Shown: positions 1-60,112 of the stretch, piece by piece | How the letters are laid out: every line of letters starts with the position of its first letter | Position numbering within the stretch: the first letter of the stretch is position 1 | IMG/VR virus record: IMGVR_UViG_3300045988_096302 | Direction: 5' to 3' (one strand) | Origin: a virus | Length of the DNA: 60,112 nt | Translations under genes and position numbers: made by a program | Notes under the pieces: generated by a model | The model's input: the letters and a program-made list of their open reading frames with translations, nothing else | Told to the model about the DNA's origin: nothing | Database searches by the model: none

Positions 1-55
1 TTCCTGAAGGCTATGAAGCTCACATTGCTCCACGATCTAGCCTATTCCAGAACAC
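1..55. repeat. 55-nt terminal duplication, identical to 60058..60112 (circular-assembly overlap)
   Basis: ttcctgaaggctatgaagctcacattgctccacgatctagcctattccagaacac is present at both window ends. Confidence 0.95.
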
Positions 56-278
56 AGGATTGCTTCTCACTAATGGAGTAGGTGTTATTGATAACTCTTA
101 CTGTGGTGATGAAGATTATTGGGGAGCTAAGTTCTATGCTACATGTGATGGACTTATTGAAGAAGGACAGCGCTTGTGTCAATTCAGAATTATTGAAAAC
201 CAACCTAATATTCATTTTAAAGAAGTTGACCACTTAGGTAATGAAAACCGTGGTGGTTATGGAAGCACAGGAAAGTAG
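1..278 (+). CDS. dut: dUTP diphosphatase (dUTPase), 3' portion; the CDS continues from 59859..60112 across the duplicated junction
   Basis: Translation shows GVGVIDNSYCGDEDYW and ENRGGYGSTGK, both dUTPase motifs. The frame (phase starts at nt 3) is continuous with the open frame at the window end (AMDIPEGYEAHIAPRSSLFQN). Confidence 0.85.
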   Translation, partial: PEGYEAHIAPRSSLFQNTGLLLTNGVGVIDNSYCGDEDYWGAKFYATCDGLIEEGQRLCQFRIIENQPNIHFKEVDHLGNENRGGYGSTGK

Positions 279-284
279 GAACAC

Positions 285-1052
285 ATGAAATTACAAAAAC
301 TAACTAAAATTAAATTACACACACTGACAACATTCTATGGTGAACCTGGATCAGGTAAAACTACCTTCATCAATACACTCCCAGGAAAAGTATTGGTGAT
401 TGATACTGACCGTGGATTGGCTTCAGTAGCTCCTGATGATCGTTTTGCTGTAGCAGAATGTCACACATGGGATGATGTAGAGGAAGCTATGAACTTTGCT
501 AAAGGCTTTGATAGCATTGCTGTGGATCACTTCACAGGAGTGCAAGAGCTTTTGTACAAGGATTTAATGGCTAAGAAAAATGCTAAACAGATGTCACTTA
601 ATCTGTATGGTGAAGCATCAACTATCCTCAAAGGACTTATTGATGAACTTGTGGCTATATCCTATGCAGGTAAGAATGTGTATGTTATCTGCCAGCAAAA
701 ATCAGTCAACCTTGAGGATGTAGTTGATGAAAACATTCCAGCATCTATCGTCCCTAACTTAATGGAAAGTGTTGGTAAATACCTTACAGCATCAAGTCGT
801 GTTATTGGACACACTGAGCGAGTACTCAAGTCTAAAGTAGTTAAGGGTGTTAAGAAGTCTAAAGATTTCTACCAAGTACGTTTGTCAGGAAACCCTGCAT
901 ACAACTTGAAGGTAACTCGTAAACCTGGACTATCAATTCCTGAAACTGTGATTAACCCTACTTGGGAAACAATTGTAGGATACACAGATGGAACAACACA
1001 AGCTAAAGAAGCTAAAGCAAAAGAAACAAAAGAAGAAGCTAAAGGAGAATAA
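285..1052 (+). CDS. Sak4-like recombination ATPase (AAA_24-type)
   Basis: N-terminal Walker A FYGEPGSGKTTF and VLVIDTDRG. It is directly followed by a DUF669-like SSB partner, as in Sak4 modules. Confidence 0.7.
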   Translation: MKLQKLTKIKLHTLTTFYGEPGSGKTTFINTLPGKVLVIDTDRGLASVAPDDRFAVAECHTWDDVEEAMNFAKGFDSIAVDHFTGVQELLYKDLMAKKNAKQMSLNLYGEASTILKGLIDELVAISYAGKNVYVICQQKSVNLEDVVDENIPASIVPNLMESVGKYLTASSRVIGHTERVLKSKVVKGVKKSKDFYQVRLSGNPAYNLKVTRKPGLSIPETVINPTWETIVGYTDGTTQAKEAKAKETKEEAKGE

Positions 1053-1054
1053 CT

Positions 1055-1492
1055 ATGTCAAAACTATCATTTAAAGCAAAAGCACCTGAAGTCCGTGAAT
1101 TTATTTACACACCAGGACGATATGAAGTACTTGTGGAAGCTGTAGAGCAAGGAACTAACCAAAACACAGGAGCACTTTTCTACAAGTTTGTGCTTCGTGG
1201 TAACTTTGGTGAAAACCTTACAATGTTCAACTTATTTGTACGTGACAATACTTATGGACAAGAACAACTCTACAAGATCATTGAAGCTGTAGGTCTTGAT
1301 CCTAACTCAGATGATATTGACACAGATGATATTGTAGGTAAGTACATGGGAGTTGAGATCAAAGAAGGTGACCCATACCAAGGTAAACGTCAATTCAATG
1401 TACGTGACATCTTTGCCCTTGATGAAGAAGACGAAGATGAAGAAGGCTCAACAGACTCGGATGCAGATGATGATTGGGAAGATGCAGAATAA
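1055..1492 (+). CDS. DUF669-like single-strand DNA-binding protein with acidic C-terminal tail
   Basis: RBS GGAG upstream. N-terminal YTPGRYEVLVEAVEQGTNQNTG pattern and a C-terminal DEEDEDEEGSTDSDADDDWEDAE tail typical of SSB-type proteins. Confidence 0.55.
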   Translation: MSKLSFKAKAPEVREFIYTPGRYEVLVEAVEQGTNQNTGALFYKFVLRGNFGENLTMFNLFVRDNTYGQEQLYKIIEAVGLDPNSDDIDTDDIVGKYMGVEIKEGDPYQGKRQFNVRDIFALDEEDEDEEGSTDSDADDDWEDAE

Positions 1493-1498
1493 TTAAGT

Positions 1499-1743
1499 GG
1501 TATCCCTAGTGGATACCTTACACGGAGTAGCTAGGATCTCCTTATAGATTACATTTTTATTTCGATTGCCAGCACTTGTGATTCCCACACTAGCTACTCT
1601 CTGTAAGGTATTTACTTTTTTAACAAGCCTAGTTAGTACAAAAAGACTTTCCATAGATATTTCTACACCCAAAGTTATTCTCACAATTTATGTTCCTATT
1701 TATATTTTTTGATTTCGCTTCTATTACCCAACTAACTAGGCTT
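1499..1743 (+). ncRNA. candidate structured RNA / 5' leader: one local hairpin plus two long-range helices in a 270-bp gap
   Basis: GGTATCC/GGATACC hairpin at 1499..1517. 18-bp helix 1516..1533 with 1591..1608 (one mismatch, one G-T), followed by a T-run. Perfect 13-bp helix 1625..1637 with 1731..1743, ending 4 nt before the RBS of the 1763 gene. Confidence 0.3.
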
Positions 1744-1762
1744 CTTAAAGGAGTAAATATGA

Positions 1763-2653
1763 ATGAATAAACTTGAAGAGTTTAAGCTCTATGTGTTAAA
1801 GCGTAGAGATGCCTTTGAGCACAAGTACAGAATAGGTAACAAGACTGTGGGAGATCTTTACAGATATGATCTTCCTAACAATCTAAAATACCTTGATGAC
1901 ATGTCTCAAATGTTTATTAGAACACTAAACACAGCTAGAGTACCCCTAAGGGATAAACTACTTACTGTGTATGTTTATCGCTATATAGGTCATGAAAAGT
2001 ATGTCAGAAGATGTACTAATGAACATGATGTAATCACAATACATCAACTAGAGAAGTTAGCAACTAAGCTTAACTCAGCTAAGGCTAAACTTTCTCCTAA
2101 CTACAAGTCTCCTGCTATTCAGGTAATGACTAGAGAGCTTAATAGAGGAGAAAGGTTTCTTGCTTCCTGTGCAGATTTCATTGACAAGCTTCCTGATGAT
2201 CTATTCTATGGATGGAAGTGTAGTGAGATCTATAGATACTATAATAAGAAGTGTGATGTGTATGGACTGAGTAAGTTCACAGCTTATAACCTAGCTACTG
2301 ACCTAGCTTACATTAATGAGCTACACATTGAACTAGACTTTATTAATGGATGCTCACCTAGCATGAGAAAGATGTACCTTGAAATTGTAGAGAAGGATAG
2401 GTTTAATGCACAGGAGTATAAGAAGTTTGCTATTGACTTTATGAAGTGGTATCTAGATCAGCCTTTTGCAGATAGCAAAGAGAGGATCATTACCCCTAAT
2501 GATGTAGGACACATGCTTGTAGCTTACTATAAGCTCACAAGAGGTATGTGCAAGATTAGATACCCTAAGAAGACTAGGGCTAAGGTCAGTGACTTGGTAA
2601 TATCAAGGAGTATGTATGAATTTTATAAAGGTGTACCAAGTGAAACTGATTGA
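1763..2653 (+). CDS. hypothetical protein (296 aa)
   Basis: Long ORF with RBS AAAGGAG 9 nt upstream of the ATG. An upstream ATG at 1759 terminates after 3 codons. Confidence 0.6.
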   Translation: MNKLEEFKLYVLKRRDAFEHKYRIGNKTVGDLYRYDLPNNLKYLDDMSQMFIRTLNTARVPLRDKLLTVYVYRYIGHEKYVRRCTNEHDVITIHQLEKLATKLNSAKAKLSPNYKSPAIQVMTRELNRGERFLASCADFIDKLPDDLFYGWKCSEIYRYYNKKCDVYGLSKFTAYNLATDLAYINELHIELDFINGCSPSMRKMYLEIVEKDRFNAQEYKKFAIDFMKWYLDQPFADSKERIITPNDVGHMLVAYYKLTRGMCKIRYPKKTRAKVSDLVISRSMYEFYKGVPSETD

Positions 2654-2819
2654 TGAGCTTGGTAATTGTTACTATGATGAAACTATCTGTGGCTTTAAGA
2701 AGAGACAGAAGTTCATTAAGAAATGGTCAGGAGATGATCAGATTACTAGAGTTCAAAAAGGTGATATAACTATTTATATAAAGAACTGTGGAGAGGAGTT
2801 ATGGTCGTATGAATGTTGA
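2616..2819 (+). CDS. hypothetical protein (67 aa)
   Basis: ATG preceded by AAGGAG. Overlaps the end of the previous gene in the same direction. Confidence 0.45.
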   Translation: MNFIKVYQVKLIDELGNCYYDETICGFKKRQKFIKKWSGDDQITRVQKGDITIYIKNCGEELWSYEC

Positions 2820-3111
2820 TATTGAAAAGGTTAAGTTAGCAGAAGAGCCTAAGTCATCATCTGCTAAGGCATCTGATGAGTACATCAAGCTAGAAAGAGA
2901 GTTTGATAAGCTTACTGAAGCAATTAAGCTTTCACATAGCACAAGAGAGAGAAAAGCTATGAGAGCACGAAAAAAGAAGATCCGTGAACAACAGAACCTT
3001 CTTTACTATCAAATGCTTTACTCAGGCTACATTGAGTACACTCAGACTGTGCTAGGGTTATCTACACCACAAGCGCTGTATAAGAGACTTAAGAAGCACA
3101 AGAAAAAATAA
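2809..3111 (+). CDS. small basic protein, possible C-terminal helix-turn-helix regulator
   Basis: ATG at 2809 lies 10 nt after GAGAGGAG (the ORF-track start at 2788 is GTG). The C-terminus TQTVLGLSTPQALYKRLKKHKKK resembles a sigma region-4-type HTH. Confidence 0.45.
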   Translation: MNVDIEKVKLAEEPKSSSAKASDEYIKLEREFDKLTEAIKLSHSTRERKAMRARKKKIREQQNLLYYQMLYSGYIEYTQTVLGLSTPQALYKRLKKHKKK

Positions 3112-3133
3112 AGAGAGCAATTAAGCTCTCTTT
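3110..3133. terminator. bidirectional rho-independent terminator between the convergent arms
   Basis: AAAGAGAGC-aattaa-GCTCTCTTT, a perfect 9-bp stem. It is flanked by an A-run upstream and ttatttt downstream, so there is a T-run on both strands. Confidence 0.8.
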
Positions 3134-3979
3134 TTATTTTGGACAATTACAGTCATCCTTAGGAAGTTCTGTAAGTTTAAGACATTCAGGAGTATCTTGT
3201 GCATCCATGATAGGAGTGTACTCTAGCTTGAATTGGTGTACACGGAATACACCTGAAGAAGAGTTAGCAGGCTCTACTCTCACCTTGACGTGCTGTCCAG
3301 CAGGTACAATAATACTATCAGACATTTCCATAGCACCATCTGAGATACCAGTCATCTGCCAGTGTACTCCACGGTTCTTTCTAAGGTCTTCAGTATACTG
3401 TTCTCCTGAGTGGTATACTACAATCTCCATTGTGTTATCTTGTGCTGGATTGAGTGTAGTACCATCTGCACACCATCTGATGTAAACACGGTACTTACGG
3501 TCAGTTTGCTTTCTTCTACCATCATCAGACTCACCAGCTACAACTCCTGTAGTAGAGTCCATGTAGAGGTCTAAGTCATAACCATCTGTGATAGGATGAT
3601 AGAAGTCAGCAGATGATACAGCAGAGTTTCTAGCATAGTTTACTTGAACAGCACCTACATCACCCATCTTAGATAGGTATTCAGCCATACACTGAACCAT
3701 ATCCCACAATGCACAGATGTTTTGAATGTAGTGGTTAAGTTGACAAGCCAGCTTCTTCATGAATGAACTGAAGAACTTGGGATTGTAGCATTTCTGACTC
3801 TCAGCCATACATGCAAACCGTCCTACACCCTTGTTATTCTCATCTACTAGTCGTTGACAATCTGCAACAGGAATTTCATCACAGTCACATTCATCATACC
3901 AACAGCGATCCTTAGGATTCTCACCATAACTAGTGAATGTTGCTTCATTCAGTCTAGTTGTTTTATCATCAATAGCCAT
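3134..3979 (-). CDS. fibre/receptor-binding-like protein with Cys-rich N-terminal module (paralog family)
   Basis: ATG overlaps the upstream stop (TAATG). N-terminal CWYDECDCD...ACQLNHYIQNICALWDMVQC resembles the N-termini of 7888, 8451 and 9743. Last gene of the - arm. Confidence 0.5.
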   Translation of the reverse strand: MAIDDKTTRLNEATFTSYGENPKDRCWYDECDCDEIPVADCQRLVDENNKGVGRFACMAESQKCYNPKFFSSFMKKLACQLNHYIQNICALWDMVQCMAEYLSKMGDVGAVQVNYARNSAVSSADFYHPITDGYDLDLYMDSTTGVVAGESDDGRRKQTDRKYRVYIRWCADGTTLNPAQDNTMEIVVYHSGEQYTEDLRKNRGVHWQMTGISDGAMEMSDSIIVPAGQHVKVRVEPANSSSGVFRVHQFKLEYTPIMDAQDTPECLKLTELPKDDCNCPK

Positions 3980-5385
3980 TAGTCACCAATCTTTCCTTGT
4001 GCTTTCCACTTACCACCCTTACGAATACGTGAAGGTGAGTAGTTTTCTTTACCAGTATCAGTAGCATAGATTTCAGCATTAGGTTTAGTATCCCAAAAGT
4101 TTTGGTTAGCTGTCCTTCTAATCTTCATCCACTGTCTTGTAGTGTTAAGAGACTTCCAAGCATTAGACTTTCTAATAGCCCATGGTCTAATCTTAGCATT
4201 TTCTGTGTAGTACACAGTAATGACATTGTTACCTTCAACCACAGTGTGAGTATAGGTAGTCTTCTCAGGGGCATAGTTAGTGATAGCAGGAGCATTGTAG
4301 TTCACATTGCTACCAATAGTCTGATTACTTAGAGTTACATCCCCACGTAGTGGTTGATTATTAGCCTTATTAAGATGCTTAACAATAACATTAGCAGTAG
4401 TGGGAATCTTCTCATACCTGAAGGTGTAGTTTCCATTACCAGTTACTCTAGGTACATTGATAGGGTTCTGACCTGGTACAAGTCTATAACCTTGGATGCT
4501 AGGAGGATCTTTCCTGAAAGGATCTCCATGAGTCACAGGAGTGTAACTTTGAGTCTGAATCTCTCTTCCTGTGTCCTTATCAATGAACTTAACAATCTGT
4601 CCATAGATAGGGTTGTATCTAAAGATAAGTTCCTTAGTTTGTCCTGAAGGAATCCATGTAATCTGATTCCTATCTCCAATTAGCTTATATGTTGCCTTAT
4701 AAATCTCAGGAGCAGTGTGTGACTGACTTGCATCACCAGGTACTTTCTTAGTCTCAGTACTAAGTACAGCTCCCGTAACATTGTCTACATACTTGATTAC
4801 AAGTGTACCTTCTTTAGGAGCTTGAGGAACATTAAGGATGCTTGTATTAGGCACAGTCAAACTGAATGACACAGTAGCAGTTGTTGGACTAAACTGCCAT
4901 TGGTCAATAGTAGTGGCTACATCACCTCTTTGTTCATTAACCTTTGATGAGATCTCAACATCATTAATATTTAACTGTTTATTGATTGTCTCAGTCCAGT
5001 TATTACCAAAGGCTGGGTCATAGGACTTATTGAAGATCATCCCTTGTGGAGTGTTAATTCCATATGAGGCATTACCAAAAGCTCCTGAAATTGTAAGTCC
5101 TGGTGTCTTAGTATAGGACACTGACTTGATTACAGCTCTTGTGTGTCTAGCTTTAACTTTAGTACCTTCTACCACAAGGTCATAGTAGATACTACCTTCA
5201 GTGTTTACATAACCAACAGCAATTTGACCACCATCAACAGAAGGAACAAGCATAGGGTTTTCAATCCTAAAACTGTTCCCACTGATATAGGTCTTAGTAC
5301 CACTGTCAGTAGAGTAGATATTAAGGCTTAGGGCTTGCCTTACCTTAGTAATCTGTTCCTGATTAAGTGTAGCTTGATCTGCCAT
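3979..5385 (-). CDS. tail fibre-like protein with three MucBP-like repeats
   Basis: RBS AGGAGG. The three repeats are LVIKYVDNVTGAVL...ELIFRYNP, IVKFIDKDTGREI...QGYRLV...YTFRYEK and VIVKHLNKANNQPL...NVITVYYTEN. Confidence 0.55.
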   Translation of the reverse strand: MADQATLNQEQITKVRQALSLNIYSTDSGTKTYISGNSFRIENPMLVPSVDGGQIAVGYVNTEGSIYYDLVVEGTKVKARHTRAVIKSVSYTKTPGLTISGAFGNASYGINTPQGMIFNKSYDPAFGNNWTETINKQLNINDVEISSKVNEQRGDVATTIDQWQFSPTTATVSFSLTVPNTSILNVPQAPKEGTLVIKYVDNVTGAVLSTETKKVPGDASQSHTAPEIYKATYKLIGDRNQITWIPSGQTKELIFRYNPIYGQIVKFIDKDTGREIQTQSYTPVTHGDPFRKDPPSIQGYRLVPGQNPINVPRVTGNGNYTFRYEKIPTTANVIVKHLNKANNQPLRGDVTLSNQTIGSNVNYNAPAITNYAPEKTTYTHTVVEGNNVITVYYTENAKIRPWAIRKSNAWKSLNTTRQWMKIRRTANQNFWDTKPNAEIYATDTGKENYSPSRIRKGGKWKAQGKIGD

Positions 5386-6356
5386 TAACTAATACCTCCT
5401 GCAAGGTCATTCTCAGTCTTGCCATTGTTAGTTCTAATGAATGCACTACCATCCACAGTTCCACCAAAGAGGTTAATATTACCTGTGGCAATGTGTCTAT
5501 CAGGGTACAGATTACCCTCAAAGATAGTTCCACCTGTTTGTTTCCATGCTCCTGAACCTTTAAGATCCTGTAGAAGTTTCTCAAAAGCACCTTTGAGTTT
5601 ATTGTACTCATTTTTAAGTGTAGTAAACTCTTCAGGTGACACATATTGAGGCAGAGTTACCTTATTACCTCCACTAAGTGATAACTCTCTTGTATTAGCA
5701 TTGAATGTTAAATTTTTCCACAGACTAGTACTGTAATTACCAATACCCTGAACTTTGACATTGTTTCCACTTACTTCTATGACTTTCCAAATACCTCTGT
5801 TGATAGTATTTTGGTCTGAATAGAAGTCTTCTACTGTATCCCCTACTTTAATACCATCAGGGTTCCTAAAGTTAGTCTTTTGTACAGTACGAGTGTTATT
5901 TGTATCAGCAGTACCAGGAATATCTCCATCATAGAACCTATGGATACTTTGTGAAGGAAGAGTAACTGAGTTACCACCACTAATTGATAATGTATTATTG
6001 TTAACTGTAAGAGTTTGCTTATCATTATCAGGTCTAGCTTCTAGATCACTAACTCTTTTCTTAAGCGCTGTGTCATCATAAGGCACAGAAGTGTTAGGCA
6101 CAGGAAGTTCAACTTCACCTCCATCATTAGATAGGATCAGCTTATTCCCTTGCTTAGAGATTGTCTGCTTATCATTAGGTAGAGTAACTGAGTTGCCATT
6201 ACTAATAGATAAGTTCCTATTACCTGCATTAAAGGTTAAAGTCTGCTTATCATTATCAGGCTTGTTCTCTAACGCTGTGATTCTAGTCTTCAGAGGAGTA
6301 TCATCATAGGATGTAGTAGTAGGCTTATCTGTTATTTTATATACTGTTTTTGACAT
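5385..6356 (-). CDS. tail fibre protein with YDDTxLKxR and DKQTLTxxxNxLSISxGNSVTLP repeats
   Basis: Internal duplicated motifs. Its C-terminal about 60 aa are homologous to the C-terminus of 7888..8442. Confidence 0.55.
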   Translation of the reverse strand: MSKTVYKITDKPTTTSYDDTPLKTRITALENKPDNDKQTLTFNAGNRNLSISNGNSVTLPNDKQTISKQGNKLILSNDGGEVELPVPNTSVPYDDTALKKRVSDLEARPDNDKQTLTVNNNTLSISGGNSVTLPSQSIHRFYDGDIPGTADTNNTRTVQKTNFRNPDGIKVGDTVEDFYSDQNTINRGIWKVIEVSGNNVKVQGIGNYSTSLWKNLTFNANTRELSLSGGNKVTLPQYVSPEEFTTLKNEYNKLKGAFEKLLQDLKGSGAWKQTGGTIFEGNLYPDRHIATGNINLFGGTVDGSAFIRTNNGKTENDLAGGIS

Positions 6357-7888
6357 TAGTTTAACCTCGGTAAGTAATAGAATTTGTTGTCAGTAGGGTT
6401 CTTCAATACAACAGTACCTTGAACAGATTGCATGAAGAATTTTGCGTTCTTAATAGTCATATTAAGTCTACCAATAACTTCTTCATTCTTCTTAACTTCA
6501 ATCTCTATAGGTTCTTCTGACTCTAATTCTTCTTTAGTTATGAAGTGAGTGTAGTGTTCTGCTTTAGACTCAGTAATTATAGTCCATATAATCTTTGGAA
6601 TAAACCTGAATACTACTTTGTTGTTACTATTCCATATTCCTAATATACCTACTTCAAGTTTCAATTCTTGTGGCTGTATAAAACTAGCAGATCCAGATAT
6701 TCCTTGACTACTTGTAGACAAAACACTTAGAGTAACAGACTCACTAGAGAAGCTTTTATGTAAGTTAAACTCTCCATAGTCATATGATCCTGCATAGTCT
6801 AGTATTAAGCCTGCCTCTAATATAGTATTACGACGAATTGTACCATCATTGTCAATACTATATAATTGGTTATCTAGTGTATCATAACCAAAGTCAGGTT
6901 TAAAAATTGTCCTGTTCTCAGGAGTCAATTTTTTGAAAAGCCCTCCATTTTTTGTATTATAGGGAACTTGTCTAGAAGTATCCGTAGCCATCTCAATATG
7001 AAATGTACCATCAGCATCTAGGATTAGACCATTACCCTTAGCTTTGTATACTTTAGGCTCTACATTAGCAGGTAGTTCAATAGAGTTACCATTAGAAATG
7101 CTAAGAGTATTACCATTAAGTGTGAGAGTTTGATTATCACTAGGTAAAGTAACTGAATTACCTTCTGAGATTGATAAAACTCTATCAGATAAAGTTAAAG
7201 ATTGTTTAGGGTGATTATAAGTTAGGTCATTCACACCATTTAGAGTAACAGTGTTACCATCCACAGAAGCTACTTTAAACATGCCAATATTATATAGTTC
7301 TTTATTCCAATAGTGATCTACTACTGTATCACCTACTTTAATAGTATCAGCATTTACAAGCTTATCCTTTGTGACACGTACATTCTGTGAAGTACCATTA
7401 CCTGAGATATCACCTTTAGCAAAGAAAGTATTTACTCCAGTAGGTGTCACAGGCTTGTCTTCTAAGGCTTTAATTCTAGCCTTCAATGCAGTATCATCAT
7501 AGGCTAAGGCTACAGTGTCTTTATCCTCAAACTCTACCTCTTTAATAGTACCATCTACAAGTGTGTAGGTAAGTTTTACCTTATTACCATTTCTTGATAC
7601 ATTCACAGAAGAGATAAAGTTATCTGTTTTACCCTCTAAGGCTTTTAGTCTATTAATCACAGCGGTATCATCATAAGTAACTCCACCACCTTGACCATTC
7701 ACTTTAATCCATCTAGTTCTATCAGGAGAAAGAATAAACAGATCTCCATTAGGAAGAAGATACATGTGATCTCTATCTCCCATAAACACATCAGGTAGTT
7801 TATCCACAGGGGCTACCCAAGTGTCCTCAGCAGGCATACACTGAGTGCACCATGTGTTAGGGTTTCCACTACAAGTTGTACATCCCAT
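6356..7888 (-). CDS. tail fibre / receptor-binding-like protein (510 aa)
   Basis: RBS AGGAGG. N-terminal MGCTTCSGNPNTWCTQC. It shares an about 80-aa module (YDDTAVINRLKALEGKTDNF...AYDDTALKARIKALE) with 13139..14104. Confidence 0.55.
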   Translation of the reverse strand: MGCTTCSGNPNTWCTQCMPAEDTWVAPVDKLPDVFMGDRDHMYLLPNGDLFILSPDRTRWIKVNGQGGGVTYDDTAVINRLKALEGKTDNFISSVNVSRNGNKVKLTYTLVDGTIKEVEFEDKDTVALAYDDTALKARIKALEDKPVTPTGVNTFFAKGDISGNGTSQNVRVTKDKLVNADTIKVGDTVVDHYWNKELYNIGMFKVASVDGNTVTLNGVNDLTYNHPKQSLTLSDRVLSISEGNSVTLPSDNQTLTLNGNTLSISNGNSIELPANVEPKVYKAKGNGLILDADGTFHIEMATDTSRQVPYNTKNGGLFKKLTPENRTIFKPDFGYDTLDNQLYSIDNDGTIRRNTILEAGLILDYAGSYDYGEFNLHKSFSSESVTLSVLSTSSQGISGSASFIQPQELKLEVGILGIWNSNNKVVFRFIPKIIWTIITESKAEHYTHFITKEELESEEPIEIEVKKNEEVIGRLNMTIKNAKFFMQSVQGTVVLKNPTDNKFYYLPRLN

Positions 7889-8442
7889 TAGTTAATACCT
7901 CCTGCCAAGTCATTTTCTGTTTTACCATTATTAGTACGGATGAAGAAGTCACTATCCACTGTGTTAGAGAACAAGTTGATATTACCTGTTGCAATATTTC
8001 TTCTAGGCACAAAGTCTCCTTCAAGACCTCCTTGCCAAGCTCCACTAGCAGTTAGGTTGTTAATGATCTTCATCAAAGCATTTTTAAGTCTAGTATTCTC
8101 AGCTCTAAGATCAGCATCATTATAAGCAGGAGAAGGTGTTGGAATAGTACCTGTAAATGAGATAACTCCATCATTTGAGATACTGATATCCTTACCTGCC
8201 TTGTATGTTTTACCTCCTGAGCTATTATCCATCAACCAGCACAGCTGTGAGGTGATGTTCTTATTAAAACACCACTGTGAATACATAGCTTTAGATGTTT
8301 GCTCAGGTAGGTCACAAAGAGTTGTATCCCTTAGCACAAGGGAATGAAGTTTAATTCTGTCATCATTTTGCTTTTTAAGAGATGCACAGGCTGTTGATCC
8401 TGGTACAATCTCTTCACATTGACAGTTAATACAATCTGACAT
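7888..8442 (-). CDS. Cys-rich-N-terminus fibre-associated protein (184 aa)
   Basis: N-terminal MSDCINCQCEE...WCFNKNITSQLCW. C-terminal IATGNINLF...FIRTNNGKTENDLAGGIN is shared with 5385..6356. Confidence 0.5.
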   Translation of the reverse strand: MSDCINCQCEEIVPGSTACASLKKQNDDRIKLHSLVLRDTTLCDLPEQTSKAMYSQWCFNKNITSQLCWLMDNSSGGKTYKAGKDISISNDGVISFTGTIPTPSPAYNDADLRAENTRLKNALMKIINNLTASGAWQGGLEGDFVPRRNIATGNINLFSNTVDSDFFIRTNNGKTENDLAGGIN

Positions 8443-8450
8443 AATTTCTC

Positions 8451-9734
8451 CTATTTATCATCAATAAAGCAATCAAACTTGCAATCCATAAGGTCACATC
8501 CACCTTTAATGAGAGGAATAGTTTCTACTTTCTTCTCAGGTTTAGGAGGAATTGTAGGCTTCTTAGGAGGTTGCTCATTAAATGGTTTAGGTTTGGTAGC
8601 ATTGTTCACAGGGGGTTGTTCAGTGAATGGAGGGAAAGGTGCTCTAATAATCTGCTCTCTTGTGTATACATTTTGGTGTCTATCCCCTGGATTACTTCCT
8701 CTTACCTCTACTTTCAAGTGAGTAAAGTTAGCAGGTAAGTTAGTGAATGTCTTATTCCACTTGATAGTTGATAGATGCCAGTTAGGCTCATAAGCAAGCT
8801 TTTGTGTATCAGCATGCTTAGCAAGTAGGATATCCTTTTGGACTACTGAGTAGTTGTTTCCTCCATCAGTAGAAGCATACACATCAAAGTACCAATCATA
8901 AGTACCACCATACTGAACATACCATCCTTGTAGTCTACCACCAACACCAGCCTCATAGGAGTATCCTAAGAGGTTTAATTGGATATCTACAATAGTTCCT
9001 TCATTATTCTTAGAAGTGAACCCAATACCTTGACCATAACCATTTCTGTGAGCTTCACTTAGGTCAATACCTTGGACACTACCATTAGGTGATCCACCCA
9101 TAGCAACATCTAGAGGTGCACCATTACGTTGGAATGTACCCCAAGCTTCTTGCCACTTAGTAGCTCCTCCTTGTTGGTTGTTACCTGCTTCATACTCACG
9201 TTTTCTTCTCTCATAATCAGCTTTTCTAGCATTGTAAGAAGCAAGAGCAGAAGCATAGTTAGAGTTACTATTATTATATGCTTGTAAGGCTCTTTCATAT
9301 TCAGCCTTTCTAGCATTATAACCATTTAGACTAGCCTGATAATCAGACTCAAGTCTTCTCTTCTCAGCTTCCCAATTTGATTGGTCAGGAGATGGTTTAC
9401 TAGCCTGATCTGAGTTGTACACACCAATAAATCTATTAACACTTTCAATTCTCTCAGCTAAACAGTGCTGTACTTCACAAACCTTCTGTGCTTTACGCTG
9501 TAAGCACTTCATACGTTTAATTATATCACAGATGATCTCAATAATGTTCTTGATATTACACCATATTCTGAAGAACCCATGTGCTGTATTTTCTTTTACT
9601 TTACACTCTTCTCCATTAGCAATAGCATCACCAGCCAACTTCACAGAGTCAGCTAGGTCATGCTTCATCTTCTCACATTCATGAGCTTTATAGAACTTTA
9701 TCCTGCATCTGCAATTAGGACAATACTCAAACAT
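8451..9734 (-). CDS. Cys-rich-N-terminus protein with Tyr-heptad helix, globular domain and Pro-rich segment
   Basis: RBS AGGAGG. N-terminal CPNCRC...WCNIKNIIEIICDIIKRMKC. Tyr at residues 132, 139, ... 181 (every 7th residue). PFPPFTEQPPVNNATKPKPFNEQPPKKPTIPPKPEKK lies near the C-terminus. Confidence 0.5.
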   Translation of the reverse strand: MFEYCPNCRCRIKFYKAHECEKMKHDLADSVKLAGDAIANGEECKVKENTAHGFFRIWCNIKNIIEIICDIIKRMKCLQRKAQKVCEVQHCLAERIESVNRFIGVYNSDQASKPSPDQSNWEAEKRRLESDYQASLNGYNARKAEYERALQAYNNSNSNYASALASYNARKADYERRKREYEAGNNQQGGATKWQEAWGTFQRNGAPLDVAMGGSPNGSVQGIDLSEAHRNGYGQGIGFTSKNNEGTIVDIQLNLLGYSYEAGVGGRLQGWYVQYGGTYDWYFDVYASTDGGNNYSVVQKDILLAKHADTQKLAYEPNWHLSTIKWNKTFTNLPANFTHLKVEVRGSNPGDRHQNVYTREQIIRAPFPPFTEQPPVNNATKPKPFNEQPPKKPTIPPKPEKKVETIPLIKGGCDLMDCKFDCFIDDK

Positions 9735-9742
9735 AGTGCCTC

Positions 9743-10618
9743 CTAGCAGTTATCACAGTCAATAACACATCCTTCAACTTTAGGAAGAGGTGAGTTGTTA
9801 TTTACATAGGTAGCTCTCACATCACTTGATGTAGGGTCATAATCCCACTGGTCAAGTGTCTTGAATAGCAAGATATCTCCTGTGCTACCTCCTTGAGGTC
9901 TAAGGACTGTTTCCTTACCAATAGAGATAGATCCAGGCTTATCAGTGAAGCTTGATCCTGCTTGATAAGATTTAGTCCATACAGTTCTTCCATTAGTATC
10001 TAGGATAGAGAAAGTAGCATTGTTTCCATAGCTTCCTCCATCACCAATGTATTTAACACCATCAAAGTCAACTCTAGATACATGGGCTTTAACAGATCCA
10101 TCTTCATTCATAGTGTACATGTGAGATACCTTACCAGTGATAGTACCTCTACCTACTTCTCTACCTGCATAAACCATATTCCACACAATAGCAAAGTCAC
10201 CATTTTGTTGAACAGTCACAGATGTGAAAGTGTCTCCATATCCAGCAGAATTGGCAGATGTACCTACACCTTTCATACCAAAGACAACATTCTCAAGCAT
10301 TTTTCCTTTAATGTGTTCCACAAGACCTGTGATTCTTTCATCCTGACACTTAGCAATAGAGCACAGCTTGTCTACCTTAGACTCTAAGCACTCTAGCTTA
10401 TTAAGGATGTAGCATAGCTGGTTAATGATATTCTTAAGAACACACCACACACCATAAAAGCCTCTTCTGATAGCCTCAGGTAGATTACACCATTCAGCCT
10501 TTAGAATAGCTCTCATTTTAGGTCTAATTTGAAGGTCATTAAGCTCTTGTAGCTTGGTACAGTCTCCAATACCTACATTCTCACAGGAGCAGTCCTTTTG
10601 TTTACAAATGTCTTCCAT
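9743..10618 (-). CDS. Cys-rich-N-terminus protein with beta-rich C-terminal domain (291 aa)
   Basis: RBS GGAGGA. N-terminal CKQKDCSC...WCVLKNIINQLCYILNKLEC belongs to the same family as 8451..9734. Confidence 0.5.
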   Translation of the reverse strand: MEDICKQKDCSCENVGIGDCTKLQELNDLQIRPKMRAILKAEWCNLPEAIRRGFYGVWCVLKNIINQLCYILNKLECLESKVDKLCSIAKCQDERITGLVEHIKGKMLENVVFGMKGVGTSANSAGYGDTFTSVTVQQNGDFAIVWNMVYAGREVGRGTITGKVSHMYTMNEDGSVKAHVSRVDFDGVKYIGDGGSYGNNATFSILDTNGRTVWTKSYQAGSSFTDKPGSISIGKETVLRPQGGSTGDILLFKTLDQWDYDPTSSDVRATYVNNNSPLPKVEGCVIDCDNC

Positions 10619-10627
10619 AGTTCCTCC

Positions 10628-10660
10628 AATAAAAATAGGGAGGGGATATACCCCACCCCC
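10628..10660 (-). terminator. rho-independent terminator immediately after the endolysin
   Basis: On the - strand, the GC-rich hairpin GGGGGTGGGGtatatCCCCTCCC is followed by TATTTTTATT. The RBS of the next gene follows directly. Confidence 0.6.
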
Positions 10661-12919
10661 TTAACCAAACAATAAGTGGTTTAAGTTCCAAGCAGAAAGC
10701 CAGATCTCTCCTGAAGTTCTAAGCTTGAATTTTCTCCAATAGTAGTTTCCATCTCCTACACCACCTACACCAGTATCACCAGTTGCAGTTTGGTCAAACA
10801 CAAAGTAGTCACCTACATGTGTCACTTGATTAGGAAGTTTAACACCATTCTTATCTGTGATAATGATATCCTCTACAGCAATACCATTATCTGTCCAGTT
10901 AAAGGCTACTGGTACAAGCTCTTTGCTGTATACTTGCCACAAACCATTGACATATTTAAGGTCATCTACTCGGTAAGCATGTTGCATCTTACCAGGAGCA
11001 GAAGGTTTAGGTGTAGCTTTAGAAGGAGTTACATATTCAGCACCTCTAGCCATAGCTACAAGTCTATCAATGTCAATTCCTCCTGGACAGTTACCTACAA
11101 TAGTAGTTCTACCATGTTGACGAATTAAGATTAAGCCTGATGTAACAGATACACAAGAAACCAATCTGTTTTGTTTTCTTTGTGCAGATTTAGCTAGAGT
11201 ACCTTTAGATGTCACACTTCTAGTAGCATTTGTGAAGTAAAGTCTGTTACCTTCTGTAGATGTTCTACTACCTGTGTTGTGGAGAGAAGCCACAGCTTGT
11301 ACCACATCAATGTTTTGTGATAGAGATGAGGAATAATCATTACCTGCTCTACATCCATCAAAATCTAAGATGTAGTCAAGGAAAAGTTTAGCTTGTCTAC
11401 TAGACATATTAAGAAATTCCCAAGAGAATTTTTTGTTGTCTAGATATTGTTCCACTTCTTCAACTTCTTCAGCTCCATAAATACGGAATGAGTAAGTACC
11501 ATCTTTCTTCTCAGCAAAGGTGTATTCTTTACCTAGCTCATCAAGGATATCATTAAGTAGCTCTACCTTTCTATCCTTCTTCACATGGAACTCAATACCG
11601 AAAGGTTTCTTTTCAGAAGTTCTGCTGTCATACATATAATGACCATCAGCTTGGACAGCTACAAGGTAACGTATGAAAGTATCTGATATAGGTAAACCTT
11701 CTGCTTCATAACTTCCTGCATTAGGGAATACTAGAGTACCTTTAGTAGAGAACATGTCTTTAGCTTCACTAACTTTGTAAGCTGTCCCTGATTGAGATTT
11801 CCACAACATTCTATGGTCAGAAGTGACTTCAACATCTCTGAAGAACCATGTATCCTTAGTATGAGGCTCTACTTTGTTGTACACTGTGTCAAAGATAATG
11901 CTTCCATCATCTAATCTGTATGTAGCAATTTCATCACCTACTTGGATATCTTTTAAGCTTACCCAACCTTGTTTAGTAAGGAGTTCAGTACCTTCAACAG
12001 GTAAACACGCTGTAGATGATACTTCACCGTGCTTCAGAATGTGTTGTCTATCAATAGGAATGTTGTAGCGTTCACAGATATCACGAATGAGCTTAGCAGA
12101 GTTTCTATAAGTTTCCTCAGCAATAGTCCATGTAGGAGCACCAGTATTATTCAAATGCTCAATACCAATAGAGCGTTGGTTCATTGGATAGTTTCCTGCA
12201 TGGTAAGCAACATAGTTCTCACCAACACATCCCCAGATCTTATCAGGAGTTACCTGGTAGTGAGCAGATGTCCCATGACCTGAAGAAACGTACCAAGTAT
12301 GTCTAGCCACAGCATCATTGGTAGTTGCATTGTGGTGAATAACAATTCTGTCGATCTTAACACGGTTTCCATCAGAGTTCATTGGGTTAGGGTCTACACC
12401 AGTAATAAGTCCTGAGTAGATTTCACCATTAATATTTTTAGCAGGTACAGCCACAGCAGTGTTTCCTCCTTGTGTTTTAGCTTGTGTAGCCTTCTTCTTA
12501 AGTCTGAAGGCTGTAGGATAAGTAGCAGAGTAAGGAAGCTTCACAAGGTTTGCAGAAGATCCTCCTGCTGGGTTAGTAAGTTGGCTTCCTTGGTTTTGAC
12601 CTAAGAACCATCCAAAACCTCCACCAGCATCACTATCAAACAATGCTACGTGAGATACAGGAGTCCATCCAGCTACCTCTTTAAAAACAGCCACATCTCC
12701 TTCTTCCATGATCTCTACTTCATCAAAGTACTTTAAGATACCATTAGTCCGTCTTTGTTCCCAAAGATCTTTTACGTAGCCTGACACAGTGCAGTTAGCA
12801 AAAGGTACTCCATTTTCTCTACACCATTGTGCATAAAAATCCCAGCATTGCCAGCCATAAGCACCATCTACATCTGTACCCTTATTCATCCACTTGGACT
12901 TAAAGGTTTTGTAGTCCAT
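10661..12919 (-). CDS. endolysin precursor: CHAP + Amidase_2 (interrupted by an intein) + SH3b-type cell-wall-binding domain
   Basis: CHAP: GWQCWDF...SHVALF. Amidase_2: IVIHHNAT...AYHAG...IGIEH...HILKHGEVSSTA / CPGG. C-terminal YYWRKFKLRTSGEIWLSAWNLNHL is SH3_5-like. The holin lies directly upstream. Confidence 0.9.
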   Translation of the reverse strand: MDYKTFKSKWMNKGTDVDGAYGWQCWDFYAQWCRENGVPFANCTVSGYVKDLWEQRRTNGILKYFDEVEIMEEGDVAVFKEVAGWTPVSHVALFDSDAGGGFGWFLGQNQGSQLTNPAGGSSANLVKLPYSATYPTAFRLKKKATQAKTQGGNTAVAVPAKNINGEIYSGLITGVDPNPMNSDGNRVKIDRIVIHHNATTNDAVARHTWYVSSGHGTSAHYQVTPDKIWGCVGENYVAYHAGNYPMNQRSIGIEHLNNTGAPTWTIAEETYRNSAKLIRDICERYNIPIDRQHILKHGEVSSTACLPVEGTELLTKQGWVSLKDIQVGDEIATYRLDDGSIIFDTVYNKVEPHTKDTWFFRDVEVTSDHRMLWKSQSGTAYKVSEAKDMFSTKGTLVFPNAGSYEAEGLPISDTFIRYLVAVQADGHYMYDSRTSEKKPFGIEFHVKKDRKVELLNDILDELGKEYTFAEKKDGTYSFRIYGAEEVEEVEQYLDNKKFSWEFLNMSSRQAKLFLDYILDFDGCRAGNDYSSSLSQNIDVVQAVASLHNTGSRTSTEGNRLYFTNATRSVTSKGTLAKSAQRKQNRLVSCVSVTSGLILIRQHGRTTIVGNCPGGIDIDRLVAMARGAEYVTPSKATPKPSAPGKMQHAYRVDDLKYVNGLWQVYSKELVPVAFNWTDNGIAVEDIIITDKNGVKLPNQVTHVGDYFVFDQTATGDTGVGGVGDGNYYWRKFKLRTSGEIWLSAWNLNHLLFG
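11090..12007 (-). mobile_element. 306-aa intein with LAGLIDADG homing-endonuclease core, inside the endolysin
   Basis: Block A is CLPVEGTELLT (Cys1 codon at 12005..12007) and block B is VTSDHRML. The LAGLIDADG motifs are LVAVQADGHY and ILDFDGCRAG. The C-terminus is ILIRQHGRTTIVGN followed by Cys+1 (Asn codon at 11090..11092). Removing it restores H-x7-C...CPGG. Confidence 0.85.
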
Positions 12920-12921
12920 GT

Positions 12922-13128
12922 TTACTCTCCTTGAGATTCATTATATTTTTTGCTTGAGATACCTAGCACAGTACCAGTGAAAGTGGTAAGTAATGCTAAA
13001 GTACCTGTGATAGCAGTTGAGTCAAATTTGTAGAGTGCTCCTAGCCCTGTAATCAAAGTGATTAAGGCTGGTGCAACTACAGTAACAAGCTTTTTGTATA
13101 AGTCATATTGTTTATTTGTTAAGTTCAT
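12922..13128 (-). CDS. holin (68 aa, two predicted TM helices)
   Basis: RBS AAGGAGG. Hydrophobic segments VVAPALITLITGLGALY and GTLALLTTFTGTVLGI with a charged C-terminus. It lies immediately upstream of the endolysin. Confidence 0.7.
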   Translation of the reverse strand: MNLTNKQYDLYKKLVTVVAPALITLITGLGALYKFDSTAITGTLALLTTFTGTVLGISSKKYNESQGE

Positions 13129-13138
13129 TTAGTCCTCC

Positions 13139-14104
13139 TTATTTCTTAAAGATACCTGGAATATTGATAATAATTCTCTTATTGAAGATGTTAGGGTTAG
13201 CTGTTAGAGACATCCTAATAGACCTACTGTTAGGATCAACCCATATAGAAGTATCCACATCTCCTACCCAAACCTGAGACTCAATAAGTGTTACTGGCAC
13301 AGGTGCATCATTAGGTAGTGTAGCCACAATAGTACTCTTAGCCACAGGAGACATAACCTTCATATCTACTTTAAGAATACCAACACCAGTAGAGCTTGAG
13401 TAAGTTAGTGTAATTCTAGGAGCATTAGGTCCTTCAAAGTCTCCTTCTTTGACCTTAGTCTTGTCTGTGAAAGTACCCTTATACACTGTAAGATCTGTAG
13501 CTTTATCCTCTTGATCTTTGACAAGCTTGTCTACTTCTTGCTTAGTATAAGTTTCAGCTTTCTTATAGAATTTGCCTAAAGCTTCATCTAGGTTCACATT
13601 GTAAGTAGTTGTAGAATCTGCTTCAGATTTAGTTACTACAACACCTTCAGTGTCACTAGTAACAACAAACTCTTTACCTACACCTACTGGGAGAGTCACA
13701 GAGTTTCCATTAGAGATGGATAGTTCATTTCCTGTGAGTGTAAGTGTTTGTTTATCACTATCTTCTTTATCCTCTAAAGCTGTAACCCTAGCTTTTAAGG
13801 CACTGTCATCATACACTGTGTCCTTATCTTCTTTTGCTTCTAAAGCTTTAACTCTCTCTTTGAGAGCAGTGTCATCATAAGCAATAGTAACAGTGTCCTT
13901 GTCATCAAACTCTACTTCACTAGAAGTTCCATCAACCCTAGTGTATTTGAGCTTAACTTTGTTACCTTCTCTAGACACAGTAACATCACTCACAAAATTG
14001 TCAGTCTTACCTTCTAAGGCTTTAATCCTATTGAGTACTTCTGTGTCATCATAGGTAGACCCTCCCTGATTTAGACAGCTAGGGTCAATTACTATCTTTA
14101 CCAT
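13139..14104 (-). CDS. fibre/receptor-binding-like protein upstream of the lysis cassette
   Basis: ATG at 14104 lies 7 nt after GAGGAG (the ORF-track start at 14110 is TTG). It shares the YDDTEVLNRIKALEGKTDNF... module and a DKQTLTLTGNELSISNGNSVTLP unit with the post-lysin fibre genes. Confidence 0.55.
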   Translation of the reverse strand: MVKIVIDPSCLNQGGSTYDDTEVLNRIKALEGKTDNFVSDVTVSREGNKVKLKYTRVDGTSSEVEFDDKDTVTIAYDDTALKERVKALEAKEDKDTVYDDSALKARVTALEDKEDSDKQTLTLTGNELSISNGNSVTLPVGVGKEFVVTSDTEGVVVTKSEADSTTTYNVNLDEALGKFYKKAETYTKQEVDKLVKDQEDKATDLTVYKGTFTDKTKVKEGDFEGPNAPRITLTYSSSTGVGILKVDMKVMSPVAKSTIVATLPNDAPVPVTLIESQVWVGDVDTSIWVDPNSRSIRMSLTANPNIFNKRIIINIPGIFKK

Positions 14105-14426
14105 TGGCAATCTCCTCTTCTACATGCCTTCTCATCTTCTCATTAAGACCATGAATGTAATGGTTTCCACCAAGGTCATTAAAGTATTCCTTCACAAGAG
14201 GTTCAGTCATATCCCACTTCTCTTGCCATGTAAACTCAGTAGAGTTATAGATGTTAAGATACTCTGAGCGTAAGCTAGCCCGTTTAGCACCCTTAGATAG
14301 CTCTACAAGCTGGTGTCTCTTGTGGTTAAGCCAAGCTACCCCACAACCGCAAGCTGTGGTCACAAAGAGTGTTATTCCTGAGATCACAGCTTGGTTTTCA
14401 AGGAGTTTTACAATTAATCTATCCAT
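14085..14426 (-). CDS. membrane protein (one TM), possible second holin/accessory lysis protein
   Basis: RBS GGAG. Contains the TM segment ISGITLFVTTACGCGVAWL. Confidence 0.35.
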   Translation of the reverse strand: MDRLIVKLLENQAVISGITLFVTTACGCGVAWLNHKRHQLVELSKGAKRASLRSEYLNIYNSTEFTWQEKWDMTEPLVKEYFNDLGGNHYIHGLNEKMRRHVEEEIANGKDSN

Positions 14427-14435
14427 TTAGCTCTC

Positions 14436-15938
14436 CTATAGTGTTTCAATGACAAAAGTATTGACAGGTTTATCTTTCTCAATAACCTCACCATTAGGTT
14501 TTGTTATCTTAATGTGAGAAGTGAAGATTGAAGTTCCTAGGTCTCTAGGAGAAAGTGAGTCTCCTATATGTTTAAGTTGAGTAATCTTGTATTCAACTTT
14601 ATATTTACTACTATCAGGTCTACCTTCATTTAGTCTGTCCTCATATTCTTTTCTTGTAGTTTCTTCAAACTGTTTGATAACACTTTCTGTGATTGCTTCT
14701 CCTTTATAGTTAAGTATTGTTAAGGTATTACCATCCATATTACCTACACCAAAGTTTTCTATTGAGACTAGCACTCCATTAAGGACTTCTTCAGGAGCTT
14801 CAGGTACAGCAGGTTCTTCTTGAGGAGCTTCTTCTGTGTGAGGTACATTATAAGTTTGCTCTGAAACTACACCATTCAGAGTAGTTCTTACATTCAATAC
14901 ATAGTTAGTCTTACCACTCAATACTTCTGAACCTTTTTCATACTTAGGTCCTTCAAGCACAGCTTCCACAGTAGTTCCTTCAGGTAACTTAGCCTTCAAG
15001 TCATTGATAATCTTATCTTCAAAGGCTCTCTTATCATCATTAGATACTTCAGGAACTTCAACTACTTGACCATCTTTAGCAATAATCTTAGAGAACTTAT
15101 CTTCTACTCTAGGAAGAGCCTCTAACAAGTCAATATTAGTTTCAGTAGTAGTACCAATACTCATAGGTTCAGACTGATAAACATCACCATTAGGTTTAGT
15201 GATCTTCACAACCTTAGTATAGAGAGGTGCACCTGTAGCTTTATCTCCTACATTATCACCAGGAATTTTATTGACTAATACTTCCACAGTATAGTCTTTA
15301 AGCTCAGGAATATCTCCTACTTTATCTGTGATCTCTTTCTTGTAAGCTTCAATATCCTCAAGAGGAGCATCACCAATTAAGGTAATAGTGTTGTTTTGAT
15401 TAACATAATAATTACCTAAAGTAGTATTAGTACTTAACTTACCTGACACAATAGTATCCAACTCTTCATTAGTAAGCACAGGTGTTGGAACAGGCTCAGG
15501 CTGTGGTTCAGGAGTAGGTTTATGTTCTTCAGGTATATTAGAGTTTTCTGTGCTAGAAGAAGCAGATTCAGATGTAGATACTGAAGTACTTTCACTAGTT
15601 GTAGTACTTTCTGTAGTTGACTCACTCACAGAAGTGGATTCAGCAGAAGTGCTCTCTGAAGTTGATTCAGAAGTAGATGCTTGACTTTCTGAGGTAGAGT
15701 TACTTTCACTAGTAGATTCTGACACAGAAGTGCTTTCAGAAACAGATGCAGAAACACTTCCACTTTGTGACTCAGGTTTTTTATCTTCCTCAGAAGATTC
15801 ACCACATTTAACAACAATTGTTTGTTCACACTTGGACTCTAGCATTTCACAAGTGGCTTTAGGAATAGGGCTAAAACCCTCATAAGTTGGATAGATAACT
15901 CCACAGAGCTTATCTTCTTCAGCTAATTTATAAGCCAT
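14436..15938 (-). CDS. structural protein with Ser/Thr/Glu-rich repeat tract and Pro-rich linkers (500 aa)
   Basis: RBS GGAG. Residues 57-130 are almost pure S/T/E (SESTSVSESTSESNSTSES...). The KITKPNG(D/E)V module is duplicated. Confidence 0.55.
   Translation of the reverse strand: MAYKLAEEDKLCGVIYPTYEGFSPIPKATCEMLESKCEQTIVVKCGESSEEDKKPESQSGSVSASVSESTSVSESTSESNSTSESQASTSESTSESTSAESTSVSESTTESTTTSESTSVSTSESASSSTENSNIPEEHKPTPEPQPEPVPTPVLTNEELDTIVSGKLSTNTTLGNYYVNQNNTITLIGDAPLEDIEAYKKEITDKVGDIPELKDYTVEVLVNKIPGDNVGDKATGAPLYTKVVKITKPNGDVYQSEPMSIGTTTETNIDLLEALPRVEDKFSKIIAKDGQVVEVPEVSNDDKRAFEDKIINDLKAKLPEGTTVEAVLEGPKYEKGSEVLSGKTNYVLNVRTTLNGVVSEQTYNVPHTEEAPQEEPAVPEAPEEVLNGVLVSIENFGVGNMDGNTLTILNYKGEAITESVIKQFEETTRKEYEDRLNEGRPDSSKYKVEYKITQLKHIGDSLSPRDLGTSIFTSHIKITKPNGEVIEKDKPVNTFVIETL
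15549..15770 (-). repeat. coding low-complexity (S-E-S-T)n tract
   Basis: About 74 codons of Ser/Thr/Glu with an irregular STSES periodicity. Confidence 0.85.
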
Positions 15939-15946
15939 ATTTTCTC

Positions 15947-17008
15947 CTATCTTACATAAACATCAATGGATGTTTTCTCATTGGTTAAGTAGGCTTTACC
16001 CTTAAAACCAAAAGGAGTGTCATAAAGTCTACCCTTAACATCACCCCAAGATGAAGGCACAGAAAGGATAATATGACCATCTTGGTCTGAAAGGAAGCCA
16101 TAAGCATTATAGCTCTTATTCACATTTACACTTGTAGGGAAGTTGTTACCTGAGGAATAAGTCCACTCATAACCACTATATTCTACCCTACCTAGTGATA
16201 TAAATTGAGCCAAAGTGTAGATCTGTTGAGTACCCGACTGATCTAGTCCATCACTAGTCTTATCTGAAAACTTGTCATAGCCATTAGCCTTCTCAACTTC
16301 TTTCTTACCTGGCTCTTTGTCTTGCTTAGAGTACTCAGTTTTCTCTTTTACAGCAGATTTAGGAAGGTAGCCAACAGTACCATTGTACTTATCATAGATA
16401 AGCCATTCACCACTGATCTTACCTGTAACCTTGTTACATTTATAAAAGGTATCAAGCACAGTGTTGTCACCATTACCTTTAATACCTTCAACCTTGTCCA
16501 CTACAATCTCATAGAAAGTTCTTTGTACTCCACCACTCTTCTTAGGTTTACCTGCATCAGCACTAGTACCACTAGACCCATCAGGAGTATAGTTATCTTG
16601 TCCTCTAATTCTAACAATCCTAAGAATAGTTGCTCCATAGCCTGTAATAGTTCTTGTGTGCTCAATTACATGTGTGATACCATTGAAGTTTTGCTCAATA
16701 ACTCTAGCATTATTTACTCCACCTCCACCATACACAAGAGTGTGTCCATAGGGAGTGCTTGGTTCATTGGTAGAAATGATATCACCCACTTTAAGTTGGG
16801 ATTCATTTGAGTAAGGAATAACATCAGCAAAGCTACTTACATCATTACCTATACCAATCTGATTACCATTACCTAGTAAAGACCCACCAAATTGTTGAGC
16901 TACCCAATTCACAAGGTCTACACACTGGTAGGGTTGACTAGGAGGAAAGCCATCAACATCAATGGATTGTCCCACTACACGCTGTGCAACTTGGTAAGCA
17001 TTTGTCAT
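15947..17008 (-). CDS. virion-associated CHAP-domain peptidoglycan hydrolase
   Basis: N-terminal PYQCVDLVNW (catalytic Cys) and PYGHTLVY (His). It lies within the tail module. Confidence 0.65.
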   Translation of the reverse strand: MTNAYQVAQRVVGQSIDVDGFPPSQPYQCVDLVNWVAQQFGGSLLGNGNQIGIGNDVSSFADVIPYSNESQLKVGDIISTNEPSTPYGHTLVYGGGGVNNARVIEQNFNGITHVIEHTRTITGYGATILRIVRIRGQDNYTPDGSSGTSADAGKPKKSGGVQRTFYEIVVDKVEGIKGNGDNTVLDTFYKCNKVTGKISGEWLIYDKYNGTVGYLPKSAVKEKTEYSKQDKEPGKKEVEKANGYDKFSDKTSDGLDQSGTQQIYTLAQFISLGRVEYSGYEWTYSSGNNFPTSVNVNKSYNAYGFLSDQDGHIILSVPSSWGDVKGRLYDTPFGFKGKAYLTNEKTSIDVYVR

Positions 17009-17013
17009 ATCAA

Positions 17014-17292
17014 TTATACCTCAATCTTATCCTTCAGTAAACTTGAGCACAACCCTGTTATGTAGGAGAAGTCATAGCTAAATTCTTCATTATCTAAGGT
17101 GATAATGTTGTCTTTTTTCCTACAAAAGATTGAATATTTCTCTAGTGTGAGTTCAAGATAGTCACTATCCATCCACTCTTTAGCTCCTCCATAGTCATGG
17201 TTCTTATAAACCTGTCTAAAGAAGTATTCCACAGCAGATTCCACAAGGATTCTATTCCTCATACGTTTCACAAGAAACTTTTTATTCTCCAT
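17014..17292 (-). CDS. hypothetical protein (92 aa)
   Basis: ATG at 17292 follows GGAG. The ORF-track start at 17313 is TTG. Confidence 0.45.
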   Translation of the reverse strand: MENKKFLVKRMRNRILVESAVEYFFRQVYKNHDYGGAKEWMDSDYLELTLEKYSIFCRKKDNIITLDNEEFSYDFSYITGLCSSLLKDKIEV

Positions 17293-17500
17293 AGTACTCC
17301 ATCTCTCTTTCAATCTCTTTTAGAGCATACTCAACCCTCTGAATATCACTTTTTAGGATCTCATTTTGGATCACACTTTGGTAATCAGTAGGGTGAGATG
17401 CTAAGTGCTCTTCAAGTTTAAACTGTTTAGCTTCCATGCTGTGTAGCTGGGTAAGCTTATTCTTGTATCTATTATATAGCCTTGATACTATAATATTCAT
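17282..17500 (-). CDS. hypothetical protein (72 aa)
   Basis: RBS GGAG upstream, and co-directional tight packing. Confidence 0.45.
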   Translation of the reverse strand: MNIIVSRLYNRYKNKLTQLHSMEAKQFKLEEHLASHPTDYQSVIQNEILKSDIQRVEYALKEIEREMEYYGE

Positions 17501-17508
17501 TCTTACTC

Positions 17509-18750
17509 CTAGTTGATGTGACTGAACTTAAGGAAGTTTCTTAGTGTAATCTGTGCTTCTCCTAGTGCATACACAGTGAAAATCTTCTCACCAGCACTGA
17601 ATAAGGCACTTCTCTGAGCATCATTTAGATACCATGCAGAATACATTAAGTCATAACCTTCCATTGGGTTACTATTGGGGAATATACCTTCACCACTAGC
17701 ATCATCACCAATCCAGTTACATCCCCACTGTCTTCTGAAGATCTCAGTAAGCTCAATCTCAGAAAGCTCTCCTGTAGCCTCATTCTTAGCACTTACAACT
17801 AAATGGACATCTGATAGAGGAGTTACTTTCTTACCATCACACTGTGACACATCCATCTTAATGATGAACTTTAAGAACCATCTTTGGAATCTATCTAAGT
17901 CACTTGGCACAAGGACTCTAAACTGAGCAGATCCTTTAGTTCTATCAATCACAACAGTGTCACTTGGAGACTCATTCTTTTCCTTAGGTGATTCATCTTT
18001 ACTTTCAAGGGCTTTCTTGACCACTTCAAAGTACTTGTTAGCTCCATCAATACGCTCTTGGAGTGCATTACCTGGAACACCACCCCAGTCAGCTAAGAAA
18101 CGTGTAGTAAGCTGTGCAATATCACCATCACTAGAGGCTACTTCTTTTACCACATTCTTTAGTGTCTCTTCAGACATCATGAAAGCTACTTGTGTGTTGA
18201 AAGTGAAGATGCTACTATTTCTAGCTCTAGCAAACTCATAGAGAGCCTTAGATCTTGGACCTGTCCACTGACCTAACCCTAGACCAATCCAGTGTTTACC
18301 ACCTACATTGTACCCAGGCTCATTAAGAGGGTCTTTATAGAGTGATGCAAAAGCTTGCCATGATCCCATGAGATTTTCTGCTGTAGGCTCTTGTGCTACT
18401 TTATCATATTGATGCCCTGTAGCGTAATCAGCTTCATATCTTCTAGCAGTTACATTAGACTCTCTCACAAAGTAGCCAATAATAGCAGATACACCTTGTG
18501 CCTTAGCCTCAGGAATTTCTTTCTTGATAGCTCTAGCAAAGGTTTTTACTCTTGTTTCAATATCATCACTCTCTGATCCTTCAATACTATCATCTGAGTA
18601 AGGAGCACAGGAAGAGGCTGTAGATAAAGAGTCAACATAGTCAAGTGCATAGAGGTCAGTTACCCCTCCTCTACGCTGTTTTGATTGTTGGATTACTCTT
18701 GATTTAGTTCTACTAACAGTATTCACTAATTTATTTAGATAATCTGCCAT
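17509..18750 (-). CDS. tail-associated lysozyme-like protein
   Basis: RBS AGGAGG. The segment KHWIGLGLGQWTGPRSKALYEFA resembles the phage tail lysozyme family. Confidence 0.45.
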   Translation of the reverse strand: MADYLNKLVNTVSRTKSRVIQQSKQRRGGVTDLYALDYVDSLSTASSCAPYSDDSIEGSESDDIETRVKTFARAIKKEIPEAKAQGVSAIIGYFVRESNVTARRYEADYATGHQYDKVAQEPTAENLMGSWQAFASLYKDPLNEPGYNVGGKHWIGLGLGQWTGPRSKALYEFARARNSSIFTFNTQVAFMMSEETLKNVVKEVASSDGDIAQLTTRFLADWGGVPGNALQERIDGANKYFEVVKKALESKDESPKEKNESPSDTVVIDRTKGSAQFRVLVPSDLDRFQRWFLKFIIKMDVSQCDGKKVTPLSDVHLVVSAKNEATGELSEIELTEIFRRQWGCNWIGDDASGEGIFPNSNPMEGYDLMYSAWYLNDAQRSALFSAGEKIFTVYALGEAQITLRNFLKFSHIN

Positions 18751-18758
18751 TTTTCCTC

Positions 18759-20036
18759 CTACTGGTTAACAATGATATCTCTATCACTGTATAGATATTT
18801 AGATAGCTCTAGTTGTTGTAGATGATTACTTCCTACTTGATATACATCAGTGATCTTGGTCACAAAGAACCAGTTACTTTCCTTGAGAACCTTCTCATAG
18901 TACTTAGAACACGCTGTAAGCTCCCAAACTCCTGCATTAAGGGTAAACAGTACCCTATCCCCAGCCTGCACTGTGTGCTTTCTCAGAGGCTCTACAGTCA
19001 TGGTATAGACTATCTTCCTACGGGAGTTCTTAAGTCGTCTAATAGCTGTTCTATAGAGCTGTTCTGTGGCTCTCAACCTATCAGCATCAGTGATTTCTTT
19101 GTTATCATCTGCAATAGATTGTGTGTCATTATCAGTAACAGTACCCCAATAAAGCTCTCCTGCTTCTAAGGCTATACCTTCTTCATCTAAGATAGCAAAC
19201 TCATCACCAATAATCTCAGGAGCAAACACAGGAAGCTGTGGATAGTCATAAGACCGCTGTGAGTTTACCTTATTACCTGTCTTTATCACAGGGAATCCTT
19301 CAAGCATGAACTTAGGATTGTAGAAGATGTCTCTAAGGGTTAATGAACTAGCCCCTGAGTCTGACTTATCTGACATAGCTACAGCAATGTTGATTGTGTC
19401 CTCATAGTTCTCTGAGATGTTGTCTAAAGACACAAGGTAGTTATACTCATTGATGAGAATGTCTCTTTTGATACCGAAAATACCAAACTCAATTAAGTAA
19501 GGATCATATCGGTTTACTCTCCAATAAAGTGAAGTAGTTTTCTCACACACTTTTGTTAGAAACTCAAGGAATGATTCTCTGGAGAACTCATACTCAATGA
19601 GGTTCTTTTCAGCATAGTCATCTACATACTTAATCTTGAAGTCATTTAAGAGGTCATCCTTGTGTTGTTCATTAGACCAATAGCCCATAGCCTGCTCTAC
19701 AGCAGATACTACAGATCTAGCCTTCACAGTGACATTGGTAGGAAGGGTACGTTTCCCTAGCCTACCAATAACATGTGATGTCTGAACTGTGACTGTACTA
19801 TTCTGATAGTCACTAGACTTATCTCCTACATAACCTTCATACTTCCAGTCCTCTGTTTGAACTACAATGTGTGTATTACCACTAAGTAACTTGGAATATT
19901 TTAAAGGTAAGGTTAAGGTGATAGCAGGAACTTCCATCAATGCAAACTGTACTTGAATGTCATTTAGGAAGTCATCCTTAGGGATAATTACTGACTTCCT
20001 TCCTGAAGCCTCACTATTAATAATATAACCAATCAT
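18759..20036 (-). CDS. tail/baseplate protein (Tal-like N-terminal domain)
   Basis: Second gene after the tape measure. Its ATGA overlaps the upstream stop. 425 aa. Confidence 0.45.
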   Translation of the reverse strand: MIGYIINSEASGRKSVIIPKDDFLNDIQVQFALMEVPAITLTLPLKYSKLLSGNTHIVVQTEDWKYEGYVGDKSSDYQNSTVTVQTSHVIGRLGKRTLPTNVTVKARSVVSAVEQAMGYWSNEQHKDDLLNDFKIKYVDDYAEKNLIEYEFSRESFLEFLTKVCEKTTSLYWRVNRYDPYLIEFGIFGIKRDILINEYNYLVSLDNISENYEDTINIAVAMSDKSDSGASSLTLRDIFYNPKFMLEGFPVIKTGNKVNSQRSYDYPQLPVFAPEIIGDEFAILDEEGIALEAGELYWGTVTDNDTQSIADDNKEITDADRLRATEQLYRTAIRRLKNSRRKIVYTMTVEPLRKHTVQAGDRVLFTLNAGVWELTACSKYYEKVLKESNWFFVTKITDVYQVGSNHLQQLELSKYLYSDRDIIVNQ

Positions 20037-21142
20037 ACTGTTACACTCTCATAATCTATATAAATACAAGCTGTATCGCTCTCTACCCCACTGACTGACA
20101 CAGTATTGAGTCCTTTCTTGATGTAAGGTAACTCAGCACACAGTTTTAGCACAGAAAGTGAAATATCCTGATAGTTGAACTCTAGACATTCCCAAGATTT
20201 AGCATACTTAAGCTCACCTTTATAGTTAGCTGTAAGCACTCCTGAGTACTCACCTTTAATCTTGAAGTCAATATCATTAATCCTTACAATAGGGTCTTTG
20301 AAGTCTCCTTCAATAGCAATACTCCACTTGTGACTGTCTAGTACTGTAGTAGATAGAAACTCTCCTGTGAGAACTTCATTCACACAAGTGTCACAGATAG
20401 CATGCTTATACATACACTGTAAGCCTTTACCATCTTTTTTACACTTAGAGCAGTTGTAGACTACTCTCCACTTAGAGTTACATTCCTCAAAGAAGTCATT
20501 CATGAACTCTACATTGGTTTGTGCTGTACAAAGATCAATCATTCCATCCATCTCACAGCAATCACTCTCACAACACTCACAGTAGTTATTACAGTTAGGT
20601 AGACCATTACAACAGTGTCTTGACTTACCTAAGCAACTAGCTTTCATATCTAGGAAGTCACAGTTATCATAAGGCTCTAGGAATGTTTTATCTTCATCTG
20701 CCTTATACCACACACCATCTGGATTATCAAACTCTACTTTAAACACAAGGTAGTCATCATCTGTGAGTACCCACTGTTTATTGTTTTGAATACTTGTGAC
20801 ATAAGCATTACACCACACAAGCTGTAGTCCTGTCTGTACAGCCCATAGCTTTCCTGGTGTCATTAATTGCTCCATGATGAAGTCATAGTGAGCTTGTACA
20901 TGCTCTTCTGACCAGTCATGTGTCTTAAGTGCTATCTGCAATGAGATTGTGTTAGAGTCCACAAGAGACATCTTACTAGTGTTACCAACATAAGAACCAT
21001 TAGTAAAAGTGCGTGAGGTTTTATTCTCACGCAAACTAATACTTTCTGTCTGCTCATCAATAGATTTTCTACCAAGGAACACAAGGTCATTAAATTGGAT
21101 GTAGCGTTTAGGTTGGGTGAAGTTTTCATCACATCTAAACAT
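20033..21142 (-). CDS. distal tail protein-like (Dit position) with Cys-rich insertion
   Basis: Lies immediately downstream of the tape measure (TAATG overlap). There are 17 Cys between residues 161 and 253, including CC pairs (HCCNG, CECCESDCCE). Confidence 0.45.
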   Translation of the reverse strand: MFRCDENFTQPKRYIQFNDLVFLGRKSIDEQTESISLRENKTSRTFTNGSYVGNTSKMSLVDSNTISLQIALKTHDWSEEHVQAHYDFIMEQLMTPGKLWAVQTGLQLVWCNAYVTSIQNNKQWVLTDDDYLVFKVEFDNPDGVWYKADEDKTFLEPYDNCDFLDMKASCLGKSRHCCNGLPNCNNYCECCESDCCEMDGMIDLCTAQTNVEFMNDFFEECNSKWRVVYNCSKCKKDGKGLQCMYKHAICDTCVNEVLTGEFLSTTVLDSHKWSIAIEGDFKDPIVRINDIDFKIKGEYSGVLTANYKGELKYAKSWECLEFNYQDISLSVLKLCAELPYIKKGLNTVSVSGVESDTACIYIDYESVTV

Positions 21143-24100
21143 TAAACATACCTCATCAATCTGTCAATTCCAAACAACCCATTTAGATACTGAGATTTGT
21201 TGTCAATATTTTGACTTATCTTAGCATTATTTGTGTTGTATACATTATTAATTATAGTCTGTCCTGAGTTACTTTGCAAGGCTTTATTGCCATATTTGTT
21301 GAGATTATTTAGGAAGTTTAGCCCTAGACTCTCAACAGCTTTCTTCCTCAAGACATACTCACCAGGAGTAAGCATAGTAGGCATAGTATCAGTTCCTTTA
21401 GGCTTCCAATCAACTCCAATAATGTCACCATCAGAGTGGTATTCAGGAATGATTCCTCCATTAGATCTGAAACCTCCTAAAACAACACCTGTACCCTTTT
21501 TACCTATACCTTTAACTGACTTAGGAGTAGAGTTAAAGATACTAGTAACAGCATTAGCAACACTGTTAGCAAGTGAGCTTAGGGCTTCTTGGATCTTATT
21601 ACCTTCTTCTGTAATCTTAGAGGTATCAACATCCTTAGGATCATTGCCTTTAACTTTGTCCTTAGCCTCTTTGATCTTTCCTGTGGTCTTATCTACCTTA
21701 GTCTTAAGCTCTTCCACAAGAGCTTGTCCTTCAGGAGTAAGTTTAGATACATCTACAAGGTCAATAGGGATTCCTTTAAGGAGTTCATTAGCTTTCTCTA
21801 GCTTAATTTGTCCTTTAGATTTCAACTCACCTACAACATTGTAGAAGTTGTTTGCAGAAAGCTTGAGTGAGCTAAGTTCTTCTTCACTAAGAGCACCTTT
21901 ATCATCAGCTACCTCTTGGATAGCCTTTTCAATGGTCTCACCATCCTTAAGTACTTTGTCAATTACTTTTTGTCTAAGTTTTTGGTCAATAATACCTATT
22001 TTCTCTAGGATAGTATTAAACTCTTTAGTGTCAGCCTTATAAGTAGAGTTGTCAGTCAATCCAGAACCTGTTAGCATCTTAAGCTCTTGGATAAGATCAT
22101 CAACATTCTTACCTGCAACTTCATTGATTTTCTCTTTTGTAGCTTTTGATGCCTGTTGAAGTTTATACTGAATAATTTTGGAGTCAGCATCATCTAGTGC
22201 TTTACCAGCAGTAGAAAGACTAATAAGATCTTCAGTGTTAAAGTTTTCACTTTTCTTGACTATGCCATCTAAGAGATCTTTCCAAACTTTATTCTTAGTA
22301 CTATCAACTACTTTTCTAAGTTCATCTGTTGCTGTAGCATGGACTTCATCATTACTCTTAGAATTTGCTGTAGCAGACTCCTGAAGTGTTCTAGCCCATC
22401 TATAGAGATCTTCCTTGGAAGCATTAATGACCTTTTCCTCGCTAGCTCCCATGTCCATTAAGACTTTTTGCACAGCGGAGTCTTGGTCTTCCTTATTACT
22501 GAAGTTCCCTCCTTTAAGTGCATAGTCTAATTGCTCTTTGACTTCAGCAATCTTCTTGAATGGAATCTCAGGAATCTTCTGAGTAGCAATTCCAAGAGCA
22601 TTGAAGGCATCCGTGAAGTTCTTAGAAGAAGATTCTTGTCTCTTGAACTCAGTATCAGAGAGAGTTTGAATAGTTGCAGTAGTACCATCTGTGGTATTCT
22701 TAAGCTCAACATATCTTTGACCATACTGTGCATATAAAGCCTGTAGTGACTTCATAAGCTCAATGTCAGTAACACCAAGCTCTTCTTTCCACTGTGCCCA
22801 AGTCTTCTCTTGACCACCAATGTTAACACTGTACTTGTCAACATCTTTAGGAAGGTACTCAGTAGCAAGTCCAAGGTTAGCCCCACCTTTACTTAGGTCA
22901 CCACCAAACTTACCAGCGTTACCTGACACAAGAGCTAGGGCATTAGAGATATCAGATTGCACAGAAGAGTCATTAGTGACTGACTTGTAGAAGTTTCTCA
23001 TCAGATCACCATACTGTTTAGCTTCTTGTTTGAGAGCATCAACTTTGGCACTTCTAATAGCCTTATTCTGCTCTTCTTTTTGTTTCTCAGCTTCAGCTTC
23101 TAACTTAGCTTGTTCCTTCTTAGCTTGGTTTTCAGCATCATTTGTGAACATACCTTGGATAAGTCCTACAAAACCACCAATACCAGCACCAATAGCTGTA
23201 CCGATAGGAGTGAACATAGAACCAATACCAGCACCAGCTAAAGCACCTGAAGCAGTACTTGTTATCACAGTAGAAGCCTGTTTCATTCCTGAAGAGAGCT
23301 TACTACTTTGAACAGCATTATTGATACCGTCTAGTGCAACTCCACCAAACATTGTACCAATAGCTAGTCCTGATGTCTTAAGTGCTTGACCTAAGTTACC
23401 AGCCTTATCAAAACCTGCTCCAATAGCCTGTCTGAATGTTCCACCATTGGCTCTAACATTCTTATAAGCTTGAGCAGAATCTTTAAACACTTTACTGAGC
23501 TTAAGTTGCTCTTTAGTGTTATTTCTAGCTTGTAGGGCTAAACCTGCATAGTAGCTTCCCATTTCAGGATCATCAGCAAGGAAAGCTCTCTGACTCTTCT
23601 TAGAGTAGTACTTATCAGCTCTCTTGTTAAGGAAGCCTGAAATTAAACCACCACCAGTAAGAAGGCTTTGACCTCCTGTAAGTCCACCAGCTACACCTTG
23701 CTTAACCTTTCCTGGAAGAGCAAAATTGCTTAGTTGACCAAGGCTATTAACAGTAGTACCAATGAATGACACAATGTTAGACACAAGAGAGGTAGCTTTA
23801 CTAATAAGTGCACCAATGATAAGGTACTTACCTACATGACCAAGCACTTCAGCCACTTTAGCAAACATCTCTACCATTACAGTGAGAGTGTTTAGGATCT
23901 TTTCAAAGCCTTTTTGTAAGTTTCCTCCACCAAAGGACTTGATAACGTTCTCAATAGCTGTAACAACAGCTTTAACAAAGTTTGAGAGTGCTTTAAAGAA
24001 TCTCACACCTGTGTCAGATGTAAGGGCATTAAGAGCACTAGAAGTTATCCTAGCAAGCACAGGGGCTAAGTAATCAAGTAAGTCTTTTACAACATTACCT

Positions 24101-25983
24101 AAGTTCTTAAGTCCATTTCTGAAGCCATCATTATCAATCCCTTGTCTTGTGAGTTTCACAAAGTTTGAGAAGAAGTCAAACACAGAAGAGATTAACTTGG
24201 ATGCTACTTCAATTATAGGTGTTTTCTTAACTAGAAAATCTAATGTTTTAACTAGCTCTTCTGCAAAACCTCTAATAGATGTAACTACTGTAGTTGCGTA
24301 GGATCTATACTTACCATCACTTGTCAGTGTTTTTAATACATCTGACATACCCTTAAGGAACTCAGCTAGTCCTTTTACAGCACCACTGTCAACAGCAAGT
24401 GTTTGTAGATTAGTGATAACCTCAATGGTATTAGTGATAGCATCTAGGATACCCCCACTGATTAATGATCTACCAATATCAATCCAAGAGGTAAGATATT
24501 TGATATAAGCATTACCAGCTTCACCTACAAAGCGACCAATAGCACTTCCTGACTCATTGAAGAAGTTTATCACAGATTGCATCAATCCTTGGAAGTTCTT
24601 CATGACATTTGTGTCTAGATTAGATGCAAAGTCCTTACCAAACTTCTCCATTGATTTAATTAGGTTATCACCAAACATAAGGGTAATAGCTCTTGAGAAC
24701 TTATTGATATTCTCAATGCCTGTACCAATAGCATTGCCTAGTGATCTTACATAGCCTTCAAATTTAGCACTACCTACCAGATCTGTGATGTTCTTAATGA
24801 AGTCTCTTGTAGCCACATACACCTTGTTAAGTGCACCTGGTGTAGTATTACCTTCTTCATCCACTTTATCAAACACAAGGAGGTTTGAAAGTGTTTCTTT
24901 CAAGTTCTCAATAGCTTGCTTAGGAGTAAGGATAGAGGTAACTAGACTTTGGAACTTAGGACTGTTACCTACTTCCTTAATGACATCTAGGTATTCATCA
25001 GCAGTGATACCCTTCTTCTGAGTAGCTTCAATAATAGACTTATAACCCTTAGCCTGAGCAAGTTCTAGAAGCCGTTTATTTACTTCAGAAGCACCAAGAG
25101 CAGAGAATCTTTCTCTTGTGAACTTGAAGTCTTGTTGGTTAAGATAACCATTAGCAAGCATTTGAGCTGTTTGCTCTCCTGCTGTCTTAAGACCCTGTAC
25201 AGGGTTTTGAGTTTGTGCAATAAGCCCAGCAAAGGCTTTTACAATATCCTCAGAGTCTTTACGATTGTAAGCATAGTAAGTTGATGCTTGGTTGAGCAAG
25301 TCAGAAGCATCATACACAGAAGCTTTACCATAATCTCCTAGTCTCTTGAGAGACTTATTTACATCCTTGTCACTGAAGCCTAGAGATGACATGTTGACCC
25401 TATAGATCTGCATAGCATCCCCTACTTTTTGTGACTCAGACACCATTCCAGCAACACCTTGTCTCAAGGTAGTCACAGCGGAATTAATGATGCCCTGAAA
25501 GCCACTGGTAAGCTTTCCATTGACTAATGATGTAAATGACTTCTGTACATTTAAAAGCTCAGAAGAGACTGATCTGAGACCACTGAGCATTGTTTTAGCA
25601 GGATTGATAGCTCCTAGCTTAATCATGTTTGATGTCAGACTAGTAAGTGCTCTATCAGCTATAGACATAGCAGATCCTACGTTTTTCCAAGACTCAGCTA
25701 AGTTAGTGACCTCTATAGCTTGACCTTTTACCTTGCTACTTCCACCAACACTAGATCCTGATGCCTTGCTCACAAGAGCATTTACATTGTTAATCTGTCT
25801 TTGAATATCAGAAGTATCAATATTGAGCTTTAAATTAATAGAGGGCAGGTTATTAGACCTGCCCATCTTCTTAATCATACGCTCAATGTCAAGCACAGTC
25901 GCTTTCATGTTATTCAATAATTTTGTCTTAGCCTCAATATCGTTAAGACCATTAATTGTAACACTTATAGTACGTACTGACAT
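21142..25983 (-). CDS. tape measure protein (1613 aa)
   Basis: Largest ORF, with RBS GGAG. It has Gly/Ala-rich hydrophobic central segments, coiled-coil-like regions, and a canonical position upstream of the Dit/Tal-like genes. Confidence 0.85.
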   Translation of the reverse strand: MSVRTISVTINGLNDIEAKTKLLNNMKATVLDIERMIKKMGRSNNLPSINLKLNIDTSDIQRQINNVNALVSKASGSSVGGSSKVKGQAIEVTNLAESWKNVGSAMSIADRALTSLTSNMIKLGAINPAKTMLSGLRSVSSELLNVQKSFTSLVNGKLTSGFQGIINSAVTTLRQGVAGMVSESQKVGDAMQIYRVNMSSLGFSDKDVNKSLKRLGDYGKASVYDASDLLNQASTYYAYNRKDSEDIVKAFAGLIAQTQNPVQGLKTAGEQTAQMLANGYLNQQDFKFTRERFSALGASEVNKRLLELAQAKGYKSIIEATQKKGITADEYLDVIKEVGNSPKFQSLVTSILTPKQAIENLKETLSNLLVFDKVDEEGNTTPGALNKVYVATRDFIKNITDLVGSAKFEGYVRSLGNAIGTGIENINKFSRAITLMFGDNLIKSMEKFGKDFASNLDTNVMKNFQGLMQSVINFFNESGSAIGRFVGEAGNAYIKYLTSWIDIGRSLISGGILDAITNTIEVITNLQTLAVDSGAVKGLAEFLKGMSDVLKTLTSDGKYRSYATTVVTSIRGFAEELVKTLDFLVKKTPIIEVASKLISSVFDFFSNFVKLTRQGIDNDGFRNGLKNLGNVVKDLLDYLAPVLARITSSALNALTSDTGVRFFKALSNFVKAVVTAIENVIKSFGGGNLQKGFEKILNTLTVMVEMFAKVAEVLGHVGKYLIIGALISKATSLVSNIVSFIGTTVNSLGQLSNFALPGKVKQGVAGGLTGGQSLLTGGGLISGFLNKRADKYYSKKSQRAFLADDPEMGSYYAGLALQARNNTKEQLKLSKVFKDSAQAYKNVRANGGTFRQAIGAGFDKAGNLGQALKTSGLAIGTMFGGVALDGINNAVQSSKLSSGMKQASTVITSTASGALAGAGIGSMFTPIGTAIGAGIGGFVGLIQGMFTNDAENQAKKEQAKLEAEAEKQKEEQNKAIRSAKVDALKQEAKQYGDLMRNFYKSVTNDSSVQSDISNALALVSGNAGKFGGDLSKGGANLGLATEYLPKDVDKYSVNIGGQEKTWAQWKEELGVTDIELMKSLQALYAQYGQRYVELKNTTDGTTATIQTLSDTEFKRQESSSKNFTDAFNALGIATQKIPEIPFKKIAEVKEQLDYALKGGNFSNKEDQDSAVQKVLMDMGASEEKVINASKEDLYRWARTLQESATANSKSNDEVHATATDELRKVVDSTKNKVWKDLLDGIVKKSENFNTEDLISLSTAGKALDDADSKIIQYKLQQASKATKEKINEVAGKNVDDLIQELKMLTGSGLTDNSTYKADTKEFNTILEKIGIIDQKLRQKVIDKVLKDGETIEKAIQEVADDKGALSEEELSSLKLSANNFYNVVGELKSKGQIKLEKANELLKGIPIDLVDVSKLTPEGQALVEELKTKVDKTTGKIKEAKDKVKGNDPKDVDTSKITEEGNKIQEALSSLANSVANAVTSIFNSTPKSVKGIGKKGTGVVLGGFRSNGGIIPEYHSDGDIIGVDWKPKGTDTMPTMLTPGEYVLRKKAVESLGLNFLNNLNKYGNKALQSNSGQTIINNVYNTNNAKISQNIDNKSQYLNGLFGIDRLMRYV

Positions 25984-25997
25984 TAAAACTCTCCTAC

Positions 25998-27353
25998 TTA
26001 AGCTACATCCTCAATGTTTCTACGGATTTCATAGAAGTTACCTTCTTCATCACGACTTACAGTGAAGGTAAGTGACAAGGTAATTTCTCCATCTGTACCG
26101 AACTCTCTTGAGTTTTCAGTAATAAGAACATTGTTGAATACATAGTATTCTTTAATTCCTCTTGTGTTTTCAACCATTTGAGTTACACGGAAGTGTGTAT
26201 TTCTCAAACGTTTGTCATTAGCTACAATAAGCTCAACATCACGCTCAGCATTGTAAGTCACAAGAAGTTTTTCACCAATGTACATTGGGTTCACAAGAAC
26301 TGTACCACGACTCAATCCATGATGTGTTTGAGTAAGAGCAATAAACTCATCATCCTCAAGAGTTACACCAGCAGAGATTGGCATTGATGAAAGGTATGTA
26401 CAGTCACAGCGGTCTGAAGAGATAATGATTGTATTACAATCTTCATAGTACAAGTCAGGAATTACAAGTGATCCATATTCTTTACCATCTACTTCAATAC
26501 GCTCTACTGTGAAGCTGTCTGTCACAGGGATGCCACTTGTAAGCTTCTTAGACATAGATTGAAGTGGGTTCAACCAGTAGTCATTACAAGAAGTTGTAGT
26601 AGCTGTGATCTCTTTAGTGATCTCAATTTGTGACTTATCATATTGACGTCCAAAACATCTAGCATCTGTAGTAGGTACTGAAATGTTGTGTGTGAATGAA
26701 GTCAAACATGAAAGCAATACATTTGAGAACTTACGCAACTCAGAACGGTCATTGACAATCATTGGAGATGAAAGTCCAATTTGACCATCAAAGTCATCTG
26801 TTCCAAGGTAAGTAACTTCATAAGAGATTACTACACCGTGGTCAGAAGGTTTCCATCCTGTACCTGTTTGAGTCATTGCTTTAGTATCAGCAAGGTCAAT
26901 AGTACGAAGGACGAATCCAGGTGCATGAGTTTCAAAGTTGTATGTGTATACGTATGAGTTGTCTTGAGCAAGATCTGTAAAGTCTGCTACAGCAACTTTA
27001 AGTTGGTATTGACCAGCTTTAGGAACGTTTACATATACCATGTTGAAACCAAGTGCATAATCATCAGCATCAGAACGTACTTGGTAGTTCACCTTGATAG
27101 CTTTATCTACAGCTTTCACATAAAGTGTACCTGTGTTGAAGCATTTCAATGGTGTACAGTTGAGTTGGTCTTCAGGAACATCCTTACGTACATATTGTAC
27201 TAAAGTACCCTTAGGAATCTGTGTTTGTTTGTTAGCTTTCCAGCGAACACAAGGACGGATTTCCTCATTGATAGCAACAATAATTTTATTGTCTTTATCT
27301 TGGGTATTGTAACCGTACATAGGATGACTCATATCTACAAAACAGTTAGACAT
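25998..27353 (-). CDS. putative major tail protein (451 aa)
   Basis: Lies directly upstream of the tape measure, with RBS GGAG. Its CGT-type Arg codon use matches the capsid gene. No recognisable motif. Confidence 0.35.
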   Translation of the reverse strand: MSNCFVDMSHPMYGYNTQDKDNKIIVAINEEIRPCVRWKANKQTQIPKGTLVQYVRKDVPEDQLNCTPLKCFNTGTLYVKAVDKAIKVNYQVRSDADDYALGFNMVYVNVPKAGQYQLKVAVADFTDLAQDNSYVYTYNFETHAPGFVLRTIDLADTKAMTQTGTGWKPSDHGVVISYEVTYLGTDDFDGQIGLSSPMIVNDRSELRKFSNVLLSCLTSFTHNISVPTTDARCFGRQYDKSQIEITKEITATTTSCNDYWLNPLQSMSKKLTSGIPVTDSFTVERIEVDGKEYGSLVIPDLYYEDCNTIIISSDRCDCTYLSSMPISAGVTLEDDEFIALTQTHHGLSRGTVLVNPMYIGEKLLVTYNAERDVELIVANDKRLRNTHFRVTQMVENTRGIKEYYVFNNVLITENSREFGTDGEITLSLTFTVSRDEEGNFYEIRRNIEDVA

Positions 27354-27533
27354 TTATTTCTCCTTTTTCTTGTTATCAGCTTGCACTGAAGGTTTTGGTT
27401 TATTAGTTTCTTCAACCATGTGTTCACGGACACGTGCCATTGCTTGAAGCTCAAGGCGACTACCGTGACGGTTTGCAATCTCATTACGAGACATGAAGAA
27501 CTCATCTACATTTAGTGGTTTTTCCACAGCCAT
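27354..27533 (-). CDS. hypothetical protein (59 aa)
   Basis: ATG at 27533 follows AGGAG. The earlier ATG at 27554 lacks an RBS. Confidence 0.4.
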   Translation of the reverse strand: MAVEKPLNVDEFFMSRNEIANRHGSRLELQAMARVREHMVEETNKPKPSVQADNKKKEK

Positions 27534-27547
27534 GTTCTCTCTCCTTC

Positions 27548-28117
27548 TTAACATGTATATAGTGATAAGGTAGCAGGGAATGAGAACATTTCAACTTCAT
27601 CTACAAGCTCATTAGAGAAGTCTAGAGGACATCCCACATCAAGCACTTTAGCATTGATAGGTAAGTACCAGTTATCTAATGAAGCTACATCCTGAGCGAA
27701 TGTCTTTCTCTGAATACCTTTTGGGGTTTTAACTTGATGAACCAACATATTTGATATTTGACAGTGCACTTCTTCTCTGTACTCAAGTTTACCCTCAGGA
27801 GTGTTCTCAATACATACCCTACCAGTAGGGGGAGACACAGATGAGTAATATACAGAGAATGTTACATAGAATCTAGGGAAGCACTTAGAAGCATTGTCAC
27901 AAGAAACATCTATTGCCAAGAATGGAAACTCAGCTCCTTGGTTAAGTTGGAAGTGCTCAGTAGTTCCTACGTGTTGGTTGAACTGCACATCAAAGTTATC
28001 ATAACGTTTTCTAGGGTCTAGCTCTTCAGGATGGTCAGGTTGAATGAAGTAATCTAGAACACCAGCTCCATACATCTGAAGCCATTTCTTAATGTTTATG
28101 TATATTGCACTATTCAT
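27548..28117 (-). CDS. head-tail/tail morphogenesis protein, function unknown
   Basis: ATGA-coupled ORF within the connector gene string. Confidence 0.4.
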   Translation of the reverse strand: MNSAIYINIKKWLQMYGAGVLDYFIQPDHPEELDPRKRYDNFDVQFNQHVGTTEHFQLNQGAEFPFLAIDVSCDNASKCFPRFYVTFSVYYSSVSPPTGRVCIENTPEGKLEYREEVHCQISNMLVHQVKTPKGIQRKTFAQDVASLDNWYLPINAKVLDVGCPLDFSNELVDEVEMFSFPATLSLYTC

Positions 28118-28584
28118 TTCTGTAGCCTCTTAGGAATCTTAACAGCCAATCTACTTTCAGCTCTTTCTCTATATGCAGTCACAGCAGACTTATCGCTCTG
28201 AGTTAAAATTGCTGTACCTGATCCCCGTCTACCTGAAGGGTGCTTAGCAGAGTACTGACCTACCCCACCTTTCACAAGTTCTCCTTCTCCTACATTTAGG
28301 AAACCTTCCATAAGGAAGTCAAATGGAGGATAATTAGGATAGCCTCTCTCAACATAAACTTTTGTATAGTATCTAACTTTACCTCGCTTAGTAGGAGGGA
28401 AGTCATTACGATCACTATACACCTCAAAGCCATCACTGACTTTTCTTATTTTAACTGAGTTTACCATTCTACCTGTTTGCTTAGAAGCAATAGCCTTAGC
28501 TTCCAAAGTACCAGTAAGAACAAAGTCGGTAAACTCTTCCACAAACTCAGTACCTTTCCAGTCATGAATATCAGTCGTGGTCAC
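28114..28584 (-). CDS. head-tail joining protein (possibly HK97 gp10-like)
   Basis: GTG start 6 nt after GGGGGTGA. The call rests on position and size only. Confidence 0.3.
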   Translation of the reverse strand: MTTTDIHDWKGTEFVEEFTDFVLTGTLEAKAIASKQTGRMVNSVKIRKVSDGFEVYSDRNDFPPTKRGKVRYYTKVYVERGYPNYPPFDFLMEGFLNVGEGELVKGGVGQYSAKHPSGRRGSGTAILTQSDKSAVTAYRERAESRLAVKIPKRLQK

Positions 28585-29071
28585 GTGTAATCACCCCCTG
28601 TAGTTGTTTAACATAAGGTGCACACTCAAGTACTTTCTGTTCACTCTCACGTGGAGACAGTCTTTCACCTGTCATTTTGATATCCCAGCACCCAGGCATG
28701 ATCTCATACGTGCGACATGCTACCACTTTCCAAAACATATATCCAGCATCCTCAGGACATTCCCAATAGTTACACTTGGTAGATATTCTTTGTAGAATAT
28801 AATAACCATGCTTAATATCAAAGTCACAAGAATGATGTTGGTTGTGTAGTGAAAAGTAGAATGTTTCTAATTGTCTAGAGCCTTCAAGGGTGTGAGTTGT
28901 AGTTGCATCACTCTCAGAACCTCTAGACGTAGGCATGTGATCTACACAGTATAGATGTTCGACCTCTTCCCACAAGCACTTCATGACCTGCCTAGAGTTC
29001 TCATCATAAGTAGGTGTTGCTGTACCTTGTCGTAACACAAGGATCTCTCTATTAGTTCTAGGTAAAGGCAT
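28571..29071 (-). CDS. head-tail connector region protein, function unknown
   Basis: RBS AGGAGG and co-directional packing. Confidence 0.4.
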   Translation of the reverse strand: MPLPRTNREILVLRQGTATPTYDENSRQVMKCLWEEVEHLYCVDHMPTSRGSESDATTTHTLEGSRQLETFYFSLHNQHHSCDFDIKHGYYILQRISTKCNYWECPEDAGYMFWKVVACRTYEIMPGCWDIKMTGERLSPRESEQKVLECAPYVKQLQGVITRDHD

Positions 29072-29081
29072 CTACTACCTC

Positions 29082-29468
29082 CTAGTTTTCAAGGTGATCT
29101 GAAATAGTATTAGGATCTCCATTCAACACAGGAGCTTCTTCTGTAGGTTTTGGCTCTTCAGGGATATGAAACTCAGTTTCTTCTACATTTCTTACATAGG
29201 TAGCTTCTGTGTTATCAGGTACTTCAGAGAAAGTATTTCTGATTACACCTTCTTTATCTGTGTATCTTAAGTTAGTTAGATACTTACCTAAGATATCATC
29301 AACAGGATAAGTTTTACCTTGTTCAAAGATGTAAAGTCTTCCACTGTAGTAAGTTCTATACACAGTTCTATAAGTTTCTACTCCACTAATTGAGCGACCA
29401 GTACCACACTTAGAGCATCCGTAAGAGCGACTTTCTCTTGCATATTCTCCATTGTATCTTACTTGCAT
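29082..29468 (-). CDS. head-tail connector region protein, function unknown
   Basis: RBS GGGAGAAG. Contains a CSKCG motif. Confidence 0.4.
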   Translation of the reverse strand: MQVRYNGEYARESRSYGCSKCGTGRSISGVETYRTVYRTYYSGRLYIFEQGKTYPVDDILGKYLTNLRYTDKEGVIRNTFSEVPDNTEATYVRNVEETEFHIPEEPKPTEEAPVLNGDPNTISDHLEN

Positions 29469-30247
29469 TCTTTTCTTCTCCCAATAGCTAAGTACATATT
29501 TTCTGTGTAAACTTTCTTACACAGGGATAGTGAACTAAGTGTCTTAAGTGCCCATGTATTGATAAGCTTCACATAGATTGTATCTAGGCTTGTCTTATCC
29601 ACAGTCCATTTACGAACAATGTAGTCTACTGATTTTTGCTCTAGGACAGCTCCTACAGCAAGTCTATCCATGTTAGCACACTCATCAAGTGTACCACATT
29701 TGTTTTGGTAGGCTACAAAGATGTTCATGAAGTGACACATTGCCTCAAAGATGCAATCAGGTAGGTTATTAGAAGTATAACCAGCTTCATAATCAAGAAT
29801 AATCTTGTACTCAGTCTCACAGGAGCAAGGATCACAGCATCTACAACATGGACTCATCTCTTCAGTTACATTGATTAGAATAGTTCCATCAACAAAAGAC
29901 CAGTTGTACTTATCAGGAGTAATTTCATACTCCTCACGCTCAAGACCTTTTCTCTTGTGCATATATACCTTAAGTGTTGAAGGGTCAAAACCTTTAAAGT
30001 AGTAAGGCTTGATCTCAACCATTGCATCACAGCCACAGATTTCAAAGTCTTTTACTTCAATCACTTCATGTCTTCTAGCTCTTAAGATAGTATCACATTC
30101 ACCATCAGTCCAACAGAACAGCCTAGCAAGGACACGGAGAAAGCTCTCCATGTACCGTTGCATAGTTGCTCCATCATCACAGTCAAAACAGCCACACCTA
30201 TCTTGAAGCTTCTGTGTAATCTTCATTAACTCCAATTCAGGTTGCAT
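29459..30247 (-). CDS. Cys-rich virion protein (about 19 Cys in 262 aa)
   Basis: RBS AAGGAG. Motifs are CGCFDCDD, EICGCD and SPCCRCCDPCSCE. It lies directly downstream of the capsid gene. Confidence 0.45.
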   Translation of the reverse strand: MQPELELMKITQKLQDRCGCFDCDDGATMQRYMESFLRVLARLFCWTDGECDTILRARRHEVIEVKDFEICGCDAMVEIKPYYFKGFDPSTLKVYMHKRKGLEREEYEITPDKYNWSFVDGTILINVTEEMSPCCRCCDPCSCETEYKIILDYEAGYTSNNLPDCIFEAMCHFMNIFVAYQNKCGTLDECANMDRLAVGAVLEQKSVDYIVRKWTVDKTSLDTIYVKLINTWALKTLSSLSLCKKVYTENMYLAIGRRKECK

Positions 30248-30258
30248 ATCTTAACTCC

Positions 30259-31446
30259 TTATTTTGCAGGGATAGTAGCCATAGGGAATGGATTGAGACC
30301 TGTAAGAAGACCTTGGATACGCTCGAATACAACAGCAGGACAAGTTTGATCCAATGGAATGTTGGCAATCAACAAGTGAGAGATAGGTGAGTTAGTATGT
30401 ACCAAACCGAAGTTTTCATACTTGTCACAGATCACTTCACATCCTGGTTTAGAAGTATCTTCTGTACGTTGTGTGTAGATAGAAGATTGTGGTACGAACA
30501 AGTCATATTGAGTCAAAGCTTCAACTCTAGACAAGTCAATCACATAAGCTTCACCAGTCATGGTCTTTTCAAGGTCATAAGGCAAGTGGTAAGATACACC
30601 GAATGGAATACCACGGAATGAGATAGACTCACCGTTTACAGACCATCCTTGAGGAAGTTTACCATCTTTACCAGGCACGATTTCAGATTTGATTCCACGA
30701 AGTGTAAGTGGATGCACATAAATCTTGTAACGTGCAGATTGGTTGTTCAATACATCTAGGTAGCAAGCTACTTGACGGAAAGCACCAATAATAGAACCTG
30801 AAGCATCAATAGGAGTAACCCCTGGGTGAGACATCATTTCAGCCACACCAGCGAATGGACGAAGACCTTGACCTTGGAAGTTCAACATACCTTGAACGAT
30901 ATGACGTTGAACGATAAAGGCAAATGTGTACCAAGCCATGAACTGTTCAGCTTCTTCATAAGACATACCCAAACGTTGGAAGATGTTGATAAGATCTCCT
31001 TGTTTGAAGTGCATTTTGTCTTTCATCAAGCGGTCAAGACGGGTTTCACAGTCTTTGAAACAGAGGTAACGTACAGGTGTAGCATCACCAGTTGCTTGCA
31101 TAGTGAATTTCTCAGTGAAACAGCAGGCATCTGAAGTATCATTAGCAAAGTCAGGAGCTTTAGTACCCCAAGTGATACCTTCCATGATCCAGTCACCATT
31201 TTTAGCTTGACGAAGTGCACCAAAAGATGATTGTTCAAAACGTTTAAGGATATCGTTTACCAACTCATCATCCATACCAACTTCACGAAGTGAAGGTTGA
31301 GCTTTAGACCAGTCACGTGAGATACCGAAAGGAATCTTACCATCTTCATTAGTGAAGTTTTCTTTGTTAGCTAGTTGAGCTTTAGTACGCTCATACAAGT
31401 TATCAATAGCTTCACCAAGCAAAATATCAAAATTTACTTTAGTCAA
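30259..31446 (-). CDS. putative major capsid protein, TTG start
   Basis: TTG at 31446 lies 7 nt after GGAGGA and 1 nt after the scaffold stop, and there is no in-frame ATG for another 56 codons. It follows the scaffold-like gene and uses CGT-type Arg codons. Confidence 0.55.
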   Translation of the reverse strand: MTKVNFDILLGEAIDNLYERTKAQLANKENFTNEDGKIPFGISRDWSKAQPSLREVGMDDELVNDILKRFEQSSFGALRQAKNGDWIMEGITWGTKAPDFANDTSDACCFTEKFTMQATGDATPVRYLCFKDCETRLDRLMKDKMHFKQGDLINIFQRLGMSYEEAEQFMAWYTFAFIVQRHIVQGMLNFQGQGLRPFAGVAEMMSHPGVTPIDASGSIIGAFRQVACYLDVLNNQSARYKIYVHPLTLRGIKSEIVPGKDGKLPQGWSVNGESISFRGIPFGVSYHLPYDLEKTMTGEAYVIDLSRVEALTQYDLFVPQSSIYTQRTEDTSKPGCEVICDKYENFGLVHTNSPISHLLIANIPLDQTCPAVVFERIQGLLTGLNPFPMATIPAK

Positions 31447-31447
31447 T

Positions 31448-32560
31448 TTATTGTCCTCCAAAACGAACACGTCCAAAACGGTTCTTAGGTTGTTCTTCTT
31501 CTACTTTAGAAGCTTTCTCTACCACAGGGTTTGCTTTGTCAAGCAACACAGCTAGTTTAGAAAGTTGTCCTTCTACAACACTTTCATTAGCTTCTTTTTC
31601 TGCAATAATAGCATCTTTAGTAGCAATTTCAGCTTTAAGAGCTTCATTTTCAGCAGTCAATGCCTCAATAGCTTCAATAGCTTGTGCCAATGCTTGAGAC
31701 TCTTCTGATTTAGCCTCTTCTTCTTTAGGCTCTTCAGTAGCTTCCTCTACCTTTTCTTCAGCTTCTTCAGCTTTAGGCTCTTCTTCAACCACAGGAGCTT
31801 CTTCAAGGACTTCATCCTCTTTAACTTCCTCAGGTTCTACTTGAGCAGAAAGGTGAGCAAGTACTTTTTCAAGAATTTCTTTATTCTTCAAGTGTTCTTC
31901 CTCATTTCTTACTAGTAAGGATGGATCATATCCACCACTCTTAGCATTACCAGGATTCCCTACAAAAGAGAAACCAGTAATCTCTACCTTATCTGTGATA
32001 GGTACATCAATATCACCACCATGTTCCACATTATAAGCAATGAGTTTTGCATATTCTTCAATATCATCATCCCCAATATCTTTGTGATACCACAGGAACT
32101 CAGATGAGATTGCAAAAGGCTCATCTTGAAGAATAATATCCTTAACATTGCTTAGTTGTGTATTGACATGAGGTTTAACCAGTAGATCATATCTACCATT
32201 GTCATCCTGAACCAATTTAAGGTCACTCTTTCTGAAATAACCTTCTCTAACAGGATAACTATTGAGATCTCTGTGACCAGTTGATACATAACCTTCAAAA
32301 GTTTCATCAATGCTATCATACCAGTTCTTGAGTGTACCCTTACACAAGTAAAGTCTAATAGTACCATCCTGATAGAGCACAGAACCTTCAGATAACAAGG
32401 TCATGTAACCTTCACTGTTTTCAACCTTATTCACAGATAGGCACTCTTTTTCAGTGCTTTCTTGGGATAAGTTCAAGATGTTATCAAGGCTATCTTTTCT
32501 TTCAAGGTAGTCATTGATCTCATTCATGATCTTTCCTGCAATCTGTGTCTTGATGTGCAT
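31448..32560 (-). CDS. scaffolding protein, possibly fused to a prohead protease-like N-domain
   Basis: The C-terminal half is a Glu/Lys/Ala-rich coiled coil (EEPKAEEAEEKVEEATEEPKEEEAKSEE...ALKAEIATKDAIIAEKE). It lies directly upstream of the capsid gene. Confidence 0.5.
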   Translation of the reverse strand: MHIKTQIAGKIMNEINDYLERKDSLDNILNLSQESTEKECLSVNKVENSEGYMTLLSEGSVLYQDGTIRLYLCKGTLKNWYDSIDETFEGYVSTGHRDLNSYPVREGYFRKSDLKLVQDDNGRYDLLVKPHVNTQLSNVKDIILQDEPFAISSEFLWYHKDIGDDDIEEYAKLIAYNVEHGGDIDVPITDKVEITGFSFVGNPGNAKSGGYDPSLLVRNEEEHLKNKEILEKVLAHLSAQVEPEEVKEDEVLEEAPVVEEEPKAEEAEEKVEEATEEPKEEEAKSEESQALAQAIEAIEALTAENEALKAEIATKDAIIAEKEANESVVEGQLSKLAVLLDKANPVVEKASKVEEEQPKNRFGRVRFGGQ

Positions 32561-32886
32561 TATTCAATAACCTCAAACAAATTATATTTAAGTTTTCTTA
32601 CTTTCTTACCACCACATGAGGCACAGTAGGCATACTCATACTCAACATTGTCTTGTTTGAGTCCTGCCTCAGTCTCAGGTGAATAAGGTAGCTGTTCTGT
32701 TTGCTCCTTTAGACTAGCCAAGAGAACTTCATCAGTAGTTTCATACCAACCTTCGCTCTCTTGGTTGTCACCAGGATAAAATTCAAAGAACTTTCGTGAG
32801 TTTTGGATAATACCTTTATCATTCAAGAAACTTACTCTAGCAACTAGGTCACGCTTCAGGAACCTTGATACTCTAAATTTACTCAC
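32560..32886 (-). CDS. hypothetical protein (108 aa) with C-terminal CxxC
   Basis: GTG start overlaps the upstream TAG. Contains a CASCGGKK motif. Confidence 0.4.
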   Translation of the reverse strand: MSKFRVSRFLKRDLVARVSFLNDKGIIQNSRKFFEFYPGDNQESEGWYETTDEVLLASLKEQTEQLPYSPETEAGLKQDNVEYEYAYCASCGGKKVRKLKYNLFEVIE

Positions 32887-33059
32887 TACTTGTCTACCTT
32901 CTTCTTTGTTTGTTTATTAGGCTTCTCAGCCTCCACAGCTTTAACAGTTGTGCCCTCAGTGATAGAAGAAATAACTTCAGACTCTCTACCAAACTGTATT
33001 GCACGTACTTCACGCAAGTACTCTTGGTAGGTTTGTCCTACGGTTTTTACTTCTGTCAT
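32886..33059 (-). CDS. hypothetical protein (57 aa; below the ORF-track cutoff)
   Basis: The ATG at 33059 overlaps the upstream TAA (TAATG). Translation is MTEVKTVGQTYQEYLREV...KKKVDK, and the TAG stop overlaps the next start. Confidence 0.4.
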   Translation of the reverse strand: MTEVKTVGQTYQEYLREVRAIQFGRESEVISSITEGTTVKAVEAEKPNKQTKKKVDK

Positions 33060-33343
33060 TATTTATCTCCTGCATAAGTGATAGGGAATCCATAACAGTC
33101 AACTTCAGTGTCTTTAAGTGGAACTTCTTCAAGCTCATAGTTAAATTCATACTTATCACCACAGCAATAAGTGAATGACTTGAACTTGTTTTCATCAACA
33201 TCATAGTATTGAATCTGTTCATGCCCTACAACTACTCGTCTTACTTGAGCTAAGATTGTTTCAGCAAGAGGTGACTTGAAAGTTTTAGTTTCCCCTGCAA
33301 CTTCAATCTTGAGGTTCATTTTAGGAACTTTAATAGTAGCCAT
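33059..33343 (-). CDS. hypothetical protein (94 aa)
   Basis: RBS AGGAAGGAG. It is the first gene after an internal consensus promoter. Confidence 0.5.
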   Translation of the reverse strand: MATIKVPKMNLKIEVAGETKTFKSPLAETILAQVRRVVVGHEQIQYYDVDENKFKSFTYCCGDKYEFNYELEEVPLKDTEVDCYGFPITYAGDK

Positions 33344-33377
33344 TAAACGTGCTCCTTCCTTGCATAATTATATTCAC

Positions 33378-33405
33378 ATTATAACAAAAAGAGGTAGGGA
33401 GTCAA
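33378..33405 (-). promoter_or_regulatory. near-consensus sigma-70-type promoter inside the late arm
   Basis: On the - strand: TTGACT, 16 nt, then TGtTATAAT (extended -10). The -35 lies in the loop of the preceding terminator hairpin. Confidence 0.6.
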
Positions 33406-33412
33406 CCCTACC
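33386..33412 (-). terminator. rho-independent terminator after gene 33422..33994
   Basis: On the - strand: GGTAGGG-ttgact-CCCTACC followed by TCTTTTTGTT. Confidence 0.7.
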
Positions 33413-33421
33413 ACAACTAAA

Positions 33422-33994
33422 TTAAAACTTGATAGTATCAATAACCTTGGCTGTACCATGCTCAAGCTTGTAATGGTTAATCAAGTCCATGATAGCTTCC
33501 ATCTCAAATGGATCGAATGTAGCATCAAAGTCATTGATGAACTCATCTTCCTTGATGTGTACAGTACCACGAACCTCAGGCTTACCACCTTTACCTTTAC
33601 CAATCACAAAGCCTACAATGTAGTTTGCATAGATGTGACCAGTAGATTGTTCCATAAGAGCACGTTGGTCAACCACAAAGGTGTAAACCTTTTCAGTCTT
33701 ACCATCACCTAAATCTTGGTCAGATACTTTCACACGATTGTCAAAAGCGATTTCAACATTCACAGCATATGATGTACGTGGGGTACGAAGCATATTACCT
33801 GATACCCCAATAGTAGGGATCTTTTGTGCTACGTTTTCTGTACCACCATTGATAAGCACTTCTGCATCAAGGTCAGTCAAGTCTGCATATTTACGTAGTG
33901 TGTACACAGGTTTGCCATTGCGTACATACTCAGGCATAATTTCTTTACGCTTAGTATCTAAGAATCCAAGTACATCACCAAGTACTTCAGTCAT
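33422..33994 (-). CDS. hypothetical, probably abundant protein (190 aa)
   Basis: RBS GGAGGA, CGT-type Arg codons, and its own terminator. Confidence 0.5.
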   Translation of the reverse strand: MTEVLGDVLGFLDTKRKEIMPEYVRNGKPVYTLRKYADLTDLDAEVLINGGTENVAQKIPTIGVSGNMLRTPRTSYAVNVEIAFDNRVKVSDQDLGDGKTEKVYTFVVDQRALMEQSTGHIYANYIVGFVIGKGKGGKPEVRGTVHIKEDEFINDFDATFDPFEMEAIMDLINHYKLEHGTAKVIDTIKF

Positions 33995-34328
33995 TTAATC
34001 TTCCTCCATGCCTGTACATGTCCTTAAGGGAATTTGTACTAGGCTTATCTTTAGCTTCAATAGCCTTTTGTTGTTTCTCAGGTGTTAGAAGTTCATAAGC
34101 ATAAGGCTCAGGAACTCCCCAATCAGTAACATACTTACCTTTTGACTCTTCATCAAGGTTAAGATAGTCATTGTAGCTCTTGAAAGCATTATTGTTGACC
34201 ATCTTGGCATAATAAACAGTCACATCAGGGTAGTACATCTGATCTGCTACATACTGGTAGTCCATCCTGTACTCTTTAACCACAGCAAGGACTTTTTCCT
34301 CTATGTCATCAAGATTGATAGCTACCAT
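33987..34328 (-). CDS. hypothetical protein (113 aa)
   Basis: Co-directional ORF. The RBS is weak (GAGGA only 1 nt from the ATG). Confidence 0.4.
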   Translation of the reverse strand: MVAINLDDIEEKVLAVVKEYRMDYQYVADQMYYPDVTVYYAKMVNNNAFKSYNDYLNLDEESKGKYVTDWGVPEPYAYELLTPEKQQKAIEAKDKPSTNSLKDMYRHGGRLND

Positions 34329-34410
34329 GTCCTCATAAGCTAGTCCACGGTAGTCATCTTTCTCTTTTATCTTTCCATTAACCCAAGCCCAGTTATATCG
34401 TACTAGATAA

Positions 34411-34956
34411 CTAACCAGCTTGAAAAAATGAAGGGTTATTCTGAATAATCTTTGTACAAGTGTCCATCAGTGAAGTATCAGTGATGTATTGCATCAAGTG
34501 GTCAGGAATACCTAACACAGTACCCACAAGCTTCTCACAAGCATCAATAACATCATCATCAAAGACTTCATAGACTTTAAGCAGATCATCCACAGTGTAT
34601 ATCTCTGAGTCTCCATCCTCTTTGAAGTTCGTAAATGCTAGAGTGATTGTAGAAGCATAGTTACGTACTTTACGTGCAATACGTGCAGTGATAAACTTCT
34701 GATCTGCATTGATAAGCTGTTTGTAAGCAGTACCACCCATAACACGCTCAGCAGTTGTAGGTGTTTCACTTGTCACAGGAAGCCATAACTCCACTGTGTA
34801 GTTCTTAGGCTCAATAGATTGAACCTTAGATGGATCACCATTCACAATGCTAGTAGTTGGTGTTTCAATAGCCACAGGTGCGTCTGATTTAGTTGCATCA
34901 ATGACTTTCTCCTGCATCTTAGCAAGCTCTTCAATCGTCATAATTTTGTCTGACAT
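34411..34956 (-). CDS. hypothetical protein (181 aa)
   Basis: RBS GGAG. It lies directly downstream of the portal-position gene. Confidence 0.45.
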   Translation of the reverse strand: MSDKIMTIEELAKMQEKVIDATKSDAPVAIETPTTSIVNGDPSKVQSIEPKNYTVELWLPVTSETPTTAERVMGGTAYKQLINADQKFITARIARKVRNYASTITLAFTNFKEDGDSEIYTVDDLLKVYEVFDDDVIDACEKLVGTVLGIPDHLMQYITDTSLMDTCTKIIQNNPSFFQAG

Positions 34957-34965
34957 TTTATACTC

Positions 34966-36309
34966 CTACACAATTAAGTTTTTGGCTAGATAAGCATCAG
35001 CCATTCGTTTGTCAATATTCTTCAAGCGTTCATACACATCAAGGATGTAAATGTCATTATTGTAGTTGTAGCTATTAGCAAACTCATAACTATCAAACTT
35101 GATATGCTCTTTCAATCCTGTAGATTTTTGAAGCAAGTGTACAATCTGTCCTAAGAAATGATCTCGCATTGGAATGATTGTGTTCTTCATAGCGTTGTCA
35201 ATAATGCTGTAAGTACCAATGTTTGATACTGTTTTATTCAAGTCAAACAATCTAGCTGGTACTCCAAACATCTGACAGATAATAGCTGGAACATACTGTG
35301 ATAAGTAGTCCAGGAAGTCAGTTGCTTTAGTATCACGCTCTAGTTGCTCAAGGTTTTGGAAGTTCCCTGAATATACAATAGCATCATTGAACTCAGTCTC
35401 AGAAAGTTTCTCAGCAAAAGCATTCATATCCTCAACAATCTTCTGAGTACGTTCTGCCTTAGCAGTTCTACCCATGTCAAGTAGCTCTCCGCTAGAGAAA
35501 GCAGAACCTTGCTCTACACTTTCCTCAATCTGTTCTTCCAAGGTATCTTTAGCTTGTAAAGCGATAGTACCAATACCATTTCTTGAAATATCATAGTTCA
35601 TACGGTTAAGGATATTCAGAATAAGCTCTACACGCTTTCTATCCTTAAGCAAAGGACTCATACAGAATACCTGTGATGTATCTAGTCTGACACAAGCAAA
35701 CTCATCACTAGTCACAACCATGACATCATTCTTGTACTTCTCAGGATCTTTAAGGATTTCTTTGATGTCATCCTCTGAGTAGTCAGATGCTACTCTAGGG
35801 TTCCCTGTTTTCTGTACATAGGGTGTTCTGTAGTAGTCACCTTTCTTGATAAGATAAGTCAAGTTCTGTCTTAACACAGGCATCTTAGGGTAGTCAATCA
35901 CACAAGCGAGAATATCCTTGGGATGAATACCTACAAGACCTTCTTTTGTGTTTAGGATACCATAGTAACCATATTTTCTATATCCTTTAGCTACCTGCTT
36001 TAATACATCATAGTTTCGTTGTCCATTGAAATTATGACCATAAAGGAATTTTTTCAACTTCTCATCCTTACTGAAGTCCTCAGTAGTAAGGGAGTTAGTG
36101 AACATGTAATTAACAATGTTATCTAGGATGTAATCAACATCAGGAAGATCAAGAGCCAGTTGCTCAATCTCTTCTAGATTTTCATTGATAGATGTTCCTC
36201 TGAATCCTGTACTTGAATAGATCAATCTGTCCTTGTAGTCAGCAAGGAAGTGCCTATCCATTGCACATTGACCACCACAGTCATCTTTCTTACACTTTCC
36301 ACAAGTCAT
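34966..36309 (-). CDS. putative portal protein
   Basis: 447-aa ORF start-stop coupled (TAATG) to the large terminase. The call rests on position and size only. Confidence 0.55.
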   Translation of the reverse strand: MTCGKCKKDDCGGQCAMDRHFLADYKDRLIYSSTGFRGTSINENLEEIEQLALDLPDVDYILDNIVNYMFTNSLTTEDFSKDEKLKKFLYGHNFNGQRNYDVLKQVAKGYRKYGYYGILNTKEGLVGIHPKDILACVIDYPKMPVLRQNLTYLIKKGDYYRTPYVQKTGNPRVASDYSEDDIKEILKDPEKYKNDVMVVTSDEFACVRLDTSQVFCMSPLLKDRKRVELILNILNRMNYDISRNGIGTIALQAKDTLEEQIEESVEQGSAFSSGELLDMGRTAKAERTQKIVEDMNAFAEKLSETEFNDAIVYSGNFQNLEQLERDTKATDFLDYLSQYVPAIICQMFGVPARLFDLNKTVSNIGTYSIIDNAMKNTIIPMRDHFLGQIVHLLQKSTGLKEHIKFDSYEFANSYNYNNDIYILDVYERLKNIDKRMADAYLAKNLIV

Positions 36310-37949
36310 TATGACCCTCCTAAGTAATAAAGCTCAGCCACATGAAGAGAAAGCAATACACTATCCAGTTCGTCAGGAGACTGTCTGAGTAGCTTCTTAA
36401 TCTCTGCCTTAGGCCTGATCTTAACTTTTCTGTCCTCAGGTCTTTGAACCTCAGACACAAATGACATCTGCCTTGAAATAGCATCCCACACTTTTCTAAC
36501 AAAGGAAACTCTCTGTGCTTCCATCATACCTCTCAACATTAGGTGCATTTCAGCCCTTCTGTTGAAAGCATATTCAGCACTAGGATCTTTACCAATAATC
36601 TTGATCTCAGTAGGTTTACCACCAAAGTTTATGTCATACACAGGGCATTTAAGCTGTCCTGACAACCTTCTCATCTTGAGAGGCTGTACAATATGTGCTC
36701 CACCACCAGCATCTATGCCGATAGCTTTCACATTAAGTTGATTGGCAATGGTCACAATCTTATTGACAATTTCAATAGCTGTGACACCATCAATCCACTC
36801 TTTAGGCTTAATGTCCATTGTATCAATAGCTGTGAAGTGATTAGACTTGTCCACAGAAGAGATAGTGACCTGGATAGAGTCAGCACCTTTATAGGCACTA
36901 TCCACACCAAGGAAGAACTCCAATCCCTCTGTTTTCATGTCAAAGTCATCAAGGATATCAGGTGATGCATCAAAGAATGAAGATCTCTCAGTAGGGAACT
37001 CACACAGAAGGTTTTCTCGAATAGAATCCTCTGTAATTGTGAACTGAGATCTCATCAACTCATCCTTGGTGTACCTGATGCTTCCCTCCTCCATTGCTGT
37101 AACCACATCCAGCCACATAACAAATTCATCATCAGCAAGGTCTTCATTGGTCATGAAGTCATAAAAACTATTCAATGACCGTGGGTTTGAGATTAGGTAC
37201 ATAATCAACTTACGACCATCATCTGATTCAAATTCCCTACGACCCATGTGACCAAGGGCAATAGGTGAGATGTCAGAAGCTTCATCCCCAAACATGTTTC
37301 CTCCACGACCAATAACATGGATTTTAGATGGATCAGTATAGTTACTACCTGCGGATAGACCCTCTAACTTACCACCATTTCTGAATGTGAACCCTTCACT
37401 AGAGAATGATGATAAACCACGCTTTAGTCGCTTATCCACTGATGTTACATCCTTTTCATCAAAGGACAACATAGCCTTCACATCAGGGTGAGCGTTCACT
37501 AGGATTTCCCTAGCATGCTGAATGATAATTCCTGAATACTCTTGTGTTGATCCTACAGCATAGCAGTTCTCACCTTCATAAGCAAAATGGTTTGACATAA
37601 TGCCACAGAGGAATGACTTACCATACCGAGGAGTAGCCACACAGTATCCTGTTTTGAAGTCTCCACTAAGGAACGCTCCAAATTGCACAGCTTGAGACCA
37701 CCATAGCTCTAAGTTAAACTCAGATAATGCTGTGGTGAACCCAAGCTTGTAATATTCTAATTCTTTTTCAAAACCAAACCTTTCACGAATTGTGTTTCGC
37801 TTAAAGTGTTTGGGTATCTTTCCCTTCACAGCATCTTTAAGTTGATCCTGTGGAGTCACCTGATCCAAAAGGATTGATAACTTTTCCTTGTTGGATAAAA
37901 CCTTACGCTTTTGAGTAAGTAACCCAACATCTGCATCTTGGATGTGCAT
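36309..37949 (-). CDS. terL: terminase large subunit
   Basis: Walker A-like ATPRYGKSF, Walker B MFGDEAS, and a C-terminal nuclease-like FLGVDSAYKGAD. ATG at 37949 follows AGGAGG (the ORF-track start at 37976 is TTG). Confidence 0.8.
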   Translation of the reverse strand: MHIQDADVGLLTQKRKVLSNKEKLSILLDQVTPQDQLKDAVKGKIPKHFKRNTIRERFGFEKELEYYKLGFTTALSEFNLELWWSQAVQFGAFLSGDFKTGYCVATPRYGKSFLCGIMSNHFAYEGENCYAVGSTQEYSGIIIQHAREILVNAHPDVKAMLSFDEKDVTSVDKRLKRGLSSFSSEGFTFRNGGKLEGLSAGSNYTDPSKIHVIGRGGNMFGDEASDISPIALGHMGRREFESDDGRKLIMYLISNPRSLNSFYDFMTNEDLADDEFVMWLDVVTAMEEGSIRYTKDELMRSQFTITEDSIRENLLCEFPTERSSFFDASPDILDDFDMKTEGLEFFLGVDSAYKGADSIQVTISSVDKSNHFTAIDTMDIKPKEWIDGVTAIEIVNKIVTIANQLNVKAIGIDAGGGAHIVQPLKMRRLSGQLKCPVYDINFGGKPTEIKIIGKDPSAEYAFNRRAEMHLMLRGMMEAQRVSFVRKVWDAISRQMSFVSEVQRPEDRKVKIRPKAEIKKLLRQSPDELDSVLLSLHVAELYYLGGS

Positions 37950-38583
37950 AGACAGTATCTCCTCCTGTGTAATCAAGACTTTCTGATATTTGCACAGATG
38001 GAGCTACAGCCTGAAAGCTTTCATCCACAGGAATAGTTAAACCATCCATAGCCTTACAGATAGGGCAAGTTCGCTTATCACCTACAGCGTTCCATGTCTT
38101 AAGGAGCTGTTCTCCTGTGATTTCACCAAAGAGCTTAGCACTTTGCACAGAAGCTTTCTCAATCCCCATCTGTGTCTCACTTAATGCAAGACGGTCAATG
38201 TTAGACCAGTAGGATTTAAAGATCTCATCCTTGCTCTGAGTATCCTTGTTCTCATTCACAAGTTTCTTAAGATCCTTGACATGGTTATCCATGATCTCTC
38301 TGAGTCTTCCACGGTTACTTCTCACAAAAGAAGAAGTATCAACACCATTTCTCAGATTTATTAGATCCTGTGGATAGATGTTGTACCCTAAGGCATCCAA
38401 GATGTAATCAATCTCATCTAGGAATGTCGAAGAGTACATATCCACAAGGTAGTCAATGACAGCATCTTCAGCAGTCAAATAATCACCATCATAGATCACT
38501 GAGGATGCAAATGTCTCTAATAAAACCAAAAGATCAGGATAATAGCTATCAAAAACCTTATTTCTAGGGTTCTTCTTAGTCAT
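37903..38583 (-). CDS. head morphogenesis protein (SPP1 gp7 / Mu F-like)
   Basis: The C-terminal TCPICKAMDG...AHPRCRCWV signature is typical of this family. RBS GGAG. Confidence 0.7.
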   Translation of the reverse strand: MTKKNPRNKVFDSYYPDLLVLLETFASSVIYDGDYLTAEDAVIDYLVDMYSSTFLDEIDYILDALGYNIYPQDLINLRNGVDTSSFVRSNRGRLREIMDNHVKDLKKLVNENKDTQSKDEIFKSYWSNIDRLALSETQMGIEKASVQSAKLFGEITGEQLLKTWNAVGDKRTCPICKAMDGLTIPVDESFQAVAPSVQISESLDYTGGDTVYAHPRCRCWVTYSKA

Positions 38584-38941
38584 TCATATCTCCAAACAAC
38601 TCATCAAGCTTAGCTTTAGTATAATTCTTAAGCTCCTCAACACCATCCTTGGTATCGTGGTTGACATTGACAGTAGTTTGAGTTGCTTTACCCTCAATAC
38701 GGTCAGCCCACTCCTTACGCTCATAGTTATCTTCAAAACTAGCCATAATTTGAAGCATAGCATTTTTAGCCACAGGAGTTGCAGGAGGGATTGAGTTATA
38801 GACTTCAAAGCCTATTTTACTCACAAGAACTTCATCTACGTCTACTAGCCCCCAACGCATTTGATAAAGCTTTAGTGAGTCCTCATCCAAAAGACTGAGT
38901 TCTCGCATTGTTTCAGAGTAAAGTTTACCAGTTCTAGCCAT
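38576..38941 (-). CDS. hypothetical protein, possible small terminase subunit
   Basis: ATG at 38941 follows GGAGG (the ORF-track start at 38971 is GTG and would overlap the tRNA). It is the first protein gene of the packaging block. Confidence 0.35.
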   Translation of the reverse strand: MARTGKLYSETMRELSLLDEDSLKLYQMRWGLVDVDEVLVSKIGFEVYNSIPPATPVAKNAMLQIMASFEDNYERKEWADRIEGKATQTTVNVNHDTKDGVEELKNYTKAKLDELFGDMND

Positions 38942-38966
38942 ACTAGCAAACCTCCAAAATTTGATA

Positions 38967-39040
38967 TACACCCTATAGGGCTTGAACCTATAACCGCACG
39001 CTTAGAAGGCGTGTGCTCTATCCAGTTGAGCTAAGGATGC
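38967..39040 (-). tRNA. tRNA-Arg (anticodon UCU)
   Basis: Hand-folded 74-nt cloverleaf: acceptor GCATCCT/AGGGTGT (2 G-U), D stem GCTC/GAGC, anticodon stem CACGC/GCGTG with loop CTTCTAA, T arm ATAGG-TTCAAGC-CCTAT. Confidence 0.85.
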
Positions 39041-39085
39041 AGAGGGGTAGATACCCCATAGGAGACATGAATACCAATCATGACA

Positions 39086-39158
39086 AGCCCCTGACAGGAT
39101 TTGAACCTGCGATCAAGCTTTTGCAGAGCCATGCCTTTGACCTCTTGGCTACAAGGGC
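39086..39158 (-). tRNA. tRNA-Cys (anticodon GCA)
   Basis: Hand-folded 73-nt cloverleaf: acceptor GCCCTTG/CAGGGGC, anticodon loop CTGCAAA, T arm GCAGG-TTCAAAT-CCTGT, and discriminator U73, which is the tRNA-Cys identity base. Confidence 0.8.
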
Positions 39159-39165
39159 AGAGGGA

Positions 39166-39201
39166 GGTGAGAGGGAAAAATATCAACAAAAACCTCTCAC
39201 C
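39166..39201. repeat. perfect 9-bp inverted repeat with 18-nt loop between ruvC and tRNA-Cys
   Basis: GGTGAGAGG...CCTCTCACC. There is no flanking T-run on either strand. Confidence 0.6.
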
Positions 39202-39279
39202 GTGGAACAAAACACCGCTCACAAAGAGCAATCTATCCTAGCACACAGAAAGGAATAGGTGTGCCTGATAATTAGTATA

Positions 39280-39744
39280 TCAGATTAGGGTTTCCTTGTC
39301 AACCCCTTTTTGGAAATAAATTCCTAAAAGTATTGCTTCTGCATCATCATCACATTCAACTTCATAACCAAGCTCTCCACAAAGCTTAATAGCCTTAGCT
39401 TTTGCATCAGCTCTTTTACCGTTTAGCTTAAATTCTTTTCTCCACACAGTAGGCATTACAAACTTAACCTCTTGATCCTTAAGCTCTCTTAAAACCATAC
39501 CTTGCACCTGTGCTAATTTCACAAGAGTTGCCTGATTACTTAAAATTTTTAACTCTTCAATTCCGACTAAATCAAACTTGCCATATTTCTCACAGAGTAA
39601 TCTCACAAACTCTGCCATGTAGTTACCTCTCACAAGGAGGTCTTTATCTGTGCTTTTAATTACACCATAATCAATTAATTTTTCATCCTCAAAAACTGCA
39701 TATCCTGAACTTTTTGTGCTTAGATCTAAACTTAAGATTTTCAT
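39280..39744 (-). CDS. RuvC-like Holliday junction resolvase
   Basis: MKILSLDLSTKSSGYAVF N-terminus (catalytic Asp), GIEEL, and DDDAEAILLG. The ATG is at 39744, and the ORF-track N-terminal extension is actually the promoter. Confidence 0.75.
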   Translation of the reverse strand: MKILSLDLSTKSSGYAVFEDEKLIDYGVIKSTDKDLLVRGNYMAEFVRLLCEKYGKFDLVGIEELKILSNQATLVKLAQVQGMVLRELKDQEVKFVMPTVWRKEFKLNGKRADAKAKAIKLCGELGYEVECDDDAEAILLGIYFQKGVDKETLI

Positions 39745-39751
39745 GCTAATG

Positions 39752-39780
39752 ATTTTAGCACAAGAGTGAAATTCTGTCAA
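39752..39780 (-). promoter_or_regulatory. promoter whose -10 ends 7 nt before the ruvC ATG (leaderless mRNA predicted)
   Basis: On the - strand: TTGACA, 17 nt, TAAAAT, cattagc, then ATG. It shares the TGTGCTAAAAT -10 block with the promoters at 40103 and 46637. There is no Shine-Dalgarno sequence. Confidence 0.6.
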
Positions 39781-39783
39781 CAA

Positions 39784-40079
39784 CCTCTTTTTGTTTTATC
39801 TGTACACAAATGATTCACATAGATAATAATACTTACTTAACATTAATACTTAATGATTAATACTTAAGTACTTAACTACTAAGTAACTAAGTAGTATAGT
39901 TAGTAAGTTAAATTATATATATAAATCATTAATGCTTAGATTAATATCTTAGTAACTACTTAACTACTAACTTAGTAACCTAGTAACTTAGTAACTAAGT
40001 AGTAAGTATTAAGTTAATTATATATATAAATCATTTATCCCCAGATAGATATTTTAGGAAAATAATTTCTTTTATCCTC
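39784..40079. repeat. AT-rich repeat region between the divergent arms
   Basis: A 20-nt direct repeat AATTATATATATAAATCATT at 39911..39930 and 40016..40035. There are many ACTTA/TAAGT, TAACTAC and TAGTAAC units and a TACTTAAGTA palindrome. The motifs are shared with 46514..46561. Confidence 0.8.
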
Positions 40080-40108
40080 TTGACTATAATCGTTCACTGT
40101 GCTAAAAT
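40080..40108 (+). promoter_or_regulatory. early promoter (class TGTGCTAAAAT)
   Basis: TTGACT, 17 nt, then TAAAAT preceded by TGc. The RBS and the ATG at 40138 lie downstream. Confidence 0.65.
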
Positions 40109-40137
40109 AATCCTTAGCTAGCCAAAGGAGTATATAA

Positions 40138-41103
40138 ATGTACAGTAAAATTTTTAACCTCTACTTCAGTAAAGATAGACATCCAGGAAACAACATCATC
40201 TCAGAGGAATACTTTCAAGCTTCTGTGGAATTGGAAGGAAAGAGAGTAGCCAATGGAAGCCTAAAGCAGAATGTTAAAGACCTTGTGAAATTGCACTATG
40301 GTAAAGATATCACACAGATAGAATACTCTAGAAGTCCTCTTAGAGACTACTTCCACCTGTGCACAGAAGAGTTAAGTCACAGTGAGTTAGGAAAGCTTTA
40401 TTTTGACCTAATGAGCATGACTTACAAAGGTATGGAACTGTGTGATCTTGTGTATAAAGAAAATGGAGCACAAGCAGTAGCCAACTTCCTCTACAGCGCT
40501 AAATATAACTACTTCCACAAGGTGAGCATTGAGGATTATGAATATTACAATCCTGTGCCTTTTAGATTCTTCCTTAGCCTAGATCACAAGAAGTTTATGC
40601 CTAGAACTTCACAGGAGATGCTTTTCTTTAAGAAAGTAATTAGCCCTAGAGCTTATGGTAAGTTTGTAGCCTTAAGCACAAAGAGGATGGATAGATACCG
40701 AGATAGATATTCACGCTACCTTAACCACTACTTTACCACAGAGGACTTCACAGCCAAGTTCAGATTCAACGCTAACTTCACAAAGATGGTCACAAGGAAA
40801 GTCATCATGAAAGATAAGCTTCAGACCTTAGATGAATGGTTAAGCCTCTACAACCTCACTCCTATAGAGTATTATTCATGCTTTAACATTAAGTCTGACA
40901 CAGTAACACCTCGTATGGAATTAATCTGTAGCAAAGCAGGAATGGACACAAGAAGATTTATCTTTAACTCCTTAATCCTTAGCCTTGAGAAGCATATAGC
41001 CAATCCTTTCTATGGTGAGAAAGGTCATGCTAATCCTGATAGGTCAATAGCAATTAGTCATAGTAAATTTTTAAAGGAAACTGAAGGAACTCCTTCTTTC
41101 TAA
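40138..41103 (+). CDS. hypothetical early protein (321 aa)
   Basis: RBS AAGGAG 7 nt upstream. It is the first gene of the + arm and is followed by stacked terminators. Confidence 0.6.
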   Translation: MYSKIFNLYFSKDRHPGNNIISEEYFQASVELEGKRVANGSLKQNVKDLVKLHYGKDITQIEYSRSPLRDYFHLCTEELSHSELGKLYFDLMSMTYKGMELCDLVYKENGAQAVANFLYSAKYNYFHKVSIEDYEYYNPVPFRFFLSLDHKKFMPRTSQEMLFFKKVISPRAYGKFVALSTKRMDRYRDRYSRYLNHYFTTEDFTAKFRFNANFTKMVTRKVIMKDKLQTLDEWLSLYNLTPIEYYSCFNIKSDTVTPRMELICSKAGMDTRRFIFNSLILSLEKHIANPFYGEKGHANPDRSIAISHSKFLKETEGTPSF

Positions 41104-41198
41104 TCTAGTAGGGTAGCATTTAAGTTACCCTTTTTAAGTATCTAGGTTAACTATTAATCAACCCTAAATTAACCTTATAAAATTATGCTGGTATTTTT

Positions 41199-41225
41199 AA
41201 GAAGGTAATTTTCAACCTTCTTTTT
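41199..41225 (+). terminator. rho-independent terminator
   Basis: AAGAAGGT-aattttca-ACCTTCTT followed by TTT. Confidence 0.65.
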
Positions 41226-41235
41226 CAATTAATGT

Positions 41236-41259
41236 AGGAAGGTAAGTAACCTTCTTTTT
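41236..41259 (+). terminator. rho-independent terminator (second of a tandem pair)
   Basis: AGGAAGGT-aagta-ACCTTCTT followed by TTTA. Confidence 0.65.
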
Positions 41260-41635
41260 ATGTAGTAATGATAATTTAGGAAGGTAATGATGTAACACTT
41301 GATGGAGTAAGTAAGAAGTAACTTTAAACCCTAAAATTAACTACATTTTTATGCTGGTGAATAGGGAAGGGTGTAAGCCTTAAGCCTCTAATGACTAGAG
41401 GATTTTAAACCTTAATTTTACATGGAAATTTATGTTGGTCAATAGAGAAGATAGAAAGCTAGTAGTATCAATGGTTTAGGAAGGAATGAACCCTATTTTT
41501 ACATAAGAAAATATGCTCGTGAATAGAGAAATCAAGCCTCCCTCCCTGCCTCCTCATTTTTTAATCGACCTAACATTTTTCCATTTTTAACAACCTAACC
41601 TAACCCACTTTGTAACAATGAAAGGGGGAAATTAG

Positions 41636-41677
41636 AAAAAATTAACATAGCTTAACAAAAAAATTAACATACCTTAA
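41636..41677. repeat. iteron-like 20-nt direct repeat, 22-bp spacing
   Basis: AAAAAATTAACATAGCTTAA (41636..41655) and AAAAAATTAACATACCTTAA (41658..41677). They lie within a G-poor tract rich in CCTAAC/CTTAAC units. Confidence 0.75.
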
Positions 41678-41744
41678 TTTCTTTATTAACCCACCTTAAC
41701 CTCCATTACCTAACTGTACTATCTACCCTACCATTACACCATAC

Positions 41745-41770
41745 AAAAAAGCAACCATTAAATGATTGCC
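41745..41770 (-). terminator. rho-independent terminator of the lone antisense gene
   Basis: On the - strand: GCAATCA-tttaa-TGGTTGC (7 bp, one G-U) followed by TTTTTT, starting right after the stop codon. Confidence 0.65.
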
Positions 41771-42055
41771 TTAGTCTCTCCATCTCTTAGCTATCCTATA
41801 GCTACTGTATATCACTACCTTATCACCCTCTAGTCCACGAAGAGCCTGTTTGATATGTTTACTGTATATACTTGCTTCTTCAATAATAACTTGATAGCTG
41901 TTACCTCCTGTGATTAGTATTAGGTCTTCTTCATCTACCATATGAGAGTAGAGTACAGAAGTCCTCTTCTTTCTACCTTCCTTATAGGTGAGTACATTAC
42001 CCTCAATCCTGATTGATTGCTTGTGATTATTGGATATCTCTATTATCTTTACCAT
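41771..42055 (-). CDS. hypothetical protein (94 aa), lone - strand gene inside the + arm
   Basis: ATG at 42055 lies 10 nt after AAGGAG. It has its own promoter and terminator. Translation starts MVKIIEISNNHKQSIRIEG... Confidence 0.6.
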   Translation of the reverse strand: MVKIIEISNNHKQSIRIEGNVLTYKEGRKKRTSVLYSHMVDEEDLILITGGNSYQVIIEEASIYSKHIKQALRGLEGDKVVIYSSYRIAKRWRD

Positions 42056-42092
42056 TATTATCATTCTCCTTAAGTTATAATTCTCTACTATC

Positions 42093-42121
42093 ATTATATC
42101 AAAAAGGGGTTTACTTTACAA
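42093..42121 (-). promoter_or_regulatory. strong promoter for the lone antisense gene
   Basis: On the - strand: TTGTAA, 17 nt, then TGaTATAAT (extended -10 with a consensus -10). Confidence 0.65.
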
Positions 42122-42264
42122 GCAATAACTTACTTTCTTTTCTTCTTTCTTTCTTCCTCTTTCTTGCTCACTCACTTTCTAATTATGAATAGATAAAATT
42201 AAAAATATAATTGATGAAAAGCTAAAAAATTTTAAAATAAATTAAAAAAATTAACAAAAAAGGG

Positions 42265-42293
42265 TTGACTTTTATTTCAGATAATGGTATCAT
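42265..42293 (+). promoter_or_regulatory. promoter (class AAAAAAGGGTTGAC)
   Basis: TTGACT, 17 nt, then TGgTATCAT. An A-rich UP-like tract lies upstream, and the leader to the ATG at 42434 is about 130 nt. Confidence 0.6.
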
Positions 42294-42433
42294 AGTATCA
42301 GAGGTTGAGAGAGATACAACCTAGGAGCTATCAAGATTCAAGTTACTACCTTCTTTAGGATAAGGAGCATAGGACTTGTGAGACAAGCCAAAAGCAAAGA
42401 TCTCACTATTAAAATCCAAAGGAGATAGGTAAA

Positions 42434-42697
42434 ATGACCTATAAATTCAATTACAAAAATGCAGAACTATTTGCTTCTAAAATGTCAGTAAATGGTTACC
42501 GTTTGTTTATCATGATTGACCATGAGAATGGTACTTACTTCTATGGACAATCTCATAGCACTGTTGTAAGTCTTCATAAGGCTGAGTACATCCACTCAAT
42601 GAATATGCTACAAAGAGATATCCGAAAAATGAGAGATCAAATGGAGTCTAGAGGCTTCCATGAAATGACTGATGAGGAATGGTATAACATAATTTGA
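42434..42697 (+). CDS. hypothetical protein (87 aa)
   Basis: RBS AAAGGAG. Confidence 0.55.
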   Translation: MTYKFNYKNAELFASKMSVNGYRLFIMIDHENGTYFYGQSHSTVVSLHKAEYIHSMNMLQRDIRKMRDQMESRGFHEMTDEEWYNII

Positions 42698-42776
42698 TAA
42701 AATACTAAATCGCCTTGGTAACTTGGAAACAACGGTTACACTTTAATTTAAATTTTAAAATCCAGGAGAAATAAAA

Positions 42777-43145
42777 ATGTCTAAAACACTACAAAATATC
42801 ATTGAAAAAGCAGTATCTAAAGGATTCGCCAATAAAAATGGGCGTATGATGTACTATTGTGGAGGAGGCTTGCAAAGTCAATGGCAAGCACGTTACAATA
42901 AAGAAACTGATATTTTTGAGTTGGATCATTGGGGAACTAATATTGTTACATTAGAACAATTCAGTACTTTCCCACTAGTAGCCCATATCTATGGACAAAG
43001 TAAAAGTGACCGTGATGCACTTGTTCAATTATTCAACTACTGTGGAAGAAATGACTTCCGTGTTAGCTATCGTCCATCACGTGATGAATTTTATGTAAAA
43101 GCCCAATTTGTAGGCAAGAAAACATTAGAAGATTATATCATTTAA
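42777..43145 (+). CDS. hypothetical protein (122 aa)
   Basis: RBS AGGAG. Confidence 0.55.
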   Translation: MSKTLQNIIEKAVSKGFANKNGRMMYYCGGGLQSQWQARYNKETDIFELDHWGTNIVTLEQFSTFPLVAHIYGQSKSDRDALVQLFNYCGRNDFRVSYRPSRDEFYVKAQFVGKKTLEDYII

Positions 43146-43156
43146 GGAGAAAAACA

Positions 43157-43438
43157 ATGAAAAAAGCATTATTTACTATTCTACTTGCTTGTGTGTTAGG
43201 TTTAAATATCTACACACTTGCAAAAGTAACCACTTTTACACAAAAAGAGCAAGAAAAGCAGGAATTTGTTCAAAACTACACGCTTAAAGACAAGCAGATT
43301 CTAGATGCTTATATTGAAAATGGGGATCACAAGCTTGTTATTTGGTCAGAAGCCAAAAAGAGCAAGTTAGTTATTACAGTAGCCGAAAATGTTTGGAAGT
43401 TATCTATAATTGGGAAGGATTACAATGGAAAGATTTAA
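43157..43438 (+). CDS. small membrane-anchored or lipoprotein-like protein (93 aa)
   Basis: RBS AAGGAG. N-terminal MKKALFTILLACVLGLNIY is a signal/anchor with a possible LLAC lipobox. Confidence 0.5.
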   Translation: MKKALFTILLACVLGLNIYTLAKVTTFTQKEQEKQEFVQNYTLKDKQILDAYIENGDHKLVIWSEAKKSKLVITVAENVWKLSIIGKDYNGKI

Positions 43439-52301: not shown

Positions 52302-52847
52302 ATGGAATATAATTTAAAGAAACAGTTATTTGATAAAATTGGAGGACTTGAACTTGTAAATCCTGATGGATATGGTGCTAGATACAATAAAGGTGTACGT
52401 GATGCAAAGGCAAGAGTTGTTTCTTTCTTTAATAAAGAGCTTGTACCTGAAGTACCTCAGTATGTAGTTGACTGGTATGAGGAGAACAAAGATAATTTAG
52501 ACTATAACCTATGGAATTACATTATGGATTGGGAAGATACAGAAGAGGATAGTTTCAAAAGATGGGTAAATAATTCAAAAGATGCTTTTCAAACTATCAT
52601 CAATATGCACCAATTTGGCTATAAGGTTAAGGAAGAGAAAAAGTATAAAGTAAAATTTAAAAATGTTGTGAAGGACTCATCATGCCTTAAGTATGATGGT
52701 ATTGTTGGGAAATGGTATTTTGGTATGGAGAGTGATTCTATTGCAATACGTTTATACCACACTAAGTATGAGCTTGAAGCTGGTGGTTTTGGTGAAGTGT
52801 TTAATAATCCGTTGTTTGAAGTAGAGGAGATGAAGAAGAATGAGTAA
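52302..52847 (+). CDS. DUF1642-like protein (paralog B)
   Basis: ATG at 52302 (the ORF-track start is TTG). Its motifs are shared with 50879..51391. Confidence 0.5.
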   Translation: MEYNLKKQLFDKIGGLELVNPDGYGARYNKGVRDAKARVVSFFNKELVPEVPQYVVDWYEENKDNLDYNLWNYIMDWEDTEEDSFKRWVNNSKDAFQTIINMHQFGYKVKEEKKYKVKFKNVVKDSSCLKYDGIVGKWYFGMESDSIAIRLYHTKYELEAGGFGEVFNNPLFEVEEMKKNE

Positions 52848-53181
52848 TTTATGGGAAGAAACTATTGAGTTTTTAAAGGAAAATGATAAAACTTTTGAGG
52901 ATGTACTCTTTATCCAAGGGGAAGACTTCAAGGTAACAAAAGAAAACTTTGAAATTGTAGCTAAGAAGACAGATTATGACTCAGGCTTTGGTGCTCAACA
53001 TGTTGCCACAGACCTAGTGTTAGTTGGAGATGGCTGGTGGATTGAAAGAGCTGAGTATGATGGATCTGAGTGGTGGGAGTATAAAAGTATTCCAACAGAG
53101 AAGGATAAAGTTGAACATATCTATCACTTAGGTAATGGTATGTGGGATACTATCAAAGACCTTAATAAGGATAAGTTGTAA
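52840..53181 (+). CDS. hypothetical protein (113 aa), conserved GWWIERAEYDGSEWWEY motif
   Basis: Coupled ORF. Confidence 0.5.
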   Translation: MSNLWEETIEFLKENDKTFEDVLFIQGEDFKVTKENFEIVAKKTDYDSGFGAQHVATDLVLVGDGWWIERAEYDGSEWWEYKSIPTEKDKVEHIYHLGNGMWDTIKDLNKDKL

Positions 53182-53420
53182 TGAAATTTTTAATACTTGG
53201 TCTTGAAAACAAAGAGGTAGGATTCCAGCTATTTATTATAAATATTTCTGAGCTCATTCTAATTGATGAAGTGGATTTATTTAAAAATATATGTTTGAAG
53301 GTATCTTTAAAAGATGGTGGCATGCGATACTTCAACCATGTAAGAGTTAGTCCAGGAAAACTTATAGAAGTAAATAGAATTATTGATTTTTATAAGATTT
53401 TGGAGGAGTATAGTGCTTGA
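53181..53420 (+). CDS. hypothetical protein (79 aa)
   Basis: TAATG coupling. Confidence 0.4.
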   Translation: MKFLILGLENKEVGFQLFIINISELILIDEVDLFKNICLKVSLKDGGMRYFNHVRVSPGKLIEVNRIIDFYKILEEYSA

Positions 53421-53520
53421 TTTTTTATACATTACCTTAGGTTTTATATGGTTTGCTGGTATGGTAGGTACTGTAGTTGCACTATACATATCTTGCCTGA
53501 AAGGAGAGAATGATGAATGA
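53413..53520 (+). CDS. small TM peptide (35 aa; below the ORF-track cutoff)
   Basis: GTG lies 4 nt after GGAGGAG. Translation is (M)LDFLYITLGFIWFAGMVGTVVALYISCLKGENDE. Confidence 0.35.
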   Translation: MLDFLYITLGFIWFAGMVGTVVALYISCLKGENDE

Positions 53521-53722
53521 GGAAGTAGTTGTAAGATACCACTTTATAGGTGGTGAAACTGTTGACTGTGAGTACACAGATAAAGAAATGTATTATTCTA
53601 GTCTGAATACCTTTGAATTAGGAGGTCTCCTTATCTTTGATAAAGAGGTAATCAACACAAGGAATGTAACCTATACAGAAATTATTAAAGAAAGAGTGAT
53701 GAACATTGATAAACACTATTGA
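53510..53722 (+). CDS. hypothetical protein (70 aa)
   Basis: RBS AAAGGAG. Confidence 0.45.
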   Translation: MMNEEVVVRYHFIGGETVDCEYTDKEMYYSSLNTFELGGLLIFDKEVINTRNVTYTEIIKERVMNIDKHY

Positions 53723-55628
53723 TCTTAAATATCCTGTGTGCTTGGATATTGAAACAACAGGTCTTGATAGGTTTAGGGATGATATCACTTCAATTCAGAT
53801 TGGGTTTACAAATGTAGACCAAGGAAAGTATGTGCGTAGATTCTTCGATTGGAAGAAATTGGGAATGAAACGTGCTTTAATGCTTCTTACTAAGCTTAAG
53901 GATGCTAAGCTAGTCACACACAATGGAAAGTTTGACTTACTCTTTCTGTATGTTAAGACAGGGATTGAGTTGAAGCTATGGGTTGATACTTTAGTAATGG
54001 CTCATGTATGTGGTGAGGAAGAGCTTGGGCTTAAGCCTTTAGTTAAGAAGTACTTTAAGGTAGACTATGATATCTCTAAGGAAGCCAAGACAGGAAAGAT
54101 CACAGAGAAGTTCAAGGCTTATGGCTTGGATGATGTGTACTATCCTATGGAGCTGGTTAAGATCTTTAAGAAGAAGCTTAAGATCTATAGCCTTGAGAAA
54201 GTCTACAAGCATGAGATGAGAGCCTACAGTGCTTACCTTGAAGTTGAGAAGAATGGTATGCCTATCAGTCCTAGAAGACATGAGATAGCTAAGAAGCTTC
54301 AGGAGCAATATAAGCCTATCCTTGAAAGACTACTCACAGTAGGTAATATTAACTGGAACTCTACAGCACAGGTAGCTAAAGTGCTTTTCACAGAGAAGGG
54401 TGTTCCTGTGTATGATGAAAAAGGTGAGAAGCTTCCTAACACTTATGAAGTGCTTGAATACTCCTTCATGAATGATATTATCCTGAGAGGTGAGTTTAAC
54501 ACACGTAGTGAAGCTACACAGTTCATGAATGAGTATAAGGAAGAGAACCCTCACCTGTATGATATTGAAGTTAAGCTTAAACATAACTACAATCCTGTGA
54601 TTATTGGCTATGGTGTAGGGCTTAAGGCTATTGAGAAGACAGCCAAGGGAGTACCTTCAGTAAGTAGTGATGTACTGGCTAACTACTTTGGTAATCCTGT
54701 AGTGGATGATCTGCTAGAGTATCGTAGGCTTACTAAGCTAGAAACTTTCATTAAATCTTGGGAAGAAATTCAAGTAAATGATAGAATATACCCTAGCTTT
54801 AATATTACAGCTAGAACAGGAAGAACTACTTGCTCTAATCCTAACATCCAGCAGATTCCCCAGGATAAAAATGTAAGGAATTTGATTGAAGCTAGACCTG
54901 GATGGGTCATAAAAGAGCAAGATTACTCACAAATTGAGCTTCGTGTAGCTTCTATGTTCTCAGGTGATGCTAACATGCAACATGCCTATCAGTCAGGAAG
55001 TGACTTGCATAGTAAAACTACTGAATTGCTCTTTGGAGATACTTCTAGCCTTAGTCCTCAGGAACAGAAGAGGAAACGGACGGAAGCAAAATCTATGAAC
55101 TTTGGTTTTTTATACGGAATGTCTGCAAAAACATTCGTAGACTATGCAAAAGGATATGGATTGAATATTACTGAAGAAGAGTCAGAAGGCTTTCGTAACA
55201 ACTTCTTTAAAGCTTACCCTACATTGCTACAGTGGCATGAGGATTGTAAAAATTATGCAAGAGCAAACGGTTATACATGGTCTCCTATTGGACGGAAACG
55301 TTTCCTTCCTGACATCAACTCTAGCAACTTCAAGCTAAGAGGACAGGCTGAAAGACAATCCATAAACTCAGGAGTGCAAGGATTCGCCTCAGACATGTGT
55401 ACAAGTGCTCTAGCTGATATTGTTTTCAGTGATGAGATTGACCATGATAGATGTATTGTACTAGGTTCTGTGCATGATGCTATTCTCTTTGAAATTAGAG
55501 ATGACTATGTTGATGAAGTTTCACCTATAATTAACAGATTGATGGAGAAACCTTCCATCATTGAAGGAATTGATATTCCTATACCTATTGTGGCAGATTC
55601 TGAAGTTGCACAAGCGTGGGGAGGATAA
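53706..55628 (+). CDS. polA: family A DNA polymerase with 3'-5' exonuclease domain
   Basis: Exo I CLDIETTGLD, motif A DYSQIELRV, motif B RTEAKSMNFGFLYGMS, motif C GSVHDAILFE. The start codon is uncertain (TTG at 53706). Confidence 0.95.
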   Translation: MINTIDLKYPVCLDIETTGLDRFRDDITSIQIGFTNVDQGKYVRRFFDWKKLGMKRALMLLTKLKDAKLVTHNGKFDLLFLYVKTGIELKLWVDTLVMAHVCGEEELGLKPLVKKYFKVDYDISKEAKTGKITEKFKAYGLDDVYYPMELVKIFKKKLKIYSLEKVYKHEMRAYSAYLEVEKNGMPISPRRHEIAKKLQEQYKPILERLLTVGNINWNSTAQVAKVLFTEKGVPVYDEKGEKLPNTYEVLEYSFMNDIILRGEFNTRSEATQFMNEYKEENPHLYDIEVKLKHNYNPVIIGYGVGLKAIEKTAKGVPSVSSDVLANYFGNPVVDDLLEYRRLTKLETFIKSWEEIQVNDRIYPSFNITARTGRTTCSNPNIQQIPQDKNVRNLIEARPGWVIKEQDYSQIELRVASMFSGDANMQHAYQSGSDLHSKTTELLFGDTSSLSPQEQKRKRTEAKSMNFGFLYGMSAKTFVDYAKGYGLNITEEESEGFRNNFFKAYPTLLQWHEDCKNYARANGYTWSPIGRKRFLPDINSSNFKLRGQAERQSINSGVQGFASDMCTSALADIVFSDEIDHDRCIVLGSVHDAILFEIRDDYVDEVSPIINRLMEKPSIIEGIDIPIPIVADSEVAQAWGG

Positions 55629-55630
55629 GA

Positions 55631-56110
55631 ATGATAATCTTAGATAAGCCTGCTTATAGGCTTGATGAATACAAAGAGATCAGAGAGGCTAATCGCAGGT
55701 TTTTCAAGATTGACCCTGAGCACTACATAGACAAACAGAATGATTGGGAAGACTTATACACAATCTCAATCAGAGGCACTGTGTATGTAATGGATGACTT
55801 CTTTAATGGTCTCAGATATATTAGAAAGCACTATGGACAACCTGTGTCTAAGATGAGTAGCTTTGACCTAATCTTTAAGACTAAGCATGGACTACCTGAG
55901 GAGATTGACTACATGTACCGTAGATTCAGTAATGCCTACAAGACTGTTACTGACTACATTTCACAGACATGTTGCTTTTCTCATGTGGTCATTGATGAGC
56001 CTGAAAGGATAGAAAGGAGGATTGTTCATTATCCTGTGATTGATAGAACTGTTCCTCTTTGGTTAAGAGAAAAGATTATTTCAATCATTGATAATGGTTA
56101 TGCAGAATGA
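55631..56110 (+). CDS. hypothetical protein (159 aa)
   Basis: ATG at 55631 follows GGAGG. Confidence 0.5.
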   Translation: MIILDKPAYRLDEYKEIREANRRFFKIDPEHYIDKQNDWEDLYTISIRGTVYVMDDFFNGLRYIRKHYGQPVSKMSSFDLIFKTKHGLPEEIDYMYRRFSNAYKTVTDYISQTCCFSHVVIDEPERIERRIVHYPVIDRTVPLWLREKIISIIDNGYAE

Positions 56111-56265
56111 CTTATAATGTATTAGAGTTCTTTGATAGCCAGCTTAAGAAAGTACACAAGTTTGATACTTATGAAGAGGCTGAAAAGTTCCATGAAGAGA
56201 TGCATAAAAAGACTAAAAGCACCTACTTCATTCGATATAAGATGGATTTAAACAATGTATTCTAA
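56107..56265 (+). CDS. hypothetical protein (52 aa; below the ORF-track cutoff)
   Basis: ATGA coupling. Translation starts MTYNVLEFFDSQLKKVHKFDTYEEAEKFHEEMHKK... and fills an otherwise empty gap. Confidence 0.4.
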   Translation: MTYNVLEFFDSQLKKVHKFDTYEEAEKFHEEMHKKTKSTYFIRYKMDLNNVF

Positions 56266-56274
56266 GGAGGAATA

Positions 56275-56772
56275 ATGGTAAACAAAAGTAGCTCAGTAGG
56301 GATTACTGAGGATATTATCACAAACATCATGCACTTGGGAGCTAGTGAGTACCACTTAGAGATCCTTATCCGTAAATATGAGGATCAGATTAAGTTTTGG
56401 TATAACCTTGATAATCCTGAGTTTCAAACTGAGGAAGATAAAGTAGCTATCTATGACACAAAAGAGAAAGTGTATCAAATTACACAGCTTCTTCAGACTA
56501 CTACTGAACAGCGTAGAAAAGCTATGGAATTGCTTAAGTCACAGGCTAATGAGGAAGGAAACCCTGACATGTGGTGTCTCCTTAAACACGTTCTTGTGGC
56601 AACTATTACAGCGTTTGAGGCTTGGCAAGTAGACCTAGCCAATGATAAGGTTAAGTTTGCTTTCCTTGAGCAGTCACGTGTAGCAAACCAAGTTTTAGCT
56701 ATCTTTTTAGGTTATGAAGTCACTCCATGTAGTGCTTGCTTAACAGATCAATTAAAAGAGGATGGGAAATAA
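56275..56772 (+). CDS. hypothetical protein (165 aa)
   Basis: RBS AAGGAGG. Confidence 0.55.
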   Translation: MVNKSSSVGITEDIITNIMHLGASEYHLEILIRKYEDQIKFWYNLDNPEFQTEEDKVAIYDTKEKVYQITQLLQTTTEQRRKAMELLKSQANEEGNPDMWCLLKHVLVATITAFEAWQVDLANDKVKFAFLEQSRVANQVLAIFLGYEVTPCSACLTDQLKEDGK

Positions 56773-56794
56773 TTCCCATCCTGTGAGGAAAATT

Positions 56795-57487
56795 ATGAAC
56801 TATAAAGAAATTATTGAAGATTTTTTAAAAACTAAAAGTAAATCTAAACTTTGCAATGAGCTAGGTATCTCACAGTACTACCTTGATAAAATCCTTCAGG
56901 GTGAGGAAGTACCTGACATGGTAAAAACTAAGATTATCAACATGGTTTCATGTGAAACTGAGGATGAAGAAGTTATCTCAATTTCTAAGACTGAAGAAGG
57001 CTTCATCCTTGATGCACCTATTGATACTTTCCCTGATAAGGTTAACCGTATCTCCTACCTAAACTATGTTCTAAATAGCACAAAAGCAAACAAAAACCAC
57101 TATTGGAGACAAGTGCTTACTAAGAATGGTTCTAACACAGAAGAGGAAACTGTGGATCAGTTAGAGCGTATGGTAAACGCTATCCTGAAAGGTAACTGGA
57201 AGTTAATTGAAGAGGATGTACCATACATGATTAAGCTTCCAAGTCATCACTATCTAACTAAAATGGTTGATGGATCTACAGGGTGGTCTCTTGTGCAAAA
57301 TGCAAACACTGTTGTAGGAAGTAGTAAAGAGGAATTACTTAAACAATACCCTGAGTATGAAGACTTTATTGTACAAGAGCCTCTTAATGTTGTGAGCTTT
57401 AAGCCACAAGGGGAGAAAAATAAGAAGTTTAACCTTAAACCTAAAAAGAAAGGTTTTGTAATTCGAGATGCAAGAAAAAATTATTAA
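56795..57487 (+). CDS. hypothetical protein with N-terminal HTH-like segment
   Basis: ATG at 56795 follows GAGGA. An HTH-like segment is KLCNELGISQYYLDKIL. Confidence 0.45.
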   Translation: MNYKEIIEDFLKTKSKSKLCNELGISQYYLDKILQGEEVPDMVKTKIINMVSCETEDEEVISISKTEEGFILDAPIDTFPDKVNRISYLNYVLNSTKANKNHYWRQVLTKNGSNTEEETVDQLERMVNAILKGNWKLIEEDVPYMIKLPSHHYLTKMVDGSTGWSLVQNANTVVGSSKEELLKQYPEYEDFIVQEPLNVVSFKPQGEKNKKFNLKPKKKGFVIRDARKNY

Positions 57488-57707
57488 TTATGCTCTCATC
57501 TTTGGTTTCCTATTTCTAACTTTATGTTGTTATGCCACTGTGACCTTACAGAAGGCTCAAATTGAGCGTTTAGAGTATCAGGTGGGGAAACTTAAGGGTG
57601 AGTTGAAACAGAGTCATGAGGAGCTTAATAGCAAGGTCTATTCGCTTGACATGAGATTCAAAGATATGGTTTATTATTTAGAAAATGGAGTAAGTAGAGG
57701 TGGATAA
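57468..57707 (+). CDS. small membrane protein (79 aa)
   Basis: Contains the TM segment YALIFGFLFLTLCCYATV followed by a coiled-coil-like tail. Confidence 0.45.
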   Translation: MQEKIINYALIFGFLFLTLCCYATVTLQKAQIERLEYQVGKLKGELKQSHEELNSKVYSLDMRFKDMVYYLENGVSRGG

Positions 57708-58531
57708 TGACAACTTATAGTGTAAGTCGAGTAAAGACATTTTTGGAAAATCCTTGGAAGCATTGGTGTAAATATCTAGCAGGCTACAAGGAAAAGCAAG
57801 ATCCTGAAGTAACACAGTACATGGATCGTGGAACATACTTCCATAGAGGCATGGAGCTTTTAGCACAAAGTAAGGGTAAAATGACTCAGGAAGAGTTGTA
57901 TGCTAAGCTACGTGAGATCTATGCAGAATCAGGATTCCTAGAGGAAGCTAAACTTTCAGGAGAGCTTGCTATTGATCGCTACCTTTCAGAAGGTGAGCCT
58001 GTAGACTTTGAGAAAATCATTGAAACTGAACATCAAGTCTACTATGACCTCCCTAATGGACATGAGTTCACAGGTATCATTGATGCTGTTATTCAGAATG
58101 ATGATGGAACTGTTACCATTATTGACTATAAGACTCACTCTACAGCTCCCACAGATGATGAGTATCGCTACAGCCTTCAAGGTAACTTGTACATGTATGT
58201 ATATACACAACTAGGCTACAATGTACGTGATATGATCTTTGACTGTGTAAACCCTAAGATTAAGCTCACAGGAAGAAACTACAAACGTAAGACAATTCGC
58301 CTTGTGTATAATGAATACCGTACTAAGGACTTCTTTGACCAGTTTGTACATCTTGTAGACTTAATTGAGTCTGATCCTGAGTTTAAACTTTACATTCCAG
58401 GGAAGGGTGGACACAAGCCTGATGCCTATGATTACCTCTATAAAGTCTACATTGGTGAGATGATGGAAGACTTAGATGAATTTATTGAGAAAAATTTTCA
58501 AAAAAGGGTTGACAGTCCAACCCAAAAATGA
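57707..58531 (+). CDS. PD-(D/E)XK (RecB/Cas4-like) exonuclease
   Basis: The core GIIDAVIQNDDGTVTIIDYKT (D...D/E-x-K). RBS GAGGTGG. Confidence 0.7.
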   Translation: MTTYSVSRVKTFLENPWKHWCKYLAGYKEKQDPEVTQYMDRGTYFHRGMELLAQSKGKMTQEELYAKLREIYAESGFLEEAKLSGELAIDRYLSEGEPVDFEKIIETEHQVYYDLPNGHEFTGIIDAVIQNDDGTVTIIDYKTHSTAPTDDEYRYSLQGNLYMYVYTQLGYNVRDMIFDCVNPKIKLTGRNYKRKTIRLVYNEYRTKDFFDQFVHLVDLIESDPEFKLYIPGKGGHKPDAYDYLYKVYIGEMMEDLDEFIEKNFQKRVDSPTQK

Positions 58532-58537
58532 TAGAAT
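58509..58537 (+). promoter_or_regulatory. promoter (class AAAAAAGGGTTGAC) embedded in the 3' end of the exonuclease gene
   Basis: TTGACA, 17 nt, then TGaTAGAAT. The upstream AAAAAAGGG is identical to 42256..42264. Confidence 0.6.
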
Positions 58538-58582
58538 AGCTTTGTTGGGTTATCCAGCAATACACTAATAAGGAGGAATCAA

Positions 58583-59065
58583 ATGATTAGGTTCATTTGG
58601 GCACAGGATGCTAATGGTTTGATTGGAAGTAAAGGAAAGATACCTTGGTACAATCGAGATGATCTTAACTACTTCAAGAATCAGACAACAGGTGGCATTG
58701 TAGTCATGGGAAGTAGAACTTGGTTCTCTCTAGGATGCAAACCACTTAAGAATCGTCATAACATTATCCTGACAAAAGAGGATGACATTAAAGGTTATGA
58801 CCAAGAGAATGTCTACATTGCTCACACAGCAGAAGAAGTCATTGAGATCTATGAGAACTCTAGCCTAGATCTTTGGATCATTGGGGGAGCTATGACTTAT
58901 AAGACTTTTGAGCCTTGGTGTGAGGAAGCTGTGGTAAGCACAGTGGAAGGTGAGTATGAAGGAGACACTTACTATAAGGGTCTAGTGGATAAGCTCACTG
59001 AGGAGAATGTAGTAGTTACAATGAAAGGTGATGGTTTCACAGTGAAACATTATAAGGTGAAATGA
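58583..59065 (+). CDS. folA: dihydrofolate reductase
   Basis: IWAQDANGLIGSKGKIPW, VVMGSRTWFSL and LKNRHNIILT. RBS AAGGAGG. Confidence 0.9.
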   Translation: MIRFIWAQDANGLIGSKGKIPWYNRDDLNYFKNQTTGGIVVMGSRTWFSLGCKPLKNRHNIILTKEDDIKGYDQENVYIAHTAEEVIEIYENSSLDLWIIGGAMTYKTFEPWCEEAVVSTVEGEYEGDTYYKGLVDKLTEENVVVTMKGDGFTVKHYKVK

Positions 59066-59334
59066 TGGTAACACAAGATGCTTGTATCTTTCTATGTATT
59101 GTATGTTCATTTCTAACAGGGGTTATTTGCTACTTTATTGGAAAATGGGATAAAGAAGATAAACATACAACTATAAAAGGTACAAAACTAAAACTCATTG
59201 AAGGTATTGATGGAGTTACATCAGTACAGCTTACTCCTATCCGTTATGTTGAATTACTCACAAAAGAGGAAGAGTGCAATGAGCTAAAACTAGCTATTAA
59301 GAGGTTTGCAGATGAAACTCCTAAAGGAACTTAA
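59062..59334 (+). CDS. small membrane protein (90 aa)
   Basis: Contains the N-terminal TM segment CIFLCIVCSFLTGVICYFIG. Confidence 0.45.
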   Translation: MMVTQDACIFLCIVCSFLTGVICYFIGKWDKEDKHTTIKGTKLKLIEGIDGVTSVQLTPIRYVELLTKEEECNELKLAIKRFADETPKGT

Positions 59335-59437
59335 AGACCTAGTGTCTCTAATGGGATGTGCTGTAGTGTCAGTAGCTTTACTAGCTATAACAATTAAGCT
59401 TATAGCTATTGTGTGGAATTTCATTATGTCATGGTAA
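59312..59437 (+). CDS. small TM peptide (41 aa; below the ORF-track cutoff)
   Basis: ATG lies 7 nt after AAGAGG. Translation is MKLLKELKDLVSLMGCAVVSVALLAITIKLIAIVWNFIMSW. Confidence 0.35.
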   Translation: MKLLKELKDLVSLMGCAVVSVALLAITIKLIAIVWNFIMSW

Positions 59438-59440
59438 AAG

Positions 59441-59830
59441 ATGAAAGAAGATATTATTAACCCTAAGCGTTACACAGGTAACAAGCTAGAGTGCTGGGAT
59501 TTCTGGATAGAAGCTAGACTAAATCCACTAGTAGCCTCTGCTGTCAAGTATGTGTGGCGATATAAAGAAAAGAATGGTGTAGAAGATCTTAAGAAGGCTC
59601 TTGTGTTCTTGGATAAAATGAAGAACACACCTAAGGAGATGCTATACTTTACTGAAACTGAGTTCTTTGCTTCAGATGATTTACTTGAAAACATGAGTGA
59701 CATTCAGAGATTCATTGTAAACACATCTGTGCAAACAACACAAGAAGAATTATATAAGGTAGCTATTAGTGATATGGAAATTGCTATTAACTACTTGATT
59801 AAAACAGAATATGGAGAATTAAGTGACTAA
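59441..59830 (+). CDS. DUF3310-like protein
   Basis: KRYTGNKLECWDFWIEA...ASAVKYVWRYKEKNGVEDLKKALVFLDKM matches the DUF3310 pattern. Confidence 0.55.
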   Translation: MKEDIINPKRYTGNKLECWDFWIEARLNPLVASAVKYVWRYKEKNGVEDLKKALVFLDKMKNTPKEMLYFTETEFFASDDLLENMSDIQRFIVNTSVQTTQEELYKVAISDMEIAINYLIKTEYGELSD

Positions 59831-59858
59831 CATACTACTAATTTTATTGATTATTGTT

Positions 59859-60112
59859 ATGACTTATAACATTATCATTGGTCTTTATCTTATCGTTAGA
59901 AGTAAAACACTTAAGACAGTTAAGATTAAGTACAAAGATAATGCTCCTCACCTTGTGGATTTCACAAAAGGTGATTGGATTGATCTAGCTTCACCTAAAA
60001 GTATAGTTTACAAGAAAGGTGATCTAGTTCAGGTTGATTTTGGGGTAGCTATGGATATTCCTGAAGGCTATGAAGCTCACATTGCTCCACGATCTAGCCT
60101 ATTCCAGAACAC
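59859..60112 (+). CDS. dut: dUTPase, 5' portion (continues at nt 1..278); the frame is open from a GTG at 59823
   Basis: KIKYKDNAPHLVDFTKGDWIDLASP...AMDIPEGYEAHIAPRSS. There is no stop before the window end, which is why it is absent from the ORF track. Confidence 0.8.
   Translation, partial: MTYNIIIGLYLIVRSKTLKTVKIKYKDNAPHLVDFTKGDWIDLASPKSIVYKKGDLVQVDFGVAMDIPEGYEAHIAPRSSLFQN
60058..60112. repeat. 55-nt terminal duplication, identical to 1..55
   Basis: Exact match to the window start. Confidence 0.95.

Follow-up and report, generated by a model that had tools for sequence, protein, structure and literature searches.

A phage protein that probably bears its head on an antigen I/II-type helix/PPII hairpin stalk with a Cys-latched anchor

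A 427-residue protein encoded by an uncultivated phage is probably an adhesion or receptor-binding protein whose head is carried on a helix/PPII hairpin stalk of the antigen I/II (AgI/II) type, with the stalk acquired and its base held in a Cys-latched anchor; we assign this reading a probability of about 0.7. The stalk is about 10 nm long and the protein is one of a whole phage family built alike, both very probably. The helix/PPII stalk is so far described in streptococcal AgI/II-type surface adhesins only. The gene lies in IMG/VR record IMGVR_UViG_3300045988_096302 (60,112 nucleotides; this whole stretch is the window referred to below), which appears to represent a ~60-kb siphovirus of virulent lifestyle. 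The features of the gene and its paralogues in the window are as follows:

8451–9734, minus strand: whole gene (ORF, 427 aa) for the stalked adhesin-like protein, comprising anchor, A arm, head, P arm and Cys latch
9399–9734, minus strand: N-terminal Cys-rich helical anchor, aa 1–112
9186–9389, minus strand: A arm, a single long α-helix with Tyr at every seventh residue, aa 116–183
8649–9167, minus strand: head, a beta-rich globular domain of no described family, aa ~190–362
8520–8639, minus strand: P arm, the Pro-rich return strand with 12–13 Pro, aa 366–405
8469–8498, minus strand: putative C-terminal latch CDLMDCKFDC (C413, C418, C422), from Cys-count concordance in the family
9743–10618, minus strand: paralogue 1, with the same anchor, arms of 27 and 7 aa, a BspA_v head (PF18220, E=1.3e-13) and the latch CVIDCDNC
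7888–8442, minus strand: paralogue 2, with a partial anchor lacking Cys 77/86/91, no return arm and no latch
3134–3979, minus strand: paralogue 3, with a divergent anchor, a different head and the C-terminal latch ECLKLTELPKDDCNC

In the arrangement that we propose, the chain would begin in the Cys-rich helical anchor (aa 1–112), rise as a 68-residue α-helix with one narrow Tyr/Leu stripe (the A arm, ~100 Å), form a ~175-aa beta-sandwich head at the tip, and return as a Pro-rich, PPII-like strand packed antiparallel on the Tyr stripe, to end in a CxxxxCxxxC tail clamped onto anchor Cys 91, 86 and 77. Stalk and head would together be a hairpin inserted into the anchor, built like the A-V-P stalk of the streptococcal AgI/II and GbpC adhesins. 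The stalk was most likely taken from AgI/II/GbpC-type genes, with the V domain exchanged for another phage binding domain.

The open reading frame at 8451–9734, already noted in an earlier reading of the DNA made from the sequence alone, is real; it runs on the minus strand and encodes 427 aa. Orthologues with 56–100% identity are carried on viral contigs of 48–62 kb, and a 99%-identical copy in UniProt (A0A8S5QVQ2) bears the automatic name 'Glucan-binding protein C [Siphoviridae sp. ctzSN25]'. No PHROGs family matched the protein, a PDB sequence search with its full length gave no match at E≤10, and neither megablast of positions 6300–13000 nor tblastn of the protein and of the BspA_v paralogue found a match in the phage reference collection. 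A viral-contig scan with one relative (P0050) was likewise without a match, and further word-indexed homologue searches returned mostly short paralogues of the 184-aa type, or five matches only. The GTDB genomes searched with the family alignment contained no relative, and therefore gave neither a prophage copy nor a direct host assignment. With the endolysin as query, matches among GTDB genomes were limited to a segment of 63% in Streptococcus danieliae and one of 36% in a Clostridia MAG; the host is probably a Streptococcus of the human microbiome.

The most regular feature of the protein is the A arm, in which Tyr occupies residues 132, 139, 146, 153, 160, 167, 174 and 181, eight positions at exact i+7 spacing (nt 9192..9341). 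When the 22 Tyr of the protein were placed at random 20,000 times, the longest i+7 chain was at most five, and the exact probability of eight Tyr so spaced in a 55-aa segment is 5e-9; the spacing therefore did not arise by chance. The i+4 position alternates L/K/L/N/L/K/K, giving YxxxLxxY units, and residues 131–158 are repeated at 159–186 (a 28-aa internal repeat). Ala is the most frequent residue of the arm (12/69) and AlphaFold2 predicts a helix at 116–183 with pLDDT 91–96, so that both the heptad tyrosines and the Ala-rich, helix-prone segment recognised in the sequence-only reading are borne out. The register is kept in 34 distinct orthologous arm-sequence combinations drawn from IMG/VR, Logan and ENA, among which helix indels are multiples of seven; His replaces one Tyr in some orthologues.

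The same arm resembles AgI/II helices at a low level. Pfam Adhesin_P1_N (PF18652) aligns with aa 118–181 at 15.2 bits (E=0.028), below its cut-off of 27.1, and the Pfam A-repeat model has no match in the protein. Three of the four PDB matches to the A arm at E≤10 are helices of the AgI/II family (from P1, GbpC and AgI/II), weak but with Tyr in register; for GbpC, the alignment over the heptad tyrosines has E=0.15. All these helix similarities are weak and periodic (E 0.03–3), and composition alone could produce such matches.

After the head comes the Pro-rich segment PFPPFTEQPPVNNATKPKPFNEQPPKKPTIPPKPEKK (aa 366–402, nt 8529..8639), present as had been noted earlier, the upper coordinate of 8642 given then being one codon too far. 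It contains a 15-aa tandem duplication at aa 369–398 (PFTEQPPVNNATKPK / PFNEQPPKKPTIPPK), so that each arm has an internal duplication to match that of the other, 28 aa in A and 15 aa in P. A monomer model from AlphaFold2 of aa 113–412 has a mean pLDDT of 86.7 and a pTM of 0.62; the helix scores 93–96 in it and the P arm 82–93, and DSSP assigns no regular secondary structure to the P arm. We infer that the P arm is PPII-like and lies against the A arm in antiparallel orientation. Foldseek placed 3ipk_A (A3VP1) first of 350,542 PDB chains for both models searched, at non-significant scores (E=3e-3, TM 0.18; truncated model E=0.09, TM 0.13). Since the truncated model brought no better match to 3IPK, the Foldseek result is unusable as proof.

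Most of the evidence comes from comparison across the family. The 21 proteins compared share the anchor and bear four or more types of head; their A arms measure 19–169 aa and their P arms 5–90 aa. With arm boundaries placed by eye, the two lengths are related by a slope (P/A) of 0.59 ± 0.03 with r = 0.98 and, over ten arm-length classes, a Spearman coefficient of 0.99. Many of these proteins are related to one another and do not count as independent data points. The observed slope exceeds the ideal value of 0.48, and two proteins depart from the trend, P0045 and P0046, in which a long 'A' span goes with a short P arm. Within the lineage of the protein studied here, helix span and Pro span fall into the classes 74/60, 68/56–57 and 61/53, and indels of 7 aa in the helix go with 3–4 aa in the Pro arm and 14 aa with 7 aa. 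This 2:1 ratio is what would be expected of an α-helix (1.5 Å per residue) and a PPII strand (3.1 Å per residue) that cover equal distances. In the lineage of P0072 there is no variation in arm length. In P0072 and P0079, which have long stalks, the aromatic residues keep to multiples of seven over ~110–140 residues, and in their P arms the autocorrelation of Pro peaks at lags of 3, 11 and 14.

A second line of comparative evidence concerns the base of the hairpin. The anchor has Cys at positions 5, 8, 10, 20, 44, 59, 69, 77, 86 and 91 and predicted helices at 17–39 and 44–112, for which the AlphaFold2 pLDDT is ~55–65. It is common to four genes of the window, with the pattern CxxCxC...WC...C, in which C5, C8, C10 and C59 are invariant in the alignment; similarity between the window paralogues in this region reaches 29% identity at E=4e-15 by BLASTP, with further matches at E=5e-8 and E=3e-7. 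In paralogue 3 the anchor is preceded by a 22-aa N-terminal extension. Neither Pfam nor the PDB, the latter searched with the anchor profile, contains a relative, the PDB giving generic helical bundles only; 'phage Cys-latched anchor family' is a name defined in this analysis.

In 22 of 24 family proteins the number of Cys on the anchor helix equals that in the tail (0/0, 1/1, 2/2 or 3/3; the protein studied here is 3/3), the exceptions being P0045 and the window's 281-aa paralogue. Losses also match by position: the equivalent of C86 and the middle tail Cys are lost together in P0059, and the equivalent of C77 and the last tail Cys in P0080 and P0086. The matched counts and the position-matched losses argue for a chain that comes back to its base, where C413, C418 and C422 would pair with Cys 91, 86 and 77, respectively. 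One natural variant without a head (P0070) consists of anchor plus latch only, and another (P0017) also retains the base.

Arm co-variation, Cys counts, the P-arm pLDDT and the V domains of relatives described below thus largely support, on mostly comparative grounds, the A-head-P hairpin stalk put forward in the sequence-only reading. On this reading helix and PPII strand would be in physical contact and the protein would be a monomer.

Phage fibres are typically trimeric, and the Tyr heptads might instead form the core of a parallel homotrimeric coiled coil, with the Pro segment as a spacer or lying in the grooves of the trimer. The perfect heptad periodicity and the fibre-type repeats in neighbouring genes fit such a fibre, as does the usual trimeric state of phage fibres, and the AlphaFold2 models, being monomeric only, leave room for it. 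We nevertheless consider a coiled-coil fibre quite unlikely. Each heptad has one consistently hydrophobic position, the i+3 position being S/R/A and i+4 being L/K/N; with Tyr at a and S/R/A at d there is therefore no canonical a/d core. A free spacer need not scale 1:2 with the helix, nor would a pLDDT of 82–93 be expected of it, and the V domains of the relatives are monomeric in AgI/II, GbpC and BspA. These points are compatible with a trimer of hairpins, which the protein may form.

Between the two arms lies the ~180-aa Gly/aromatic-rich domain that had been noted earlier (aa ~187–365), whose predicted strands at 193–358 have a pLDDT of mostly 82–95. Its identification as a lectin-like V domain did not hold: the head matched no V domain in sequence or fold, with no match in Pfam (including GbpC PF08363 and BspA_v PF18220) or, by sequence-profile and fold searches, in the PDB. 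A strongly diverged V domain was also considered and dropped, since hhalign against BspA_v heads gave a probability of 0.6% and the Pfam and PDB searches were negative. On podovirus contigs of ~15 kb, the same domain stands at the start of ~250-aa proteins encoded in the locus that extends from collar to tail knob. The head presumably binds a carbohydrate or another surface ligand.

True V domains do occur on the same anchor. GbpC heads (PF08363) are present in P0050, P0058, P0059 and P0134 (E down to 2e-38) and BspA_v heads (PF18220) in P0072, P0079 and P0133 (E down to 1e-23), and the V domain of these relatives is preceded by a Tyr-heptad helix and followed by a Pro arm. P0072 has the complete order of anchor, A arm (~150 aa), BspA_v and P arm (~75–90 aa), and its head matches PDB 5DZ8 (BspA_V) at E=1.6e-8. 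One relative, P0009, passes the Pfam gathering score for Adhesin_P1_N (27.7 against 27.1 bits), and the family profile matches the A region of P0087, a bona fide AgI/II protein, at E=2.3e-4.

These relatives bear on whether the architecture is convergent or acquired, a choice that the sequence-only reading had left standing. Had a stalk of helix and Pro strand arisen separately in phages, its resemblance to AgI/II would be analogous only, and a head unrelated to V domains, helix matches to AgI/II that are sub-significant and possibly due to periodic composition, and an anchor with a Cys latch that has no AgI/II counterpart would all be in keeping with that. The GbpC and BspA_v heads lodged between the two arms in the anchor family, the score of P0009 and the reach of the family profile into a real AgI/II A region argue against convergence, which we regard as improbable; more likely, the stalk was acquired from AgI/II-like genes.

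The gene lies downstream of the holin (12922–13128) and the endolysin (10661–12919), amid fibre-like and adhesin-like genes, and a terminator-like hairpin at 10641–10661 separates the lysis genes from this operon-like cluster. A position after holin, endolysin and hairpin is unusual for structural genes.

The proteins could accordingly be accessory adhesins, set free when the cell lyses, that coat host cells or the biofilm matrix, with no role in adsorption, as PblA and PblB of the Streptococcus mitis phage SM1 reportedly do. Both the location behind the lysis genes and the hairpin, and the BspA_v, MucBP and Collagen_bind domains of the cluster, which are typical of bacterial surface adhesins, accord with this. 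We nonetheless give it a small probability. The protein has no choline-binding module and no signal peptide or LPXTG motif (no Pfam YSIRK_signal or Gram_pos_anchor match, and an N-terminus, MFEYCPNCRCRIKFYKAHECEK, without a hydrophobic stretch), and the same cluster includes classic fibre-repeat proteins. Homologues of the head, and modules of phrog_17155/7782, are found in the podovirus appendage locus, phrog_17155 being the family matched by the C-terminus of paralogue 2. The phage also looks virulent, with no integrase among the scanned ORFs of the window and with its own DNA polymerase A and primase-helicase, and terminator-like sites are no more numerous in the window than in shuffled sequence. 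A location on the virion is what we infer.

Virion display would also allow a different purpose. Phages of human-associated, probably oral, streptococci may have captured parts of host adhesins (the AgI/II-type stalk, GbpC and BspA V domains, MucBP and collagen-binding domains) and display them through the Cys-latched anchor for co-localisation in the niche, the virion sticking to salivary-pellicle, glucan or mucin surfaces colonised by the host and not using them for primary receptor recognition. We put this forward as a doubtful extension of the adhesion or receptor-binding role.

Until now a stalk that pairs an α-helix with a PPII strand has counted as a hallmark of streptococcal AgI/II-type surface adhesins. 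Its probable occurrence in phages would make it a portable display device of tunable length, since stalk length varies about tenfold with the arms in step and heads are swapped among GbpC, BspA_v and unrelated domains. Natural variants in length and indels put the fold's 2:1 packing rule to the test. The findings point to gene flow that links the adhesins of hosts with the adhesion proteins of phages in the human, probably oral, microbiome, offer a simple scaffold with which to engineer the host range of phages or to achieve surface display, and propose a working function for a gene cluster that is without PHROG or Pfam annotation.

Display on the virion beyond the core receptor-binding protein is familiar from the carbohydrate-binding modules of lactococcal and streptococcal siphophages and the Ig-like domains of T4 Hoc. 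Such accessory adhesion modules share the modular swapping of heads and use beta-rich or trimeric scaffolds; we know of no helix/PPII hairpin stalk or Cys-latched anchor described for them. In the literature joining GbpC/AgI-II with phage we found no account of a helix/PPII stalk on a phage, and a review of the AgI/II-type adhesin family never mentions phage.

Among the closest parallels is A3-V-P1 of Streptococcus mutans antigen I/II (P1/SpaP; PDB 3IPK/3IOX), in which a YxxxLxxY helix is likewise followed by a head and then a Pro-rich strand, at about two helix residues per Pro-arm residue. The antigen I/II stalk is made of three 82/39-aa repeats, whereas the phage stalk would be ~100 Å long with two short repeat units. 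The phage-encoded protein also differs in its head, which is not a V/GbpC domain, and at its base, which is formed by the Cys-rich anchor of phage type and a putative Cys latch. It lacks the C1–C3 Ig domains (AgI_II_C2 and Antigen_C; no Pfam match at E≤1), and the chain ends 22 aa past the P arm. The helix and the PPII strand of AgI/II wind round each other to form a 155-Å fibril that is partly stabilised by proline-aromatic contacts (PMC3707005).

GbpC represents the family in its minimal form, with flanking coils and a single polymer-adhesin domain and without Ig domains (PMC7726212). The helix of S. mutans GbpC (PDB 5UQZ/6CAM) aligns with that of the phage protein, and PF08363 heads occur in relatives of the phage protein. 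The head of the phage protein has no detectable similarity to GbpC, a bacterial protein that is secreted and anchored through LPXTG. With BspA of Group B Streptococcus (PDB 5DZ8, PF18220) the likeness lies in the V domain, found in the paralogue at 9743–10618 and in P0072, P0079 and P0133, and the difference is that in the window the BspA_v head is on a stalk-less paralogue, while the stalked protein bears another head.

The open reading frame at 8451-9734 (minus strand) encodes a product of 427 aa with a Cys-rich N-terminal region (10 Cys within aa 1-91) and the C-terminal motif CDLMDCKFDC. The sequence-only reading had claimed eight tyrosines exactly seven residues apart, and this was borne out, the Tyr residues being 132, 139, 146, 153, 160, 167, 174 and 181 (nt 9192-9341). 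When the 22 Tyr of the protein were placed at random 20,000 times, no i+7 chain was longer than five, and the exact chance probability of the pattern in the 55-aa segment is 5e-9. The i+4 position of the YxxxLxxY units in this A arm alternates L/K/L/N/L/K/K, and the helix contains a 28-aa repeat (aa 131-158 versus 159-186). The Gly/aromatic-rich domain of ~180 aa and the Pro-rich segment after it were both present where they had been placed, to within one codon; the Pro-rich P arm, PFPPFTEQPPVNNATKPKPFNEQPPKKPTIPPKPEKK (aa 366-402), is a 15-aa tandem duplication.

All homologues found come from metagenomic viral contigs, roughly 48-62 kb long; neither the isolated-phage collection nor the GTDB genomes yielded any. 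With fixed sequence anchors as end points, arm spans were taken for 34 distinct orthologous combinations of arm sequences: a helix-side span of 74-75 residues went with a Pro-side span of 60, 68 with 56-57, and 61 with 53. A one-heptad deletion in the helix is thus accompanied by loss of 3-4 P-arm residues and a two-heptad deletion by loss of seven, a 2:1 ratio that is expected if an α-helix (1.5 Å/residue) and a PPII strand (3.1 Å/residue) cover equal distance. A trimer of such hairpins is possible, but a trimeric coiled coil is an unlikely explanation of the heptads, since the a/d core is missing and the arms scale 2:1.

Searching 1.84 billion representative proteins with a profile, and then scanning against Pfam, brought out a wider family. 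Its members have in common the Cys-rich N-terminal domain, the Tyr-heptad helix, the Pro-rich arm and the C-terminal Cys motif, while their heads and stalk lengths vary.

Table. Arm lengths and heads of family proteins.
P0072, P0132: A arm 169 aa, P arm 90 aa, head BspA_v
P0079, P0133: A arm 150 aa, P arm 74-76 aa, head BspA_v
P0050, P0058, P0059: A arm 72-78 aa, P arm 30-31 aa, head GbpC (PF08363, E 5e-11 to 4e-24)
P0134: A arm 56 aa, P arm 23 aa, head GbpC (PF08363, E 2e-38)
Window neighbour 9743-10618 (minus strand) and kin: A arm 27-31 aa, P arm 6-8 aa, head BspA_v

Regression of P-arm on A-arm length gave a slope of 0.59 +/- 0.03 (r = 0.98, n = 21 proteins), the points not being independent because the sequences are related and the arm boundaries were placed by eye; after collapsing to ten length classes, r was 0.975 and Spearman's coefficient 0.99. 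The trend nevertheless extends across a tenfold range and four or more head types, with P0045 and P0046 (long 'A' span, short P arm) as outliers. Long-stalk members have aromatics at multiples of seven across about 110-140 residues and show peaks in Pro autocorrelation at lags 3, 11 and 14.

AlphaFold2 models gave a mean pLDDT of 76.9 (pTM 0.47) for the full-length protein, with helix 116-183 at 91-93 and the P arm at 86-90, and of 86.7 (pTM 0.62) for aa 113-412, with the same helix at 93-96 and the P arm at 82-93. DSSP assigned no regular secondary structure to the P arm, and high pLDDT over about 40 irregular residues indicates that it is unlike a free linker. Among 350,542 PDB chains (Foldseek), the first-ranked fold for both models was 3ipk_A (A3VP1 of S. 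mutans antigen I/II, AgI/II), below significance (E = 3e-3, TM 0.18; E = 0.09, TM 0.13).

In AgI/II, according to a published review, the stalk is an α-helix intertwined with a PPII helix over 155 Å, with proline-aromatic contacts among its stabilisers (PMC3707005). The Pfam family Adhesin_P1_N aligned with aa 118-181 under threshold (E = 0.028); the relative P0009 exceeded it (27.7 versus 27.1 bits). The 71-aa helix drew four PDB matches at E <= 10, none significant, three of which are AgI/II-family helices (P1 6TZL, GbpC 5UQZ, AgI/II 3IOX/3IPK) with Tyr in register. The family profile also matches the A region of P0087, a true AgI/II protein with Adhesin_P1_N, GbpC, AgI_II_C2, Antigen_C and LPXTG, at E = 2.3e-4, and the P0072 head matches PDB 5DZ8 (BspA_V) at E = 1.6e-8. 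That the stalk resembles AgI/II by convergence rather than acquisition is improbable, given the genuine V domains in relatives.

The head, which stands in the V position of the A-V-P order proposed from sequence, has no Pfam match, no PDB sequence match and no fold relative, and its profile does not match the BspA_v heads (hhalign probability 0.6%). Profile search found the same domain at the N-terminus of many ~250-aa proteins, one of which is encoded in ~15-kb podovirus contigs between collar/adaptor genes and a tail-knob gene, an appendage locus. The lack of V-domain likeness, together with these podovirus homologues, points to a phage binding module that would have taken the place of the V domain here.

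Cys residues in the third anchor helix (equivalents of C77, C86 and C91, leaving out an extra Cys at the residue-70 equivalent) equal those in the C-terminal tail in 22 of 24 curated proteins (0/0, 1/1, 2/2 or 3/3); the paralogue at 3134-3979 (1 versus 3) is one of the two exceptions. P0059 lacks both the C86 equivalent and the middle tail Cys, and P0080 and P0086 lack both the C77 equivalent and the last tail Cys. Matched counts and position-matched losses suggest antiparallel pairs C91-C413, C86-C418 and C77-C422, which may be disulfides or shared metal ligands. The 184-aa paralogue (7888-8442) has no return arm and neither Cys set. Two natural proteins are headless: P0070 (120 aa) is anchor and Cys latch only, and P0017 (189 aa; a lone member, on a contig of 2.3 kb) joins a target-type helix base directly to the P-arm base; either could be a real minimal form or an assembly/deletion artefact. 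P0009 (1374-3161 of L001) is permuted to A-head-P-anchor, with the same head, 13 Tyr in phase but for a single 11-residue skip, and a C-terminal Cys-rich anchor (aa 467-556, E = 1e-6 versus the window anchor). Together, these architectures and the Cys matching indicate that stalk and head act as a hairpin that is either set into the anchor or fused with it. P0009 is followed by a BspA_v paralogue that has no stalk.

The window resembles a complete siphovirus genome of ~60 kb, ordered tape-measure, Dit, Tal, tail lysins, fibre-repeat proteins, holin-like gene and endolysin, after which a tight cluster runs from 10618 down to 3134.

Table. Lysis genes and adhesin cluster.
12922-13128: holin-like gene, 68 aa, two hydrophobic segments, just upstream of the endolysin
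10661-12919, minus strand: endolysin, 752 aa, CHAP-like N-terminus, Amidase_2, ZoocinA_TRD
9743-10618, minus strand: BspA_v paralogue
8451-9734, minus strand: stalked protein
7888-8442, minus strand: 184-aa paralogue
6356-7888, minus strand: 510-aa fibre-repeat protein, different N-terminal Cys motif MGCTTCSGNPNTWCTQC
5385-6356, minus strand: fibre-repeat protein
3979-5385, minus strand: 468-aa MucBP-repeat protein, weak BspA_v-like N-terminal region (BLASTP E = 0.001 versus the neighbour), C-terminal PWAIRKS..WKSL...IRKGGKW (phrog_7782)
3134-3979, minus strand: fourth anchor paralogue, anchor after a 22-aa N-terminal extension, unrelated head, ECLKLTELPKDDCNC tail

The phrog_7782 motif is also C-terminal in podovirus proteins bearing the stalked protein's head domain, and seems to represent a second kind of attachment module, a C-terminal one. 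A C-terminal module ending in FIRTNNGKTENDLAGGI (phrog_17155/7547), common to 7888-8442, 5385-6356 and a podovirus appendage-locus protein (3362-4246 of L045), may represent a third interchangeable module, serving attachment or acting like a chaperone. DDTALKxRIKALE and LSISNGNSVTLP repeats occur in 6356-7888, 5385-6356 and 13139-14110. An intein-like insert (aa ~307-620, starting CLPVEGTELL), which matches Hint and LAGLIDADG weakly, splits the endolysin. Terminator-like hairpins, which in the window are not commoner than in shuffled sequence, lie directly after the endolysin stop (10641-10661) and, as a bidirectional hairpin (3110-3133), where the cluster meets convergent plus-strand genes; both bear on the manner and timing of the cluster's transcription.

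The phage encodes DNA polymerase A and a primase-helicase, with no integrase among the ORFs scanned. Among isolated phages, those of the Lactococcus P087 group are the closest (terminase identity 26%), the endolysin has its best genomic relative in Streptococcus danieliae, and the host is likely Streptococcus. The helical domain of 5-hmdU DNA kinase (PF18723) matches 1763-2653 (plus strand) at 27.2 bits, which suggests that thymidine in the phage DNA is hypermodified. A 515-aa protein in the replication module (49282-50829, plus strand) has Big_8 and Collagen_bind (Cna/MSCRAMM-type) domains, another bacterial surface-adhesin module, distant from the tail genes. The 500-aa protein at 14436-15938 (minus strand), with no family match, contains a long tract of low complexity rich in Ser, Thr and Glu (SESTSESTS...), which recalls serine-rich repeat adhesins and is followed by a Pro/Glu linker.

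We favour, at a probability of roughly 0.7, a Cys-latched anchor from which an AgI/II-type α/PPII hairpin of about 100 Å, with presumed helix/PPII contact, would rise and project the binding head. The protein is probably located on the virion, and its putative ligand is probably a cell-surface or matrix glycan. The gene's place after the lysis genes would suit a non-virion adhesin released at lysis, but its fibre-type neighbours and the homologues in the podovirus appendage locus make this doubtful.

None of the papers listed in searches pairing GbpC/AgI-II with phage dealt with phage use of this stalk, and phage go unmentioned in a review of the polymer-adhesin family. The sole prior trace found of such a phage protein is an automatic UniProt name, 'Glucan-binding protein C [Siphoviridae sp. 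ctzSN25]', on A0A8S5QVQ2, which is 99% identical. AgI/II adhesins have a V domain, C-domains, a signal peptide and LPXTG; all four are absent here, and the protein is therefore not a member of that family. What it probably has in common with the AgI/II adhesins is the A-x-P stalk, a module of their family that it would use.

Follow-up and report, generated by a model that had tools for sequence, protein, structure and literature searches.

The endolysin gene and its holin

We analysed a stretch of 60,112 nucleotides from a virus (IMG/VR record IMGVR_UViG_3300045988_096302; hereafter the window), a siphophage-like genome of ~60 kb in which the lysin gene harbours a long in-frame insert. The holin and lysin genes and the lysin domains outside the insert are the following:

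12922..13128, minus strand: holin of the Dp-1 type, 68 aa (Pfam Phage_holin_Dp1, E 1.1e-14; PHROG 881 holin, E 3e-23)
10661..12919, minus strand: endolysin precursor gene, an ORF of 752 aa plus stop (Pfam Amidase_2 and ZoocinA_TRD; PHROGs endolysin families)
12500..12919, minus strand: putative CHAP-like cysteine peptidase domain, aa 1-140, with the motifs GWQC25 and SH90 (profile match to CHAP structures; PHROG 291 endolysin)
12008..12358, minus strand: N-extein part of Amidase_2, aa 188-304 (Pfam Amidase_2 188-305; alignment to XlyA, PlyL and PlyG)
10664..11089, minus strand: C-extein, aa 611-752, comprising CPGG and the amidase end, a linker and ZoocinA_TRD (Pfam; PHROGs endolysin C-terminal families)
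10667-10978, minus strand: ZoocinA_TRD (PF16775) cell-wall targeting domain (Pfam, E 3.9e-30)

The lysin gene starts 3 nt after the end of the holin gene, and its N-terminus (MDYKTFKSKWMNKGTDVDG) is, by inspection, hydrophilic and without a signal sequence. An adjacent holin and a lysin without a signal sequence are the hallmarks of a canonical holin-endolysin cassette, and because the Dp-1 holin lies directly upstream, we regard the lysin gene as the endolysin of such a cassette.

The encoded protein is organised as a CHAP-like domain, an interrupted Amidase_2 domain and ZoocinA_TRD. Pfam CHAP (PF05257) did not match the window protein at E<1. A profile of 12 homologues, in which C25 and H90 are invariant, matched the CHAP domains of lysin L2 and LytN weakly (E about 0.007-0.01), with the GWQC and SH motifs aligned. 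The CHAP identity of the N-terminal domain, which had been proposed in a preliminary description of this DNA, is thus weakly supported at the sequence level. The same description had assigned an SH3b domain to the C-terminus; there Pfam gave no SH3 family match, and the domain is ZoocinA_TRD instead.

Anatomy of the insert

The insert and its parts are located as follows:

11090..12007, minus strand: proposed intein, 306 aa, protein aa 305-610, an in-frame insert reading CLPVEG...TTIVGN (empty site, homology, conservation, fold, selection)
11708..12007, minus strand: predicted N-terminal Hint (splicing) subdomain, intein aa 1-100 (invariant C1, T62 and H65; beta-rich model)
12005-12007, minus strand: Cys1 codon, intein position 1
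11813-11824, minus strand: block B T62-x-x-H65 (TSDH), in the N-terminal part of Hint
11198..11707, minus strand: predicted double-LAGLIDADG homing endonuclease domain, intein aa ~101-270 (helices, Foldseek matches, dN/dS)
11636-11665, minus strand: LAGLIDADG motif 1, LVAVQADGHY, intein 115-124, its helix ending in a conserved Asp-Gly
11342-11371, minus strand: LAGLIDADG motif 2, ILDFDGCRAG, intein 213-222, its helix likewise ending in a conserved Asp-Gly
11090..11197, minus strand: predicted C-terminal Hint subdomain, intein aa 271-306 (C285, G305 and N306 invariant in 76-77 homologues)
11144-11161, minus strand: block F VSC285VSV, with Cys in place of the Asp usual for class-1 inteins
11090-11092, minus strand: Asn codon of block G (TTIVG305N306), the C-terminal end of the intein
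11087..11089, minus strand: Cys+1, protein aa 611, which is Cys305 of the spliced lysin (invariant Cys+1-Pro; aligns with PlyL C137-P138)

The preliminary description had placed a 306-aa insert at these positions of the 752-aa lysin, and its coordinates were exact to the base. All motifs that it had listed (Cys1, block B, both LAGLIDADG motifs, and TTIVGN followed by Cys+1) are present, and the homology, empty site and conservation described below go well beyond what chance would give.

The proposed splice junction at the predicted zinc site of Amidase_2

The N-extein harbours the amidase motifs IVIH195HN, AYHAG and SIGIE254H as well as His297. With Pfam Amidase_2 (PF01510; cut-off 26 bits), the precursor scored 85.1 bits. 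When the insert was spliced out in silico, the score rose to 91.0 bits and the match grew to cover positions 4-130 of the 131 in the profile. Removal of the insert restores His297-x7-Cys-Pro-Gly, and this His-x7-Cys motif is contiguous in XlyA, PlyL, PlyG and all intein-less homologues whose junction was read out. H195, H297 and Cys+1 align on H29, H129 and C137 of PlyL (1YB0), reported to be the zinc ligands of that enzyme (Low et al. 2005), and matching residues are found in XlyA (3HMB) and PlyG (2L47). His297, located 8 residues before the splice site, is therefore the predicted second zinc His. In agreement with what had been claimed for the +1 residue, these alignments and the Pfam match completed upon in-silico splicing predict that Cys+1 is both the splice nucleophile and the third zinc ligand of Amidase_2. 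Before splicing, the final metal ligand and the C-terminal end of the amidase fold lie 306 residues away from the remainder of the domain, and it is therefore reasonable to assume that the amidase is then most likely inactive.

Intein-less alleles

Alleles without the insert encode proteins of 446-447 aa that are 94-96% identical to the lysin, and in these the N- and C-extein matches abut. When 918 nt were removed from the window gene, the remaining 1341 nt and the intein-less gene of L003/L004 were colinear, without gaps and at 91.9% identity. The comparison with intein-less homologous lysins that had been suggested as a check thus gave an exact empty site. Some intein-less alleles even have the identical junction peptide, HGEVSSTA followed by CP. 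In clusters formed at 90% identity, the intein-bearing cluster had 209 members and the closest intein-less cluster 261, both stemming from syntenic contigs of ~60 kb. The 90 nt located 5′ of the junction were 100% identical among intein-plus alleles, whereas the identity between intein-plus and intein-minus alleles dipped to 0.79-0.83 around the junction. The differences at the junction from some intein-minus alleles would fit co-conversion or resistance to the endonuclease and are not proof of homing; the allele polymorphism as such may be considered consistent with homing.

Fold and homology of the insert

An AlphaFold2 model of the insert, based on an alignment of 25 sequences, reached a pLDDT of 96.4 and a pTM of 0.92. 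Helices 109-121 and 203-216 of the model are the two LAGLIDADG helices. A Foldseek search of the PDB placed inteins with an endonuclease domain at the top, namely TliVMA and PhoVMA, both with E values of 1e-12 to 6e-12, PI-PfuI, PI-SceI and PI-TkoII. The central domain matched I-DmoI (target-normalised TM about 0.6, E 2e-5) and the endonuclease domains of PI-SceI and PI-PfuI as well as I-SceI and I-WcaI, and I-MsoI was a marginal match at the sequence level. As modelled, the fold is that of a Hint domain with a double-LAGLIDADG endonuclease.

Annotated phage inteins aligned with 97-100% of the length of the insert, with E values down to 4e-26. Using tblastn, end-to-end matches were found to the inteins in NAMPT and RNR alpha of Staphylococcus phages (E 4e-26 to 6e-15) and to the phosphoesterase/RDF intein of Cluster A1 mycobacteriophages. 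Related inserts were present in otherwise unrelated proteins, namely RNR, NAMPT, phosphoesterase, DNA polymerase and primase/helicase. Domain models, which had also been suggested as a check, identified Amidase_2 and left the insert below threshold: Pfam Hint_2 reached E 0.2 and 12.4 bits (threshold 28.4), LAGLIDADG_1 scored 14.5 bits against a gathering score of 23.1, and NCBIfam models gave no match to the intein. A family-specific HMM, on the other hand, scored 475 bits.

The lack of a significant intein call from standard domain libraries could be taken to mean that the 306 aa are no intein at all and form a colinear accessory domain, binding DNA or the cell wall, that is retained in the mature enzyme. 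This explanation has virtually no probability left and is already refuted by the exact presence or absence of 306 aa in alleles that are 94-96% identical, by the modelled Hint and LAGLIDADG fold with its pLDDT of 96, by similar inserts in unrelated proteins and by the disruption of a His-x7-Cys metal motif that is contiguous in homologues. The empty site in sister alleles, the modelled fold and the homology to known inteins bear out the original claim that a LAGLIDADG intein splits the endolysin. We conclude that 11090-12007 is very probably a mobile, selfish and splicing intein of the class-1 type with an embedded double-LAGLIDADG endonuclease, inserted in frame in the endolysin gene immediately 5′ to the codon of the third zinc-ligand Cys. 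Its anatomy, modelled fold, homology, empty site, conservation, distribution and purifying selection are shown here, whereas splicing itself, the activity of the endonuclease and the inactive state of the precursor are inferred.

Conservation and selection

The 76-77 homologous inserts show no variation at C1, P3, T62, H65, G122, G218, C285, G305, N306 and C+1, and at least 90% of them keep D121 and D217, while the exteins around these inserts are just about 27-37% identical. Cys1, Asn306, Cys+1 and the penultimate Gly were each found in 76/76. Two residues that canonically assist splicing are not present. Gly takes the place of the penultimate His at block G position 6, a residue common in inteins and not obligatory, in all 76, and Cys takes that of the Asp at block F position 4. 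The end Gly-Asn is found in 157 of the 162 full-length copies of the wider intein family. The penultimate Gly had been noted before as unusual; the residue is indeed there, yet it is a trait of the family and no anomaly, being invariant in the clade and shared with the splicing RDF intein of mycobacteriophage Bethlehem. Eight close copies (dS about 0.4) gave a dN/dS of about 0.12 overall, with 0.12 for the N-terminal part of Hint, 0.11 for the endonuclease and a similar value for the C-terminal part of Hint. The whole intein is therefore under purifying selection.

The absence of the penultimate His and the block-F Asp, together with the scores below threshold of curated HMMs, might indicate a decaying insert that no longer splices, in which case the amidase would be dead and the CHAP-like domain would have to bring about lysis by itself. 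Many two-domain Gram-positive lysins owe little of their activity to one of their catalytic domains. Since a CHAP-like domain is present, an unspliced and dead amidase might be tolerated in this lysin, and conservation in this single gene is therefore no proof that splicing is needed. However, the residues at the splice junctions are invariant in all 76-77 copies, a dN/dS of 0.12 extends over the whole intein, and the zinc ligands and CPG of the extein are intact. Moreover, in most hosts of the intein clade, Amidase_2 is the sole catalytic-domain match (precomputed Pfam lists; found with, for example, PG_binding_1, CW_7 or SH3), so that a non-splicing insert would abolish function. In addition, the Bethlehem RDF intein, which also combines Gly-Asn with a block-F Cys, splices to completion; a Gly-to-His change slows its splicing, and its endonuclease proved toxic to E. 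coli (Kelley et al. 2016, PMC5050341). Decay is thus highly improbable.

The block-F Cys also raised the question of the splicing class. Class 3 inteins are recognised by a nucleophilic Cys at block F position 4, where standard inteins usually have Asp (PMC2807308). In the present clade C285 does not vary, and the relatives from Staphylococcus phages and Bethlehem have this Cys as well. In a route like that of class 3, Cys285 rather than Cys1 would attack the N-terminal junction, giving a branched thioester that is then passed to Cys+1. Three inteins with the WCT triplet that start with Ser or Cys are on record (PMC2807308). Class 3, however, requires that position 1 is not Cys, Ser or Thr, while Cys1 is found in 76/76, and the class-1 Thr-x-x-His of block B is invariant. 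The WCT triplet is incomplete, as B:12 is Met67 and G:5 is Val304, leaving just the Cys at F:4 (C285). Furthermore, the +1 residue is Cys and not the Ser or Thr typical of class 3 (PMC2807308), and the homologous RDF intein was treated as class 1 by Kelley et al. (PMC5050341). We consider the class-3-like route distinctly unlikely.

Inteins in other phage lysins

The intein is widespread in phage lysins from metagenomes. Our survey covered the best 120 homologues, of which 76 were intein-bearing amidases, all with the intein at the same site. Members of the clade were also found at two other active-site positions of Amidase_2 and in an Amidase_5 lysin. A second, unrelated intein is located at the CHAP-like Cys25 in sister alleles, and some alleles carry both inteins. 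The label 'intein' was absent from the source names examined for these lysin elements, and we found no description of an endolysin intein in the open-access literature, in agreement with the preliminary description.

These observations could mean that inteins have a second major niche, the lysins, which has escaped notice, comprising a dedicated 'CLP...VGN/C' clade at three or more Amidase_2 active-site positions and at one of Amidase_5, together with an unrelated intein on the nucleophile of the CHAP-like domain. More ambitiously, the endolysin would be a zymogen that is activated by splicing. We put this reading as a whole forward as a rather unlikely proposal. If it holds, splicing might respond to Zn2+ or redox, Cys+1 being nucleophile and metal ligand in one, and zymogen activation would add to the timing of lysis or guard the cell from premature damage to its wall.

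Proposed splicing route and homing

For the class-1 type intein we propose the following route, which is taken from intein chemistry. The 752-aa precursor would be made in the cytoplasm late in infection, where the Hint domain folds. An N-S acyl shift at Cys1 would then yield a thioester that is handed to Cys+1, after which Asn306 would cyclise unaided by a penultimate His, in the manner of related phage inteins that end in Gly-Asn. A final S-N shift would join ...H297GEVSSTA to CPGG..., and the expected products are the 446-aa lysin, in which the His195/His297/Cys zinc site is complete, and a free 306-aa endonuclease. During co-infection, the freed endonuclease would presumably cut intein-less lysin alleles and copy the intein into them, and such homing would account for the fact that near-identical phages differ in having or lacking the intein. 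Most likely, the intein is a selfish passenger that splices constitutively. It would persist because it occupies a codon that the host gene cannot change and because splicing is fast enough to spare lysis, the timing of which would be set by the holin and not by the intein.

Alternatively, conditional splicing might serve as a lysis checkpoint, in which activation of the amidase awaits a signal (redox, Zn2+ or time) and acts as a second timer beside the holin. The invariant Cys1, Cys285 and Cys+1 could form regulatory disulfides, Cys+1 doubles as a zinc ligand, and some alleles carry inteins on catalytic residues of both lysin domains. Zn2+ reportedly inhibits several inteins in a reversible manner (Mills and Paulus 2001). 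Three reports document conditional splicing in other inteins (PMC6195587, PMC5790916, PMC11377839), and Kelley et al. argue that the penultimate residue tunes the splicing rate of phage inteins (PMC5050341). On the other hand, intein-plus and intein-minus alleles occur together at similar abundance in otherwise syntenic phages, so that the programme of lysis can do without the intein. A canonical holin, the usual timer, is present, and as the lysin lacks a signal peptide, it would mature in the reducing cytoplasm. Moreover, the nearest tested relative ending in Gly-Asn splices essentially to completion before assay (PMC5050341), and the intact, selected endonuclease domain is what one would expect of a mobile selfish element and not of a domesticated switch. 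Lysis gated by redox or time, as had been suggested for the Cys1/Cys+1 pair, is therefore unsupported, and we regard a checkpoint as improbable. In the double-intein alleles, a checkpoint would have both catalytic domains await the signal.

Comparison with known systems

The closest annotated relatives of the intein described here are those of Twort-like Staphylococcus phages (NAMPT, Stab23 g198; RNR alpha, Romulus gp066), with 28-30% identity over aa 7-306. They share the block-F Cys (HCVSV, YCVEV), the Gly-Asn end and the QADG LAGLIDADG motif, and Stab23 g198 is annotated with a Hint domain. However, their exteins are enzymes of nucleotide metabolism, the classical niche of inteins, and not lysins.

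The intein in gp51 (RDF/metallophosphoesterase) of mycobacteriophage Bethlehem is homologous over 97% of the length at 22.5% identity (E about 1e-4 with tblastn, 7e-11 pairwise). It likewise has Hint and LAGLIDADG domains, Cys1, T-x-x-H in block B, the block-F Cys (VWCLRV compared to VSCVSV) and a Gly-Asn end, and it is placed in a metal-binding motif of the active site (GNHD followed by C). In contrast to the lysin intein, its host protein functions in recombination and DNA metabolism, it is found in phages of Actinobacteria, its own +1 residue is Ser and not a metal-ligand Cys, and the identity between the two is low.

Among inteins of known structure, TliVMA/PhoVMA (7QSU, 7QST), PI-PfuI (1DQ3) and PI-SceI (1VDE) resemble the insert in their two-domain fold (E 1e-12 to 3e-8 and a query-normalised TM of about 0.6 with Foldseek), in class-1 chemistry running from Cys1 to Asn followed by Cys, and in a double-LAGLIDADG endonuclease related to I-DmoI. 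They differ in having only 9-14% identity, a penultimate His, a larger size with extra DNA-recognition regions, and exteins that are V-ATPase and RNR.

Lysin genes are also interrupted by group I introns, for example in a Streptococcus thermophilus phage (Foley et al. 2000, PMC111580). These are mobile and self-splicing as well, show presence/absence polymorphism in related phages and occur in phages of lactic-acid and streptococcal hosts; they are spliced at the RNA level, with no precursor protein. The intein, in contrast, would be removed post-translationally, so that an inactive proenzyme would be transiently present. Post-translational self-processing is shared with the autoproteolytic 'trigger and release' endolysins CD27L and CTP1L, which, unlike the intein-bearing lysin, are cleaved in the linker or C-terminal domain without ligation, have no Hint domain and are not mobile (PMC4110038).

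An intein interrupts the endolysin gene

The endolysin precursor is encoded by a 752-aa open reading frame on the minus strand (10661..12919). The preliminary description had placed an intein at 11090..12007 and a Cys+1 directly behind it. Both proved exact: the insert, CLPVEGTELLT...GRTTIVGN, covers aa 305-610 (306 aa), the next codon (11087..11089) encodes Cys, and every motif that had been named was found in the reading frame. When the whole protein was searched with Pfam, Amidase_2 was found at aa 188-305, with the match ending at profile position 128 of 131, at the edge of the insert, and ZoocinA_TRD at aa 648-751. Hint_2 and LAGLIDADG_1 gave sub-threshold Pfam matches only and the NCBIfam search gave no match. 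Hence the anatomy of the insert is real, yet neither database calls an intein at its own thresholds. A phmmer search of the intein against PDB sequences returned marginal matches to I-MsoI only (E 0.18), so that a fold comparison was required.

Four independent lines of evidence, namely an empty site, the fold, homology, and conservation and selection, identify the insert as an intein. In a homologue search covering 5.8 billion proteins, we found intein-bearing alleles of 750-752 aa (81-93% identity) and intein-less alleles of 446-447 aa (94-96% identity), the latter being the length expected when 306 aa are taken from 752 aa (446 aa). As had been proposed as a check, we compared the protein with the intein-less lysins: the N- and C-extein matches abut with zero residues missing. 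At the nucleotide level, the gene without the 918 nt of the insert (1341 nt) aligns gaplessly to the intein-less gene of two independent contigs, L003 and L004, with 91.9% identity, and the junction peptide HGEVSSTA|CP is identical in several intein-less alleles.

For an AlphaFold2 model based on 25 sequences of the family (pLDDT 96.4, pTM 0.92), the best PDB matches were endonuclease-bearing inteins (TliVMA, PhoVMA, PI-PfuI, PI-SceI and PI-TkoII), and the central domain of the model resembles I-DmoI, a monomeric double-LAGLIDADG enzyme. A colinear accessory domain at this position is ruled out by the empty site together with this fold. Over 97-100% of its length the insert aligns with the intein of a Staphylococcus phage NAMPT gene, in which a Hint domain is annotated, with inserts in RNR-alpha genes, with those in RNR, DNA polymerase, primase/helicase and RtcB genes of other phages, and with 130 mycobacteriophage records. 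The top 120 matches include 76 homologous inserts, none of which deviates at Cys1, at the terminal Gly-Asn or at Cys+1. T62 and H65 of block B, the Gly of both LAGLIDADG motifs and C285 (intein numbering) are likewise invariant in the homologous inserts, and at least 90% of them retain the Asp of each LAGLIDADG motif. For eight close copies (dS ~0.4), dN/dS was ~0.12 alike in the N-terminal Hint part, the endonuclease and the C-terminal Hint part, so the element looks maintained for splicing as well as for endonuclease function.

The insertion site is a predicted zinc ligand of the amidase

Splicing in silico joins ...H297-GEVSSTA to C-PGG and extends the Pfam Amidase_2 match to positions 4-130 of 131, with a score of 91.0 instead of 85.1 bits. 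In its spliced form the amidase can be aligned with the XlyA (3HMB), PlyL (1YB0) and PlyG (2L47) catalytic domains. In this alignment H195 (in IVIHHN), H297 and Cys+1 fall on H29, H129 and C137-Pro of PlyL, which are its three zinc ligands; the pattern matches His17/His122/Cys130 of T7 lysozyme. The alignment with PlyL thus supports the earlier proposal that the +1 splice nucleophile is itself a metal ligand, and because of this double role the amidase of the precursor would be inactive.

The intein clade is widespread in peptidoglycan hydrolases

The endolysin described here is one case of a large family, for which an intein label is absent from the source names examined; the protein itself was recorded only as 'hypothetical protein'. 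Each of the 76 homologues with an intein in the top 120 matches has the insert at His-x7-|Cys-Pro, although their exteins are only ~27-37% identical and their architectures vary, with PG_binding_1, CW_7, SH3 and choline-binding domains among them. The same site is occupied in 18 of 19 IMG/VR loci, and in the set of the 150 best representatives at 50% identity, 77 intein copies lie at this site. At 90% identity, the cluster of the endolysin has 209 members versus 261 in the nearest intein-less cluster.

Two further Amidase_2 positions are used by the clade. One lies directly after the first zinc His ('IH(H)|C...GN|C(A/M)AG'). The other ('AWH|C...GN|CGN(W/Y)') lies within the aromatic-His-Ala-Gly motif, which reads AYHAG in our protein, with Cys+1 in place of Ala. 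These positions were noted in the homologous proteins P0039, P0054, P0122, P0184 and P0194 and in L007, a locus from a Saccharibacteria MAG; in P0039 (983 aa) and in P0054 (914 aa), a single amidase domain is interrupted twice by such inteins. Divergent Amidase_2 domains are also occupied ('AWGGHxx|C'). The clade is not confined to Amidase_2, since P0211 (639 aa), a lysin with Amidase_5 (PF05382) and ZoocinA_TRD, contains a 'CLP...VGN' intein from this clade, which follows ...GALGH| and has Thr as its +1 residue. In several other hosts, namely P0187, P0213, P0229 and P0245, no Pfam domain was found. Within peptidoglycan hydrolases, the clade always sits on residues predicted to be catalytic or metal-binding.

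In a scan of GTDB species representatives, close copies were limited to two MAGs, one of Clostridia and one of Saccharibacteria. Phage contigs are the main location of the element, which is seldom seen in this one-genome-per-species set. The best copy in GenBank phage records has 30.2% identity versus at least 39% for amidase-borne inteins in the metagenomic set, so no GenBank phage record appears to carry the amidase intein.

A second, unrelated intein targets the CHAP-like domain

The N-terminal domain had been described as CHAP. Pfam made no such call on it; a 12-sequence profile does match solved CHAP domains (E 0.007-0.01), with GWQ-C25 and S-H90 placed on the catalytic pair. In six sister alleles (P0027-P0029, P0034, P0056 and P0104), the Amidase_2 intein is absent and an unrelated, canonical intein of 297 aa (CLTGEYLV...YADNxLHHN|C; LAGLIDADG_3 above the Pfam cut-off) is present instead. 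Its position is GWQ|C25, which is predicted to be the CHAP-like nucleophile in this lysin family. In the allele studied here the C25 site is empty (GWQCWD, encoded by 12839..12856), and neither intein has a further copy in the window according to family HMM and phmmer searches.

Both inteins were confirmed by sequence in L047, an IMG/VR contig (701..3844); removal of both in silico leaves a 444-aa lysin, 77% identical to the one described here. Judging from its length, the ENA protein P0272 (1051 aa) appears to carry both as well. In such alleles both catalytic domains would need splicing.

Lysis cassette, phage genome and host

The lysin gene starts 3 nt downstream of the gene for a 68-aa Dp-1-type holin (12922..13128), and the lysin N-terminus is hydrophilic, which together mark the protein as the cytoplasmic endolysin in a holin-lysin cassette. 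The next two genes downstream, both on the minus strand (9743..10618 and 8451..9734), have products whose N-termini are alike and rich in Cys (CxxC...WC..KNII..IC.I...L.CL..K..K.C). The former contains a BspA adhesin variable domain (E 1.3e-13); the latter matches no family and has a Pro/Lys-rich tail. A position after the lysis cassette is unusual for such adhesin-like genes. The tail module encodes two further peptidoglycan hydrolases, both presumably virion-associated lysins:

17509..18750, minus strand, Phage_lysozyme2 protein of 413 aa, no intein
15947..17008, minus strand, CHAP protein (Pfam-positive) of 353 aa, no intein

Genes for terminase, portal, tape-measure, DNA polymerase and primase/helicase were found, and the window matches syntenic ~60-kb contigs; it thus probably covers a ~60-kb phage genome wholly or for the most part. 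When the lysin gene and 24 kb of the window were compared by megablast with 50,697 GenBank phages, no match was obtained, and the lineage is without a sequenced isolate relative. As dozens of syntenic ~60-kb contigs occur in Logan, ENA and IMG/VR, we consider it an abundant but uncultured phage lineage. The nearest TerL belongs to the Lactococcus P087 group (26% identity). The extein is nearest to Streptococcus prophage lysins (45-49% identity); this similarity and the ZoocinA_TRD domain suggest that the host is a streptococcus or a related lactic acid bacterium. Elsewhere in the genome, a 296-aa protein (1763..2653, plus strand) matches the 5-hmdU DNA kinase helical domain PF18723 barely over the cut-off (E 3e-6), and the syntenic contig L003 has a dUTPase near this locus. 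These two genes hint that the phage DNA may undergo thymidine hypermodification.

Splicing class and unusual residues

The preliminary description had noted Gly instead of His at the penultimate position. The Gly is indeed present, but it is no anomaly, being invariant in the clade and found in 157 of 162 copies of the wider family, which was retrieved from 1.84 billion representatives. Phage class-1 inteins frequently lack the penultimate His (Kelley et al. 2016, PMC5050341). The mycobacteriophage matches of our intein are the Cluster A1 phosphoesterase/RDF intein of that study, whose Bethlehem version, with Gly at the penultimate position, was found there to splice completely, to be slowed by a Gly-to-His exchange and to have an endonuclease toxic in E. 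coli. The Bethlehem intein sequence contains Cys1, T-A-N-H, V-W-C-L-R-V and ...L-T-G-N|S, and the V-W-C-L-R-V stretch reveals a second oddity in common, a Cys at block F position 4, which is usually Asp. In the lysin intein this Cys (VSC285VSV, 11144..11161) is invariant alongside Cys1 and Cys+1, and it is also found in the Staphylococcus phage inteins.

Since a Cys at F:4 is the nucleophile of class-3 inteins (PMC2807308), its invariance could point to a class-3-like splicing route. However, Cys1 and TxxH of block B are invariant as well, and of the WCT triplet neither Trp nor Thr is present. Class-3 membership was therefore rejected, and a class-3-like route is a minor alternative of low probability. 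Based on these motifs, we treat the element as a class-1-type intein whose conserved third Cys is unusual. The combination of Cys1, block-F Cys and Gly-Asn, invariant in the clade, is a useful variant for studies of the splicing mechanism.

Probable homing rather than gating of lysis

The element is most likely a selfish intein with a homing endonuclease. Constitutive, fast splicing in the cytoplasm would restore the zinc site, and the endonuclease would allow homing into empty alleles during co-infection. The intein-bearing alleles of the window and of contig L005 are 100% identical over 90 nt 5' of the junction. Compared with the intein-less L003, identity of the window drops to 0.79-0.83 in the 90-nt blocks on the extein sides of the junction (12008..12100 and 11000..11089) versus 0.92-1.00 elsewhere. 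This dip could be a co-conversion tract, and it would also fit endonuclease-resistant or divergent target variants. Across divergent hosts, only a His codon and TGY-CCN-GG (Cys-Pro-Gly) are shared at the nucleotide level, so the endonuclease target sequence is not definable from them.

It had also been proposed that the intein could gate lysis through redox state or time; gating through redox, Zn or time is improbable in our view, because near-identical phages do without the intein, the phage has a canonical holin, the lysin would mature in a reducing compartment and the tested Gly-Asn relative splices fast. Near-identical ~60-kb phages whose lysin alleles contain no intein, one intein or both offer a natural system to study homing and any cost in lysis timing.

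Comparison with known inteins

Known inteins cluster in proteins of replication, recombination, repair, nucleotide metabolism and packaging. In line with the initial impression that an endolysin intein had not been described, we found none in the open-access literature, nor one in any peptidoglycan hydrolase. None of 224 mycobacteriophage LysA genes has an intein (PMC3314691), and lysins are not mentioned in the 2016 and 2025 surveys of actinobacteriophage inteins. An intein in a lysis enzyme widens the known host range, here with a whole clade in peptidoglycan hydrolases, and represents a clean natural case, beyond nucleic-acid enzymes, of hiding on an unchangeable codon.

There are practical consequences as well. 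Sub-threshold Pfam and NCBIfam matches and 'hypothetical protein' names mean that lysin catalogues and enzybiotic pipelines carry ~300 aa of non-lysin sequence, and constructs expressed from such metagenomic catalogues may behave unexpectedly. A +1 nucleophile that is predicted to double as catalytic metal ligand would provide a ready-made, self-activating lysin zymogen for engineering. The kind of element is already known; its host class is unexpected, its distribution is large, and in one lysin two catalytic residues are targeted.

Follow-up and report, generated by a model that had tools for sequence, protein, structure and literature searches.

Between the two convergent genes that flank positions 41104-41770 of an uncultivated phage genome lies an ungapped module of about 85 bp, which is kept in every lineage of a ~61-kb phage family and recurs in chromosomal satellite islands of Streptococcus. 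The reading we prefer, at a rough probability of 40%, is that the module serves these streptococcal phages as a packaging-recognition site (pac or cos) acting at the level of DNA, and that the satellites have copied it.

The phage and its convergent intergenic region

The window, that is the whole stretch of 60,112 nt analysed here, is nearly the whole genome of the phage. Its late operon occupies the minus strand from 3.1 to 39.8 kb and encodes a RuvC-like resolvase, two tRNAs, the large terminase (36309..37976), the portal and a tape-measure-like protein, and from 42.3 kb the early and replication genes run on the plus strand, with a family-A DNA polymerase, Sak4-like and SSB-like proteins, an exonuclease and DHFR among them. 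No integrase was seen among the phage proteins scanned. The genes to which the argument refers are these:

40138..41103, plus strand: 321-aa orphan-family gene, left neighbour of the region
41771..42094, minus strand: 107-aa gene, convergent right neighbour
46698..47534, plus strand: initiator-like protein with an HTH domain
47535..49298, plus strand: primase-helicase
285-1492: Sak4-like annealing and SSB-like genes

Around 75 related contigs of ~61 kb, falling into several clades, came from three scans of viral contigs anchored on proteins; their primase-helicases are 66-99% identical to that of the window. At the DNA level the window matches no cultured phage; Clostridium phage proteins come no closer to its polymerase than 38% identity, and among cultured phages the nearest large terminases, those of the Lactococcus P087 group, are 26% identical, a likeness that says nothing firm on pac versus cos. 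The host is probably an oral Streptococcus, given that an LPXTG collagen-binding-type protein of the phage is 57-61% identical to proteins of Streptococcus parasanguinis and S. gingivalis and that the related contigs come from human oral and HMP samples. The 321-aa protein to the left of the region has no match in Pfam or PHROG, belongs to a family with 6 representatives among 1.84 billion proteins, and yields an unusable AlphaFold model (pLDDT 35).

Within the region itself the following features are found:

41110..41131, plus strand: hairpin, intrinsic terminator of 40138..41103, kept in relatives
41160..41198, plus strand: partial unit (unit 0), box 1 AACCCTAAATTAACC and TATGCTGGT without GAATAG, kept in close relatives
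41199-41222 and 41236-41256, plus strand: two stacked terminator-like hairpins, missing in relatives L001, L013 and L019
41327..41368, plus strand: unit 1, an extra box1-box2 half-module, with GGTGAATAG at 41356-41364; profile match to model positions 5-49, E=0.009
41408..41449, plus strand: unit 2, an extra box1-box2 half-module with GGTCAATAG; the minus strand reads TTGACC-16-TAAAAT
41485..41574, plus strand: full conserved module, profile match E=3.8e-20
41489-41501, plus strand: box 1 of the full module, AACCCTATTTTTA
41518-41526, plus strand: box 2 of the full module, CGTGAATAG, followed by AGAAATCAAGCC
41539-41556, plus strand: pyrimidine tract of the full module
41557-41571, plus strand: invariant 15-mer TTTTTTAATCGACCT, a motif unique in the window
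41531..41745, plus strand: right-hand flank of the module, poor in G and rich in C
41636..41699, plus strand: variable cassette T1, AAAAAATTAACATA(G/C)CTTAAC in two copies and a degenerate third
41748..41772, minus strand: terminator of the convergent gene 41771..42094, kept in relatives

No open reading frame of at least 30 aa crosses 41104-41770 and terminators stand on both sides, in agreement with the preliminary description, which had seen a stretch lacking credible genes between facing terminators. Small reading frames were also considered and set aside: in box 2 two frames are closed by TGA and TAG, the third has TAA in relatives, and the minus-strand ATG is not conserved.

Repeat units and the conserved module

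The three 42-nt units (41327-41368, 41408-41449 and 41489-41530) are 71-76% identical, start 81 and 81 bp apart exactly as first described, and are each followed by an unrelated spacer, of 39 nt where about 35 nt had been noticed. Their core TATGYTSGTSAATAGRGAA is confined within the 60 kb to these three units, against a chance expectation of 0.21, and three matches arose in none of 100 shuffles. Two further cores had been proposed, making five. That at 41185 (left end about 41160) turns out to be a half-unit, in which the left half of a unit and TATGCTGGT are followed by divergence, ATTTTT standing in place of GAATAG; that at 41260 is not a unit, having merely a spacer-like resemblance (78% over 23 nt) at a place where the element profile finds no match.

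The 81-bp periodicity, on which the preliminary description relied, is peculiar to this genome. Close relatives, whose flanking proteins are 88-100% identical, have an intergenic region of 479 to 667 bp and from 1 to 5 units at spacings of 43-105 bp, and because unit count and spacing vary in this way the period is the product of a recent tandem duplication and no functional constant. The units as such do persist in related phages, where comparison of the array copy number had been suggested, unlike the 22-bp repeats further right, which close relatives have swapped.

One part of the region only is kept in every lineage, even where the primase-helicase is down to 66-73% identity with that of the window: an ungapped module of ~85 bp right after the last unit (window 41485-41574). 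Its order is a box 1 T-tract, about 15 nt, box 2 GGTGAATAG, 13 nt, a pyrimidine tract of 17-18 nt and TTTTTTAATCGACCT. Box 1 is AACCCTATTTTTA in the close clade and (G/C)TAACACGTTTTTTA in others, box 2 alternates between G and C at one position, the 13 nt after box 2 end in CAGCC or AAGCC, and the pyrimidine tract keeps its length and composition while its sequence drifts; TTTTTTAATCGACCT is invariant across lineages. Box 2, the pyrimidine tract and the 15-mer, the truly conserved parts, had been missed in the preliminary description. Twenty-eight diverse copies, those of phages and satellites together, can be aligned over 95 nt with no gap inside, and in all lineages examined the module lies upstream of the late/terminase operon. 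The profile matches the two upstream units of the window over the box1-box2 half only, and units other than that of the full module are duplicated box1-box2 halves of it, with a box1-to-box2 distance that has collapsed in some copies.

No reading frame is conserved in the module and RNAalifold finds 0 pairs across the 28 copies. Folds of single units and of the 130-nt core, on either strand, are no better than those of shuffles (mean z -0.78 and -0.28), which disposes of a hairpin per unit and of a long hairpin closing the last unit. The minus-strand fold of the window itself has z = -2.7, though the set overall is no better than shuffles. Rfam gives no match at gathering score, and its matches at permissive threshold are all driven by terminators; ARAGORN finds just two tRNAs, at 38966-39158, and none in the region, so neither a tRNA nor a degenerate tRNA array is at hand, and together with the alignment and the fold z-scores these searches speak against any structured RNA. 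Taken together, the rigid spacing, the phasing of the T-tracts and the missing RNA structure argue for a DNA site that would be read by proteins under helical-phase constraints. A cis role at the level of DNA, whether in replication origin, partition or packaging, had been favoured from the start, and it fits with spacing that stays ungapped across deep divergence and with the absence of conserved RNA structure.

Other readings of the units fell away. A CRISPR array or CRISPR-repeat mimic is at odds with repeats only 71-76% identical and irregularly spaced in relatives, and the proteins scanned showed no cas genes; a resemblance of the units to streptococcal type II-A repeat/tracrRNA sequence was dropped, as it is limited to non-conserved positions. 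A ToxI or pseudo-ToxI array of the type III antitoxin kind, in which tandem repeats of 34-45 nt are nearly identical and are transcribed ahead of a toxin gene, does not suit degenerate units with unrelated spacers and no downstream gene on either strand. Against the usual consensus sequences, GGTGAATAG and CTTGAT match DnaA boxes, IHF sites, rolling-circle nick sites and oriT poorly, and the G/C alternation breaks such matches. The DNA of the phage module has no similarity to cultured phages or plasmids, and we found no published description of the module, which is unlike any described pac, cos or ori sequence.

Read on the minus strand the units look like promoters, and the suggestion that they form an array of weak ones (TTSACC, 16-17 nt, (T/A)AAAAT) making short or antisense RNAs, possibly with a phage activator binding AGGTCGATT upstream, gains some weak support. 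The middle unit scores 10/12 as a sigma-70 promoter, an acceptable −10 is present in 19 of 55 unit copies where shuffles give 10.3 +/- 2.7, TAAAATAGGGTT is likewise the context of the promoter in front of the initiator-like gene, and a satellite copy (m1, below) reads TTCACC-17-AAAAAT with a bidirectional terminator ~75 nt later. Yet two thirds of the copies have no usable −10, many distant-clade units reading AAAAAC; conservation is strongest in the −35-like box and in the bases upstream of that box, not in the −10; and the collapse of the box1-to-box2 distance in some copies does not suit a promoter. Transcripts would moreover run antisense into the convergent gene, the hairpins at 41199-41256 have no T-run on the minus strand, and there is no RNA structure signal, so that a promoter array seems very unlikely.

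To the right of the module the G-poor tract already noted is indeed extreme, 41531-41745 being the lowest-G window of 215 nt in the whole sequence (G 6%, C 28%). This composition is kept in relatives and beside the satellite copies, and the sequence is not, as judged by eye. The direct repeat reported at 41636 and 41658 is real (22 bp, TRF score 77), and a degenerate version of it recurs once more at 41680-41699. Beyond the units the region is a mosaic, with at least four unrelated cassette types among close relatives. Of the cassettes that take the place of the T1 22-bp repeats in other genomes, T2 consists of AAAATGGGTAAA arrays with inverted copies, T3 of AAAATGAATAAA/ATATGCAT/ACCCATT sets, relative L054 has three copies each of CACCCTCCTTTT and TGTTAACAA, and a distant clade has ATTGTAATCAA/TTACAAC sets. 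Cassette type was compared with proteins encoded from 34.1 to 59.3 kb, a span with every identified replication gene except the Sak4-like and SSB-like pair at 285-1492. It is not associated with the initiator-like protein (46698..47534), with terminase-region proteins, with the other proteins tested in the span, or with the adjacent 107-aa protein, which is missing in two T1 genomes. A partner protein for the cassettes between 34.1 and 59.3 kb was thus not to be had, and since cassette type tracks no tested protein the 22-bp repeats are not specificity-matched iterons of any of them. The idea that they are initiator iterons is given up, as they are replaced in close relatives and show no co-variation with the initiator-like protein.

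The module in streptococcal satellite islands

A scan of viral contigs with the bare 15-mer returned mostly random matches, and a degenerate 15-mer search of one genome per bacterial species gave about as many matches as expected by chance. Three of the 15 degenerate matches were in Streptococcus, and there box 2 stood at the identical 39-nt distance. When streptococcal islands were then collected by way of their integrases, 78 came out; the module is present in about 19, every one from the mitis group (S. mitis, oralis, pseudopneumoniae and others), where its strand is fixed and it occupies one or two fixed places. Searched with a profile whose 40 source copies are all from phages, the islands give full-length matches, invariably in one orientation, the best of them with E=2.9e-8 in 1.44 Mb, and phage L080 and the satellite copy m2 have identical sub-segment lengths of 15+15+9+13+17 nt by manual count.

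The islands adjoin rpsD in the Streptococcus chromosomes and encode an integrase, an HTH repressor, a D5-type primase-helicase and accessory genes. With a primase-helicase next to an iteron origin, no structural genes and a specific attachment site they are phage satellites of a PICI-like kind. Streptococcal satellite prophages are widespread, and the class of Javan305 and Javan323 has been described (PMC6813308). The region of the m1 copy is 100% and 96.7% identical to Streptococcus satellite phages Javan305 (MK448418.1) and Javan323 (MK448429.1), which thus have a module homologous to that of the phage and differ from the phage in being integrative islands beside rpsD. Neither record has an annotated terminase or capsid gene, and no terminase was annotated or detected in the module-bearing satellites.

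Satellites often carry two copies of the module, ~4.9 kb apart, and these have different surroundings. The island origin, AGTGTATCA iterons around a 48-nt AT-rich spacer, comes directly after rep, and m1 lies ~400 nt beyond it and is 96% identical even where the rep gene has been replaced; the satellite Rep has no homology to the phage replication proteins. The second copy, m2, starts 0-6 nt past the stop codon of a variable cargo gene, encoding a choline-binding protein or a membrane protein, and its box 2 forms the terminator hairpin of that gene. Cargo gene and m2 behave as one insertion/deletion unit.

Such an arrangement invites the reading of the module as a boundary element, a terminator or insulator between convergent transcription units that could also serve as a homology anchor for swaps of the adjacent cargo gene between phage and satellite. 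The position of m2 against the cargo stop codon, the terminator hairpin made by its box 2 and the joint insertion or loss of cargo and m2 all fit, and the module is always between convergent genes, 40138..41103 (plus) and 41771..42094 (minus) in the phage, cargo gene (plus) and HTH gene (minus) or accessory operon (plus) and rep (minus) in satellites. The gene left of the module also differs between phage clades, and the C-rich, G-poor flank, in the RNA of the plus strand, resembles a Rho loading site. A terminator, however, needs neither an invariant 15-mer nor a fixed 39-nt spacing nor extra box1-box2 copies, the phage and satellite copy m1 have canonical terminators of their own ahead of the module, no hairpin is conserved across copies, and homology anchors are usually less constrained in spacing. 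A boundary function is for these reasons distinctly unlikely.

Packaging or priming of replication as possible roles

Of the options raised in the preliminary description packaging fits best, since the module is also found in satellites equipped with an origin of their own. A cis element that is kept independently of the replication module of the satellite is most simply something needed from the helper, and for this there is a precedent in the cos-type SaPIs, satellites that carry the cos site of their helper in place of a terS-containing packaging operon (PMC5052747). In detail, the box1-box2 units, set on phased T-tracts and curved DNA, would be repeated binding sites for a small terminase, for which the gene 38576..38971 is a candidate by position, and the fixed-length pyrimidine tract with the invariant 15-mer would be the place where the large terminase acts. 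Tandem duplication could then add or remove binding units without harm, giving arrays such as that with the 81-bp period, and satellites would presumably carry the module in order to be packaged by a helper phage of this family.

Consistent with a packaging site the module is present in all lineages examined, across which the large terminase is 81-99% identical, and is carried by the ~19 mitis-group satellites in which no terminase was annotated or detected. Packaging proteins are 95-100% identical among close relatives whatever their cassette type, which also counts in favour. Against it counts that the product of 38576..38971 matches no family and is 52% identical in a lineage with an unchanged motif, and that the module is 2.6-4.7 kb from this gene with an opposite-strand gene between them. 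A pure packaging signal, further, would seem to have no need of two copies in a satellite, one of them doubling as the terminator of a cargo gene. Contigs of about ten relatives end within 300 nt of the motif, scattered from -188 to +280 nt with no common nucleotide, and as ends also cluster at two other repeat regions these may be assembly breaks.

A replication start or priming site is also conceivable. Transcribed on the minus strand, AGGTCGATT-A6 and the purine-rich tract would yield an RNA that stays stably hybridised to the DNA and serves the family-A DNA polymerase as a primer, as in ColE1, in T7 or at the mitochondrial CSB; alternatively the boxes would bind an initiator. Satellites would then carry the module as a decoy or for amplification upon infection. 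On the minus strand the tract is purine-rich and rich in G-runs in every lineage, keeping its length and not its sequence, and the flank is extremely poor in C. The phage has a replication set of T7 style, with polymerase A and primase-helicase, and some close relatives have an extended −10-like TGGAAAAAT on the minus strand just upstream of the motif, but this promoter is not conserved in distant clades. The minimum of the cumulative GC skew falls at 41-42 kb, where gene orientation also switches. A more conventional origin candidate is offered by AT-rich repeats at 46450-46600, which immediately precede the initiator-like gene, and the cassettes that neighbour the module co-vary with no protein tested from 34.1 to 59.3 kb. 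The satellites have an origin of their own, linked to rep, keep the module when rep is exchanged, and have a Rep that is not homologous to the phage replication proteins. Priming or origin function is, on balance, unlikely.

More speculative is a portable boundary site, attC-like or a homology anchor at the 3' ends of cargo genes, by which virulent phages and satellites would exchange genes and of which the arrays would be leftovers of repeated exchange, or, as a variant, a primer site of the polypurine-tract type defining a new kind of phage origin; we hold either to be improbable. Were the boundary-element or the primer reading true, the module would be more unusual than under the packaging reading.

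Likeness to known sites and meaning for the phage family

Several known systems offer partial parallels. The pac region of Bacillus phage SPP1 (pacL, pacC and pacR) consists of short repeated boxes on curved A/T-tract DNA flanking a cleavage region, which is the layout proposed here for the box1-box2 units and the motif. The SPP1 site, in contrast, overlaps the small-terminase gene, while the module is at least 2.6 kb from the candidate gene and its box copy number varies between strains. Phage T7 has arrays of short imperfect repeats, SRL and SRR, beside its terminal repeats, and these are alike in being non-coding, just upstream of early genes and, putatively for the module, near the site of concatemer processing, and unlike in that the T7 units are 7 bp. 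In iteron-type origins, such as the lambda ori and the SaPI ori directly after rep, short direct repeats cluster by A/T-rich non-coding DNA. The 22-bp repeats look similar to these but are neither conserved nor co-variant with the candidate initiator, and the conserved module has no iteron organisation.

A parallel for a site shared by phage and satellite is found in the staphylococcal islands SaPIbov4 and SaPIbov5 with the cos of phi12 and phiSLT (PMC5052747), where too a short non-coding phage site has been copied into a satellite that has replication functions of its own and no recognisable small-terminase gene, and where the non-coding stretch likewise lies beside accessory genes. The differences are that packaging is here putative, that the phage family is uncultivated and looks virulent, that most satellites have two copies, and that the module does not resemble described cos sites. 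In S. thermophilus, too, satellites that virulent phages induce have been noted to contain putative cos sites (PMC13376191). For the satellites of the Javan305 and Javan323 class we found no report of helper phages or of a transfer route.

The module is then a newly defined composite site with rigid spacing, and the mysterious repeat arrays of phage non-coding regions become explicable as half-sites duplicated in tandem. That it is shared with satellites nominates an abundant uncultivated family of ~61-kb oral phages as their partner. Should the packaging reading be true, satellites would have copied a site of their helper, and the value of the module would lie in naming helper phages for streptococcal satellites.

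Repeats and promoter-like sites around the replication genes

The window holds two related repeat regions, and promoter-like sites lie close to each of them.

Repeats and promoter-like sites in the window
39752-39780, - strand: strong promoter-like site
39830-40040: repeat region upstream of gene 40138..41103
40080-40108, + strand: strong promoter-like site
46450-46600: repeat region immediately 5' of the initiator-like gene 46698..47534
46611-46642, + strand: strong promoter-like site upstream of the initiator-like gene

Both repeat regions carry 7-8-bp TAAGTA/CTTAGTAA runs together with ATATATATAA blocks, and they contain inverted arms of 87 nt (70% complementary) and a direct repeat of 26 nt (92% identical). 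Relatives showed no inversion. In at least eight of them a contig stops some 1 kb before the primase gene, which places the break at the repeat region 46450-46600. This region is either a conventional-looking candidate origin or else a repeat that breaks assemblies.

The three strong promoter-like sites listed above share the extended −10 string TGTGCTAAAAT. At 46611-46642 this string runs on into the 12-mer TAAAATAGGGTT, the reverse complement of box 1 (the T-tract) of the array units, and an additional copy of the 12-mer is found at 46478-46489 on the - strand.

The gene adjoining the array (40138-41103, + strand, 321 aa) belongs to a tiny orphan family of six representatives in 1.84 billion proteins; its product had no Pfam or PHROG match and its AlphaFold model has a pLDDT of 35. 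In a distant phage clade the gene at the equivalent position encodes 185 aa, with weak similarity restricted to the last ~95 residues of the 321-aa product (25% identity, E=8e-4). A conserved GGTCAATAG at 41042-41050 lies inside the coding 3' end of the 321-aa gene.

The module in satellites and in a distant phage lineage

In the S. mitis O7-1 satellite (L235, 4793-4893) tandem AGTGTATCA x2 and inverted TGATACACT repeats flank an AT-rich spacer of 48 nt directly 3' of the primase-helicase gene, forming a textbook satellite origin. The variable cargo gene and the module copy that follows it (m2) behave as an insertion/deletion cassette in satellites (L247, 110-2107), and a 7.1-kb island variant in L149 is without it. 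Box 1 of m2 is in tandem duplicate in L239 (~1960-2000; AGGTAACACGTTTTTTAAG x2), the same type of event as the one building the phage arrays.

A more distant phage lineage (L161, reverse strand, ~1424-4218; also L131, L157 and L192) has ~2.8 kb of non-coding DNA around the module, with several ATACGAATTA(A/T)AT repeats resembling the streptococcal ComX 'cin-box' TACGAATA, and an early promoter (12/12 consensus-like) ~330 nt downstream of the motif.

Late-operon tRNAs and a surface-protein gene

The late operon has two tRNA genes at its head.

38966-39158, - strand: tRNA-Arg(TCT) and tRNA-Cys(GCA), flanked by the RuvC-like gene on one side and the packaging genes on the other

Within the phage replication module, 49282-50829 (+ strand) encodes a protein that has an LPXTG anchor and combines a collagen-binding domain with a bacterial Ig domain; it is 57-61% identical to chromosomal proteins of S. 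parasanguinis and S. gingivalis. The proposed host assignment is drawn from this similarity, and the gene looks like a surface adhesin gene derived from the host.
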